In this document: in pieces, positions 1 to 64,000 of the stretch
Layout: each line of letters starts with the position of its first letter
Position numbering within the stretch: position 1 is the stretch's first letter
Source of the DNA: Lytechinus pictus
Taxonomy: Eukaryota
Direction: 5' to 3'
Assembly (NCBI RefSeq): GCF_037042905.1
Contig: NW_026974141.1
Span: 2,294,001 to 2,358,000 of the forward strand
DNA length: 64,000 nucleotides
The notes under the pieces: model-generated
Database searches by the model: none
What the model was told of the DNA's origin: nothing
Seen by the model: the letters and a program-made list of their open reading frames with translations, nothing else
Program-made: the position numbers and the translations under genes

Positions 1-195
1 TCAGTTTTTCACATGACTACCCACTATAACTTTAATATTATTGACCAAAAATAATTTTTCATTGCTCAAGCAATCAGCTATAAAGAGACTAGAAATTGTT
101 GACAAAATGTCCTGTACGACACGTATGGAATCGCCCAAATGTGCAATGGGTGTACTCGACATTCCCCCGATATGAAGAAGATGAAGTTAACTCAC

Positions 196-3100
196 CATGG
201 TATAATCCTCTTAAGCCTTCTGCCCTGGTGGTCTTTATGAAACAATCTAACCTGAAAGATTGGAAGATTAAATTGGGATTCTTTGTGAATTAAATGAAAA
301 AAACTTCGGGGTACACCACATTTATACACAATAAAAGCTAACATTACCAATTTTCAGAATCACCATGATCTAGAGTAGATATTAAAATCTTACTGTGATA
401 TAGTTCCTACATTACAGACATGGATATGCATGCAAAATCTTTCAGCATGCAATTTTTCTACATTTGTCAACTCAAATTCTGAAATTAAACCAGGCAAGAT
501 TGTTGTGTAATCCATCTCATTATCTTAATATTTTTATTTTAATAATTTATCTTTTTAGTTTATTTAAAGAGGATGAAACATCATAATCACAACCTACATG
601 TAGGATATATGATGCAAGTTCAACACATTTTCACACAAAAAAATGTAAACACAACTTGTACACACTACACTTTTTTAATAGATGCATTCATGGCAAATTT
701 TGCTTGTGCCTCAGAAATAATGTTTGAAACATTTCAAGGAAAATCTTTTTATTCAACTTTCATTCATTCCAAATTACATTTTGAATTGAGCCAAATTACA
801 AACTGGTTCTTTTGCAACTTTAATATACATCCATTACTTTTTCTATTCGGGGCAAATATCCCTTGATTTTTCATTATTTCATTTTGTTGCTCAACGGTCC
901 CAGATACCATATTCTCATAATACTTACAAGTTGTTGTAGATGCGTTTTCCATCAATAACTTGTTGATTTTGAAGCCTAGTCTTGACCAAGTCAATGGGGA
1001 AGGTACAAGTCACACCGACTACACCCGCTACACAACCATTGATTACCTTAGCAGGAAGACTGTAGGAAGGAAAAAAATAAAAGGCCCTGGGATAAAGACT
1101 ACATGTAGATCTTACAGGGTTGAACATGTCAAATTGATTGGCAATATACAATGTACATGTAGCCAGAGATTATACTTTTTTATTTGATTTATTAAATTCC
1201 AAAATTGCATGCAAACATTAGAAATCATTCTATGGGAATGTGAGTGAAGTGAATTTGGTTTTAAATCTTCTAATTACAGTTTGAAGTATACAGTACTTCA
1301 TTTCTTTGGTGCTCCCTAGACCGCTGTAAATCCATAACAGTTATCCCAGCAAAAACAGTTCACTGATCCAGTTTACCTCCCAAATCCTCTTCTAATACCC
1401 CTTTCATAAACCCATCCTCCAATTAGCCGCCTAAGAGTAATGCGGATAATTCAATAAAAATTGCGTTTACAAACTCCGAAAATAATCCGCACTATTTTTA
1501 CGAGCGCCCGTCCTGAAAAAGGCGGATAATCGTTATGGCAACTGCACACACCCCCTCCGATGGGGTTGTGTTGGAAAAGGGTGACCTTGTGACCGCACCA
1601 TGGCAATTATCCGCATTATTTGGAAATGCGTTCATAAAGTCAATATCTGGTCCCGAGGCCGATATTATGCGAATAATTGCAGCATCAAAATAATGCGGAT
1701 AACTCTGGTCCTCCTCCGATTTTACGACCAAATTATGCTGCTATTAGCCGCATGATTGGGTTTATGAAAGGGGTATAACCCCTCCATACATTGTAGAAGT
1801 TCACATTTTACCATCATCACGAAAATAAAGTTGACCGTTGATTTCATGTTCAAACTAACTGAAAAAATGCAAAATTTCTACATATTACACGTGGGCATGC
1901 AGTTTGATCGGGGAGATTAACACGTCACACTATTACATGTAGAAGCATTAGATTGCAAATAAGGCCACATTCACCGCATAAACAAATACTGGGGAAACAT
2001 TTATTAGCAAGAAGGTTTCAAACATTGACGTCACACATGTACGACCGCATTTAACCTTACATGTATTTCTCTTCTTCAAAATAAATACTTGATCTGATTC
2101 TGAACATTTGTACAGTACTTTCATTGTGAACTAATACAATATCCCCTAGACATCCCTCCCCCTTCTTTAAATGTTCAATGAATCAATGTCAGTGTCGTCT
2201 GAAATAAAAGACAGTCTACGTCATTCTCCCAACTGCAATGCAATGCCGTGACAACCTCTTGATATTCAAGTCCATGCTTTCTAATTCATTATTTCAATAT
2301 ACACTGTAGGGTATTTATTATGCATGCCTACAGTATTTCTCGAGGAAGAAACATAGAGAAGCATACAGCAGGTACAACTGAATGAGTGGGTGATGTATAT
2401 TTAAAATTAACATTTTTAAGACAACCAAAAAAATAATAAAATACAAACTTACATAAAGTGTACAGTATAAAGAAATTGAACATGCGCAAAAATGTATATT
2501 TTCTATTAAAATATACATATTTAAAAAAAAACTTGAGTACATAAAAGGGACCATAAACTGTAAGAACTGTCAATTTTCTTCTGCCCTAATTACACATACA
2601 GTGCGTCCCACAAAAAGGAAACCTGTTTTCAGAGATTCAGTAGATTTCACAATTATTAAATATGTTTTTACTACAATAAATTTTCTCATCTCTCATTTAA
2701 AACCATGAGCTTTAGCAAATTGTTCACGCATGGCAGATTACAAATAACAAATACCGAGGCATATCAGAAACGATTTGTGCAGAAATTCACTTGTAAACCT
2801 GAATCTGTTCTCATTTCAGAGATCAGTGAGAGAATCTTAACAAAGAATACAAAGAAATGCTAATGAGCCAATCGTCGAATAAGCATGTTCGTCGTATCAC
2901 GAACCGATCTTGTCCAATTTTTCTGCGCAACCTGGTTTTGACATTAAAATTTCAAATTCATTTTGCTCATTAATAAATGCATGAAGTGTTCGTCACATAT
3001 TACATGTATATATGTAGGTATCAAAATAAAGAGGAATTGATTTATATGATTATGTAAATTAGATATCACAATTCATTTGCCTTTGTAAAAAAAAACCATG

Positions 3101-5693
3101 GGAATCCTGGTTTCCTTTTTTCTGGGACACACTGTACAGTAGTTTATTCCGACTGTACCATGTTCTAACTACACTGTACATGTACATGTATGCAAATTGT
3201 CACGACTCAAACAAATATCATTCTGCAATGTACACTTTATAGAGACAACAGATTGTTACAAACTTACAATGACAGGAACAAACTACAAAAGTGCAGAAAA
3301 ATAAATTGGACATTAATATTTGAACCCTGGTATCCATCAAATTTTCCATTATTTCATCAATTCATCATTGAAGGAAATGGTTTGCACAGTCGAGGTTCAA
3401 AAAATGATGTCAATGTACTTTCCAGAATGTACATTCAATACAGTGCATAAAGTGTACCAGCATTCATGTCCATCAACTTTGACATTAAAAACACTATCAT
3501 TCAGGGTCAAAAAACATGTCTAGGGGCTATTTCTTTTCTCCACCTTGGGGCGATCCGTTAAATTTGGGGGGGGGGCTATTTACTTTCATTTCAAGGGCTA
3601 CTCTTTATTTGCTCAACGGGCAATTATACTGTGAAAGCAAATCTCATATTTCTGCCAATGTTGATTTCTATTAAAAAACATTCTTACAGTACATGTACAT
3701 ACATGTACATTTAATACATGAGGCAGACCATGGGGCAACTTTAGAAAAGGTGTTCTCCCAAAAGCATTCCATTTCGGGAATTTTAGGGGTGATTTGAAAA
3801 GTCATGAGGGTAAAAATCACACGTCACCCCTATGTATGTACATCATATTTCTGTCAGGTGAGGTGATAGTCCATTTATTTTTACTCCTTCAATGAGGTGA
3901 ACCAACACAATTATGAGAGATATGAGCAATTATCTGAAATATTACTTGCTGTTCAAATATGCTTATTTCAAAGGTTAGTTTTGATAATTTCTTTTACTTT
4001 CAACAAGTTCAACTTCAATCCATGTGTTGTTTCTTTAAAGACATGAAGTGTTTGCATTTGAAATATTATCTGCTGTTCAAAAGCTATTTTCAGAGGTTAT
4101 CTAAAATGTTCTTGAGTTTTGTGATTACTTCAGCATTCATGTAATCCTACATGTACATTCACTGCATACATGTATGTATTAAAGGTAAAAATCAATTTTA
4201 TGATTACTTCAGCAGAATTCAATTTGCTTTTTGAAGATTTGAAATATATGTAGGAAATGCCAAATATTAGTCTGTTTTGTGTTTGATATCATCATACAAG
4301 GAAAGTGGATTAAAAAAAACCTTGTTCTTGTATTGTTTTTCTTTTGGATTGTTTTGTTTGCTCTAGATTCATGCTGCAATAATATTACTTGCTGTTCTAA
4401 TAAATTTCTAAAGGTTAAATGAAATACCCATATTGTAGATTATACTGTATACTCAATATTATTCATTTTGAATTTTAAAAAACAATGGCACAGTTTACAG
4501 ATTATGTCCAATATCAAGCTATGTACATTGTAACTCAGAGCCACAGTCCAATCACAAATGCAGCAAAAATATGCAAAACATATTCAGGTCTTGTATAATA
4601 TAAACCACATGTGCTGGTAAAAATGTTGACCAATTACAATTTAAAAGGAGAATGTATTTTCATATTAAGCCTGCAGTATTTTTATATCAAAAGCAGTAAA
4701 AAATGCTGCAAATAGGGAACAGTTGGTAGCAATTTGTAGGATTCAACATGAATGCATTATATCATGCATGTAGTTACAGTCTATGCAACAATGATCATAA
4801 AATTATCACAATTTTTTGCATAATTTGTGTGATTCTTCAAAGCAATCATTGCCACAATCCGAGCAGATACATGAGTTTACAGTACATGGAGGGTAATTTG
4901 GCATAATCCAATGTGGCTAATTGAATACACTGAACACATACAGGTGTATTTTTAAAGTGAATATTCAACTAAGTGTATGTTCAACTAATAATTGCAATAA
5001 AACCAAATTAGTTAGTGTGCAAGCTGTTTTAATTGGGATACATCGTATGCAAGGGAAATTGTGCCCAGGAATGATTGCTTACAAGTTACAACGAAGACAA
5101 ACGAGAAAATAATTTGGGGAAAACATGAAAGAATTATGTACCTGTCCACATATGGAAGTTCTATCTTTTCTTTGGGTTCCGTATGACTTCATTAAAAAAA
5201 TACATGTGAGACAAATTTATTAAAAGATCTTAACAGTACATCAATCACATGACACTTGTCGACAACTCAGAAGTCATTATGATGAAATGGTATTACACAA
5301 ACAGTAAAAACAAATAATAATTGTCAAGTTTATGATGAATAGTGTGCATGTCTTGGGGCAGTAAAAATAAGAGTTAGATCCAAATTCTGTTTTGTATGAG
5401 CCGTCAAAATCAAGAAAATTTGAGTTCATGGATAGGAGCATGGTGCCTAGAGTACAGAAACTACTTGTACATGAACATTCAAATATTCCAAATAAGACAT
5501 AATGAAATCTAATTTAAAATTGAAATTGTGAGAATTTTTTCAGACCTGTTCAAAAACAATGCACAATCACCTCAAAATTGTTTCACGCATCTAGTACATG
5601 TTAAGAAATGGGTTCCTACAAAACCATGGAGCATATCACACAACAAAAGATAAAAGTGAAAAATCAGAATATTACTTACTGAATGTCACCCAT
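196..5693 (-). CDS. SLC25A22: Mitochondrial glutamate carrier (SLC25A22/SLC25A18 family), first three coding exons; gene continues beyond the window start
   Basis: Exons 5680-5693 (ATG GGT GAC ATT CA|gtaagt), 928-1059 and 196-251 splice in frame to [68 protein letters not shown]. This has the carrier signature PxDxxKxR and matches the GC1/GC2 N-terminus ([26 protein letters not shown]). Borders are canonical GT-AG. Confidence 0.9.
1396..1775. mobile_element. PIF/Harbinger (Tourist)-like MITE
   Basis: TIRs TACCCCTTTCATAAACCCA / TGGGTTTATGAAAGGGGTA, flanked by TAA on both sides. Confidence 0.75.
2599..3134. mobile_element. Tc1/mariner-like MITE
   Basis: TA|CAGTGCGTCCCACAAAAAAGGAAACC ... GGTTTCCTTTTTTCTGGGACACACTG|TA. 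A related right end occurs at about 18780-18805. Confidence 0.75.
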
Positions 5694-6915
5694 TCCAACA
5701 ATCTCTCCGCCTCCGGAAAATATGTTCTGAGCTTGCAACACAACAAATGACGGTAAACAGTATGGTTTGGCCTGTGAGATGATAAGGTCCAGCCAGTCTC
5801 ACGATTCAAACTCCTCTCCGAGTCTGACCAACACAGGACTCTTTCAAGGCTCTCTCTCCCCCTCACTGACTGGCAAGATGATGACTGAAATTCTTCCTCT
5901 CATCCAGAACTCGGATGAGACAAGACGAAGATGAACACTAATAGGATCTAGAGATGCTGTGATGTTTCTTCCCAATCGTAGCGGACTATACCCCGAGAGC
6001 TGTTGTGGAAGAGAGAGGAGAGAGAATGAATGGTGAATGAATGAAAGGTGCAGACAAATCTTGTATGGATTTGTAAACTGATCAATAATTGCCTGTTTCT
6101 AGGCAGACCATTGGACCGCGATACCCGGCTTTCAGAGCACATCACACCACTATGAACTGTCTGGCCTTTACAACTTGTGCACGCTGCGTGCAAGGCTGAG
6201 TAGTCTCTCAATGCAGACTTGTTTCAGTCTTTGATCAAAACTGAAAATCAATTTCTGCCTGAGAACAGACCTGATTGTTCATATTAAGGTACATAATGTG
6301 GTTATGTAACAATGAAATTCACATCTACCTCCTTAATAACTTGTTTAATATGTTTCCTTCAACTTTCCTTCAAGCGTGGTCTATGCAGTCTGAGCCAAGA
6401 CTATCCATTGAGTTATTATGCATATTCACACCAGGAAGAGTTTATAGTCTTTCTACGCAGGCCAGATAAAGGAACTATCATTAAAATTCTAAATTGATAG
6501 AAATTCTGGATAGTTGAACTTAAGGGCCAACTTCACAAAAAGAGGCTTACATTACAATTACATACATGTAGGCTTTCATGTACATGTGGAAACCCTAGGA
6601 CTATTATTTTTAAGCATAATATTTAATAATAAGACATTTATAAAATCAAGAGTCAATCTTTCACTGCATATTGTGAAAATTGTATAGGAGTGGTTACTTT
6701 AAGTACTCCGGGCTGAACATAAATAAATTGGAGTCATATTCACTGAGCAAAATGCTGAAAATTTCATTAAAATCTCAACAAATAATATTTATTAAATTTC
6801 AGAGTTGGGCAATATCTAAAACAGATATCATATAGCCTTATACTAGTCTAGGCCTACATGTATGCATGAATTCACAAATATTCATTAGTTGGACTTGATA
6901 ATGTCACATACATGT

Positions 6916-7449
6916 ATGGTCGGGGGTCCTAAAGCTGCGCGGGTCCTAAAGCTACGCACCACTCATACTAGCGCATGCAGTTTTTATGGCAAATGCACAC
7001 TCTGTGTGTGGAACTGTGACTGCAGAGCGACGAACGATTCGTAATCAATTTTTTCTACAGAGGTTGCAGCAAATCTCTAAATGCAGAGAAAACAAACAAC
7101 TATTTGGATTTTTGGAGTTATATTCGCTTTAATTTCATTTTATCCTATAATAATGTGAATATATTTTAGAAATTGAGGCACAGGAAATACAATTTTTTTG
7201 CATGATAAATCGAGTGCGTAGCTTTTAGGACCCCTTCTACATCAGGCGGCGAAATCAAGAGGTGTTCGGAAAACACGGCAGGATTTTCGTGTTAGTGAGT
7301 TTTGCGATATTTTCTTCTTGGTCAATCATGATCTTTATAATGTTTGCCACAAATTAGTGAAAGATAATTTGTTGAAATATTAAGATTGGGATTGTTTTGT
7401 TGTTTGAAAACAAAGTGCGTAGCCGTAGCTTTAGGTCCCCCCATCATAC
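6916..7449. mobile_element. MITE
   Basis: Imperfect TIR TATGGTCGGGGGTCCTAAAGCT / AGCTTTAGGTCCCCCCATCATA. Confidence 0.6.
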
Positions 7450-7785
7450 ATGTACCTGTATCAACTTTCCTTTTTCTCTTATTACATTTTAAATCATAAT
7501 CATTTCATTTTCATTCATGTGTGAATCAAACTTTTAATAGTTCTTGGAGTTGGAGACTTGGGGGAAAAAAATGAATAAACTTCTTCTTCTTCTTCCTCCG
7601 CTGATCCCGGAGATCTACAGCTGGTTGCTGTATTGTTGTATAAATAATAATTGTTGAATAAACATAATTTCATCATTTTCATGTAATAAAATGAAAAAGA
7701 AAAAGCGGGGATATGACATCATTAGTTTGCTCAGAATTGAATATTCATGAAGACATGCTTGAACTGTTCAACAAAATAATACCAG

Positions 7786-7940
7786 GGGCCCGTTGCATAA
7801 AACTTTTTACCTGAGAAAACTCAGATTGTTTTTACCGGAGTTTTTGCCCTGTGCTAAAGTCAATGGCGGAAATCAGACTAACCTTAGTTTTCAGTTTTTA
7901 CCAGAGTTTTCTCAGGTAAAAAGTTTTATGCAACAGGCTT
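7786..7940. mobile_element. Short Harbinger-like MITE (CWG target)
   Basis: cag|GGGCCCGTTGCATAAAACTTTTTACCTGAGAAAACTC ... GAGTTTTCTCAGGTAAAAAGTTTTATGCAACAGGCTT|cag. Confidence 0.65.
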
Positions 7941-8250
7941 CAGGACCAGGGTAAGGGACGGTAAACGATAGCGGCCAGCCGGCTAGGAGAGGGCACTATG
8001 GCAGGTCATACCGGTCCACCATTGGTTTCTCCGTGACCGTGGCCCAGTCGCGCCGCTACCCACCGTTATTGCATGCATCCCATCCATGATCACATGCACG
8101 AACTCCGAGAAACCATACCGGTACGTACCGTACCGGTATTCGACTAAAAAATACCGGTACAATTCTGGCCAAAAACAACATAGAATTAACTAAGCTTTGT
8201 CTATAGTGCATGAGAACAATATTAAGATACATCTAAGTCAATTAACTTAC

Positions 8251-8500
8251 CCAAATATAATCTACAAAAAGTACAAATGGCGGATTTCTTCTTCCTCGAG
8301 ATTCAGATTTTCCACAAATATCCGATTTCTCATGCACGCGTACCGTAGTGGTAGTGTGTCGCGCCAGTCTTAATTGCCGATATCAGCGATCGGCGATTCA
8401 TTCTTATTTCTGATTACCGGCGATACTGACCAATCAGAGTAAAGATGAATAATTCATATAGGGTCAAAGGTGATTCCTTGTCGTGCTAACCAATAAAGAG
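8251..8500 (-). promoter_or_regulatory. Probable non-coding first exon and promoter of the SLC25 gene
   Basis: Minus-strand gtaagt donor at 8245-8250, CpG-richer sequence at 8280-8420, CCAAT motifs near 8430 and 8491. Confidence 0.4.
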
Positions 8501-8665
8501 CGATCATTAAAATAAACATTGTACCAAATTTGGATAGTTATCCCACGCGACTCACACGTGTTCTGTGGGACTAAAAGTTCGAGTTTTCTATAACAAACAA
8601 ACATTTGAATCCCTGCCATCGGCAGAGGCGCTGCGTCGATGGGGGGGGGGGGGGGGAGGGGGCAA

Positions 8666-11160
8666 GGGGGGCGATCGCCCACCAATGAAAATATCTATCA
8701 TTGCAATTTTTGTTAAGGTAGGGCCTACTACGCAGGAATTTCATCATATAGGCATAGAGATCTTAGCTGCCGATGAATAAAGAAGAAAATGGCTAACCCC
8801 ATTTTCCATAGGCTGATCCAGTTGAGTTAGGTTATATGTATATATCTCTAAATCAATTCTAACAAACTACTTTTAAAACCCTTTCCATGAAAGTTGATCA
8901 AAAATTTCGGCTCGAGGTTAAAAAAAAATAGATTAACCCATGCATCCTTTAATTATTCATACTATATAAAGTGCTTAAAATGTCAACTTTCAGACCTTTT
9001 AAAGATCAAGTCCACCCAGAAAATCGTTGATTTGAAACGATTGAGAAAAATCAAACAAGCATAACGCTGAAATTTTCATCAAAATCGGATGAAAAAGAAG
9101 AAAGTTATGAAAATTTTAAGTTTCGCTTATTTTTCACAAGATAATTATATGCAAATGAGAGTGTCGATGATGTCCCTCACTCACTATTTCTTTTGTTTTT
9201 TTATTGCTTGAATTATACAATATTTCAATGTTTACAGATTTGACAATAAGGACCAAGTTTACTCAACCATAAACTGTTAAAATAATGGTGATTCCACATG
9301 TTCAGGGTGGAATAAATTTTTGTTTCATTTGACAATGAGAAGAAAATTATAATTTTTAATATTTCATATCAAATACAAAAGAAACATTGAGTGAGTGACA
9401 TCATCAGTCTGCTCATTTGCATACCAACCAGGATGTGCGTAACTGTTTAAATTTGTGAAATAAGCGAAACTTTAAAATGTCATTACTTTTGATGAAAATC
9501 TTCAGTCAGGGACGGATCCAGCCTTTGCCAATAGGGGGGCTGGATTTTATTTCAGCCACATTTTCCCCGATCGGCCCCTCGATGTTGATTTTTGTTTGTT
9601 TCTTAGAAGGGGTAGTCCTAAAAGCCACATAAGCTTTTATCTTATAAATCAACATAAATATATAATAATCTCATAAGCCTTTTAAAAAAAGTGCAAGCGC
9701 GAAGCTATTTTTTAAATTATTTTTCATGTCATATATTATGTCCAAAAATTTAAACATTCTGGGCAATGTTTGTGATCCTAAACGAGATGTGTATCCAACT
9801 AAATAATTAATATACGTTTTGATGTGATAAAAAAAAAGGATCTGTTAACAGCTGCGTGCAGTTAGCCATGAAGAAGTTACATAATTATTTTAACAATCAA
9901 ATTTAACAATCAAATAATAAGGGGGGCGATCGCCCACCAATGAAAATATCTATCATTGCAATTTTTGTTAAGGTAGGGCCTACTACGCAGGAATTTCATC
10001 ATATAGGCATAGAGATCTTAGCTGCCGATGAATAAAGAAGAAAATGGCTAACCCCATTTTCCATAGGCTGATCCAGTTGAGTTAGGTTATATGTATATAT
10101 CTCTAAATCAATTCTAACAAACTACTTTTAAAACCCTTTCCATGAAAGTTGATCAAAAATTTCGGCTCGAGGTTAAAAAAAAATAGATTAACCCATGCAT
10201 CCTTTAATTATTCATACTATATAAAGTGCTTAAAATGTCAACTTTCAGACCTTTTAAAGATCAAGTCCACCCAGAAAATCGTTGATTTGAAACGATTGAG
10301 AAAAATCAAACAAGCATAACGCTGAAATTTTCATCAAAATCGGATGAAAAAGAAGAAAGTTATGAAAATTTTAAGTTTCGCTTATTTTTCACAAGATAAT
10401 TATATGCAAATGAGAGTGTCGATGATGTCCCTCACTCACTATTTCTTTTGTTTTTTTATTGCTTGAATTATACAATATTTCAATGTTTACAGATTTGACA
10501 ATAAGGACCAAGTTTACTCAACCATAAACTGTTAAAATAATGGTGATTCCACATGTTCAGGGTGGAATAAATTTTTGTTTCATTTGACAATGAGAAGAAA
10601 ATTATAATTTTTAATATTTCATATCAAATACAAAAGAAACATTGAGTGAGTGACATCATCAGTCTGCTCATTTGCATACCAACCAGGATGTGCGTAACTG
10701 TTTAAATTTGTGAAATAAGCGAAACTTTAAAATGTCATTACTTTTGATGAAAATCTTCAGTCAGGGACGGATCCAGCCTTTGCCAATAGGGGGGCTGGAT
10801 TTTATTTCAGCCACATTTTCCCCGATCGGCCCCTCGATGTTGATTTTTGTTTGTTTCTTAGAAGGGGTAGTCCTAAAAGCCACATAAGCTTTTATCTTAT
10901 AAATCAACATAAATATATAATAATCTCATAAGCCTTTTAAAAAAAGTGCAAGCGCGAAGCTATTTTTTAAATTATTTTTCATGTCATATATTATGTCCAA
11001 AAATTTAAACATTCTGGGCAATGTTTGTGATCCTAAACGAGATGTGTATCCAACTAAATAATTAATATACGTTTTGATGTGATAAAAAAAAAGGATCTGT
11101 TAACAGCTGCGTGCAGTTAGCCATGAAGAAGTTACATAATTCTTTTAACAATCAAATAAT
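8666..11160. repeat. Near-identical 1255-bp tandem duplication
   Basis: 8666-~9900 is repeated at 9921-~11160 with a constant 1255-bp offset at three checked anchors (gcgatcgccc 8671/9926; gatcaagtcc 9004/10259; cagtcaggga 9503/10758). Confidence 0.95.
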
Positions 11161-12566
11161 TCTAGCGCGAACCCCGAGCTGAAAATTTTGACATTTTTAC
11201 CTGAAGAATGGAAATTCTAAGCACCGTTTTGTAATCGTGAAAAGAATAAGTATATAACTAAACAATATTGATGCGAGCCCAAAGCGCGAGCGAAAAAAAT
11301 TGACATTTACGCCTAAAAATGGGACACTCTATAAATGTTTTGTAAATCATGAAAAGGATGAGTAATTGGAAATCTTCCTACATTAATAATGCGAGCGCAT
11401 AGCGCGAGCAGAAAATTTTTGATACTGCACTGGATAATGATTTAAACTGTTAAATAGAGAACAAGCTGCGTATCTGAATAAACATGCGCACGCGTGTGGC
11501 GACCTATCTAATCTGGGCATTCTAAAGTACCTTTTTAATCATGAAAATCAATAAAGCGAGCGCGAAGCGCGAGCTTAAAATATTTGATATTCCGATCTGA
11601 AAAGGGGTCAATTTAAGCTCTGTATTTCAAGCACTCTGTAGAAAAATGGTGAAGTGGATATGGATCACTGCTACAAAAGAGCTGATATGTTTCATTATTA
11701 TCATTTTGAATTTTGACATATAGGACCGAGACATTCTAAGAACATTATGTCATCATGTGTGAATGATAACTACCTTCCTATTTCCCTCCTAAGCGCGAGA
11801 TGAAACTTGTCGATATTCCATTCTGAAAAAGGGACAATTTGATTATTATATTAATATCTTATTTATTAATCTAATAAGAGTAATGAGAGCGTGAAATCTG
11901 TTAATTTTATGGCCTGAAAACTGGACATTTAAAGCACTTTTGTAATTATGAATAAGATGCATGTGCTATTTATTTTCAACAATCAATGCGAGCGCAAATC
12001 GCGAGCCGTAATTTTGATAAACAAATGCGAGCGTGCAGCGCTAGCTGATACGTGTTGACAATCTGACCTGAATAGGAATATTTTGAGAACCTTATGGAAT
12101 ACAGGAAAATAATAGGTACTTGACAAATCAAATTTTTGCGAGCAGAAAATGTTAATATTCAGACCACAAAACAGAAATTTTTACAAAGCACTTAAAAAAA
12201 AAATTGTAAATCAAACAAAAAATAAAAGTTCGATTTCCGAGCTGAAATGTTTTGTATATTGACTTCAAAATTTGATATTATAAGCTCCTTATTAAACAAG
12301 ACATGTAAACCACCTAAAAGGAAATGCGAGCGCGAAGCGCGAGCGAAATATTTATAAAGTGACATATAGGATTTTTTTATTATTATTTTCCAAGTCTTCC
12401 CCTCATCTTATTTTATTCACTCGTCTTCCTCCTTTTATGTTCCCCCTTTTGTTTCTCCTCTCTTTTCCCTTCTTTTTCTTTTTTTTCTCTTTCCCCTTTT
12501 TTTCTTTTTTTTATAATTCGCCAATAGGGGCGGCGGGCCCCTCAGGCCCCCCTGGATCCGCCTATG
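10762..12566. mobile_element. Non-autonomous DNA element nested in a MITE
   Basis: Termini CAGGGACGGATCCAG / CTGGATCCGCCTATG and a 5-bp TSD TCAGT (10757-10761, 12567-12571). The host MITE resumes after the TSD. The motif gcgagcgcgaagcgcgagc recurs internally. Confidence 0.75.
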
Positions 12567-12701
12567 TCAGTGTTATGCTTGTTGGATTTTCTCCTTTTAT
12601 TCAAATCAACTTTTCGTGGGGGTGGACTTGTCCTTTAATATCAACAAATTTCGCGCTCTCATTAGGTTAATTATTAGATTGATAAATAAGATAATGATAT
12701 A

Positions 12702-13680
12702 CAGAGTGAGTTAGAAAAATGTCCCACTTTTGTAAAGTTGAATTGTTTAAAATATGAATATTTAATCATAAGTTTCATGATATGTCTTGATAGAGGTATC
12801 CTCCCAGTACATTCAGGTACCTTTTTCATTTGATCCCCTGCACGCATGACTGAACAACGGACAATCTTTAGAAGACTGTCAGATCTCACTTGCGCCAAGT
12901 TACAGGGTGGGGAATAAAACACTCTTTTGAACAAAGACAGTCCGTCCTTGCATATACTCGGTGACCATAAATGACCTATGTTGTGGTGTGAATTGAGGAC
13001 GAACCATGATTCGTGTATATATACTTTTGCTACTGTAAAAAGAGGCTCAAGTGACTGCTGCCAAATCAGGCAAGCCCTTTAATAGGCAAGTGCAACAAAA
13101 GCACAGACATCCATTGTAAATTTTCATTGTTAACCAACAAAAGACATAATCAGCATATTGGATTTATGTGCACTTGATGATGATGATGAAGATGAAGATC
13201 AAGATCAAGATGATGACAATGAGGATGATGATGATGATATGATGGTGGTAGTGAATGTGTTTTAAGGGGAAAGATTGTCGGGAATTGCCACTTAAACATT
13301 CAGCGATCTTGCTAAAAATCAATGCTTAATCAGAAAAGAGAAAATTATGAACCAGTTATTACCATGTGTGTTGTGTGTGTTTGTGTGTTTGTGAGGGTGT
13401 ATGTGTGTGTGTGAGAGAGCATGCCAGTCTGTCTGTCTGACTGTCTTTGTCTAAAGCACTGTTTTATTCATCACCCAGTAACTTGGCGCAAGTGAGATCT
13501 GACAGTCTTCTAAAGATTGTCCGATGTTCAGTCATGCGTGCACGGGATCAAATGAAAATGGTACCTGAATGTACTTGGAGGATACCTCTATCAAGACATA
13601 TCATGAAACTAATGATTAAATATTCATATTTTAAACAATTCAACTTTACAAAAGTGGGACATTTTTTCTGACTCACTCTG
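12702..13680. mobile_element. Tc1/mariner-like non-autonomous element with ~235-bp TIRs
   Basis: 12702-12935 is the inverted copy of 13447-13680, which also produces the mirrored ORFs 12674..12934(-) and 13447..13671(+). TA flanks both ends. Confidence 0.85.
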
Positions 13681-15440
13681 TATATCCACGAATTCCTAAT
13701 TGTCCCCTTTTTCAGATTGGAATATCGACAAGTTCAAGCTCATGAGGAAGAGGAATAGGAAGATTATAGTCATCATTTTCATATATGATGACATTATGTC
13801 CTTAAAATATCCCGTCTTTGATCGAAATAATACTAATAATATCAGCTCGCGCTCGAACTATTTATTCATTGCGATCCATGCATACCCACTTCACAATTTC
13901 CCTATACACAGTGCTACATAGTGCATAAATTTACCCTTCTTCAGATCCGAATATCGTTTTTTTTTCAGCTAGCGCTTCACGCTCCCATTATTGACTTTCA
14001 TGATAAAATAAATGTATTTGGAATGCCCAGAACCCAGGTAGCATTATTAATGTAGGAAGAAACCAAATTATCCATCCTTTTCATGATTTCAAAAACATTT
14101 ATAGAGTGCCCCATTTTTAGGTCTGTAAATTTTTTTCCCGCTCGCGCTTCGTGCTCGCATCAATTATTTAGTTATATACCTATCTTGTTCATGATTACAA
14201 AAAGTGCCTAGAATATCTAGTTTTTAGGTCGGAAAGACAAAAAAATTCTGCTCGCGCTTCGCGCTCGCATTATTTGTTTAAATTTTGGTGAAAATAACAC
14301 AATTTTACAAGTTTTAATAATATTTATTGATTCAGCTCCTTTGGGAATAGAACAATGAAAAGTCACTGTCCTAACTAAGAAGAAGAATAAAAAATATCCA
14401 TTTGTTTTCTTTTTAAATTTTTTTATGGAAAAACATTACAAAAGGTGTAAAATGTACTTGCTATAGCAATTTTCGTGTTTGATTTCCATTATCAATCATG
14501 TTTAACATTACAAAACTGGACATTCGACAAAGGTTTTATTTCAAAAGGAGCTTATTCCACTCTTACAATTTTAAAAAATTCTTTAAAATTGATATTGATT
14601 GCTACATATTTTTAAGAACAATGTTATACATTTTTTTTTCATTATTAATTATTGTTTTATTTTTGTTAATGTCGGTGAATGTTGGGTGTTGGGGTTTGCC
14701 CCACCCCCCCCCCTTGCCCACTGATCTGTATTATACTAGTATACAATCAGTGGTTGCCCACTGATCTGAAAATTCATATTAGTATTTTGCCACATACATT
14801 ATGTTCTGTGATTTTTGCCCTCTGATCTGACCGTGTGAGATCAGTAGTTTTGCCCTCACTGAGATGGATGTATCGGAATTCCGGAATAGGCGTATCTATT
14901 TTTTTTTTTCTTCATTTTTTTCCCGGTGTTTGCACTACTGCCGGCCCTCTACGTTCGTTGGGTACCGGTATCTTCAGCGGTACCATTTTCTACTTGATCA
15001 GGAAAGAAGTCGGCTTTAAAAACCAGGTGAACAAATAGTTTATATATCATATTCCGCATCTTATTTACGCATAAATAGATCCTGTGGCCTATCTTGTACT
15101 TTTTTACATATTATAAGAACGTCAAATATTTTGAAAGATGGATAGACGTGATAATACTGATCGAAAATCATCAGCAAAGCAACTCGACAATACACAGATA
15201 CGTGCATGTGGGGCAAGCGTAAATTTGTTGGAGATCGCCAGGCATTGGCGCTAATGCGCTTTTGCACCCTGACGAAAATTAAGCAGGGGATCTTTTCAAA
15301 ACTTTCATGACGCCAGTCCTGCTGAAGTACATTGGCTCCACCAAGCCAGGAGGCTCCTAGAGAGTAAAAATCGTTTACTTACGTGTGCTTACTAATTACT
15401 CTCCACCACGGAGCTGAGCCAGGAATTGTGTCCCATTCAT

Positions 15441-16516
15441 AGACCTTATCGCAAATAGATTCACGCAAAGGATCATGGGATCGCAAAGGGGGCAATAGCG
15501 CCGCTGTTGTCCGGATTCGACCATGCGAGCGCAAGCAGCCGACAATAAAGTGTACGATTTCCATAGTGTATCAAAATACGATCGACGCCCGCAGCCAACA
15601 TTTTGCTAACTTCCAGTAAACGCCTCGTCATATTTGTTCCAGAGTCTAACATTACTTTTCTTCTTAATCATCGGTGGCAGAGATATATGTGCCGTCTATA
15701 GCTGCAAGAATTACTACAGATTCTATGAAGACAAGTGCAATTTTCTTTCATTTTCGCGCACTGTCTGTGCGTATTTTGAGCTGTGCAGCTGCTGTGTGCT
15801 TTGAATTGTATGCACGGACAGCGGGCATGCACTCTCGGCCCAGGGGTACGTCGGCGAGGCAGTGGAGGAAACTGGTCCCAGAATTCCAAGCAATAATAAA
15901 ATGATGATCAATAAAACAAACTCTGCAGTAGATTTGATTACTTTATTCTAGTGTTATATTTTTGTAATATAAATCGATAGTCAAGAATACATGTTTCATA
16001 AATAATTATCTCAATCATGATTTTATTCAGAGTAGGCCTATAAACCGAGCTGTGTTTTCTTTTTCTCTCCACAGATAGGCTACATAATATTATTGCAAAT
16101 TATTCAGGATCGTGGTCGGACATTCTGAAGTTTTATAAGTGGCATGCATAGACAAAATAATGAATGAAATATAACAAAAAAATGAGAATAGATGAAAGTA
16201 TATTGATAGAAAAATAAGCAAAAAAAAAAGAAAAAAGAATTTAATGAGGAAGGTGATCTGAAAGAGAAGTGACTGAATGCGATGAAATTAATTGAATATG
16301 TAAATGTTGAAATAAGATTTATTTCAAATGAATGGAATATATATCATTTATATGAATTAAATATCCAGTTTCAGACAAAATAAAATTACAGAGGTTTGAG
16401 GGATAGGGCCTATACGGGATCATAAAATGTTTTTAATTTTATTAAAACTTAAAATGTTTTAAATTTAAATAAATTCAGATTTATAGTATTCTGCATGTCA
16501 TAGGCCTATTATTATG

Positions 16517-16548
<32 letters not shown>

Positions 16549-17134
16549 CTAGCTTATTTTTGGCTTTAGATTTGTCTCATGCACCCCCTATATAGAAATT
16601 TCATGATCAAACTAAACAGCCCGACTTGCAAAAAAAGGACTATATTTCCCCCAAAATAACAAAAAACTTGGCTAGCTAAATTTATATGGAGATATATGGT
16701 CTACATTATGTTTCTCATGAATATTCTTTAATGGAAAAATATGCTATCTAATTTGGATCACCGATCGACGTGCTCTTTAATTTTTCTAAAGACGAACGGC
16801 AATGACCCGCTATCACCGTCTCACTTTTCCCACAAAATCTTCCCAAGTTTAGCCCCAGAAAACTTCGAAAATACGGTGAGTATTGAGTTCATACTTTCAC
16901 TGGGCAATCATGATACAAAGATTGTTCTATAAATCTACATTCAAGTATCCAAAATAATTTAAATACGAAGAAATCAGACTTAAAAAAAGCCTGGATTTTG
17001 AGTGACACTACACAAAACATATGGCGTTGTATGGCTTCCCGAAAGCCGATTCCGCGTTTGCCCCCTTTCGCATCCCGTGATCCTCTGCGATGACAGACGC
17101 CCTCACGCGACAGACGCTATTTGCGATAAGGTCT
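15441..17134. mobile_element. Non-autonomous TIR element with a degenerate THAP-like remnant
   Basis: TIR AGACCTTATCGCAAATAG (15441-15458) / CTATTTGCGATAAGGTCT (17117-17134). Internal frameshifted CAVYSCKN...IFFHF at about 15688-15755. Confidence 0.6.
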
Positions 17135-18958
17135 ATGTGCGTGTACCGCAAAAAAAAACTGAAATTTTCGCCCCCCGACTTGCCCGAGATTTCTACTTTC
17201 CTTCTAAAAGTTTTACTTTTAGAAGGAAAACTAGATCTAGATCACTCACACTAATACGAGGTTACTATACTAACCTCGTACAAGTACAAGGGACCGTGTT
17301 TGACCCTGGATTTCGAAGTAGTCGGCAAACATCGCTTCATTGCTGAAGTAAATATTTGCCGAAACTCCTCGCTACACACCGGGGCTCTTTCCGGTAAGTA
17401 GCAATACATAAAAAAATTATACATCTGAGTTGGAAATAATTTCATTACAAAAAGAGCAAATTTCGCTTACCTTGGCCTAGCAAGTGACTTCGTTTGTCTC
17501 TTCTACGGAAATACAAGGAAGCCCGTTGGTGGCGCTAATAAATTTCACAACCTGGCTTGATTCAGCTCCTCTGTAATTTTATAACTGTGTCTAAATTCTT
17601 TGAATGCGCAATTCTTATGATTAATTTACTAATTATGGGCACCAATAAATGAAATACCTTCAAAAACATAATTCAAGATTACTATTGGTGATGATAACAC
17701 TTTTTTGCAATTAATTTAAAACGATGACTAGTAATAAAAAAAAATTGAAAAAAATACACATGCCTGGAACGAAACCAGTACTACAAGCTTTAACGAACGT
17801 CAATAATACGGTATACCAAAGTCTATACAATGAAAAGATTGGACACTTTACGGACTTCGCGTAATGCCTTGCGTCGATTTGCGTGTAAAATAGTGTAGGT
17901 GCCTAGTCTTTCCCTTGTCGTGTCTTTGATATGAATATAAATCGCGCGCCCGCTTTAGGCAAAAATTGTTATCCATGCTGACCAATTTTTATCTCCGTGA
18001 AATCTTCACTAAAGATCAAGAAAATATACATATTTTTTTAAAGAAACTTCAAGGAGAAGTCACAGAAGGATCTAAATGATTCGGTAAGTGTTGTAGCGAA
18101 ATTGATATTGTAGAAATGTCGGAAATGAAGTTGTTTTACATGATTTAGTTAAACTAGATCTAGCCCTAAATCTCTTAATCTTCTAATAACTTTCTTTATA
18201 TTTAATGGATTTTCCTCAAACCTTCACCTATGTTTTTTATTATTTTTTCTGTTATTTTTCCAACAAAGTTTTCGTCAGGGTGAACTTCCCCTTTGGCCCT
18301 TTAAACTAAGGCTGAGCCAGGGCCAGCTTCTATGATTACCAGTGCAGTCGTATCTATCTTGTTTGCCTGAGACGAGAACAACCACTTTAATAAATGAGTA
18401 GTTATCTATGGTAATGGGCATGATTGGGGGGAGGGGGGACAGACCTCAACCAGGCTCCAAATTCCAAAACTTGCTGAATTTCACTTCCATGAATTATATC
18501 AATCAATTGTCATCCGTACTTCTATTTTCTGTAATTGAGGTATCAAATAAAAGAGCAGATATTTAACTTTTTAGGCATGTGATTTTCTTTTTGAAATTCA
18601 GATACCCCCCGCCAAATGAGTTTTTGGTATCCTTTCTTCAAATTGTTTTTGCTCACTCATGCATGAATGAGGAATAATCTAAGTAATATCAGATGAAAGA
18701 GGAGATTCAAAGCTTTACATTGGTAGGTCATTTGTCTATTTTATTTGTGATTAAGTTATGATAAATCATCACTTAATCTCGGTTTCATTTTTTCTGGGAC
18801 GCACTATATATGCATATTGGTTTCTGCACGATATTAAGTTCAATCATATTGAATGAATTTCTGATCCCGTTAAGCGGGGGCATCTGTGTCCTTTGAACAC
18901 GTCAAATTTCTAGTTATCAATATATTTAATTTTGATTGATACCCCTTTTAGAGAAACT

Positions 18959-21900
18959 ATGGCCACGATTAATCAAGAGCTAACCAATGGCACAGATCCT
19001 CCTAATGGAGAAACATGTAACGCCACAGCGATGACTGCAGACAACCCTTTAAGCAGCGAAGACATCATTCTCCAGACCTTGAAGGAGGGTATAGGTACAC
19101 CTGATGAAGCACAAGGCTCCAGTGGTAGCATTCAACAAAGCCAGAGGACAGTATCACCTACTGATATTCCTGCAAGCAGCAGCGACAACATTCTTGAGGG
19201 CAACTGGGAGATGGATGCAGAAAGCAATTTAGAATTGAGAGGAACTGATCAGAACCAGAAACCAACTCCAAGAGTTTTCACTGCAGGAGAAGGAGAGATT
19301 GGGGGTTACCATGGTGAGAGTCATCTTTCCATGAGGATGTCATCAGCCTGCAAAGGGCCTCTGAAGGATGTTGATAAGGATCATCCTCAAATTTGGGTGA
19401 GAATCATTCAGGAGATTTTCCAATGTATGATGTGGAGCTATTAATGAATTTATCAACTGAAGGCTACCACACTGATGTATGTTGATAAAAAAAAAACCAG
19501 CAGTTTGCAAATTTTCTAATGATATAAACAAATTGAATTATTTCATTTCAGGTTCAGAATAACTATTGTATTATTGTGCTGTTATCGGTACGAAAATTCT
19601 CCGTCGATATATCGCTAAAAGTATCTTACCGATATTGTCAACTATCGACTAAAGAACATTTTATTAATAAGTGACAATTCCGTTCATTACATAGATAATC
19701 CATACGCATTGCATTGATTAGCGATGTCACAATACTCGCGCTGGTCAAAATTTGTATCTGCCACTGTACCCACAATGCTTTAAAGGATTTGTGTTCATTG
19801 AATCTAAATGAGTACATAACATATTGTGAAAAACATATTTAGCATGAATACATCCTCACCTTTCACGTTATTAGCATTCTTTAGGGTTTGATGAAATTTT
19901 ATTGATGATTTGGGGGCTTTTTGGACATCTTCTGAGTAGTCAACAACTGTCACCTATCCACCATTTTGGATTTCGTGCTTTTACATCTTCGAACGTAGAG
20001 GGCAGCAACACACAGCCGTATTGCTTCTACGTTATTTGGTACTTGTTTTGGTCGCTAAATTGAGCTTGCGCTTATAAATGTTTTTTATACAATCGAGTGA
20101 TGGAGTCGAGGGCAGTCAGGATGTTTGGATTGTCATGATTCGTATTTTGTTGAGATTTTGGAGTGATTTCTGTTGCTGTTCTGTGCATTTTGAGGAAAAA
20201 TATGTTTTCTGTGATTTTCCGTTTAGAAAGCCACTTTCTTTTTCGAAAGGCTGTTTCCGTGAATTCCGTCCGTTTTCCGCGATAAGAAGCAATCTTATTG
20301 GAAAGAGTAAAATGAGAGGAAAAATTGAAAAAAGTATGCTTAATTTGAATGATGTTGGTGAACTATGTCATATTTCCTTTTTTGACTGAAACCCCAGGCA
20401 TTACTCCCAAAGGACTACGACTACCACATCTGCGCCATCGAGATTCCAGATCCAGATAAGCCAGACCAGTTTAAGATCGGTTTTCGTTTACCCATCAAGA
20501 CTGAAAAGGAGATGGATAGATGGATCGAGGAATACCAGAAGGTCAGCTATACCCAGTATCGGGTTGGACGTGGCAATCGCAAATCGAAGGCTGTCCGCAT
20601 TCTTTACCAAGTAAGAATGGAAATTTCATTTTGAGCTACTAGTATTATAACTAATTTATAACATTTCCTTCCAAATCTCAGGTCCGTTTTATAAGGACCT
20701 TTGATTGTGATAACTTTGCATCATAATAACGACCTTTGAATTCTTAGAAACAGGCAATTTAATTTTCATTTATATGATGCCAGATTTGATGCAATTTAAT
20801 AGCTCATTGGATGGCTGTCCCCAAACTATTAAAGCTAGTCAAAACTGGGATTACAGCTGACAGTAACTAAATAGATTGTGTTGTGCAGCAATGCATATTT
20901 CTATTTGTTTTTTATAAACTACATTTATATTGTGCAATTTCTATATGTATATACTCAACTGTACATTACAATAATGTTTTTATTATTATCCCGGCTATAG
21001 CCATGCTGCCTCAGGGAATTATTTTCCTGGTATCGCATTGCAATTTGCTCCCTATTTTTGAAAGAATGCTTTGCATAAATTCTTTTGTATAGCATATTTT
21101 TACATTACTTAGTCAAGAGCTTTTCTCTTATGACCAAAAATGCTATTCAAATTTGTTAAGCAAAATAATTCCCTGTGCCTACAGGCGCTCTGGCGTTCGA
21201 GGAATTTCTTCCTGCCGTGCACCCATTCACCTCACCTGGATTGAGTGCAGCACAATATGGGTAAATTTCTTGCTGAAGGAAAACACGCCATGGCTGGGAA
21301 TCGAACCCAAGTCCCTTAGATTGAAAGACGAGAGTCATAACCACTAGACCACGACGCCCCCACATAAGCCCTGTTTATTGAGCCAATATTTCATTATCAA
21401 GGCTTGAATTAATACAAGATCCATCAAAGCTATAGCCAAGAATGCCCTTTTAATTGACCTCAGGACCTCTCTCATTGGCCATCAAGATTTTTGTGTTTTT
21501 TTAATTGTTTTTTATTAGTTCCATTCATGCTGTATTATAGAAATGTGCCCTACAGAAAAATTGTTAACACTAAAAATCTGAAGAAAAAAAATTGAATATC
21601 TGTATGGTAACAAAATTCGAAATGTGCTTAGGGCATTAATATTGTTAAAGTAAAACAAATTTTCTTACTAATCTTTCAGAGACACCTGAAGTGCCAGCAC
21701 AACATCATTCCAAGGAAGAAAGGTGAAACACCGAAAAGATCTTTAACCGATCGGAGCAGTGCTTGGCGTGGTCCCCAGCATACCGGATGCCAAGCCAAGC
21801 TGAATATTGCCATCAGGGTTTACATCAAGGAAATCTCAAAGAATCGTCTCAGTAGGTAGGTGGTGCAAGATGTGGGGGATGCATACGGGCTGAGGGGAAT

Positions 21901-24900
21901 TTAAGCACCAAAATGTTGAAAATTGCCCCCATAAGTTATTTTACTGTCCTCTGACAAAAGGAAGCAACTCGGCAATGAGCAAAGAAACAATGATTTACTT
22001 TTTTGTAAATGAGGAAATTGTGTCATTTTTTTATGTGGAAATTTACTTGCTTTTGAAACATCTATATTTTAGAAATTGGGGGCTATGTGACTCAAATTAC
22101 TATCGTATTATGTAGAGCCTGCAGAAAATATCCCAAATCATGGAAATAATCAAGAGTTGCTTCCTTTTGTCAGTGGAAGGCAGTATTGGGTTCCATTCAA
22201 AAGGTAGCTTGGAGTGAACAGGAAAACAAAATGGAAATATGTGTTTCCTTTAATGAGGGATATAATAAATACTAAATTTATCTTGTAAATGTTGTTATAA
22301 TTTAAAAACCACATGCATATTGCTTAGCAATATAAAATTCATATTATCGACAGAACTTGTGCTTGCAGCATACACAGATTTCATGAGAAAGCCTTTAAAA
22401 TCAAAATGAATTGTCACCATATCAACGTAGATCTAGATTTCGTTAACTTCAAAATCTAACTCTGTTGAAATCATGATATCTAAGCTGGGAAATGATCACA
22501 CTGAAAATAGCCAACACAAACAAGTACATATGGGACAGTGTATTATTTTGCTGAAGTGCCATGCTTTTTTAATGTGTACATACAAACACTTGGATGGTCA
22601 TTTTATTGGATCTTGTTCAAAGGATTTTTAGATTTTTACCACAACTGGCATTTATTCTTAAATTCATTTAATTTTTATTATTATATATTATTTGTATTTT
22701 TGTTATTTATTTCTTAATTATTATTCTTTGTCTATCTTAACAGGAATCGAGACGTCCATATGCCCGACTACCCGGCCATGATCTCGATCACACACATCCA
22801 CAACCACGAGACGAAGAGCAAGTACGCGCTTCGCTTTCGTCCCGTGGACAAGACGATGGAGGAGTTCTACACGGATCTCTTCAAAGCAGGTCATAGCGCC
22901 CTCACAGCATGGAGTTTCTTCCAGTGGAAGCGCTGGGCGGAGTACGGAATAGACTATGAGAGGATGGTTATGGACAGGGCGTACAATCCGGATATGGCTT
23001 ATGTATACAGGTTTGTTAATGCTTTTCGCCGCTCCGTGTTAGTATAATAATGTAGTAGATAGGGCATACAATCTGGATCTGGCTTATGTATATAGGTTTG
23101 TTAATGCTTTTCACTGCTTTGTGTTAGGATAATGGTATAATATTTGGGAAAATCGAGTCTAAATCCTTCCAACATTGGTACCATTTGTGCTGAGCCATTC
23201 AAAATTTGCATTACATTGAAATACTTGATAAGGATGCTTAAAACTCAAATTAGGAATATAGAAGAAAGCTTGATGAGTGTATTATCAATGCAGCAAAACA
23301 GCTTCTATTTGTATTAAATGACTATAGACAAAACAACATTGTTAATCTGCTTATGGTATTTGCATTTGTCTCTGTAAATATCAAATCTTATAAGACAGTA
23401 CAAATAAGAGGGTTGTGCAGTCATTCTAACTGTTATTTCACTATACTTCTGTAAATGCTGTTGGTAGAAAAAGTTCATATTTTACAATAATGATATGTCC
23501 TTGCATAAAGATATTCCTATGAAAAATTTTCACCAAAGACCCCTATGCCAGATATATAATCAAACTTCCCCTTTTTTCAATTCAATTCAATTTTTTATTC
23601 CATTTCCATTCAAAACATAATACAAAGTAATATAAAGTAATACAAATCAAGTACAATTTTACAGACGAGCATTCTTACTTCGTAAAAAAAAACCAACAGT
23701 ATAATATTGAGCATAAATGGAAATGAGGGGGGTCCACCCTTTGATGATTTGCAAAAAAAATCGCAACTGTACAATATTACTTATTCTGACCCATTAGCCA
23801 CTGATACAAAAGTTTGTATGAACACCAAAGGTCAGGGCTCCCAGCCCATCAGGGAAATCATTTTACTTTTTTCCAGTCAGGGAAAAATCAGGGAAGTTGA
23901 TAAAAAATTACCTCAAATCAGGGGAAAATGCCTCAAATAAGGGAATTTTTAATGGTTCAAAAGTCAAAAGCACGGTAGTCAGTCAGACTCTGTTATTTTT
24001 TGTTGCATATCAAAGCAACATCCATTAAATGACTGGTTTTACATTGTTGTTTTTATACTGAAAATACATGTAATTCACTGCAACACCTTAGAAAACATGC
24101 GATACTGGGAATGGGTCTACATAATTTTCAGGGAATTTTTAAACTTCATCAGGGAATTTTGTTTTCTTGAAAAGATGGGAACCCTGAAAGGTATTTTCTT
24201 TGACATCCCTAGGATTTTCTATCGCATGATCAGAGAGAGGAAACCCCACCTGATGAAACCAGTCAAGTCCGCCAAGCAACGCAGCGCGGGCGTGGTCCAG
24301 ACTAGCACCCCTGCTACCTTGGGTGCCACAACCCTAGGGGTGTCCTCTACCGGTGGACTTACCAACGGTGGACTCCCCAATGGTCTCGGCACCGAGGTCA
24401 TCATGGAGGGGGATGAAGGGGAGGGAGATATCCCTCAAACGAAGCGCATGAAACTTGATGTTGGAGGTAACAGTTTGAACTTGATCCATAGATATTGTTA
24501 CAATCAAAAATTGATTAATCATTTGAAAGGGCTATTTGTTTTTGTTATTCATGTCACTATTGATCTAATTGGGGCTAATTCCTTACCATTAGACCATTAC
24601 ACCATATACAGTTTGTCCATACTGGTTTACTAGACTTCTTTTTCAGTCCATAACAAATCAATGGGGTATAGAAATTATTGTGGATTGTAAATTCTGGAAA
24701 ATACTTGTGGCTGATTTATAGTTAGTTTGATGAGAATGGTTTCCCTAAAGAAACAAGTTTTGAGGATATTGTCATGTCAGTACAGGAACGCCCTTAGCAC
24801 CACACTTACGCACATTGCATGCATGCAGAAACGCCCTTAGTAGCACGCATAAGGACATTGCGCAAGGGCGTTTCTGCACCGACGAGGTGTGCAGAAGTGT

Positions 24901-27900
24901 GGTGTGAAGGGCATTCTTGCACCAACACAATGATATTCAGGGGCTGTTGGAGCTGCAATAGGGGGAAATAAGGCCATAATCAAATGAAATTTTCTACGCT
25001 ATTTACTGTAGATATTCATTAACAGGTCACATATGTTATGGTGTATCTGTCCTGACTCTTGCGTTGTATTGAGAGGGTTGTATGTTCATTTCCCAACATG
25101 GAATCGTCCTATGGCAAGATGTCAAACTGTCATATTTTTATCTATTTTCAAGTATTGCAATATTTATTTTAATTTTCAAAATAATAGCAATTTTTAGTTT
25201 CATCCAAATATATTACCCATAAACTGTAAAGCAAGAAAATGTTAGTTGTATACTCAGGCAGATTTTCTATGAAGTCTTGAAAGAATGGAATAAATACCTT
25301 TTCATTAGTGAAGTTTTAAAAAAAAAAATTTACTTTTAAAGCATGCAAGTTGTTCAATCTCCATTTTTTTTATATCCAAAGGGAACAGAGTTATAGAAGC
25401 AGATGTGATCAAGGACAATTCAAACTCGGGAATCATTTTCATGGAGACGTCTTCGGTCATGGCCAGCTCCGGCCTCCTCAGTAGCACCACCTTGAATAAT
25501 TCAAACCAAGAATCCGAGACGTTTGCCGAAGAAGAAATATTGGAGGAGGAGGAAGAAGATTCTAAAGACTTTTTTGCACATGGCTTCAGAACACGTATCC
25601 GTGGTAAGAACCTGAAGCGGAAGAACCTGGTGAACCTGAAGGAACTCTATGAAGACTTGGAGCAGCTGATATCGAAGCATGTCAACGAGGTTCACCCCGC
25701 TCATGCACACCTTGCGAGGATCACAGGCGACAGGGACGATATGATCATCGCGATCTGTACCCCGCTCATGAGACGGGCCCATGGGAATCTCCCCGCAGCA
25801 GGGGAACTCTGTATCCTCGACGGGACGTACCAGAGCTTTGGCCAGGTCATGTGCTACGTGGTGTCCTTCATGGTCCCAACCAACGCTGGAGGGATTCCTC
25901 TAGGGTTCCTGGTCCTGTCGTCCATGGACCAGGTCTTCATCACACAGGGCTTAGAACTCTTCAAGATGCTCATTCCTGATGATGCCTTTGGATGCAGAGG
26001 ACGAGATGGGCCATCGTTCTTCTTGACTGATGAGGAGCACTTCAAGCTCGAGGTCGTCCAAGCGACCTTTCCCAATGCCAATGTCCTGATCAGTCCCTAC
26101 CATCTAATCACGATGACGTGGAGATGGATGGCTGATCCGAAGAGACGGATCCAGACCAAGCACCACGCTGCCATCTTTGGTTTCGTCAAGGACTTGGTAA
26201 ACAGCCAGTCAGCTGAAGAGCTAAACAGCATACATGTCCAGATCCTCAACAGTGAGGTCAATAAAACGTAAGAAACAGGTTTAATAAGTTATTTCTCCTA
26301 GATGAGTGCTTCGTGTTAGTATCATGGTATAATGGATAGGGCGTACAATCCGGATATGACCTAGCGTGCTGGTAAAACTACATGACAGTTTCCGCATTAT
26401 GCTTAGTTAATGTGCCTCAGCTCTGATTAGATCAGGGCCCTGTCTTACAAAGAGTTACGATTGATCCGATCAATCGTAACTATGGAAAGCCAGCAACGTC
26501 AGCATCTTATTAATGCATGTTTGTTCAAAATATTTTCTAGATATGTATATTCATAAATTTATTGTTTTCTTGACAATTTGGTGTTTTCCTCTTTGTTTAC
26601 AAAGGACATTTTGCAAATTTCCTGTAGAAAAATTATGACACTGATGGATTTCAATAGAGTTACGATTGATTGGATCAGTCGTAACTCTTTGTAAGATGGG
26701 GCCCTGGACCATGGTGCATGCAAATTCTAGTAACTTTGGCGTCAATTGATAACATCAATGGAATCCTTGATTTTGATGTGCTTTTGACCATTGTTACCAT
26801 GGTAGTTTATTTACTTTATTTTTTAAATATTCGTGCGGATATTTATGTCCTTATATTAAAAATGATCGTACAGTTAAGTCTGTGTAAAGCTGACTCTCCA
26901 TTTAACATGTGATTGACCAAATCAAAGAAAATTTTCGGACCAGGTTATGCTAAGTCCTTTTATATTTGCTGCTGGTAAGTAAACTTTTGCTTAATATGGA
27001 ACAGATATCTGTGGTTCTGAGAAATTTAAGTTAGGCAAATTTACCTATAGAATGCAGTTCGGCCGTCAGATGGTAAAACGGTCTATCTTGAAAATCGCTG
27101 TTCTGAGAAAAATGACTTTAAAGTTTAGAGGTATGAGCTTTTTTATGAGACAGAAATAATGCATTTTTAGCAATGGGAAAAGAAGAAGCACAATAAACTC
27201 TAATAACTGAAGAATTTTTAGCCTATTTGTGGTTTTAATTATGAAATAAATGAGATTTTTGTGTAGATAGACTGTTTAACCACAGGACATGTATACACTC
27301 ATACTACACATCATAAGATGGTAAAATGGTCTATCTTCTAGATAGACCATTTTACCATCTCACCCCAATGCACAACATTCTTCAGCGATTTTCGATATAG
27401 ACCGTTTTACCATCTGACGGCCGTGTGACGTGGCGGTAAACTGGTCTAACTCGAAGATAGACCATTTTACCATCTGACAGCGATGATTAAAAAATCTCAA
27501 TTAAGAAGGTTAAAAGGTTTATGTAAAAGATAGCTCGTTTTACCTCCAAACAATATTACCAACAATGGGCTAACTCAAAGATAGACCATTTTACCATCAA
27601 ATCTGAAGGAAAAATACAAAAAAGTACCAAGATAGTGGAAATTATCTCTAAATCAAGACATGATGGGATTTTCTCCATAGCACCATTGGAAAGAGCGCCC
27701 TCACATTACAAGGAAAATGAATTTACCTCAAAAAGTCAAATTTTCGAGTTAGACTGTTTTACCATCTGACGGCCGACTTGTATTGCACTATCTATCAGTT
27801 GCAATTATTATAAGGCACATAGGAATGGGAGAATGAACATCATTGTTACCATTATGGACTGTATGTTTTAATAGAATTGTCAGTTTCATCCTACCACAGT

Positions 27901-28294
27901 TTCCTTTGTCTGTGTTTCATACTATGGTATTTATTGCAATTGTTTACAGGTACAGGGAGTTTGCCCCGTTTGTGATAGCTGGTATCGTGAACCGATGGAA
28001 CGAGTGGATGCTACCCGATAACCATCCCATCCACACGATGGGCGTGGGGTCTTGCCCCTGGCAGAAGGTCATGAACTGTATGAGAGACAGGGTTCTGATG
28101 AAGGGAAGACACTTCAACATATTACAGGTAAGAATAGGGGTGGTGATGGTTGTGATGCTGGTGGTGGTGGTGGAGGTGGTAGTGATGATGATGATGATGA
28201 TAATGAGGAGGTGGAGGAGGAGGATGATGGTGATGAAGATGATAACGATGGTGGCGGTGGTGGTGATTGGATTATGATGATGATGATGATGATG

Positions 28295-28327
<33 letters not shown>

Positions 28328-31300
28328 GCGGTGGTGGTGGTGGTGTTGATGACAATGGAGTAGTGGTGGTTTTGGTGGTGGCAGCGATGAGTGCCATGAT
28401 GATGATGATGATAAATATGGTGGTGTTACTGTGATGATGGTGGTAGTGATGGTGGTGGTGATGATGATGATGATGCTGATGATGTCCATGTTAACTATAA
28501 TATCCAAACAGTGTAGTTGAGTGACATAACTGTAATTACACAATTTACTTCTTTTCTTTAGATGACTCATTTTCTTCTGAATGGAGTTGACAGAGCATAC
28601 CAGACAAACTTGGAGGAGGGGTGTAAGAATGACCCCAGTGACCTCTCATTTACCCCAATCTTCCTAGATCCTTACATAACCAAGACTGGCATCACTCAGG
28701 TAAGGTCATGTGACTCCCATCTACGGAGTGCCAAAGCAGGCAATTTTCTAAGTCCATTTTTTTTTTTAACCCATGTAGTCATTCAAGGGGTCTTCAGTGC
28801 CCCTTAACTGTTCTTCACATGTAAATGGTGCTATATGCTATTCATCATCATCACCTCTATCATCATCATTATCAGCAGCAGCAGCATTATCATCATCATC
28901 ATCACTTTCCTTACCAGGGTAGCCCCTTCAGTTGTGTAAACTGATTAACAAGATTTACATCATCATCATCATACTCTTCAGCATCATCATCATTACCATT
29001 TTCATCACATCATCATCTTCATCATCATCTTCATCATCTTTCTTGGTTGTTTCATTTTTGCTTTGTTTTCATCACAGCCTTAATCTTTAACACTTAAAAT
29101 GTGACATTATGCGAACCATGCGATATATTGAAGTGTCTCAGTAGTAATTCGCTACCAACAATTGAGCTGGAAGATAAGCGTTGGTCATTATCCTTATCTC
29201 TTGATTCTCAATTCATGTTTCTTTTCACCCTTGACTACTAAATTATGTAAAACCCATTGGCTTTGTAAAGGAACCACCAGGTTCCAGTAGACAATGGGTT
29301 AAGTAAGATTCATATTTTTCTTGGATTTTTAACCTTGCTATATCATGCGGTTTGATATCCAATATCATTATTATTCTCCTTATCATTCTAATCGTTCCTA
29401 TGACAGCTAAGCCCAACTGAATACCACGTCAACCCGAGGAATAAAAATCTCTTTGGAGTCTTGACGGTCAACACCGAATTCGGCGTCTGCTCCTGTATCG
29501 CCGGGAGGGCGGGCTATTACTGCGTCCATCTCGCCTCTGTTTACAAGTTCTTCAATGTCCCCATCACGTCGAGGGCGCCGTTCGAGTTGTCGGAGGAGAA
29601 AAACCGCATCTATAAACTTGCCACAGGTAATACAAAAAGCTTGCAGGTGTATTGGTAGAGTGATAAGAAAGAGGAGGATCCTTTGGGCAATCCAAGTCCT
29701 GTTTCATAAAGTCTTGTTATGATAACAAATGTCATTTATTTATTTATTTAATTCAACTATTTTTAAAAGCAAGATAAATATACAATGATATTCAAAGAAC
29801 AAAGTAAAAAAAAAAATGGTTTGGGAGACCAAGTAAGTAAAGTTTGTAGTTAAGGCTCCCTATACATGACAAAGTTACAAACTCAAGTTGATTATTAAAC
29901 AGGCGCTTTGGAAGCGGGGGGGGGGGGGGGCTGGGGAGCTTCAGCCCCCCCACTATTTTCCAAAACCGTGTACAAAAACGTTAAAATGGCCATATGATTG
30001 TGATTTTTTGCATGGTCAGCCCCCCCACTTTGAAAACCGTTCTGCGGCCCCTGTTAAAGGTCAATTCCACCCCAGAAAGATGTTGATTTGAATCAAGAGA
30101 GAAATATCAATAAGCATTAATGCTGAAAATTTCATCAAATTGGATATAAAATAAGAAAGTTATGACATTTTAAAATTTTGCTTATTTTTCACAAAACAGT
30201 TATATGCACAACTCAGTGATATGCAAATGAGAGAGTCGATGATGTCCTTCACTCACTATTTCTTTAGATTTGTATTTTATTATATGAAATAATATTCGAA
30301 TTTTTCCTCATTCTTCTGTAAAAAAAAATTTCTTTCCTCCCAGAACATGTGGAAATACCATTGTTTTATCATTTTATGGTTCAGTCAAGTTGGTCCTTAT
30401 GGTGGTTAGCAGTATGTGACAGAGCCTCAATTTTCTGACTCTTTTTTTTTATTCAACAGGAAAGAAAATCATTCATGAGCAACTGCTAGACACCATGCAA
30501 CAGCTCGCCCAGGTCGTGGAAGCCAATATGTCGACCCTCAAAGAGCCTATCAGACACTTTATCGAACAAATCGAAAGAGCCGACTCGGCCTCGGGACTCG
30601 TCACCGCTCTGGAGAAGTTCCAGGTTCTGACGAAAGAAGAGGAGGAGGAAGTGAAGGATCGGATGGAAAGAGAGAAGGTAGAAAAGGCGGAGGAGGCGAA
30701 GAGGAGAGGGGAGGAAGAACAGAGGAGGAGAGCAGAGGAAAGATTGAAGGAGGAGCAGCGGAGAATGGAAGAGGAGAGGAAGGAGGAGGAAGAGACGAAG
30801 AGGAAGGAAGAAGAGAAGCAGAAAGAGGAAGAAAAGAAGAGGAAGAAGGTGGAAAGACTATCCTGGCTTTTCTCTGAGAATACAAACCTTGATGTGAAGA
30901 CCATCGTGAGCTCTGAAAAGGTAATTGCACATCCATTTTCACATAGAATTTCAGATTTTACATTGGGAGTTTCTACTACAGCAGACATTACCATCAATAT
31001 TGTGTGTAGTTCCTCAAAAAAATAATCAATTGGTATTGATTTATACTATCAAAATATATGCATAAAGTCTGAATTATGCTATTATTCATGTAATAAAGCA
31101 CATTTTGTACTGATGTTGTACGATTTGGCATGGAATATTTTCTTGTGCGTTTCTGTATTTATAACTTTTCTGTATATTTTTTTAAATCAAATTTCTCTGT
31201 GACACATAACCAGCATGAAACAAATTGATTTTGATGATAAAAAAATGACAATGATCGCATAATTGTGAATTTGTTTCAAACTTTATTTCTTAACTTGAAT

Positions 31301-32129
31301 AATTGTTCTTTTTAGACCAGAGGGATGTTTCATAAAGCTGTTTGTAAGTAAAGCGAGTATAAAAATGACTGGTGAACCTTTCTTTCGCACTAAGTAATCA
31401 CCAATGAACATTTAATGGTGAATATCATTTACCATGAGAAAGGATCACCAGTTGTTCCTAAAGTCGCTCTTAACTTACGAACAGCTTTATGAAACGGCCC
31501 CCCAGATTATTCAAAAGGTGTCAAGTACCTACCTAAGTCAGATATTCTCTGCAAGTCAAAGATTGTGATGACTAACTGGTACACAAAATCTGAATTTTGT
31601 AACTTCTTCAATCACGGAAAAGGCTGATAAATTCCTGCAGGAGTATGTGGATGGGTCATTGTGATTTTGTAATGATTTATTTCAAATGATTTGATCTTCA
31701 AATGATTTGATCTCCTTACAGGTACCAGATAAGAAAGTGACAGAAGCAGAAGCGGGAAAGAAGCCACGTACGCCGATCATGACACCAGGACGGGCTGTGA
31801 CTCGTGGTGTAACTCGCGTGCAAGACTCAGAAAACAAAAAGAAAACACCTGCAAAGAGACTAGCAAAGTCACAAAGAACTCAATCCCCTTCAAAGCAAGC
31901 TGTACAAGCAGCCAAAACATATATTGATAGCTTAGAAGAAGAGAACGCAAAGGACAAAAATCTGATTATGCTTATGACGGATGAGGGAGGAATGTTGGTG
32001 AAAGGAACCGTGGCCGAGATGGCATCGCTAGGTAGGGTGCTTGTGATTAATAAGCCAATCACGGACCAGCAGGTTGGTATGGTGGTGATGAAAGACAAAA
32101 AGAAGGGGAAGAAAAAAGGGAAGTCATGA
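18959..32129 (+). CDS. MULE (Mutator)-transposase-derived SWIM zinc-finger protein, ~1212 aa, 11 coding exons
   Basis: Exons 18959-19396, 20398-20610, 21680-21855, 22744-23010, 24213-24466, 25382-26267, 27950-28127, 28562-28699, 29407-29626, 30460-30920 and 31722-32129 join in frame (3639 nt) with GT-AG borders. Domains: WRKY/FAR1-like finger (KCQH...TGCQAKL...HNH), MULE core (LCILDGTY; GGIPLG; FFLTDEE), SWIM finger (CSC-x7-CVH), E/K/R coiled coil, basic C-terminus (KKKGKKKGKS). Confidence 0.85.
21170..21363 (-). mobile_element. tRNA-derived SINE
   Basis: Minus strand reads GGGGCGTCGTGGTCTAGTGG (A box) ... GGTTCGATTCC (B box), then a body (TTCCTTCAGCAAGAAATTTA) shared with the copy at 50980. 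Confidence 0.8.
26433..26706. mobile_element. Harbinger-like MITE
   Basis: CAGGGCCCTGTCTTACAAAGAGTTACGATTGATCC / GGATCAGTCGTAACTCTTTGTAAGATGGGGCCCTG. Confidence 0.7.
27059..27776. mobile_element. MITE with reiterated subterminal motif
   Basis: TIR TCGGCCGTCAGATGGTAAAACGGTCTA / TAGACTGTTTTACCATCTGACGGCCGA. AGACC(A/G)TTTTACCATC is repeated several times internally. Confidence 0.7.
28140..28490. repeat. (GAT/GGT)n microsatellite
   Basis: Seen directly. Complementary (CAT)n tracts lie at ~28840-29040 and ~32900-33100. Confidence 0.95.
31321..31502. mobile_element. Short Harbinger-like MITE (family also at ~35090-35263 and ~37785-37965)
   Basis: TTTCATAAAGCTGTT...AACAGCTTTATGAAA TIRs with cag flanks. 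An internal AAAGGATCACC motif is shared among copies. Confidence 0.7.
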
Positions 32130-32660
32130 CACGAGAGCATGATCGGTGGGAATTGACCAATCAGATGCAAGATGCTGACCGCGTAGGGGCATGGATGATG
32201 TTCAGGCAACCAATCAAAGATCAGCAAGTCGTGCCATCAAAACATGATCAGATGGCACTGACCGATCAGATGCGAAGTGTACTCATGGGCAAATGATTAT
32301 GTCATGCTAACCTGTCGGTGATTGGCAAGTAGTGGCATGAAAATATCAATTGGAACTGACCTATCAGATGGAAGGGGCAGTTCCGCTAACCAATCAAAGA
32401 TCAGCAAGTCACATGCCATCAAAACATGATCAGGTGGAACTGACCAATCAGATGCAAGATGACGAGTGCATGCGAGCAAGATGATGATCTGCCAACCAGT
32501 CATAGTTCAGCAGATTGGCATGGTGATGATGAAAGGTGAAAGATATGGAGTCATGTGAAGAAAAAAAGCATAATCCATTGAAACTGACCAATCAGATGAG
32601 AGATGATGTATTCATGGGGCATGATAATGTCTGTGCAGCTGATCACAGACCAGCAAATCA
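32050..32660 (+). repeat. Degenerate tandem repeat rich in CCAATCA, spanning the stop codon and 3' UTR of the MULE-derived gene
   Basis: Recurrent TGACCAATCAGATG and AACCAATCAAAGATCAGCAAGTC units (~32155, 32209, 32259, 32357, 32389, 32441, 32585). Confidence 0.75.
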
Positions 32661-33194
32661 TTTCATTTGATTCTGTTCGAACTCATTTTTAGATCGTTAC
32701 CACAACTGGTATTTATCTTTAAATCAGAAAGGTACCATCTGTGTAGGGATATGGATGCATATATTGTAATGAACTTTCCTTAAGCTAAAGCTGTATTAAA
32801 ATATAGCCATATCCTTTTGTGGTGCAAAGGAATAACAAAAATAACCAATAAATTATTCATTGGTTATTTTTTTATTGTGATAACTGTTATTGTTGCCATC
32901 ATTTTCATATTCATCTCCACCATCAGTTATCATCATCTTCATCATCACCATTATTATCAACTTCACCATCATCACCATAATCATCATCGTCACCATCATT
33001 ATCTTCACCATCATCACCATCATCAACTCATCATCATCATCTTCATCATCATCTTCACCATCATCATCACCACCAATCATATGATCTTCATGATAATTAT
33101 CTTCACCAAGCCTTATGAAATGAATAAAGGTTAAATAAAAAACAAATTGGAAAACAGTAATAGTGTATGAATATTTCTGTTATGTGTTATGTAT

Positions 33195-33670
33195 GTATCA
33201 TTCAAATTTGATCAATGAATGGAAAAAAGTGAGTTATTAATATTAGAAGGATGATATAAAGATAAGGTTTTGGATAAAAGAGAAAGGGCAAGATAAAGCA
33301 AAGAATAAACTAAATGAGAGTGAAGGGTGAGAGAGGGAAAGTGAACGTGACAAATGAAGAGGAGATAGAGATGTGAACATGATAGGACAGAGTTGGATAT
33401 TTTTTTCTTTTTTTTTCTATAACTAGTCTTTAGTGACAATTTCTTCGATTACGTATCATTCAAATTTGATCAATGAATGGGAAAAACAAGGATGATATAA
33501 AGATGAGGTTTTGGACAAAAAGAAAAGGGCAAGATAAAGCAAAGAAACTAAATGAGAGGGAAGGGTGAGAGAGAGAAAGTGAGCAAGAGAAGGAGATAGA
33601 GATGTGAACATGACACAACAGAGTTGGATTTTTTTTCTATTACTAGTGGTTACTGTCTTTAATGACCATT
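33195..33670. repeat. Local ~258-bp tandem duplication
   Basis: GTATCATTCAAATTTGATCAATGAATGG at 33195 and 33453, with continuing similarity. Confidence 0.85.
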
Positions 33671-33916
33671 TCTATATAAAGTGTTCAATTGCAAATCAAG
33701 GGGAGTCCCCAAAATCAAGTGTTGTTTGGAATAGCAAGAATGTGGGTTGTATTTGAAAGCAAATCAATTAAAATTTGCATTTAGTCAAGATTTTATGCTT
33801 GATTTTTGGACTTGCACATAATTTGGAATTAAAAGGTTTCATTCAATGCTCATGAATGAGATCTTTTGAGACTTTTTGGACTAAGGTGGAATCTGACTTA
33901 TCAAAGGCTGACTTAA

Positions 33917-34644
33917 CCCTAAAAAGAGTGGGCTATTTCAACTTCCTCAAGACAGGGGGGAGATGATTCAGCCCCCCCTTATGATCTCGGCCTTTGATCG
34001 CATGATCGCGACAAAAATCGGCACACGGGTTGCTCATGGTATAATCTCCAAAACTGTTCAATCAAATTCTTTGAAAAATCTCATTTCTAATTTATTATGC
34101 TAATTAATATGTAAATTCATAAAGTTTGCACTAACTAAATAAGGCCCCTAAAATGCTTTGTTGTTCAGACTCTTTATAGGATTCTGATCAAATGTACTTA
34201 AAAAGAAAAATTCAATATCATAATTATTTTCTTATGTATTTTATTGTTTTTAAGTTTCTTCTTTGTTTTTTTACTTTAGGTTTTTTATTGTTTGTTTCAA
34301 TTGAAATTGTCTGGGACTTGCTGGCCATAAACAAAATGAAATTGAGTCAAATCAGTAAAAAGATAAAAAATTATACATTTATGAATTTTGGCTAAAAAAC
34401 TATGTTCATTGGATTTGTACATAAATTCACATATTTGAGCAATTTTGGGTCTGCATTCACTTACGAAATGCTTTAGAATTTCGGAACCGTGTAACTGGGG
34501 GTTGCAATTTTGGCCTCAAAAATTGCGCGAGACTTGAAAGTAAAACAGTCGGTGAGCGAGGCGGTCAAAAAAATTTGCGGGGCAGATTTATCACGAAAAA
34601 TGAAGAGGGGGGGCTGAATCAACCCTCCCCCAGTCTTATTAGGG
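33917..34644. mobile_element. piggyBac-like MITE
   Basis: TTAA|CCCTAA ... TTAGGG|TTAA termini. Subterminal GATTCAGCCCCCCCT / AGGGGGGGCTGAATC inverted repeat. Confidence 0.8.
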
Positions 34645-34715
34645 TTAACTGTAAAGAGCTTTCTCGTTTAAAAAAAAATGAATACAGCACTCACATTTTT
34701 TTTTTCATTTTTACT

Positions 34716-34721
34716 TTTATT
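34716..34721 (-). terminator. Candidate CSTF3 poly(A) signal AATAAA
   Basis: TTTATT on the plus strand about 1.7 kb downstream of the CSTF3 stop, just before the piggyBac-like MITE. Not verifiable from sequence alone. Confidence 0.35.
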
Positions 34722-36435
34722 AAGTAAAAAACATACATATTTTTAATATATACAGATGGAACGTACAGAATCACATCAGCTACATCGTTCCTGCTGATGA
34801 AATGGTTTTTATCCACAAGACGGATAGACATGTAAAATTCAAAATTAAATACTAACAGAAATACATTTGATGAGAAATAATGGCAATCAATGTAAATTAT
34901 TTAAACTGGTTCAACCAAATATTCACTTTTGGTTCTTTGCAATTGATTTATCCGTTCAAGTTGAAGACAGAATTAGCTGGATATGACTAAACGTTGACTA
35001 ACAAAAGGAGGGCAAAAGTCACAATCATCAAAATATAGAAACACCAGTTTTTGAGGGAAAAACGCATTCATTGATGTTAAATGATCCGGGTGGGGTGTCA
35101 TAAACCTTGTTCATAAAGTTACAAAAGACTTTACACACAACTAGAATATGTTTTTAGGTGCTAAGTCAGTTACATAGGTATATATCATTTAGCACAAGAA
35201 AGGATCACCGGTCTTGTGTATAGTCATGCATAAACTTAATTGCAGCTTTATGAAACCACCCCCTGGCTCTTTTATGGGTGCAACATACATGTATTAACTC
35301 ACAACTGGATAGAATATTGCAACTCTCTGTCTAGAATATGAGATTGCGACTGTGACATCGGTCTGGAAAAATTACTTACCTTTCCTCACGATCTATCATC
35401 TTTCCATGCCTGTTCTTATGTGACGTGATAGGTGTACAAGTAATAATTAGTCAATACAGGCTCATTCACATATGGTGCTACACACCCACTTAACATTTGT
35501 CTTCTTAAGTCAAATTGAATGTGGAATGACAAAAACTGAAGATGGATCAGAATATCTTGGGCTGCCAGAATTGAAATAGTTGTCTACCAATAAACTTCTT
35601 CAAAATGCTAGGAAAATATAAAGCCACGGTAACAATCAGGGCATCACCTTGAGCACTCTACCAAGTTGATACTTTTAGAAATAACACATGGGTGCTATTC
35701 ACACATGGGGTGGGTTGTAGCACCATATCTGAACAGGCCCATATGTGTGCATAGTACTATGTAACCAATTGTAGCATAAATTTAAAAAAATAACAACATT
35801 CATATGACATTGAGCAATTTGCAGGTTGATGATGAAGAACAAACTGTCATGGGCAAGCCCAGCAACAGTCACGGGTGATTCAGCACCTTCATAAGATCAC
35901 AATAGTTTTCAAAATTCATCGACTGTCCCTCTTCTTATGGTGATGATATGAGATTTCTGTGAAAATAAACGAACACCCCTCCCTCGACTCTCATATGCTG
36001 ATTAGAAATAGTAAGAAACACCGCTTCCCAACATTTAAATACTGTTCAATAAGAGTTCACAGCTTTGAAACAGTAGCAAGTACATTTCTTCCTTTTGAAT
36101 TGGGCCTCATGAAAATGAAGGACATCCCTCACTCAAGTCCACTGTCTGGACTTTTGAAGAAGTTATAGTTCTTAGTTCTTCCCACTTTTCACATACTGTT
36201 GCCAGTCCACAGCTTTGAGACACTAGCAAATATATTCCTTCCGAATTCAGCTCAATGACAATAAGAATTTAATGACTAGCCCTCATTCAAATATGTTGTC
36301 CACAAGTTTGAAATAGTAATAATCATTTTCCATTCGCCAGCTCTGTTAACAGTCCATAGCTTTAAAACAGTAGCAGATACAGTCCTTCTTTCTTCTGAAT
36401 TTGGCCGCATGAAAATGAAATTGAACGAACACCCT

Positions 36436-39400
36436 TCACTTGACTCTCTTCTGCTGCCTGCTTCGGTAGATATCATGTCGTGGTGCATGCTGGGAAGACT
36501 CTTCGTCATCGGAGTCCTCCTCGGCCGGCTTGCCCGCGACCATGCCTCGTTTGCGTTTCAGTTCGCCGTCTCCCTGGCTGTCTTCCTGCTCCATGCCGTT
36601 GGGGAGTGGTACAGGCTCGTGAGATGCTGAAGCGAGAAATAGAATACAAATTAATTTTGGAAGACTGGAAGGGATTTGTAAACTACTTCAGATCCTTTCT
36701 AATATACATCAACAATGTTACCTACTTGAGTTTTAAATAAGATTTGTGTTTCATTTAAATAAAAGTTCATTCAGTTTTCAACCTCCGCTAGAAAATATCA
36801 CTGACAATGCTCACTTCGTTCAATAACACTACAGGAGTGTACAGTGAGGAACAAACATTTTGCTTGATATGTCAAGTCCACCCCAACAATAGATAGAGAT
36901 AGAGACAAATCAAAGAAGCATGGCACAGAAAGTCTTCAAACTCTAATAAGATAAGATATTTATTCGTCTTTCCTTCTGCACATACATTTGTATGATTTCA
37001 CATTCTACAAATGCAAATCAATTAATTATAAACCATTGTTACAGTAGAAAAAGAAACACAGCAAATAACTAATTACGTATTGAACGAAAGACAAGAAGAA
37101 CCCCCGAAAAGCAGGGCTTGTAAGGCTAGGGTCTCCTTTGTTTCAAGTACACGACTTATACGAAATAAGAAAGTAATGACAGTTTAAAGTTTTGCTTTCT
37201 GCAAAACAAAACAGTATGTGCGCATCAAAACAGTATGTGCGCAACAGTATGTGCACATCAAAAATGGTATGCAAATAAGCATAACTGAAAAATGACACAT
37301 TATTTCACATCCAAGTTAGATGAAATTTTCAGTGCTATGCTTGTCTGATTTTGATCTATTTGTTCAAATAAACACTTTGTTGGGGGTGGTCTTGACCTTT
37401 AACAAAGTCACCTATTTCTCAGTCCCATTCTAACATGAAATCTTACACTAGAATACGGGTACTTACGTTCTGGTAACCGGCATTCAGCTATTAACCTAAT
37501 GAGGTCATCGACCTTGACAAATGGTCCCTGAAAGCTTTGAGGTGGGGGGAGTTTGGTCAGGACCATAGAAGCAGCCAACGGCAGAGGGAAATCACCTCCG
37601 GGAACTGGGTGGGCACCAGGTACTGTGGTCAAAAGGGATAGGAAAGAGATAATATCATCAAATTACAAATGAAAAAACAATTAAGAGTCTCTGATTTTAC
37701 GAAGGCTCCCTGAAAGCTTTGAAGTGGCAGCGTTTGGTCATGACTATAGAAGCAGCTAACAGCAGAGGGAACTAGGTGGGCCCCAGGGGGCCGTTTCATA
37801 AAGCTGTTTGTAACTTAAGAGCGACTTTACAGGAGACTGGTAATCCTTTCTTGTGGTAAGTGATACACATCAGATTGACATAGGCGTTGATATAGTTCCT
37901 AGAAAGGATCACCAGTCGATTTTAAAGTCACTCTTAACTTACAAACAGCTTTATGAAACAGCCCCCCCCCCCCCCCCCCCGGTACTGAAAAGAGATGTCA
38001 TCAATTAATAATGAGTCTCTGATTGATATGCAAATAACATATTACTCTTTTTTGTGTGGGAACAACTCCAGCCGAGTGTACTTATTCAGGAAAGTCCACT
38101 CTGATGCCAACTTAATTTCAACAAGCAAAACATTTTTAAATTTTTTCTTATTAGTGTCACAAAAAGATTAAGGAAGGCTGTTTATAATGCACTAGAGACA
38201 AATGTTTTGCTGTAAAGCCATTGAAACAAACATCTAACAAATTGGCTCAATTATGGCTAAGGTCACATACACTGTACACAAATAAGCATCTATTGGACTA
38301 CATCCAAATATTTGGTCCAAATGTTAATTTTTCTAATGGGATAATCATTTGAGGGCATCTATAGAGTGATCCCTCTTCGAAAATATAAGTGATAAGAGTT
38401 TATTCAAACCAATCATGTGATATACTACAAATATTTAGTACATAGGTTGGCAAAGAGAATATAACATGAAAGGTTTGGGACCCCATAGAAGCAGAGCTTG
38501 TGAAAGGGGCCCCTTGATGAAATAATTAGATAGTTCACAAGATAATGCTTCTCTTTCCCACATTTAAATTTGTCTTGAAATCACTCAAATTCAGGAAAGA
38601 ATTCTTACATGGTGCAACACGGGGCCTAAAGGGAAGCATCTGATCCAGACTTGGTCTGAAGATCTCTTCTTGTTTGCTCTCTCTTGCCGCTTCACCTCCC
38701 TCCTCAGTGCCTTGACTCTGTTCTGAGCTGACTGGATTGACGGAGATCGCAAACACCTTGTTTGATTGCTTGAGATCCTGAAAAAATGCAACATATCTTA
38801 TTCTTAATCTATCCCTTCAATGAATGTCATTCATTCATACCTTCATAAATGCATTCATTCATGTCATTCATACATTCATAAATGCATTCATCCATTCTTT
38901 CAATCATTCATACATTCATCCATTCATTCATTCATCCATTCATTCATTCATGTCATTCATTCATTCATTCATGTCATTTACACATTCATAAATGCATTCA
39001 TTCATTCTTTCATTCATAAATGCATTCATCCATCAATTCAGTCAGTCAGTCATTCATTTGCTCACTCATTCATTAATTTCTTACTTTTTCACACAAAATT
39101 CATAAAGTTTCTCCGAGATATTATCCGGCATGGTCTATTTCCTTCAAAATAAACATGTGTAGTAATTATGCGAGTACTCTTGAAAAAGCATAAATTTAAA
39201 AACATGAATTTCAATGCAAGCAGGATTACTCATTTCCATATCATTCTTTCCAAATCAATTTATCAATATGATGAAGATAAGTATCAAATTCTCTAAGCAG
39301 TTCAGCCAATTTTCGAAATTTCCATTTTGGAAGTTAAAAAAGTTACATGTTTTTTTAGCTTATCACAGAGAACCTTGTCTGGTAGCCTATTTACTGTGGG

Positions 39401-42400
39401 TTTTTCTAGATTGGTATCTATATCAAATGCGAAGACATTTCACACATGTATATTGAACAAATATGTACGACCACCAGAGGAGGTGGTTGGAACTATAGTT
39501 CCTGAAGTGACGCTGGAATGCCACTATTTTCCTGAGGGGCACAGCCCGATGGAAAATGGTCGCATTCGTATCACTGAGGGGATCATAGTTTCACCAAACC
39601 TCTGATTGAAGGCCGTAAATATTTGATTTACATCCGTCATCAGAATTAAATACATCAGATAGGAATGTAGATATAACTGAATGAATAGTAATCTTTGAGA
39701 GAGAATTCATCAATTCTTTTTATTAGCTTTGGTGAGGCCTTTGGCTTGATCACATACGTGCATTGTACATGCATATGAGTTTGAGTTAAGCCCCGCCCAC
39801 CCGTAAATAGTTTTTGAACTATTTACGTCTGACGTCACGGCTCAGGTACTTTTCCCGGGTTGTGACGTCAGATGCCGGGATTTATGGCATTTTTGTCAAT
39901 TTCGTGACATTGGCTGGAACTATCTTTGGTCACATGACAGGGTTTAGACTAATCATCAGTCTTGATTATTATTATGACGGATATAATATTTTATAACCAA
40001 ATGAGCTATAGAAAGAGGACTACCTTGTATCCCAATGCTTTGAGTTCAGCTGGGTTGCATGGGAAAAGATCAAGGTATCTATATCTGTCAACCAAGAGGC
40101 TCGTCTCGCGATCTTTGTAATCTGTCTTGAAGATGGTCTGCCGTCTCTTCTCCACCTTGATAATACTCGCTAGATCTCCCGATGTCGACTCAAAATCTTC
40201 AAATCGTAACCAGATCTCTCTGTGTAGAAATGATAAAAGAGTTTGAATGTTTCACAAAGACTGGCTTTTCCTTTCAATTAAAAAGAAATAAAATATATAA
40301 CTTCTGAAGGTTTCCATGGCGAAGAAGAATAGTGTAGTAGGTTTCACGGTACACCATGTATCTTTCTTGGGCAGATGTTGGTCCTGAAAAGGACCACCCA
40401 ATCTCGACGTTTCTTCGACAAGTGTGTTCTTTCGCTGATGTGGTTTACGGTACACCATGTGAAGTGTTATAGAAACAGTGGATAGGAGAAGAGAAGAAAT
40501 GGATAGGCGAGAAAGTGGAGATTTGAGAGTAGAGTATTCTTTCTTGAAAAGTAGTCCTGAAAAGGACTGTAAACCAGGAAAGATTGATGAGTTGAGAACA
40601 GCTTGAGTAGTAGAGCTAGTGAGGAGATGCTGGCTTGAGTCGGCGAGTAGAGATGATGAGTAGTAGAGAGACTCGACGTTTCGGGCAGGTTGACTGTCCG
40701 TCTTCAGGAGACGGACACTCCTGAAGACGGACAGTCAACCTGCCCGAAACGTCGAGTCTCTCTACTACTCATCATCTCTACTCGCCGACTCAAGCCAGCA
40801 TCTCCTCACTAGCTCTACTACTCAAGCTGTTCTCAACTCATCAATCTTTCCTGGTTTACAGTCCTTTTCAGGACTACTTTTCAAGAAAGAATACTCTACT
40901 CTCAAATCTCCACTTTCTCGCCTATCCATTTCTTCTCTTCTCCTATCCAATGTTTCTATAACACTTCACATGGTGTACCGTAAACCACATCAGCGATTGT
41001 ACATACCACCATGCAAACCTTCAAACAACATCCAAGTGTGTTCTTGTCGTCCTCAGGAGAATGAGCAAAGTTTGTAGAAGCAGGCCTTATATACTCTGTC
41101 GAAGTGCTGTATGCACGGTATCTTGCAGGGTACATGTCTCTGATTGGCTAGATTGGTCACATGACATCCACATATGCGGACGTGGGTGACAACACACAAA
41201 TTGGGCGCGCAAAACCAGCGACGACCGGAAATGCTGTCAGTTATCATTCCTGCTAGGATTAGCATGAATGACAATGGCAGTGCTCACACGTGTGTGGAAC
41301 ATCCGGGTAGGCTAATTAGGCAAATTAGCCTCTTTGTCTAGAACGGTAAGCCAGATATTGCCGAGTTGGAGGCCGCTGTCTTGAGGAACAGTGTTATGTT
41401 CCTCAATCTCCAACGCTTCTCTGACTCTCCGCTGATGCCAGTAGGGGACACGGGTGACCAGTCTACTCTCATCCCAAAGAATCCGGTGATCATGCGTATG
41501 GGCATGATCGATGATTGCAGATTTTTCCCTCTCGTCTCTCCTACCATGGGCCTTGTGTTCCTTAATCCGAGTGTTGAAGGAACGACCCGTCTCTCCGATG
41601 TAAACTTTACCGCATTCACAAGGAATTTGGTAAACTCCAGGGAGGTCCTTGGAGTTGCGCTTGTCCTTATGGGTAGTGAGGGCAGATTGAAGCTTATTTG
41701 AGGAACTATGACGAACCTCAATGTCGGCTTCTCTCAAAATCCTCTGAATTTTGTGAGAGGCTGCTCCCAGATATGGAAGAACGACTCTCGCCTTGGGTTG
41801 TCCTACATGAGGGTTCCGCGAGGGGGGAAGCTCAGTGCAGATCTTATGTGAGGGGTAGTTGTTACATTTCAAAACACGTTTGATATGCTCAAGCTCACCT
41901 CTCAGGTGGATCTGGTCACTAACCTCATGGGCTCGTTTGACTAATGTCTTGTTGATGGATCTCAGCACTGATGGGTGGTGGAATGAACGATAGTTCAAGT
42001 ACCGATCAGTGTGAGTAGGTTTCCGATAAACCTGATGGGATAGGGATCCCTGTGCCATCCTCGTAATCTTTGTATCAAGAAAGGGGATAGACCCCGGGGG
42101 GGGCACTCAGTATATAATGCATAGTGGGTATGTGCCGCGGAGGGGACCCCCATTTTTACACTCAAATTTCCGTTCCGAGGCATAGCATTTTTGTCTTATT
42201 GAGAAAAAGAACAAAGAAAGCCGCTCCAGAGCATAGCACTTTCTTCTTCTCGAGAAAAAAGAAAAAAAAAATCCGCTCCAGGGCTTTGCATATTTTCCGT
42301 TACGCCGTTCCGGTCGCAATTTTGGTGAAAAGCGGCCGCAGCTCGCTGTCCGACCATCGCCTCTGCGCTAGCGCGCCCGTCAGTCGTGCCGCCGAGCTAG

Positions 42401-45400
42401 CTGCAAATACGTTCCATAGGGATGCATACGCACTCGCACGCAGGCGACCCGTTCCAAGGACCCCCGTTTTCACAAACATTTGTAGTTCCGAAGCCCGTTC
42501 CGAGGACCCTCCTTTTTACAATGAGCCCGCTCCAAGGCCCCCGTTTTTTGTCTCGCCCGCGGCACACCCCTACCACTTTTTTGGTCGAGTGCCCCCCCCG
42601 GGGGATAGACCCTTCATTCTCCATTTCCATGGTGAACTTGATACACTCGTGTTGAGAGTTGAGGTGCTGTAAGAAATTGCTAGTTTCCTCAGCACTGTGT
42701 TGCCAAACCACAAAAGTGTCGTCCACATATCTAAGCCACACTTTGGGTTTGTGGGTTGCTGACTGGAGAGCCGTCTCCTCGAAATGTTCCATGAACATGT
42801 TGGCTACCACTGGGGACAGGGGAGACCCCATGGCAGCCCCTTCCGTTTGCCTGTAGAATGTGTCTCTCCATCTGAAAGAGGTGGAATTGAGGCACATCTC
42901 AAGCAGGTCATGGATCTCTAGAGGGGACAACTGTGTCCTGTCAGGGAGAGCTCTGTCAAATTTCAATCTCTCAAGGATGATGGCGCAAGCATCCTTAACT
43001 GGTACACTTGTGAACAATGACTCAACATCAAAGCTGATGAGGAGGTCATTGTTAGAGACGTTCATCTGACAGATCTGCTCAACGAAATGTTTAGAGTTTC
43101 TCACGTGATGCACGCCCTGACCAACAAGAGGCTGTAAGATGTTAGTCAAATGCTGAGCCAGTGCGTATGTGGGAGATCCTCTAGTAGACACAATAGGTCT
43201 GAGTGGAGTGTCTGGTTTATGAATCTTCGGTTGCCCAAAGATTATGGGACATAGACCAGACGAGCTCCGGAGTTGTTGGTAAAGGGGTCTAGACAAGACA
43301 TCCTTCCTCTGGAGAGAGAGGAGCTAAATAAAATATAATTTGTAAACAATTTTTTTTTTGCATTACTCCTATGTGTTTAAGATCGCATGCTCAATCTGTA
43401 ATGGAACCAGTAGGATTCGAACCTGCCATCTACTGCTTTCCGGGCAGCGACTTAACCACCAGGCTATTCTGGTTCACAGCTAAATCACGATGAACTGGAA
43501 TTCAAATACCCTCGATCCTCTTCTTTCTGACTCATTAATATGCAAATGCAGTCCACCGTGGACAATAGATGGTAAATAAATAAAGAGGCTTTAATAGGAG
43601 TAAATTATAATTTGTGAACAAATTTTTTCGGCATTACTCCTATGTGTTTAAGATCGCATGCTCGATCTGTAATGAAAATCATAAGTCAGAAAAAATTATT
43701 TAAAAAAAATTATAATTTCCTCCTATTAAAGCCTTTTTATTTATTTACTAAATAAAATACAGATTCTCACAAATTCGATAGGTGGTTTGTATGGCGTTTC
43801 ATCATATTACTTCATCTGACAACTCTCCTTGATTATGATTGACTGAGAGGTACAGGTATCTGACTGTCTCTATGGTAATTATCAGGGTCCCGTAACACAA
43901 AGGATATCGATTAATTGTACACTTGACTTTCACCTTTGATCGTACATTGTAGTCAATGCAATCAATCATAGAAAGATGTTGTACGATCTTTGCTAAGCTG
44001 ACACGGGCCACAGAATAACAAATACTATGTCAAATAAAACATCCAACAAGTCCTTTCATAAAACACTCCCCTGCTATTGCTATGCAACAGATAACCAGAT
44101 AAGATCATTCAGCACTTAAGTAAACAACATTTAAGCACAGGATAAGTAGTTCATTGAATTATTCCTGATACAAGCCAAATGCAAAAAAATATACATTTTC
44201 ATGTTTACAAATACAATAACCATATTTAGTGACTTGCACTATCTGTCAAACCCAAACAAACACATTTTCATATTGACAATGACTTAATTTTTGCTGACTT
44301 ACCCAGACTGCTCTTGAGGAAGGCTTCCCGATGTAAGAACTCTCTCAAACAGAACCCTTGTATTATTATCCTCTGGAAAATTAAAAATCAAACAGAAACG
44401 ATTCCATCAAATAATCCACCTTTCTAAATCCAATCCATAGTTCGATTCATTTTAAATTGATTCAAGATTTACTTCATCTGAACTAGAATAGAAAACTAAG
44501 GCAATCATTTAAGATAGGTCCTGGATCCATGAACCGATATGGAACTGTGAAGTTGGCATCTGGGCAATTCCTTGATGTAGGTACGTTTGATCAACTTCAA
44601 GGTTAAGTCCACCCCAGAAAACAGTTGATTTAAATAAATAGAGAAAAATCAAACATGAATAACGCTGAAAACTTAACCAAAATTGGATGTAAAATAAAAA
44701 AATTATGACATTTTAAAAGTTTCGCTTATTTTTCCCAAAACAGTTCTATGCTCAACTCAGTGATATGCAAATGAGTCGATGATGTCACTCTCTCACTATT
44801 TCTTTTGTTTTTTATTGTTTGAATTATATAATATTTCAATTTTTTACGAATTTGACAATTAGGACCTCCTTGCCTGAACCACAAAATAATGGAATTCCAC
44901 GTGTTCAGGGAGGAATGAAACTTTGTTTCACATGACAATGATGAGAAAATCAAAATATTTCATATTTCATATAATAAAATACAAAAGAAATAGTGAGTTG
45001 GTGATGTAATTGGTCCCCTCATTTGCATACCAAACTGGATGTGCATATCACTGTTTTGTGAAATTAAGCGAAACTTTAAAATGCCATAACTTTCTTATTT
45101 TACATCCGATTTTGATGAAATTTTCAGTGTTATGCTTGTTTGAATTTTCTCTTTCTATTCAAATCAGCTTTTTCTTGGGGTGGACTTGTCCTTTAATGTG
45201 GGGCAGTGGGACTTTCCTGGAATGGTTTGTTTGGTTTCCAAGGTCATATAAAAAAGTTGTAATGCTCTCAAATTATGATGGCTGAAGTGCATTTGTGAAG
45301 TGAAGTAGAGACAGGCGTACAAAAAGGTTGAATAATTCAAGGAGATTGTCCATCCATCCACTTGGCACTTACCATTGAGATGTGAAAGGTAGTCTACATA

Positions 45401-47262
45401 GGCTAGGATGTACTCTGGAACATTGCCATACTTCTTTAGACCCAACTCAAAGATCTTGAAAGCTACTTGTGAGTCCTGGAAGGTGTAAAATGCAAAAATA
45501 AAGAAATATTTCAATAAATTTTGTAACGTGTAAATCGGGATTAGACCAATTTCATACACACCGGGGGAGCATTTCATGAAAGGACTTGTGGACATCTTTT
45601 CCAACAAGTCCCATTTTATATGACAGTTACCATAGTAACACTGCTTCTCAGCCAATCAAAATCAAGGAAAGTTGTCAGATCTGGCAACTTGTCAGACAAA
45701 AATGTTGATGAAAAGCTTCCCAGGACCCTTCTTACAAAAAGTTGCCATTCATTCATATCAAATTCAAATTGTAATTGATCTGAATTTGTTTCACGAAGAG
45801 AAAGAGATTTTCGATCAAATAAAATTTAACGATTTGAAACCGTTGCAACTCTTTGCAAAACAGGGCCTAGGATGCCTGATAATAACACGATCTCCACATC
45901 ATTCTAACAATATTTCATTCTTTCTTTCAGTACTTTATTTCATTGCAATCATGGGTGCCAATCAAAATATGGTTCAGGGGAGCATTTGATGAAGACTTTT
46001 GTTACTGATTTTCACCAGCAGATGTTATAAGCTACTTAAATCCTTGTTTCTGATTGGCTAAAAACAAATTTGTCAGTGAAAATTACTGGCAAGATGCTTT
46101 ATGAAACACTCTCTCTGAAATACTCAAAATGCTTTGGCAACTTCATCATATAAATGTCATTTGGTTATGAAATGTAAATGCCAGTTGGGATGATGATTCA
46201 ATGAATAAAAACTACATCTTGGTAGGATACATAAATACTTTTTTTTTAATCACGGGGAATAACATCCCTGACTATAATCGGGTGGCAACCAGGGCAGAGA
46301 CTCACCTTGCTACAGTAGTATTCCATGAGAGCTGCAGCCACAAAGACATGATACTTGCTCCTTGGATCCTCTCTAGCTTTCTTGAATACCGTCCTTGCTG
46401 CCTTGATGCCCTCCGCTCGTCTGGCAAACTTCATATACTGCACATATACCTGCATTAAAGACGTTAGGAAACACCAAGTAGTTTACTACACTTGCGTCTG
46501 TAAACTGTTCTGTTGTTATCACCCATGTTTGCTTGTGTGAAATTGATGCATGTACATTGGGAAGTTAAAAGAACATTCATCACAAAACACACAATAAAAC
46601 ATTACCATCACATACTTGACAAGAGTGTTGCTAAGGCGAGCACATAATACACCCGCCTGTAAGGTGGAAAATGGAGCTATTGGTCAAGCAAGAAAAGTGG
46701 AAGGTAGCGACTTCACCTTTGACCTTCTGACCTCAAAATCAATAGAATTGCTGAGATCAATGCTAGTATCATACACACCAAATCATATGAGCCTAGGTTA
46801 AGTTAAACTGAAGTTATCTGGTTTAAAAGGACTGCAGAAGGGTATTGATGAAAACATGTCAGTGTGAACTTGACCTTTGACCTTTGGACCTCAACATCGA
46901 TAGGCTTCCTGGGATCCATGCTAGTATCATACACACCAAATTATATGAGCCTAGGTTAAGTCAAACAGAAGTTATCACGTTTACAAGGAAAAGTTAACGG
47001 ACAGACACCGAGCGTGATACCATAATACGTCCTGTCTTGGACGGGTGTATTACAACACTTGAGCATAGAGGGAGATACAGTTGGTGTCATCACTTATAGC
47101 ATGTAAGATGCAGGCACACAAAGAGTTCATTTCAAAGAATAATCATTCAAATCAATCCTCCAAAACATGACAAATAGCCCTTGTAAATTACCAATGGGTA
47201 CTATGCAAAAAAAGAAAAATAGCTCCTCAAAAGTATTCATTTTTCCCTGCCGCCCCCCCCCC

Positions 47263-47296
<34 letters not shown>

Positions 47297-50200
47297 TTAC
47301 TTACCAGAGTTGGGTCAACATCCTCCTGTGCTAACATCCTTGAGTAGATATTATGAACCTTCTCGTACTTCATCCTCCCCTGTAAAAAAGCATGAGAGAT
47401 TAGATTATAAAATTGGCAACCACTTCAGGCTTGTCCCAACAAATTCAAATCTGAATTAATTTCCAACAAAAAATACAAAGTCACGACTTAGAATGGTTGC
47501 AAGTGTATACACAAAGATTATCATTTCAATTTCATTAACAAGTATAAAACTATGTCATGAACAAATGTCTCTAGATATTATATTATCATGTGTATTCACA
47601 TTATTTGACTTCCTTTAACCTTCCATGCCATTGTACATGGCAGAATATAATCAGAGGTTCTGAGTAAAATGGTAGGTTTGGAGGTGTTTGTTCGGTGACA
47701 CGGCATTTGCTCCTGCGACATTTGCTCCGGTCTTAACATCTCAGAGGGCATAGGTTTAGAGTTAGGATTGTAATAGAGTCTTTGGTTCAGAATAATATTA
47801 ACACGAGGATTAGGATTTATTTAGTTTGGGAGGTAAGATTTTATGTTTGGCTTAATGTGCAGATTTTCCATCGGAGCAATTGTCGCCGGAGCAAATGTCA
47901 TGGAACCATTTGTTTATACCCCTCCTTTAAAAAAAACCCCCAGCATTAAGGTTAAAATAAATTTATCAATATCCAATAGAAAACATGAAACTGATATTTG
48001 CAGTCCCAACCCCATCCCACCACCTTGGCCCGTATTCTGAAGTAGGGTTTAACTTAAACTCAGGTTTAAAGTTGTGGTTAAGTATGGATAGTCAAGTGTT
48101 ACTTAAATTACTAACAGCAGAGATATCATATTTCAGCTCATTTGGCTCTCAAATCATTTCATAATTGTCTAGGAAGTATAAATAGATGATTGTCTTCACC
48201 ATTGAAGAATCAAGAAAGAGCACAGTAAACATAAGAAACACACAACTTAATCAACATTATGACACTTTTGGCTTCCCATAATTTAGGAAACAGTTAGACC
48301 ATGGTCTAAGTTAAACCTGACTTCAGAAAACGGGCCATGGAGTTCAACTTGCCTCTTCAAAGTCAGCATAAGCAAAATATATCAGGTAGTTTTTCTTCAT
48401 AAATGTTGAGATGGCTCTTTCGTAGACTGCAGCTGCTTCATCACTGTACACCTTTCCACTGTTCATGTCCTTAACAATAAAACATGGAATAATGATTAAT
48501 AATGAAATAAATAAATCATAAATTCATCTGTACCAGTATCTACAAATGAGACCTCAGAGCTTAAACTCACAATAATTCAGCCAAAATAATTTTTTTGACA
48601 ATATAGATAGTTTAAATTAAAGTGTGTTTGCTTTCATTGATTTCATTGTCTAAATCATGTTCCTTTGCTAAAACTTGATCTTTTATAATTTTGCTGATAT
48701 GGTTTTTGCAAATATTTATATACTGCAAATTTGATTTCTCTGCAATTTAAGTTTGTTGCCCCCCTGCATGTAATTTATTAGTTAGAGGCCAGGGGCGGTA
48801 TTCTGAAAACGTTCTTATCTTAATTTTGTTCTTATCTACGTCACGTTCTAAAATTGGTATTCTGAAAACGTTCTTATCTTTTTCTTATCTTTTGTTCTTA
48901 TCTTTTTCTTATCTTGCTTTCCATTGAAGCTGAGCGCGTAAATTTATAATTCGCGCATATGATACAAAAGCGCGCTAAAAGATAAGAACAAAATAAAGAT
49001 AAGTGGTATTCTGAAAACGTTCTTATCTTTTTCTTATCTTTTGTTCTTATCTTTTTCTTATCTTGCTTTCCATCGAAGCTGAGCGTGTAAATTTATAATT
49101 CGCGCATATGATACAAAAGCGCGCTAAAAGATAAGAACAAAATAAAGATAAGTGGTATTCTGAAAACGTTCTTATCTTTTTTCTTTCTTATCTATTTACG
49201 ATATTTATGATAATATTTAAGATAGCTAGAGGGTTATTACATCTTACGCTGTCCGCCTTCTTTCTTGCTAAAAATCGATGGCCACTGGTAGTAACAAGTA
49301 TTCCTCCCACCCTTTCTTTCATTCACCCTTTATTTTGCCTGTCTCTTTTTTCTATCCCTTTTTTCTTTCTTTCGTCCTTCCTTTCGTTCTGTCTTTCTTT
49401 ATTTCATTTAGGCCTATTAATTTTCACTTTTTCTTCCTTTCTATCTGTTTGTCTTTTTTCCTTTCTTTCATTCTTCATTTTGTTTTCTTTTTTTGAATCT
49501 TTTAACTTCTTCCTTATTTTTCTTTTGCGTTATTTTATTTATTCTTTCTTTTTCTTTTTTTTAATTGAATTTATTTCCGTTAAAAACCAATAACATAAAT
49601 ACATATAAAATGACACATGTGAATTGATAAATGAAAAACGGGAGGATGGCCTTGCTCAGCAGCATCAATCATGGTGCTGCTGGTCTACCGAGGGGTCCTT
49701 CCTTTTTTATTTTCCCTTTTCGATTTTTTCCTTTTTTTCTTTACTAAGTTTTTTTTTTCTTTCCCCATTTTCTCTCTTTCTTTCTGTTTTTCTTTTCCTT
49801 TCTTCCTTCACTTTATTTATTTTTTGTAATCTTTTTATTTCTTCATTTTTTAGGGTAAATTATATTTCATTTTTTTCTTTATTCTTTCCATTAATCTTTC
49901 TTCGTTTTTTTTTTCATTCATTCTTCATTTTTCCTGCCTTGTTATTTTCCTTTTTTTTCTTTCTTTCTTTGAATTTACCTTTCTTTTTATCTTTATTTAG
50001 TTTTCAATTTTGCTTTACTTTTCATTTCATCTTTTATCTCCCCTCTCTTATCTCTTTCTTTCTCTCCCTCTCTTTCTTTATTTCTTTGTTTCATTTTCCC
50101 TTTTTCTCTCTTCCTTCACTTTTTACATATTTTTATTCTTTCCTTTTTTTGCTTTCTTTCATTCGTTTTTTCTAACTTTTTTTGGTTCTTTATTCCTTCA

Positions 50201-53200
50201 TTTTATCCTTTTTAATCTTTTTATTTTGTACTTTTTCGTTTTTTCCCTTTAAGTTTTTTTTTCCTTTTCCTTCGTTATTTTTCCTTCAATGTTTTATTCC
50301 TCTTTTTATCATTGATTATCATTCTATCTATTCCTCCTTTTTCTTTCTTGTATTCTTTCCTTTTTTATTTCTTTTCATTTTTTAAAATTTTCTTTTAAGT
50401 TCCTTTTGCTTGCTTTCTTTCGTTTACCTTTTCTTTCTTTCATTGTTTTCTGCATTGATCATTTTATTTTTTTAATTTCTGTTTCATTCTGACCCTTTTC
50501 TGTCTTTTTACTTACCTACTTACTTTACTTCTTTCTTCCTGTTTTATTCTTATTCGTAACTGCTTTCTTTACCTTTTTTCTTTAATTTCTTTCTTTCTTT
50601 ATTTTGTGCACATGTCTCGAAATAATAATCACTCATTGCGTATAAAATGCCTATTTCGCACAGTGCGCAAGAAACAGTGCACGCGCAGCGCCCATCATAT
50701 TCTCTTCACATAAGGAACGCTTTTATTGGTTAAACTGCCAATATAAAGCGCATTTTGATTGGTAATATCTTAAAAATGGGCGTGTTGAAGATAAGAAGGA
50801 GGCAGTCCTTACAGAGATAAGAACGCGTTAAGAAGATTTTCAGAATACCGATTTGCAATGATTTTAGCGTCTTCTTATCTCATTGAGATAAGAACAAAGA
50901 TAAGAACAAAGATAAGAACAAAGATAAGAACAAAGATAAGAACGTTGTCAGAATACCACCCCTGGGCTGATTCATTATGTGGGCACATCGTGGTCTAGTG
51001 GTTCTGACTCTCGCCTTTCAAACAGAGGGTCGTAGGTTCAAATCCTAGCCATGATGTGTTTTCCTTCAGCAAGAAATTTATCCTATGCTACACTCGACCC
51101 AGGTGAATGGGTACCCGGCAGGATTAATTCCTTGAACGCATGAGTGCTGAAAGGTAGCTCAAGCTAAAACCGGAGTAATAATAATAACAACAATGCGCCT
51201 CGGAATAGATTGTTTCTAGATAGATGGCGCTATACAAATGCCCATTATTATTATGTATACACCTATGTTCCTTTGTTTGATTTTGAATATTGAATACATC
51301 GGTGATTGCAAGTAAATATAGGAGCGCCTTGAGCACCTAGCAAGGTGGATACGTGCGCTTTACAAATCCTATATTATTTATTATTTAAATCATAATATGC
51401 AGTTTGGTTAATGAGCATCATAAAAACACACAATTTATAAATTAGTAATAAAACTAAAAACACAGTTGAAATACACAGAAAAAACTGGAAGGTGTTTTAC
51501 AAAGATTTAAGTATGACTTAAGTCGCACTTAAATGCCGATGCGTACATGATATGCAACGCGCGATCTTATTGATAGATACGCAGTGGTGCGCGTCCTCAT
51601 GACACGATCTGACCGATGAGGTCAAGCCTTTCATACCGTACGCAACTCGGTATTTAAGTGCGACTCTAAGTCATACTTAAATCTTTGTGAAACACCCCCG
51701 GGTCACTAAACACATACCCCTTTCTCTGTGAATATCCTACTAGCGCTTTCCAAATAGAGAGCAAACTCATACCATACATCAGGGTGATGTCCAAGACACA
51801 GGAGACACTGCTCAAAGGCAAACATTACTGGAAAGAACAAAACAAAATTAAAACTTATCAAGAATCAATCGAGGAATTACATGTAAATTTTGATTACTAT
51901 GTTAGCAATTTCCAAAGATTTGCAATTAAATAAGAACCTTTAATCAGTTCTTACATGTATATGTATCTTTGTTAATAAGTCAGACATTAGACTTTGCAAT
52001 ATAATAAGGTATAAGGGTTCAATGGATAAGTGTCCATACTCAAACACTGTCAATGGTTTTGAAACCACTGTAATAATAATACTACAAACTAATTTCAAGT
52101 GTATGAGAAAAGCGCTATTGTAAACTAAAAAGGGTTGCTATGAAAACTCACGTACAACTCATTTCAAGTTTCAAAAGTAAAACTATCATTCCCTATTGAA
52201 ATTCTGTTTTTTATAAAATAAAAAAGTACAAATAATGTAGAGAAAATGAATTTCAAACATTGTGTTCATTAATTTCTAACAGGTCAATAATAACCTTAAG
52301 GCTACAAGGTTCCCATCTGAGAAACATTCATAAATTTTAACCACTATGTAAAAAGTCTAGTTTATTCATAATTTAAAAATGCTCTAAAATATCTACTAAC
52401 CTCTCTTTGTAATAAGCATCTGATCCTCTGTCCTAAGTGGATTCTGTTTCTCCCAATTCACATATTTCTTCCAGAGTTCTATCTGCCTTGCCTCTTCAGC
52501 TGTACCGGTTGGAGGAACGGATGGGTTGTTCCGATTGAGACCCTTTGTGATAGCTTCATACTCCTATAAGGATAATTATTTCAATTTCACTTTAATTCAA
52601 TATATTTCAATACAATTGAATTTCAATTCAATTGCAACTGCATCTTCAGCTGTACCCGTTGGGGGAACTGATGGGTTGTTTCGGTTGAGACCCTTTGTGA
52701 TAGCTTCATACTCCTGTGAGAATAAAGATTTCAATTCTATTCATTTCATTTCAATTTAATTCAATTCATTTCAATTCGATTGTAAGGGCCTATTCAGCTA
52801 CGCAATAAATGGGTTGTTTCAGTTGAGACCCTTTGTGATAGCTTCATACTCCTGTGAGAAGAATAAGGATTCCAATTCACTTCATTTCAATTCAATTGTA
52901 ATTGCCTCTTTAGCTGTACTGGTTGGAAGAACAGATGGTTTGTTTCGGTTGAGACCCTTTGTGATAGCTTCATACTCCTAAGAGGATAATTACTTTAATT
53001 AATTCAATTTCAATTCAATTCAATATATTTCAATACAATTTAATTTCCATTCAATTGCAATTGCATCTTCAGCTGTACCCATTGGGGGAACTGATGGGTT
53101 GTTTCGGTTGAGACCCTTTGTGATAGCTTCATACTCCTGTGAGAAGAAGAATTATTTCAATTAATTCAATTTCAATTTAATTCAATATATTTCAATACAA

Positions 53201-56200
53201 TTAAATTTCAATTCAATTGCAACTGCATCTTCAGCTGTACCCATTGGGGGAACTGATGGGTTGTTCCGATTGAGACCCTTTGTGATAGCTTCATACTCCT
53301 GTGAGAAGAAGAATTATTTCAATTCAATTTTTTTCATTTCATTTTAATTCAATTCATTTCGATTGTATTGTAAGGGCCAATTCAGCTGTACAATATATGG
53401 GTTGTTTCAGTTGAAAACCTTTGTGATGGCTTCATACTTCTGTGAGAAGAATAAGGATTTCAATTCTCTTCGTTTCATTTTAATGTAATTCAATTCATTT
53501 CAATTCAATTGTAATTGCCTCTTCAGCTGTCCTGGTTGGAGGAACAGATGGGTTGTTTCAATTGAGACCCTTTGTGATACCTTCATACTCCTATGAGGAT
53601 AATAATCATTTCAATTAATTCCATTTCAATTTAATGAAATATATTTCAATACAATTGAATTTCAATTCAATTGCAACTGCATCTTTAGCTGTACCCATTG
53701 GGGGAACTGATGGATTGTTTCGGTTGAGACCCTTTGTGATAGCTTCATACTCCTGTGAGAAGAAGAATTATTTCAATTCAATTTTTTTCATTTCATTTTA
53801 ATCCAATTCATTTCAATTGTATTGTAAGGGCTTATTCAGCTGTACAACAGATGGGTTGTTTCAGTTGAGACCCTTTGTGATAGCTTCATACTCCTGTGAG
53901 AAGAATAAGGATTTCAATTCTCTTCATTTCATTTCATTTTAATTCATTTCAATTCAATTGTAAGGGCCTATTCGGCTGTACAATATATGGGTTGTTTCAG
54001 TTGAGACCCTTTATGATAGCTTCATACTCCTGTGAGAATAAGGATTTCAATTCTATTCATTTCATTTCAATTTAATTCAATTCATTTCAATTCGATTGTA
54101 ATTGCCTATTAAGCTGTACTGGTTGGAAGAACAGATGGTTTGTTTCTGTATATAGCTTCATACATGTACTCCTGTGAGAAGAATAAGGATTTTAATTTAG
54201 CAAATTCAAATACAAATTTCAAATTCAACTCAATTCAATCACATTCAAGTCTACTCAATTCAATTCAGATAAGTTGAATTAAATTCAACTCAGTTCAATC
54301 CAAGTAAAGTTCAGTAATTCATTTTTATGCTTTTCAATTTCATTCACTTCAAATTAATTCATTGCAATTCAATCCACTCAGTTCAATTCAGTTAAATCTA
54401 CATCAATGCAGGTAAAATCAAATAAATTGAAATTGATCCCATTAATTTCAATTCAATGGGGGAAACAATGCCATTATACAATTCAATATAATCAATTAAA
54501 ATTACATCAATTCTTTTTTATAATCACTAATTTGACTTACCTTGGCAACTCTCCTGGCATTCATGTAATCTCTGCTTCTATCTTCAATCATCTTTTTTGC
54601 TATCATCACATTGATTCCCTGTTTGGAGAAAATATTTAGAAAAAAGTTGACCTCAAGCATTCAAAGATGTACTCAAGGCTGAAAATCACATTACTTGAAA
54701 AAGTTTTTTTTTTAAACATACCGGCAAACCAATGACAATTTGATCATATCGGATGGGGAAAAAAGCTACATAATTTTTTAGGACCAATGCTAGGTTTGTC
54801 ATCCAACATAAACACCAGCGTTCAAAAATAAATTCAAATCCCCCACCATACTCACGTTTTCATAATTGTTGTAGTCTTTCCAGAGAGCCTCAATATTTGA
54901 CATGGGGTTGACGATACCTCGTTGGAATACACGTCGTACAGCAGTAATCCTCTGGTTCTCGGCATACGAACCTACAGCTTCACTGAAATGGACAGAATGA
55001 GAAATGGTCTGGTATTATAGACTCATTTACAGTCAATTATAGAATAGAAATTGCCTTGAACTAGAAACACAATACAGAGTTCATAAAGAACGTTAAGTGA
55101 GGTTTATGTTTGATTTATAAGCAATGTTTTTCGGATTATCTTAAATGGTTTTCTGCATTTGAAACTACAGCTTCACTGGTAGGGGACAGAAAGAGTAGGA
55201 AAATAGACTGGGTGTATTACAAACTCATTCTTGGCATAGTGTTTTGCCTTAGAAAAGTATTGACAGTCATCATGAAAAGTTTCAATAGCCTCTAAAAAAG
55301 AAGTGTTTTGTGCTGGGTTTATATTGTAGCATTTTTATCTTTTTAAGAGATGTTGTCCTTGATTAAGTGATGTCTTTAAAAGTAGATTGATATTAAGATT
55401 GACAGCTTAGCAATCAAAATTGTCGCGATATAGACCTTAGTTGAACAAAAATAATAATTTTCATTGGAACTTCTTCCCCTTTGGCATAAGACTTTCAATT
55501 TTCATTTTTTAATGTTTTTGTCATTCTATGGTTAATTATACATACAATTGTGTGGATTTTCTGTACACTAGTGTAAATAATTCAATTCCACAGAAGTACA
55601 TCATATAATTACATGTATGTGTAATCTACTCAATAAATTACACAACGTTTGTATTAACATGTGTATGTATTTACATGCATAACTGTAATATACATGTACT
55701 CACACTCCCTTCAAGAAGTTGATATAATCGTTCCAGATAGGAAAAGAAAAGATATCCATTCCCATCTTATCCAAGGCAAAGTCGTAAGCCTGGGCCATCT
55801 TTTCTCTGTACGATGATAGACTCCCCTTAGTCTCCTTGACATAGGCCAGGTAGCACTTCCACAGATCAATGTTCAGCACTTTCATCAAGCATCGTTGAAA
55901 CAGCTGGGGAAGGAGACCAAGTTTTTGTGCCATAGTGGATTGAATGATTATGTTCATAATGTATATTTCTATTTTATTTCTAATAGTATATTGTACTATC
56001 TTGAAGTGACACAAGCTAAGTACTCAAAAGTAGACATGTGCCCCTATCATTTACATTACACCTTACAAAAAGCCATGAAAAATTTATAAATTATTCCTTC
56101 TCACTTATCAAAATGTACATATCTACCGGTGTCTTGGCTCAGTTGGTAGAGCATCTGTCGAGAGTTCAAACCCGGCCGCATCAGACCAAAAGACGTTAAA

Positions 56201-59200
56201 AGATGGGAGTTGCTGCTACCGTTTGGCATTCAACAATTAAAGGGATAGAGCCTCGTCGATCTGGCACTGCACAGCGGCTGCCGGGCCCACGATCAATTAG
56301 GCAAAGCAAATCATCAGAGTGTGTCATTTCATGTACATTTTTAACAATAAAATATGGATTTTTTTTAAATCCTTCTCACTCTCATTCTCTCACTTCACTG
56401 CCAAAAATGGCAAGATCATGCATCCAGTCTAACCAGATGCAATATACTTGCCAATTTCGGTCGGCCATCAAAACCCTACATAGTTCAATCCAGATAACCA
56501 TCATGCAATAGCAACGCAACTCACATACATGGAAACACATCGGTAGATTCTGAAAATAGAAAACAGAGATGAAATACCTAACCTAACACTAACACTAGCC
56601 TAGAAAATGAACAAACTTGTGATATTCCTACCTTTTCAACTCTTTCGTAGTTCTTTCCTCTCATCTGTGAGTAAAATTGACATCAAAGTAGAGTGGTTCC
56701 GTCGTGAAGTAAGCCAAGAAAGATGAAGGCAATTTATGAGCAGAGATAAAGATGTACACAATTACAAATGAATATCCCCATGACAAACGTAATGTGAATG
56801 ATGAATGAAAGTTCTGAAACATACTCTTTTTTTCAATTTAATTTGTGTAATGATTTGTAAAATATAGAATTTTTTAAATAAATATGAGCTGCATAGTCCT
56901 ACATACTGTAAAAACATTTGTAGCAAGTTTTTAACATCAAGCCAGCCCTGAAAATCCATGTAAAAACAGGGATCTACATATTCTTTGAAAAAATGAGTAA
57001 AAAAAAACATAACTTGCTAAAAAAAATTGATGGTCATGATCTCAAAATAGATGAAACATATTCAGTTGGCAGCTGTTATTTTTAAAATTTTCTTTGAAAT
57101 GCTCTCTTATTTTAATCAAGATTATTTCATAAATCACTTTGTATTTGATATGGTGAGTCTGCCTTTACAATGCAAATATCCTGGGACCAGAAAATCAATG
57201 ATTTAGAAGACACTAAATAACGAATATAACACAATCCGGTAAAATAATTGATTCTACTAAATTTGCATCAATAGAGAAGGCTGGCTTATGCAGATATTTA
57301 ACTGTATTGATATTATATACATTTGTTAATTAATTGTATCAACCAAATTTGTAATAAATGGGGTGTTTCCTATATGATTTTTTATAACTGATGTGAAATA
57401 TTAATGTTGCATCTGATCAGAATAGTTAGTACACTAATAATTTTCCTGAAAATTTGGCAGAGGGTGTGCACTAATATAATTGTAACAGCTGATATACCTC
57501 CAGGGGAATCCCCTTGCAGATTTTCCTCCCTCTTTCTTTACTTTTTGGGACAATGAAATAAAAGACTCATCAAATGAACATTATTGACCAATAAAGATTG
57601 ATGTTGCATATCTGCTTACTATTTCCTGGCCCAATAGAATGCACTTGGTGAATATAAACTGTAACTTGGTCTCAAACTAGCCTAGCTTGATCCAACATTG
57701 TCTAATCAAGACTTCTTTTTTCCTTTGTCCAATTTGGTGCATTTTAGATCTGTGGTAATTCTGAATTTGTCTGACATCATACTTAAGGAGTTTGAAAAGA
57801 AACATGCATTCATTTTTTTTGAAAGAAAATGAACCTGAAGTCTTGTATTTAATTGTAAATGTTCTACTTATTGAAATGTTACTTCTTGCAATATAGTATG
57901 GTATATATTAGGTTGCTCTTGTTAAAATTGACCAATTGCAATTTTGCAAAAAAGAGTTTGCATCAATTATGAATAAGTTTCTTGCGATACACCCTTAATT
58001 TCTGACAAATTAGATTCAAGATTCATTAGACAAAATGGGAAAACTATTAGATAAAGTGACGAAACCGATCAAATGATCATAAAAAAGAGTAATAGAGTGT
58101 TAGCACAACTGGGTTGTTGAAAGGGGATGACTTTTACCAAATAACAATTGAACCAAACTGCATGAAAGTAGACTAGCCTACATGTATATCTAAGAAACTG
58201 CAACTATCGTCTTTGCTTTTTTTAAGCACAAAACGTAAGTGATACATTTGATGCAGCAAGACAACTAACACTGGCTGCAGAGCAGCGACCACCTTTACAT
58301 TCCCATCTTGGTCTAGTTGTTGTTTTCTTTTTATCAACGAAATATCAGGTGGCAGTTTTCATACGGATAAACCCACACCAAATCGTAGTCAATAAAAAGA
58401 AAATGACGACTAAAGCAAGTCGAGGGTTAAACCAGTGGCTGTTTTGCACACACTGAACTAGTCTTGCTGCATCAGACTCATCGCTTACATTATGCGTAAC
58501 AGCAAAGTTATATCAGCTGCAGCCTCCACCAAGATTATACATGTAGGCGAGAAGTGGACCAAATGGTCAAAATTCACAAAGTTTTAATCAATAGTCTGAA
58601 TCATGGTCTATGCAGATTTTTTATGCAATTACTTCTTTAGTGTGTGTGTTACAAAAGGGTCAATTAAGAATGTGCCCTTGTTTTTCACAGGGCGAAAGGG
58701 CACTAAATTCATTCTTGTTCCTATGGGTTATGAGTCAATGGTTTTAATCTGAAGAGTACGCTGTTGGTGTAGCAATAAACAAGAAAGTGGACTCAAAGCA
58801 AACAAGCATGAATTAAGCACTTCTTGGAAGAAAAAAAATAGTGCATCGATTATTGGACCCTTTTCCACACTAAAAGCATAATTACATTGTGAAATTTGCA
58901 TTTTTCATGGTTTCAAACCATCCATTCAAAGCAACATTTGTGAATTTGGGCCAAAGGGATTTAATCATGGTTTTAGACCAGCGTTGTTGGTTCAAGTGGG
59001 TATTTTAAACTTTTGAAGCTTTTAAGCAGTGGATATCAAACTACATGTAGATATATGTATGTGCAAGAAATACTTGTATTAAATATGTCTGTTTTGCAAG
59101 TGGTGTTAAAAAGTTAGTGAACCCCACCAGAAAATACACAAGTTCCTTCATGCTGAGTGTTGAATGTAGACAACACAATAACATCCAGTGAGCCCAGAGA

Positions 59201-62200
59201 AACAAACTTCATTGAATGTAATATTTTATCACCTGACTTCACAATTAAATATCTAAAAGATGGCAGAACCAGAACACTTTAAAGCAGGGCTCCACACTAA
59301 CCCTTTTTTTCTACTGATCCAACCTGTTCAAGTCGGACCAGTTAATACCCAGTTTTTATTTTTTACTGGTCCGAACCTAATATTTACTGGTCCCCCAAAA
59401 TAAAGAAAAACATGAAAAAGACTCATTTTGCAGTTTTTAGGGCTTTTATTGCCCCCCCCCCCAAAAAAAAAATGTACTAACAAACAGTACACACACAACG
59501 CAATTCATGAGAACCATTTCTCAATTTTGGAAAGCCATTTTTTAAGATACTAAAGAGGAGAAAATATCATTTATATTAGTTTGATATGTTTTTTACTGGT
59601 CATGTCAGACCAGTAAATCTGGCAATTTCTGAAAAGTAACTGGCCCGACAGCAATTTTTACTGGTGTGGGACCGTCGGACCAGTACCAGTGTCACGCGCT
59701 TTTTAAAGTATTCATTTTCAGGTGGGGTTCACTATTTACTTTTTAGTACCACTGTATATTTGGAAATGTATGTATTTTTAATCAAAGCTTGCATATGTTC
59801 CGATGATATTCTATTTTTTTTTTTTTTTTTTTAAAGAGAATTTCTAGACAATGACCTCTTGCTCCACGTAGTTCTTCCAGTAGCGTCCGGAGTTGGCAAA
59901 CGTCGTAACCACAAGCTCATATAGGGTCCTGGCTTTCTCCACTGGTTGGTTCTGAGTGTGAGACATCATGAGATAGAGAGGGGAAGAAGGAACATTGGAT
60001 GGTTGGCATACATTTCAAGGAAATAAAAGATAACTCCTTGGAGTTTAGAACTATTTGGGTTGGGGATTATATGTACACACCTGTCAAGAACTCCTTTCTA
60101 TATACCTACTGTACGAGAGAAAGAACTAGAGAGAGAAACAGACAAAGGAAGAGAGAGAGAGATAAGGAGGACAATNNNNNNNNNNNNNNNNNNNNNNNNN
60201 NNNNNNNNNNNNNNNNNNNNNNNNNNNNNNNNNNNNNNNNNNNNNNNNNNNNNNNNNNNNNNNNNNNNNNNNNNNNNNNNNNNNNNNNNNNNNNNNNNNN
60301 NNNNNNNNNNNNNNNNNNNNNNNNNNNNNNNNNNNNNNNNNNNNNNNNNNNNNNNNNNNNNNNNNNNNNNNNNNNNNNNNNNNNNNNNNNNNNNNNNNNN
60401 NNNNNNNNNNNNNNNNNNNNNNNNNNNNNNNNNNNNNNNNNNNNNNNNNNNNNNNNNNNNNNNNNNNNNNNNNNNNNNNNNNNNNNNNNNNNNNNNNNNN
60501 NNNNNNNNNNNNNNNNNNNNNNNNNNNNNNNNNNNNNNNNNNNNNNNNNNNNNNNNNNNNNNNNNNNNNNNNNNNNNNNNNNNNNNNNNNNNNNNNNNNN
60601 NNNNNNNNNNNNNNNNNNNNNNNNNNNNNNNNNNNNNNNNNNNNNNNNNNNNNNNNNNNNNNNNNNNNNNNNNNNNNNNNNNNNNNNNNNNNNNNNNNNN
60701 NNNNNNNNNNNNNNTATAGAATGGAAGCATAAGATTTTTTAGACTTATCTCTAATTACATGTACCGGTATTTTCTAGAACGAAGCTCTTGACAGAATGGA
60801 GTATTTCCATTCAACCTTAATAAGGTTTATTAAACACAACTCTGAAACCAACAACAAAACTCAATTTCCTTCTAATGGTAATATGTCATATACCCCTACC
60901 TAATGATAACATCTGCCTCTGTCTCAATTTTTACTTCAGGTGGTGTCAAACGGTAGAAAAAAGTCTGGAATATAGCTTAAAAACAAGTATCAAAACCAGA
61001 CTTTTCTTTTGTTGGATGGTATCATCAGGCAGAAATATGTGACACAGCCTTTTAGAGATGATCACATATCAATCATGATAAAATAATATGGTCTGTGCAG
61101 GATTAAGATGGCACTTATACCAATGAACCATTTCAATGAATTTATTGCAACCAAAGTTTAGCACTTTAAAGTGCATGAGCTTGCACAGTAGAATGCCAAT
61201 GATTTTATTCATCTGTTTGCTAAAATATGAAATTCAATAGTTAGAATGTGAATGCCAAATTTCTGTAATTCATATTCCAACATTCCAACGACGGAGTACG
61301 CTCTGATTGTACATGACAAAGATTATACTGCCATTAATTTTTAGTGCAATATGAAAATGGTCTTGACAGCAGCCCACAATATCCTGACACAGAACCAATT
61401 AATTGTTGATATATGACCCAGAACCATTCAGCCATGAATTTTGAAAGACACTCAACAAATGTTGAAAAATCATTAAAAATGTTTGATTTGTGTTTTATGA
61501 AATCATAAACATAATTCAAATTTAATGTAACATTATGTACATGTACATTTAAAGTCACTAAATAATGATTTTTAAAGTATGCTCGATGACACTTCATATA
61601 CATATCTTGACCAATTTAATTTTTATACTCTATTGTGACAGTGGCTTCTCATTCATGTCTGAATAGACCTTTATGTCCGACACATTGTGGAAAAATAAAA
61701 CTAAACAAATTACAACCAAAAAGTAGTAATTTATTACAGAAGATCAAATAATTCATACAAACTTAACTAAATATTCTTTACCTTTAAGTATCAATGAATA
61801 TGAACAAAACAAACCAAATGTGACAAATATTCAGATTTTTTTCCCCAAGGCATATGAAACAAATTGCTTATATTTATGAAGGACAAAGCAGCCAAATCTT
61901 GGTAAATAAGCAGTGCCAAATTTTGTTTTCACTCCTTAAAATGTTAATTGCATTTAAAGGAGACTATTCAGATGTTTTCAAAAATTATGTATCAAACGTT
62001 AAACATTTTATTGAATCATTATTTTATTCCTCTTCATTTTTCTACCATTCTTCATCTGCATCCTCCATTTAATATCTACACTGTATGTAGTTCTATCTTC
62101 TTTCTTCGCTCTGTACTTCTTCAATCTTCTTTTCTCCTCCTCTTCTTCCCCCTTAAAATGTTTGTTGTAGTCTTGTGCTTCTTCCTATATTTTCATCATC

Positions 62201-63024
62201 TATTTTTCTTCTTTTCCTATTCTTCTTCTTCACCTTCTAATTGTAGATTGTTTAAGTAATCATTTTAATTTAAATTTACTGCTTAATAAAACATGTGGGG
62301 CTTACACATTTCTAAATTATTTGTGTAATTAACTAGGGATTATGGGTATATACATACACATGTACATATGAAAAATTAAATGTCATACAATAATAGAACA
62401 TAAAAACAAAAATAAATTAAAATGTCTGAAACGATCATTCCCTTCTTGCTTGTGCAGTTGCCATTTTGTAGTTTAAAATACACGTAGATAATTGAGAGAC
62501 AAGCAACAAATGACAAAACACAGAAATACTGTCTGTATCTCATTTAATATGATGCATGGATTGTTCTTCTTTAAAACCCCACTAAACCTGGCTTGCACGG
62601 CAACCAAAGAAGGGAAATTAAACATCTCAAAAACAAGGATAAATAGAAATTGACTCAAAACAAATGAAACATTTGACATTGCATGTTGTGAGGTTTTATT
62701 GCTTTATTTGTCAGTTAACGCAACCCAGCCATTCCCCTTAAAAACCAAACTCATTTACTGCATACACTTGTATAGAAATAGACAAGAATGCAATAAAACA
62801 CAGTGACAGGATATTGGTTTATTATTTTTTATTTGTTTCAATGAATTTATTCACTTTTGTTTCTGTGATAATCTTGCTTCTTGATGGTCCCTGCCAAACA
62901 TCATGTATTTTACATCGCTTACCTGGGCTTCTCGTAAAAGAATATTCCATGCGTCGGTGTCACACGGATAAACTTGGATTTTCCGCTGGGCTTTCTTCAC
63001 TTTTTCTGGCACATATCCCCAGCC
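36436..63024 (-). CDS. CSTF3: Cleavage stimulation factor subunit 3 (CstF-77, Su(f)/RNA14 orthologue; HAT repeats); 17 coding exons, start exon not located
   Basis: Exons 62923-63024, 59856-59951, 56632-56664, 55704-55903, 54856-54982, 54541-54618, 52401-52563, 51718-51827, 48353-48469, 47305-47379, 46306-46449, 45373-45475, 44303-44372, 40024-40219, 38609-38777, 37467-37622 and 36436-36626 join in frame (2130 nt, 709 aa + stop). Diagnostic peptides: [96 protein letters not shown]. Confidence 0.96.
38820..39075. repeat. (CATT)n microsatellite
   Basis: Seen directly. Confidence 0.95.
40671..40710 (-). ncRNA. Minimal type I hammerhead ribozyme motif (mirror copy)
   Basis: Reverse complement reads ctc-CTGAAGA-cggacagtcaacctgccc-GAAACGTC-gagt. 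Confidence 0.78.
40717..40757 (+). ncRNA. Minimal type I hammerhead ribozyme motif
   Basis: actc-CTGAAGA-c-GGACAG-tcaac-CTGCCC-GAAAC-GTC-gagt: conserved CUGAnGA and GAAA boxes, stem II with one mismatch, palindromic ACGT stem III, ACTC/GAGT stem I. Confidence 0.8.
41312..43296 (-). pseudogene. Penelope RT/GIY-YIG ORF, interrupted by a MITE and 5'-truncated
   Basis: Two ORF halves, contiguous in frame once 42093-42610 is removed. Confidence 0.9.
42093..42602. mobile_element. hAT-type MITE (510 bp)
   Basis: TIR CCCGGGGGGGGCACTC / GAGTGCCCCCCCCGGG and an exact 8-bp TSD GGATAGAC (42085-42092, 42603-42610). Confidence 0.92.
43403..43476 (-). mobile_element. tRNA-like cloverleaf inside a small repeat element (43324-43759)
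   Basis: Minus strand GAACCAG..TAGCCTGGTGG..GCTGC CCGGAAA GCAGT..GGTTCGAATCC..CTGGTTCCA. The anticodon loop is non-canonical. The element is bounded by the direct repeat CTAAATAAAATA (43324, 43748). Confidence 0.55.
44596..45196. mobile_element. ~600-bp TTAA-associated MITE family (copies at ~9000, 10255-12638, ~30054-30400, ~36870-37402)
   Basis: Termini AAGG...AAGTCCACCCCAGAAA / TTTCTTGGGGTGGACTTGTCCTTTAA with long internal inverted repeats; several copies in the window. Confidence 0.75.
48027..48337. mobile_element. MITE
   Basis: GGCCCGTATTCTGAAGTAGGGTTTAACTTA / TAAGTTAAACCTGACTTCAGAAAACGGGCC. Confidence 0.7.
48790..50964. mobile_element. 2.2-kb non-autonomous TIR element with subterminal repeats and a ~1.3-kb pyrimidine tract
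   Basis: CAGGGGCGGTATTCTGAAAACGTTCTTATC / GATAAGAACGTTGTCAGAATACCACCCCTG, internal ~148-bp tandem repeats, (AAAGATAAGAAC)n near the right end, T/C-rich core at 49310-50600. Confidence 0.75.
50980..51253 (+). mobile_element. tRNA-derived SINE
   Basis: A box GTGGTCTAGTGG, B box GGTTCAAATCC, body shared with the 21170 copy, tail GCGCTATACAAATGCCC(ATT)n. Confidence 0.8.
51488..51700. mobile_element. Short MITE
   Basis: GTGTTTTACAAAGATTTAAGTATGACTTA / TAAGTCATACTTAAATCTTTGTGAAACAC. Confidence 0.7.
52490..54185 (-). repeat. Tandem array of 12 copies (1 genuine + 11 extra) of a CSTF3 3' splice site and exon start, with (AATTG/TTGAA)-type spacers
   Basis: TAGCTTCATACTCCT-like core at ~52551, 52701, 52838, 52966, 53124, 53286, 53427, 53578, 53740, 53881, 54016 and 54152. 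Confidence 0.93.
56125..56355 (+). mobile_element. tRNA-derived SINE (second family)
   Basis: TGGCTCAGTTGGTAGAGC A box, GAGTTCAAACCC B box, non-tRNA body, AATAAAA tail. Confidence 0.65.
60176..60714. other. Assembly gap (N run)
   Basis: Run of N, next to a GA-rich tract. Confidence 1.
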
Positions 63025-63678
63025 CTGTTTTTGTTGAATGGGAAAGGAAAATTGAGGGAGGATGTTAACAGCTGAAATACAGAATATGGAACTTAGTTAC
63101 AATACAGCTACAAGTTTGCACAAGAGTTTGGGTTTAGCATAGAAGTCACACTCACTCCTTATCACATGAATTTGATTAAGATGGTGAGGATGATTAATTG
63201 GAAGTTGTATATGATCTGATTTAAAATTATCACTACTTTAAAATTCACTAATTTTAAAAACTCTGTGTATTTGTTGTTTCACAAGTATGGCACCAACCCC
63301 AGTGTGATGATATTGATGAACAACCCATTCCAACCCCCATCCCTTCTGTACCAACATGTACATGTACGTCCTTAAAAAATATTACAAATATCCCTTGTGT
63401 ATGTAACATTAGTCATTCAAATGAGAGTTAAGGAGTATTGTAGATGATGGTCTTAATTGGGTTACAATTGTTATTTTCTGGGAGGTGGCTTTGCATTATG
63501 GGTGTTTTTGTTTATTGAACGGGAATTATTGTATCCAGTTTTCAATATGCTGAGTGATCTTCTATCAAAAGATTCAATTATTAGGCAGACAAATGAAAAT
63601 ACAGGCAACTCTGCCTTAGCCGACCTTCCAAAAGTCGGATATTGGCCTACGCCTAAGTCAAAGTAAAATCTCAGACCT

Positions 63679-63810
63679 GGGGCCCGTAACACGAAACTCA
63701 GCAATGATCGTAGAACATTTTTCTATGATTGATTCCATAGACTACAATGTACAATCAATCGTGAAGATCGAGCGTAAGATCAATCGCTAACCTTTGTGTT
63801 ATGGGACCCA
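63679..63810. mobile_element. Short MITE (related copy ~43885-44010)
   Basis: GGGCCCGTAACACGAA ... TTTGTGTTATGGGACCC. Confidence 0.6.
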
Positions 63811-64000
63811 GATTATCAAAAATGTAAAATAACTTGAGTCAAATTTCTCCTGTAGTCAAATGAATTTCTATGGTATCAAAATATTTGACTTAGGCAGAGT
63901 TATCTGCATATATGTTCATAGCACACATCAACCAATTCACGCACTAATCATTCCATCTATCCTAATTTGACTATTAAAATAAATATTAAAGGAAACGTCC

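What the first reader, a model, noticed from the sequence alone, without database searches (positions are those of the whole stretch)
52490..54185. Higher-order array of 11 decoy 3' splice sites and exon starts upstream of a CSTF3 exon
Seen in sequence: the acceptor and first ~50-70 nt of CSTF3 exon 52401-52563 ([18 protein letters not shown]...) are reiterated 11 more times inside the preceding intron. The copies fall into three variant types ordered A-B-C-A-B-B-C-A-B-C-C-A on the plus strand, a higher-order repeat. Nearly all keep YAG|GAGTATGAAG. Several have a better-looking pyrimidine tract (ttcttcttctcacag) than the true acceptor (aattatccttatag), and the spliceosome meets them first. The copies I translated hit a premature stop: C-types read CTC AAC TGA, and copy 2 stops in the spacer. 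No good donor follows them. Established: CstF-77/Su(f) autoregulates through unproductive RNA processing in vertebrates and Drosophila. Inference: the array is either a copy-number-tunable unproductive-splicing device, or a natural test of exon definition in which 11 strong acceptors are skipped.
Basis: partly seen in the sequence, partly recalled or inferred. Interest (0 to 1): 0.75.

Follow-up and report, generated by a model that had tools for sequence, protein, structure and literature searches.

The report
Silent splice-acceptor minisatellite in CSTF3 intron
A piece of about 150 bases spanning an intron/exon border of the sea-urchin CSTF3 gene has been copied 11 extra times in a row, but the RNA evidence shows only the last, real splice site in use, so this is a tolerated repeat of a known kind ("mirage") and not a shown control device.

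Summary
There are 11 extra copies of the 3' splice site plus the first 67-77 nt of the CSTF3 exon 52401-52563 (minus strand; human CstF-77 residues 222-275). They lie in tandem inside the preceding intron as three subtypes in a roughly 450-bp higher-order repeat. All 11 keep an AG, none is followed by a usable donor, and all would give a premature stop.

The functional reading is not supported. Contigs from RNA-like runs of two coded organisms join donor 54541 to the authentic acceptor. In the run with exon depth of about 125-170, decoy-specific sequence has depth of about 0. AG retention is within the neutral expectation (P about 0.24).

The documented CstF-77 feedback uses an intronic poly(A) site, not decoy acceptors. 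Tandem repeats that straddle an intron/exon border are already described in amphioxus as "mirages", where they do not disturb splicing. Earlier notes of this scan record at least eight similar arrays elsewhere in this same genome, which those notes name as Lytechinus pictus.

The best reading is a neutral, fairly old, recombining minisatellite, with the real site chosen through its exon context. NMD-hidden decoy use or intronic polyadenylation is not excluded, because only contigs could be laid, not raw reads.

The parts
54541..54617 (-). Upstream CSTF3 exon (…[16 protein letters not shown]), donor AAG|gtaagt at 54541/54540
   Evidence: Spliced contigs in X1, X5 and X9; sequence
52564..54540 (-). 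The 1977-nt intron that holds the array; 68% A+T
   Evidence: Joint 52562/54540 in X5
54195..54520 (-). Degenerate (AATTG/GAATT)n low-complexity tract, the same material as the repeat spacers
   Evidence: TRF period 5 at 54222-54390; sequence
52487..54190 (-). Whole minisatellite: 12 units of 126-162 bp, arranged in transcript direction as [A* C C B][A C B B][A C B] plus the true A unit
54101..54190 (-). Decoy 1 (A*, degenerate edge copy), AG at 54173-54172
53963..54048 (-). Decoy 2 (C), AG at 54031-54030, TGA at codon 11
53827..53912 (-). Decoy 3 (C), AG at 53895-53894, TGA at codon 11
53676..53771 (-). Decoy 4 (B), AG at 53754-53753, frame open for 45 codons
53514..53609 (-). Decoy 5 (A), TAG| acceptor, AG at 53592-53591, TGA at codon 11
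53373..53458 (-). Decoy 6 (C), CAG|AAG, AG at 53441-53440
53222..53317 (-). Decoy 7 (B), AG at 53300-53299; its first 44 nt are identical to the true exon
53060..53155 (-). Decoy 8 (B), AG at 53138-53137
52901..52996 (-). Decoy 9 (A), TAG| acceptor, AG at 52979-52978
52785..52870 (-). Decoy 10 (C), AG at 52853-52852
52637..52732 (-). Decoy 11 (B exon part behind a C-like short pyrimidine tract, so a mosaic unit), AG at 52715-52714
52401..52563 (-). Authentic CSTF3 exon (human residues 222-275). Acceptor ttatag|GAG, donor GAG|gttagt. Only nt 1-77 belong to the repeat.

Best explanation
This is a 'mirage'-type minisatellite. A segment of about 140-160 bp, made of the last 60-85 nt of the intron (AATTG-like low-complexity DNA, pyrimidine tract and AG) plus the first 77 nt of the exon, was duplicated in tandem. 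It diverged into three monomer types and was then amplified as an A-C-B trimer by unequal exchange. It has no function of its own. The pre-mRNA is spliced from donor 54541 to the twelfth, authentic acceptor. Only that copy is continuous with the remaining 86 nt of purine-rich exon and a real 5' splice site, so only it is defined as an exon (inferred). The decoys lack a downstream donor and are ignored. Any rare use would give a transcript with a premature stop that would be expected to be degraded (inferred). Shown here: the anatomy, the higher-order repeat, the stop in every decoy, the absence of donors, the canonical junction in RNA-like contigs, and the absence of decoy-specific sequence from those contigs. 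Inferred: the exon-definition mechanism, neutrality, and origin by slippage or unequal exchange in the AATTG-rich intron.
For: Anatomy. Higher-order repeat. RNA: X5 contig 17 (2134 nt) reads 51827|52401 … 52562|54540 … 54615|54855 … 54982|55704. The X1 junction contig carries 43 nt containing AATCGG, a state found only in the true exon and decoy 7. It is continued by two contigs (52401-52549) that are true-exon alleles differing only at third codon positions. X1 depth in array bins is 0-0.7 against 125-170 on the exons; the 37.8 in bin 53217-53363 equals exactly that 43-nt piece. Decay: the decoys lost most of the three CpGs that the true exon keeps, producing the TGA stops. The pyrimidine tract is the most variable part (0.98 steps per column). 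An invariant AG is not unexpected, with 1.4 steps expected and P about 0.24. Mosaic units (a C-like tract with an A* or B exon part) show exchange between units. There is no difference in predicted accessibility between the true and decoy acceptors. Precedent: amphioxus mirages of 150-160 bp do not interfere with splicing (PMC3087553). The same architecture is noted in at least eight other genes of this genome (AI notes, not verified here).
Against: Only Logan contigs could be laid. They drop rare variants and cannot show NMD-sensitive isoforms. The run kinds are guesses ('RNA?'). Exon nt 1-29 of the copies varies about 3 times less than the rest (6 steps against 17-21 expected, P about 1e-3 to 1e-4, post hoc). 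I attribute this to exchange breakpoints, but I cannot prove that. Decoy 11 lies only 150 nt upstream, so an exon from it to the true donor would be 313 nt, and exon definition alone does not forbid it. In X9 the depth drops from about 23 to 5.6 across this intron and the intron is covered at about 5. This is unexplained.
Confidence: 0.8

Rival explanations
1. Regulated unproductive splicing. Some transcripts splice to a decoy, acquire a premature stop and are removed by NMD. This would lower CSTF3 output in proportion to copy number or CstF-77 level.
For: All 11 decoys keep YAG and most have more pyrimidine-rich tracts than the true site. All would give a premature stop. The array is shared in some form with coded organism B (X9 contig 19). 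Contigs cannot exclude rare or NMD-degraded isoforms.
Against: No decoy-specific sequence appears in X1 or X5 contigs, even though exon depth is 125-170 in X1 and 33.6 in X5. AG retention is not significant. The pyrimidine tract is the fastest-changing part. The known CstF-77 feedback uses an intronic poly(A) site, not splicing decoys. Many unrelated genes of this genome carry the same kind of array.
Confidence: 0.07
2. Intronic processing brake. The array slows removal of this intron (decoy 3' splice sites holding U2AF/U2, a detained intron), or it offers 12 weak poly(A) sites (ATTAAA followed by a U-rich tract) that sense CstF activity. This would be an urchin analogue of the vertebrate intron-3 and fly su(f) intronic poly(A) feedback.
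For: There is one ATTAAA per unit, 12 in the intron against 3.5±1.9 expected, each about 35-45 nt upstream of a pyrimidine tract. In X9, upstream exons have depth of about 23, the junction contig reads 26 nt into the intron, the intron is covered at about 5, and downstream exons reach only 5.6. The position of the feedback poly(A) site is not conserved between flies and vertebrates, so a different intron is not an argument against this.
Against: The 12 ATTAAA are copies of one unit and not independent events. There is no AATAAA. X1 and X5 show equal depth upstream and downstream of the intron. X9 also covers other introns. No poly(A)-tailed loose ends were listed in the array, although contigs cannot show ends.
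Confidence: 0.05
3. Assembly artefact: the array, or its copy number and order, is a mis-assembly of a shorter repeat.
For: Minisatellites are error-prone in assemblies. The amphioxus BflGb6 mirage was mis-assembled in the draft genome. X12 shows low-depth joints between units about one higher-order period apart (53024 to 53492 and others).
Against: All 12 units differ from each other (95% identity at most), so they cannot be collapsed or expanded copies of one read. X12 contig 8 (704 nt, 53866-54569) matches with 0 differences and X12 covers 28 of 30 bins. Organism B has related units (X9). X12 may, however, be the sample the assembly came from.
Confidence: 0.04

Closest known systems
'Mirage' minisatellites of amphioxus (Adh3, Cañestro et al. 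2002; globin BflGb6/BflGb9, Ebner et al. 2010, PMC3087553)
   Same: Tandem repeats whose unit spans an intron/exon border, with the authentic copy at the edge of the array. Units are 150-160 bp in BflGb6. Most copies keep AG. Regular splicing is unaffected. They show concerted evolution with a divergent edge copy.
   Different: A different phylum (echinoderm) and gene. This array has more copies (12 against 3-6). It is older and organised as a three-monomer higher-order repeat, and polymorphism here is only hinted at.
Other splice-acceptor minisatellites noted by this scan in the same genome (VPS51, NCAPG, DDX19, BRCA2, cubilin, Vps34, WDR11, SLC4)
   Same: Same architecture, and the follow-up notes reach the same conclusion that only the last acceptor is used (AI notes, not verified here).
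   Different: Those are described as mostly young and homogeneous. This one has three subtypes 10-31% apart and a period of about 450 bp.
Human F7 intron-7 37-bp VNTR and similar donor-side arrays (Borensztajn et al. 2006, PMC1557585)
   Same: A minisatellite whose first or last element spans an exon/intron border, giving a row of pseudo splice sites of which one is used (abstract).
   Different: In F7 the donor side is repeated and the first site is used. Here the acceptor side is repeated and the last site is used.
CstF-77 / su(f) feedback through an intronic poly(A) site (Luo et al. 2013, PMC3708835)
   Same: The same gene family, and unproductive processing inside an intron.
   Different: The mechanism is cleavage and polyadenylation in human intron 3 (short isoform of 103 aa), well upstream of residues 222-275. 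No decoy acceptors are involved, and nothing equivalent is shown here.
Duplicated 3' splice-site competition constructs (Reed and Maniatis 1986; from my own knowledge, not checked here)
   Same: With duplicated acceptors, the amount of adjacent exon sequence decides which one is used.
   Different: Those were engineered constructs with two sites. This is a natural array of 12.

Membership tests
Mirage minisatellite (tandem repeat spanning an exon/intron border) | Head-to-tail tandem repeat | tested here: met
   TRF periods of 141-162 and 454; 12 units in register
Mirage minisatellite (tandem repeat spanning an exon/intron border) | The unit contains both intronic sequence with the splice signal and exonic sequence | tested here: met
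   Each unit has a spacer, a pyrimidine tract, AG and 67-77 nt homologous to exon nt 1-77.
Mirage minisatellite (tandem repeat spanning an exon/intron border) | The authentic copy is the terminal unit, continuous with the rest of the exon | tested here: met
   Homology ends at 52487 and the exon runs on to 52401. Spliced contigs use 52563.
Mirage minisatellite (tandem repeat spanning an exon/intron border) | Does not interfere with regular splicing | tested here: met
   Canonical junction in X5, and in X1 by overlap logic. Decoy-specific depth is about 0. This is contig-level evidence only.
Mirage minisatellite (tandem repeat spanning an exon/intron border) | Length instability or polymorphism | tested here: inconclusive
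   X12 has low-depth joints about one higher-order period apart. X9 (organism B) shows a different unit order. No long reads were available.
NMD-coupled regulated unproductive splicing (poison exon or poison acceptor) | A stop-containing isoform is actually produced | tested here: not met
   No decoy-specific sequence in RNA-like contigs. Rare or degraded isoforms cannot be excluded.
NMD-coupled regulated unproductive splicing (poison exon or poison acceptor) | Splice signals conserved beyond the neutral expectation | tested here: not met
   AG has 0 steps against 1.4 expected (P about 0.24). The pyrimidine tract is the most variable region.
NMD-coupled regulated unproductive splicing (poison exon or poison acceptor) | Usage responds to the level of the encoded factor | not testable with these tools
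   Needs perturbation experiments
CstF-77 intronic poly(A) feedback | A used cleavage/polyadenylation site inside the intron | tested here: inconclusive
   There are 12 ATTAAA and no AATAAA. Contigs cannot show 3' ends. X9 shows a depth drop, but X1 and X5 do not.
Decoy exon / detained intron | The decoy has both a 3' and a 5' splice site, and the intron is retained | tested here: not met
   No donor above 4 of 6 consensus positions after any decoy. Intron coverage appears only in runs that also cover other introns.
Recursive splice site | AG immediately followed by a GTRAGT donor | tested here: not met
   The junction is YAG|GAGTAT. The nearest GT is 3 nt inside the copy (GGA|GTATGA), and using it would add 2 nt per cycle.

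The most novel reading that the evidence does not exclude
The array is not inert. Its 11 pyrimidine-tract/AG decoys, each preceded by an ATTAAA, might make this intron a slow or abortive processing step, through a detained intron, NMD-coupled decoy splicing or weak intronic polyadenylation. That would set CSTF3 output and could be tuned by gaining or losing roughly 450-bp higher-order units. It would be an echinoderm counterpart of the independently evolved intronic feedback sites of vertebrates and flies.
Probability: 0.05. Interest if true: 0.65.

Novelty: new member of a known kind. Interest (0 to 1): 0.25.

Why it matters
As it stands, this is one more example of a known and tolerated repeat type. 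Its modest value is as a natural experiment. Eleven acceptors with intact AG and richer pyrimidine tracts are met first by the spliceosome and passed over in favour of a weaker-looking site. That site differs only in what lies downstream, so the array illustrates that exon context, not acceptor strength, decides the choice. Read together with the other arrays this scan noted in the same genome, it suggests that sea urchins, like amphioxus, generate such border-spanning minisatellites often. I found no description of them in sea urchins in the paper library. They could be raw material for intron or exon gain. If decoy use or intronic polyadenylation were shown, it would be a new autoregulatory design for a core 3'-end processing factor.

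Tried and rejected
1. I tried to assign the X1 joint 53297 to 54540 and the X12 joint 53892 to 54540 to decoys. I rejected both. The 43-nt and 27-nt sides are identical in the true exon, so the placement by the tool is arbitrary.

2. I tested for selection on the AG and the pyrimidine tract. There is no signal.

3. Low variation in exon nt 1-29 is real (P about 1e-3). However, a second low-variation window lies at the exon-part/spacer junction, and mosaic units point to exchange breakpoints there. I do not take it as evidence of function.

4. I compared local RNA accessibility at the 12 acceptors. There is no useful difference, 0.58 at the true site against 0.39-0.57 at the decoys.

5. The recursive-splicing motif is absent.

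6. An Rfam scan of 50500-55500 gave only one sub-threshold chance hit, IS009 at 23.7 bits against a gathering score of 117.

7. A word search with a B-type decoy ORF, meant to fish decoy-bearing contigs from relatives, came back blank. That says nothing, given the length and word limits.

8. Cañestro et al. 2002 (PMC117041) is not held in the library, so it is cited only through PMC3087553.

9. A proper splice-site model (MaxEntScan) is not installed, so only crude features were scored.

10. The N run at 60176-60714 was left untouched.
Full report
**What is there.** On the minus strand the window carries a CSTF3 (CstF-77 / Suppressor of forked) gene.
- The translated exon 52401-52563 matches human CSTF3 residues 222-275 at E=1.4e-20 and mouse CstF-77 at 4.8e-21. 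It also matches Pfam Suf, as do other exons of the gene.
- The upstream exon ends at donor AAG|gtaagt (54541/54540). The intron runs from 54540 to 52564, 1977 nt.
- Inside this intron the last part of the intron plus the first 67-77 nt of the exon recur 11 times in tandem.
- First exon-like bases are at 54171, 54029, 53893, 53752, 53590, 53439, 53298, 53136, 52977, 52851 and 52713. The authentic copy at 52563 is the twelfth and last unit.
- The 29-nt core is absent from the rest of the window.
- Homology of the real exon to the repeat ends at 52487. The remaining 86 nt and the donor GAG|gttagt are unique.

**Higher-order structure.**
- The units are 126-162 bp and fall into three types. These differ in the pyrimidine tract, in exon nt 30-77 and in the spacer.
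- TRF gives about 75% match at period 141-162 and 87% at period 454.
- Same-type identity is 81-95% and between-type identity 69-90%.
- The 5' edge copy is the most degenerate, as is usual for arrays homogenised by unequal exchange.
- Two units are mosaics, with a C-like tract in front of an A* or a B exon part. This shows exchange between units.
- The spacers are the same AATTG-like low-complexity DNA that fills the 5' part of the intron at 54195-54520. That suggests slippage or unequal exchange in this tract as the origin (inference).

- Nine of 11 decoys keep YAG|GAGTATGAAG exactly.
- Pyrimidine content at -20..-4 is 0.59-0.76 in the decoys against 0.53 at the true acceptor.
- Every decoy would run into a stop. 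C-types and copy 5 stop at codon 11 through CGA/CGG to TGA, that is CpG decay. Copy 1 stops at codon 21. The A and B types stop at codons 32-46 in the spacer.
- No GT downstream of a decoy matches more than 4 of 6 donor consensus positions, and none has the +5 G.

**RNA evidence.** Only one read-laying run was allowed and all runs were Logan contigs.
- X5 (coded organism B; exons about 3% different from the window) has a single 2134-nt contig. It reads 55905-55704 | 54982-54855 | 54615-54540 | 52562-52401 | 51827-51717, which is the canonical junction.
- X1 (organism A) has a junction contig at depth 129 ending in 43 nt that the tool placed on decoy 7.
  - Those 43 nt are identical in the true exon, and the AATCGG they contain occurs only in these two copies.
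  - The contig stops exactly where two further contigs (52401-52549, depths 116 and 53) begin. Those are two alleles of the true exon whose listed differences are spaced in multiples of three, so they are third codon positions.
  - The bin depth of 37.8 at 53217-53363 equals 129.3 × 43/147, so nothing specific to decoy 7 is present.
  - All other array bins have depth 0-0.7 against 125-170 on the exons.
- The X12 joint to 53892 has a 27-nt side that is shared by most copies, so it is uninformative.
- At contig resolution the mRNA uses the twelfth acceptor in both organisms. Contigs drop rare variants and say nothing about NMD-sensitive products, and the run kinds are guesses.

**Is the array real and how old is it?**
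- All units differ from one another (95% identity at most).
- X12 contains a 704-nt contig (53866-54569) with no differences and covers 28 of 30 bins. X12 may, however, be the source sample of the assembly.
- X9 (organism B) has intronic contigs 93-95% identical to the array but with a different unit order, an A*-type spacer joined to a B-type unit. So the array exists in a second coded organism.
- Exon divergence between the window and organism B (about 3%) is no larger than between the two X1 alleles (about 5%), so this gives little dating power.
- The three subtypes and the tree length of about 0.84 substitutions per site among ten units indicate an old array compared with the homogeneous ones described elsewhere in this genome.

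**Tests for constraint (ten full units).**

| Region | Parsimony steps per column |
|---|---|
| Exon nt 1-29 | 0.21 |
| Exon nt 30-77 | 0.75 |
| Spacer | 0.65 |
| Pyrimidine tract | 0.98 |
| AG | 0 |

- With 1.4 steps expected on the two AG columns, an invariant AG has P of about 0.24. AG retention is therefore not evidence of selection, and the tract is the least conserved part.
- Exon nt 1-29 is significantly quiet (6 steps against 17-21 expected). The test is post hoc, and a second quiet window lies at the exon-part/spacer junction. The mosaic units place exchange breakpoints exactly in this block. I read it as a homogenisation hotspot.
- The decoys have lost most of the three CpGs that the true exon keeps.
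- Two synonymous states of segregating true-exon alleles (nt 45 A in X1, nt 51 C in X9) equal the B-type decoy state. This fits past conversion or descent from such an allele.
- Predicted local accessibility does not separate the true acceptor from the decoys.

**How it most likely works.**
- The array is a by-product of repeat expansion.
- The spliceosome pairs donor 54541 with the only acceptor that has the remaining 86 nt of purine-rich exon and a real donor downstream of it (exon definition). The decoys have no partner donor.
- This step is inferred. It is weakest for decoy 11, which is only 150 nt upstream and would give a 313-nt exon.

**Comparison with what is known.**
[quoted passage not shown] 2002, cited in PMC3087553).
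- In amphioxus globin genes they have 150-160-bp units, keep AG, vary in copy number between haplotypes and do not interfere with splicing.
- The donor-side analogue is the human F7 intron-7 VNTR (PMC1557585).
- Earlier notes of this scan list the same architecture in VPS51, NCAPG, DDX19, BRCA2, cubilin, Vps34, WDR11 and SLC4 of this same genome, which they name as Lytechinus pictus. Their follow-ups found only the last acceptor in use. These are AI notes that I did not verify.
- The scan has therefore found this kind before on other DNA of the same genome.
- CstF-77 autoregulation is real, but it works by cleavage and polyadenylation in human intron 3 (short isoform of 103 aa) and in a non-homologous fly intron (PMC3708835). 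It does not work through decoy acceptors.

**What remains open.**
- Each unit carries one ATTAAA, 12 in the intron against 3.5±1.9 expected, but these are copies of one unit and not independent events.
- In X9 the upstream exons are about four times deeper than the downstream ones, and the intron is covered. X9 also covers other introns, and X1 and X5 show no drop.
- I therefore keep a small probability, about 5% each, for NMD-coupled decoy use and for an intronic processing brake.

**Verdict.** The functional interpretation is unsupported. This is a new member of a known kind, notable only for its higher-order organisation and for the clean illustration that acceptor strength does not decide splice-site choice.

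Noticed in passing
window 51497-51705: A MITE-like element of about 210 bp with terminal inverted repeats of about 45 bp lies 12 nt downstream of the CSTF3 exon 51717-51827. In all four runs its summed contig depth is enormous (7,000-62,000 against 5-130 for the exons). There are hundreds of divergent contigs and opposite-strand joints, so this is a very abundant dispersed repeat.
   Followed up: partly
window 52401-55905 (run X9): In X9 (organism B), exons upstream of the array intron have depth of about 23 and the contig reads 26 nt past donor 54541 into the intron. The intron is covered at about 5 and the downstream exons reach only 5.6. X1 and X5 show no such drop. Unexplained; possible causes are pre-mRNA, library bias or premature termination.
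   Followed up: no
window 52596-54196, minus strand: There is exactly one ATTAAA per repeat unit, 12 in the intron with no AATAAA. Each lies about 35-45 nt upstream of the next pyrimidine tract.
   Followed up: partly
window 52519 and 52513: Synonymous variants of the real exon seen in other haplotypes (exon nt 45 C>A in X1, nt 51 T>C in X9) are the states carried by the B-type decoys. This hints at conversion between the array and the exon, or at descent of the B type from such an allele.
   Followed up: partly
window 53001-53795 (X12 joints, table 5c): Low-depth contigs join repeat units 467-785 nt apart, about one to two higher-order periods. This may be a second haplotype with a different copy number, or mapping ambiguity.
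   Followed up: no
window 41315-43323, minus strand: Two long ORFs of a retroelement (Pfam RVT_1, E=1.6e-12) sit inside a downstream CSTF3 intron, in the GC-richer stretch 40-44 kb.
   Followed up: partly
window ~8747-11099: Seven minus-strand ORFs recur with identical translations at an offset of exactly 1255 nt, so this is a two-copy direct repeat of more than 1.1 kb.
   Followed up: no
window 927-1169, minus strand: An ORF containing …[13 protein letters not shown]… looks like an exon of a mitochondrial carrier (SLC25) gene. This rests on motif recall only and was not searched.
   Followed up: no
window 55934-59846: The intron or introns upstream of the exon encoding …[18 protein letters not shown]… correspond in position to the region of human intron 3, which holds the feedback poly(A) site. 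They contain 3 AATAAA and 7 ATTAAA on the transcribed strand. Usage could not be tested.
   Followed up: no
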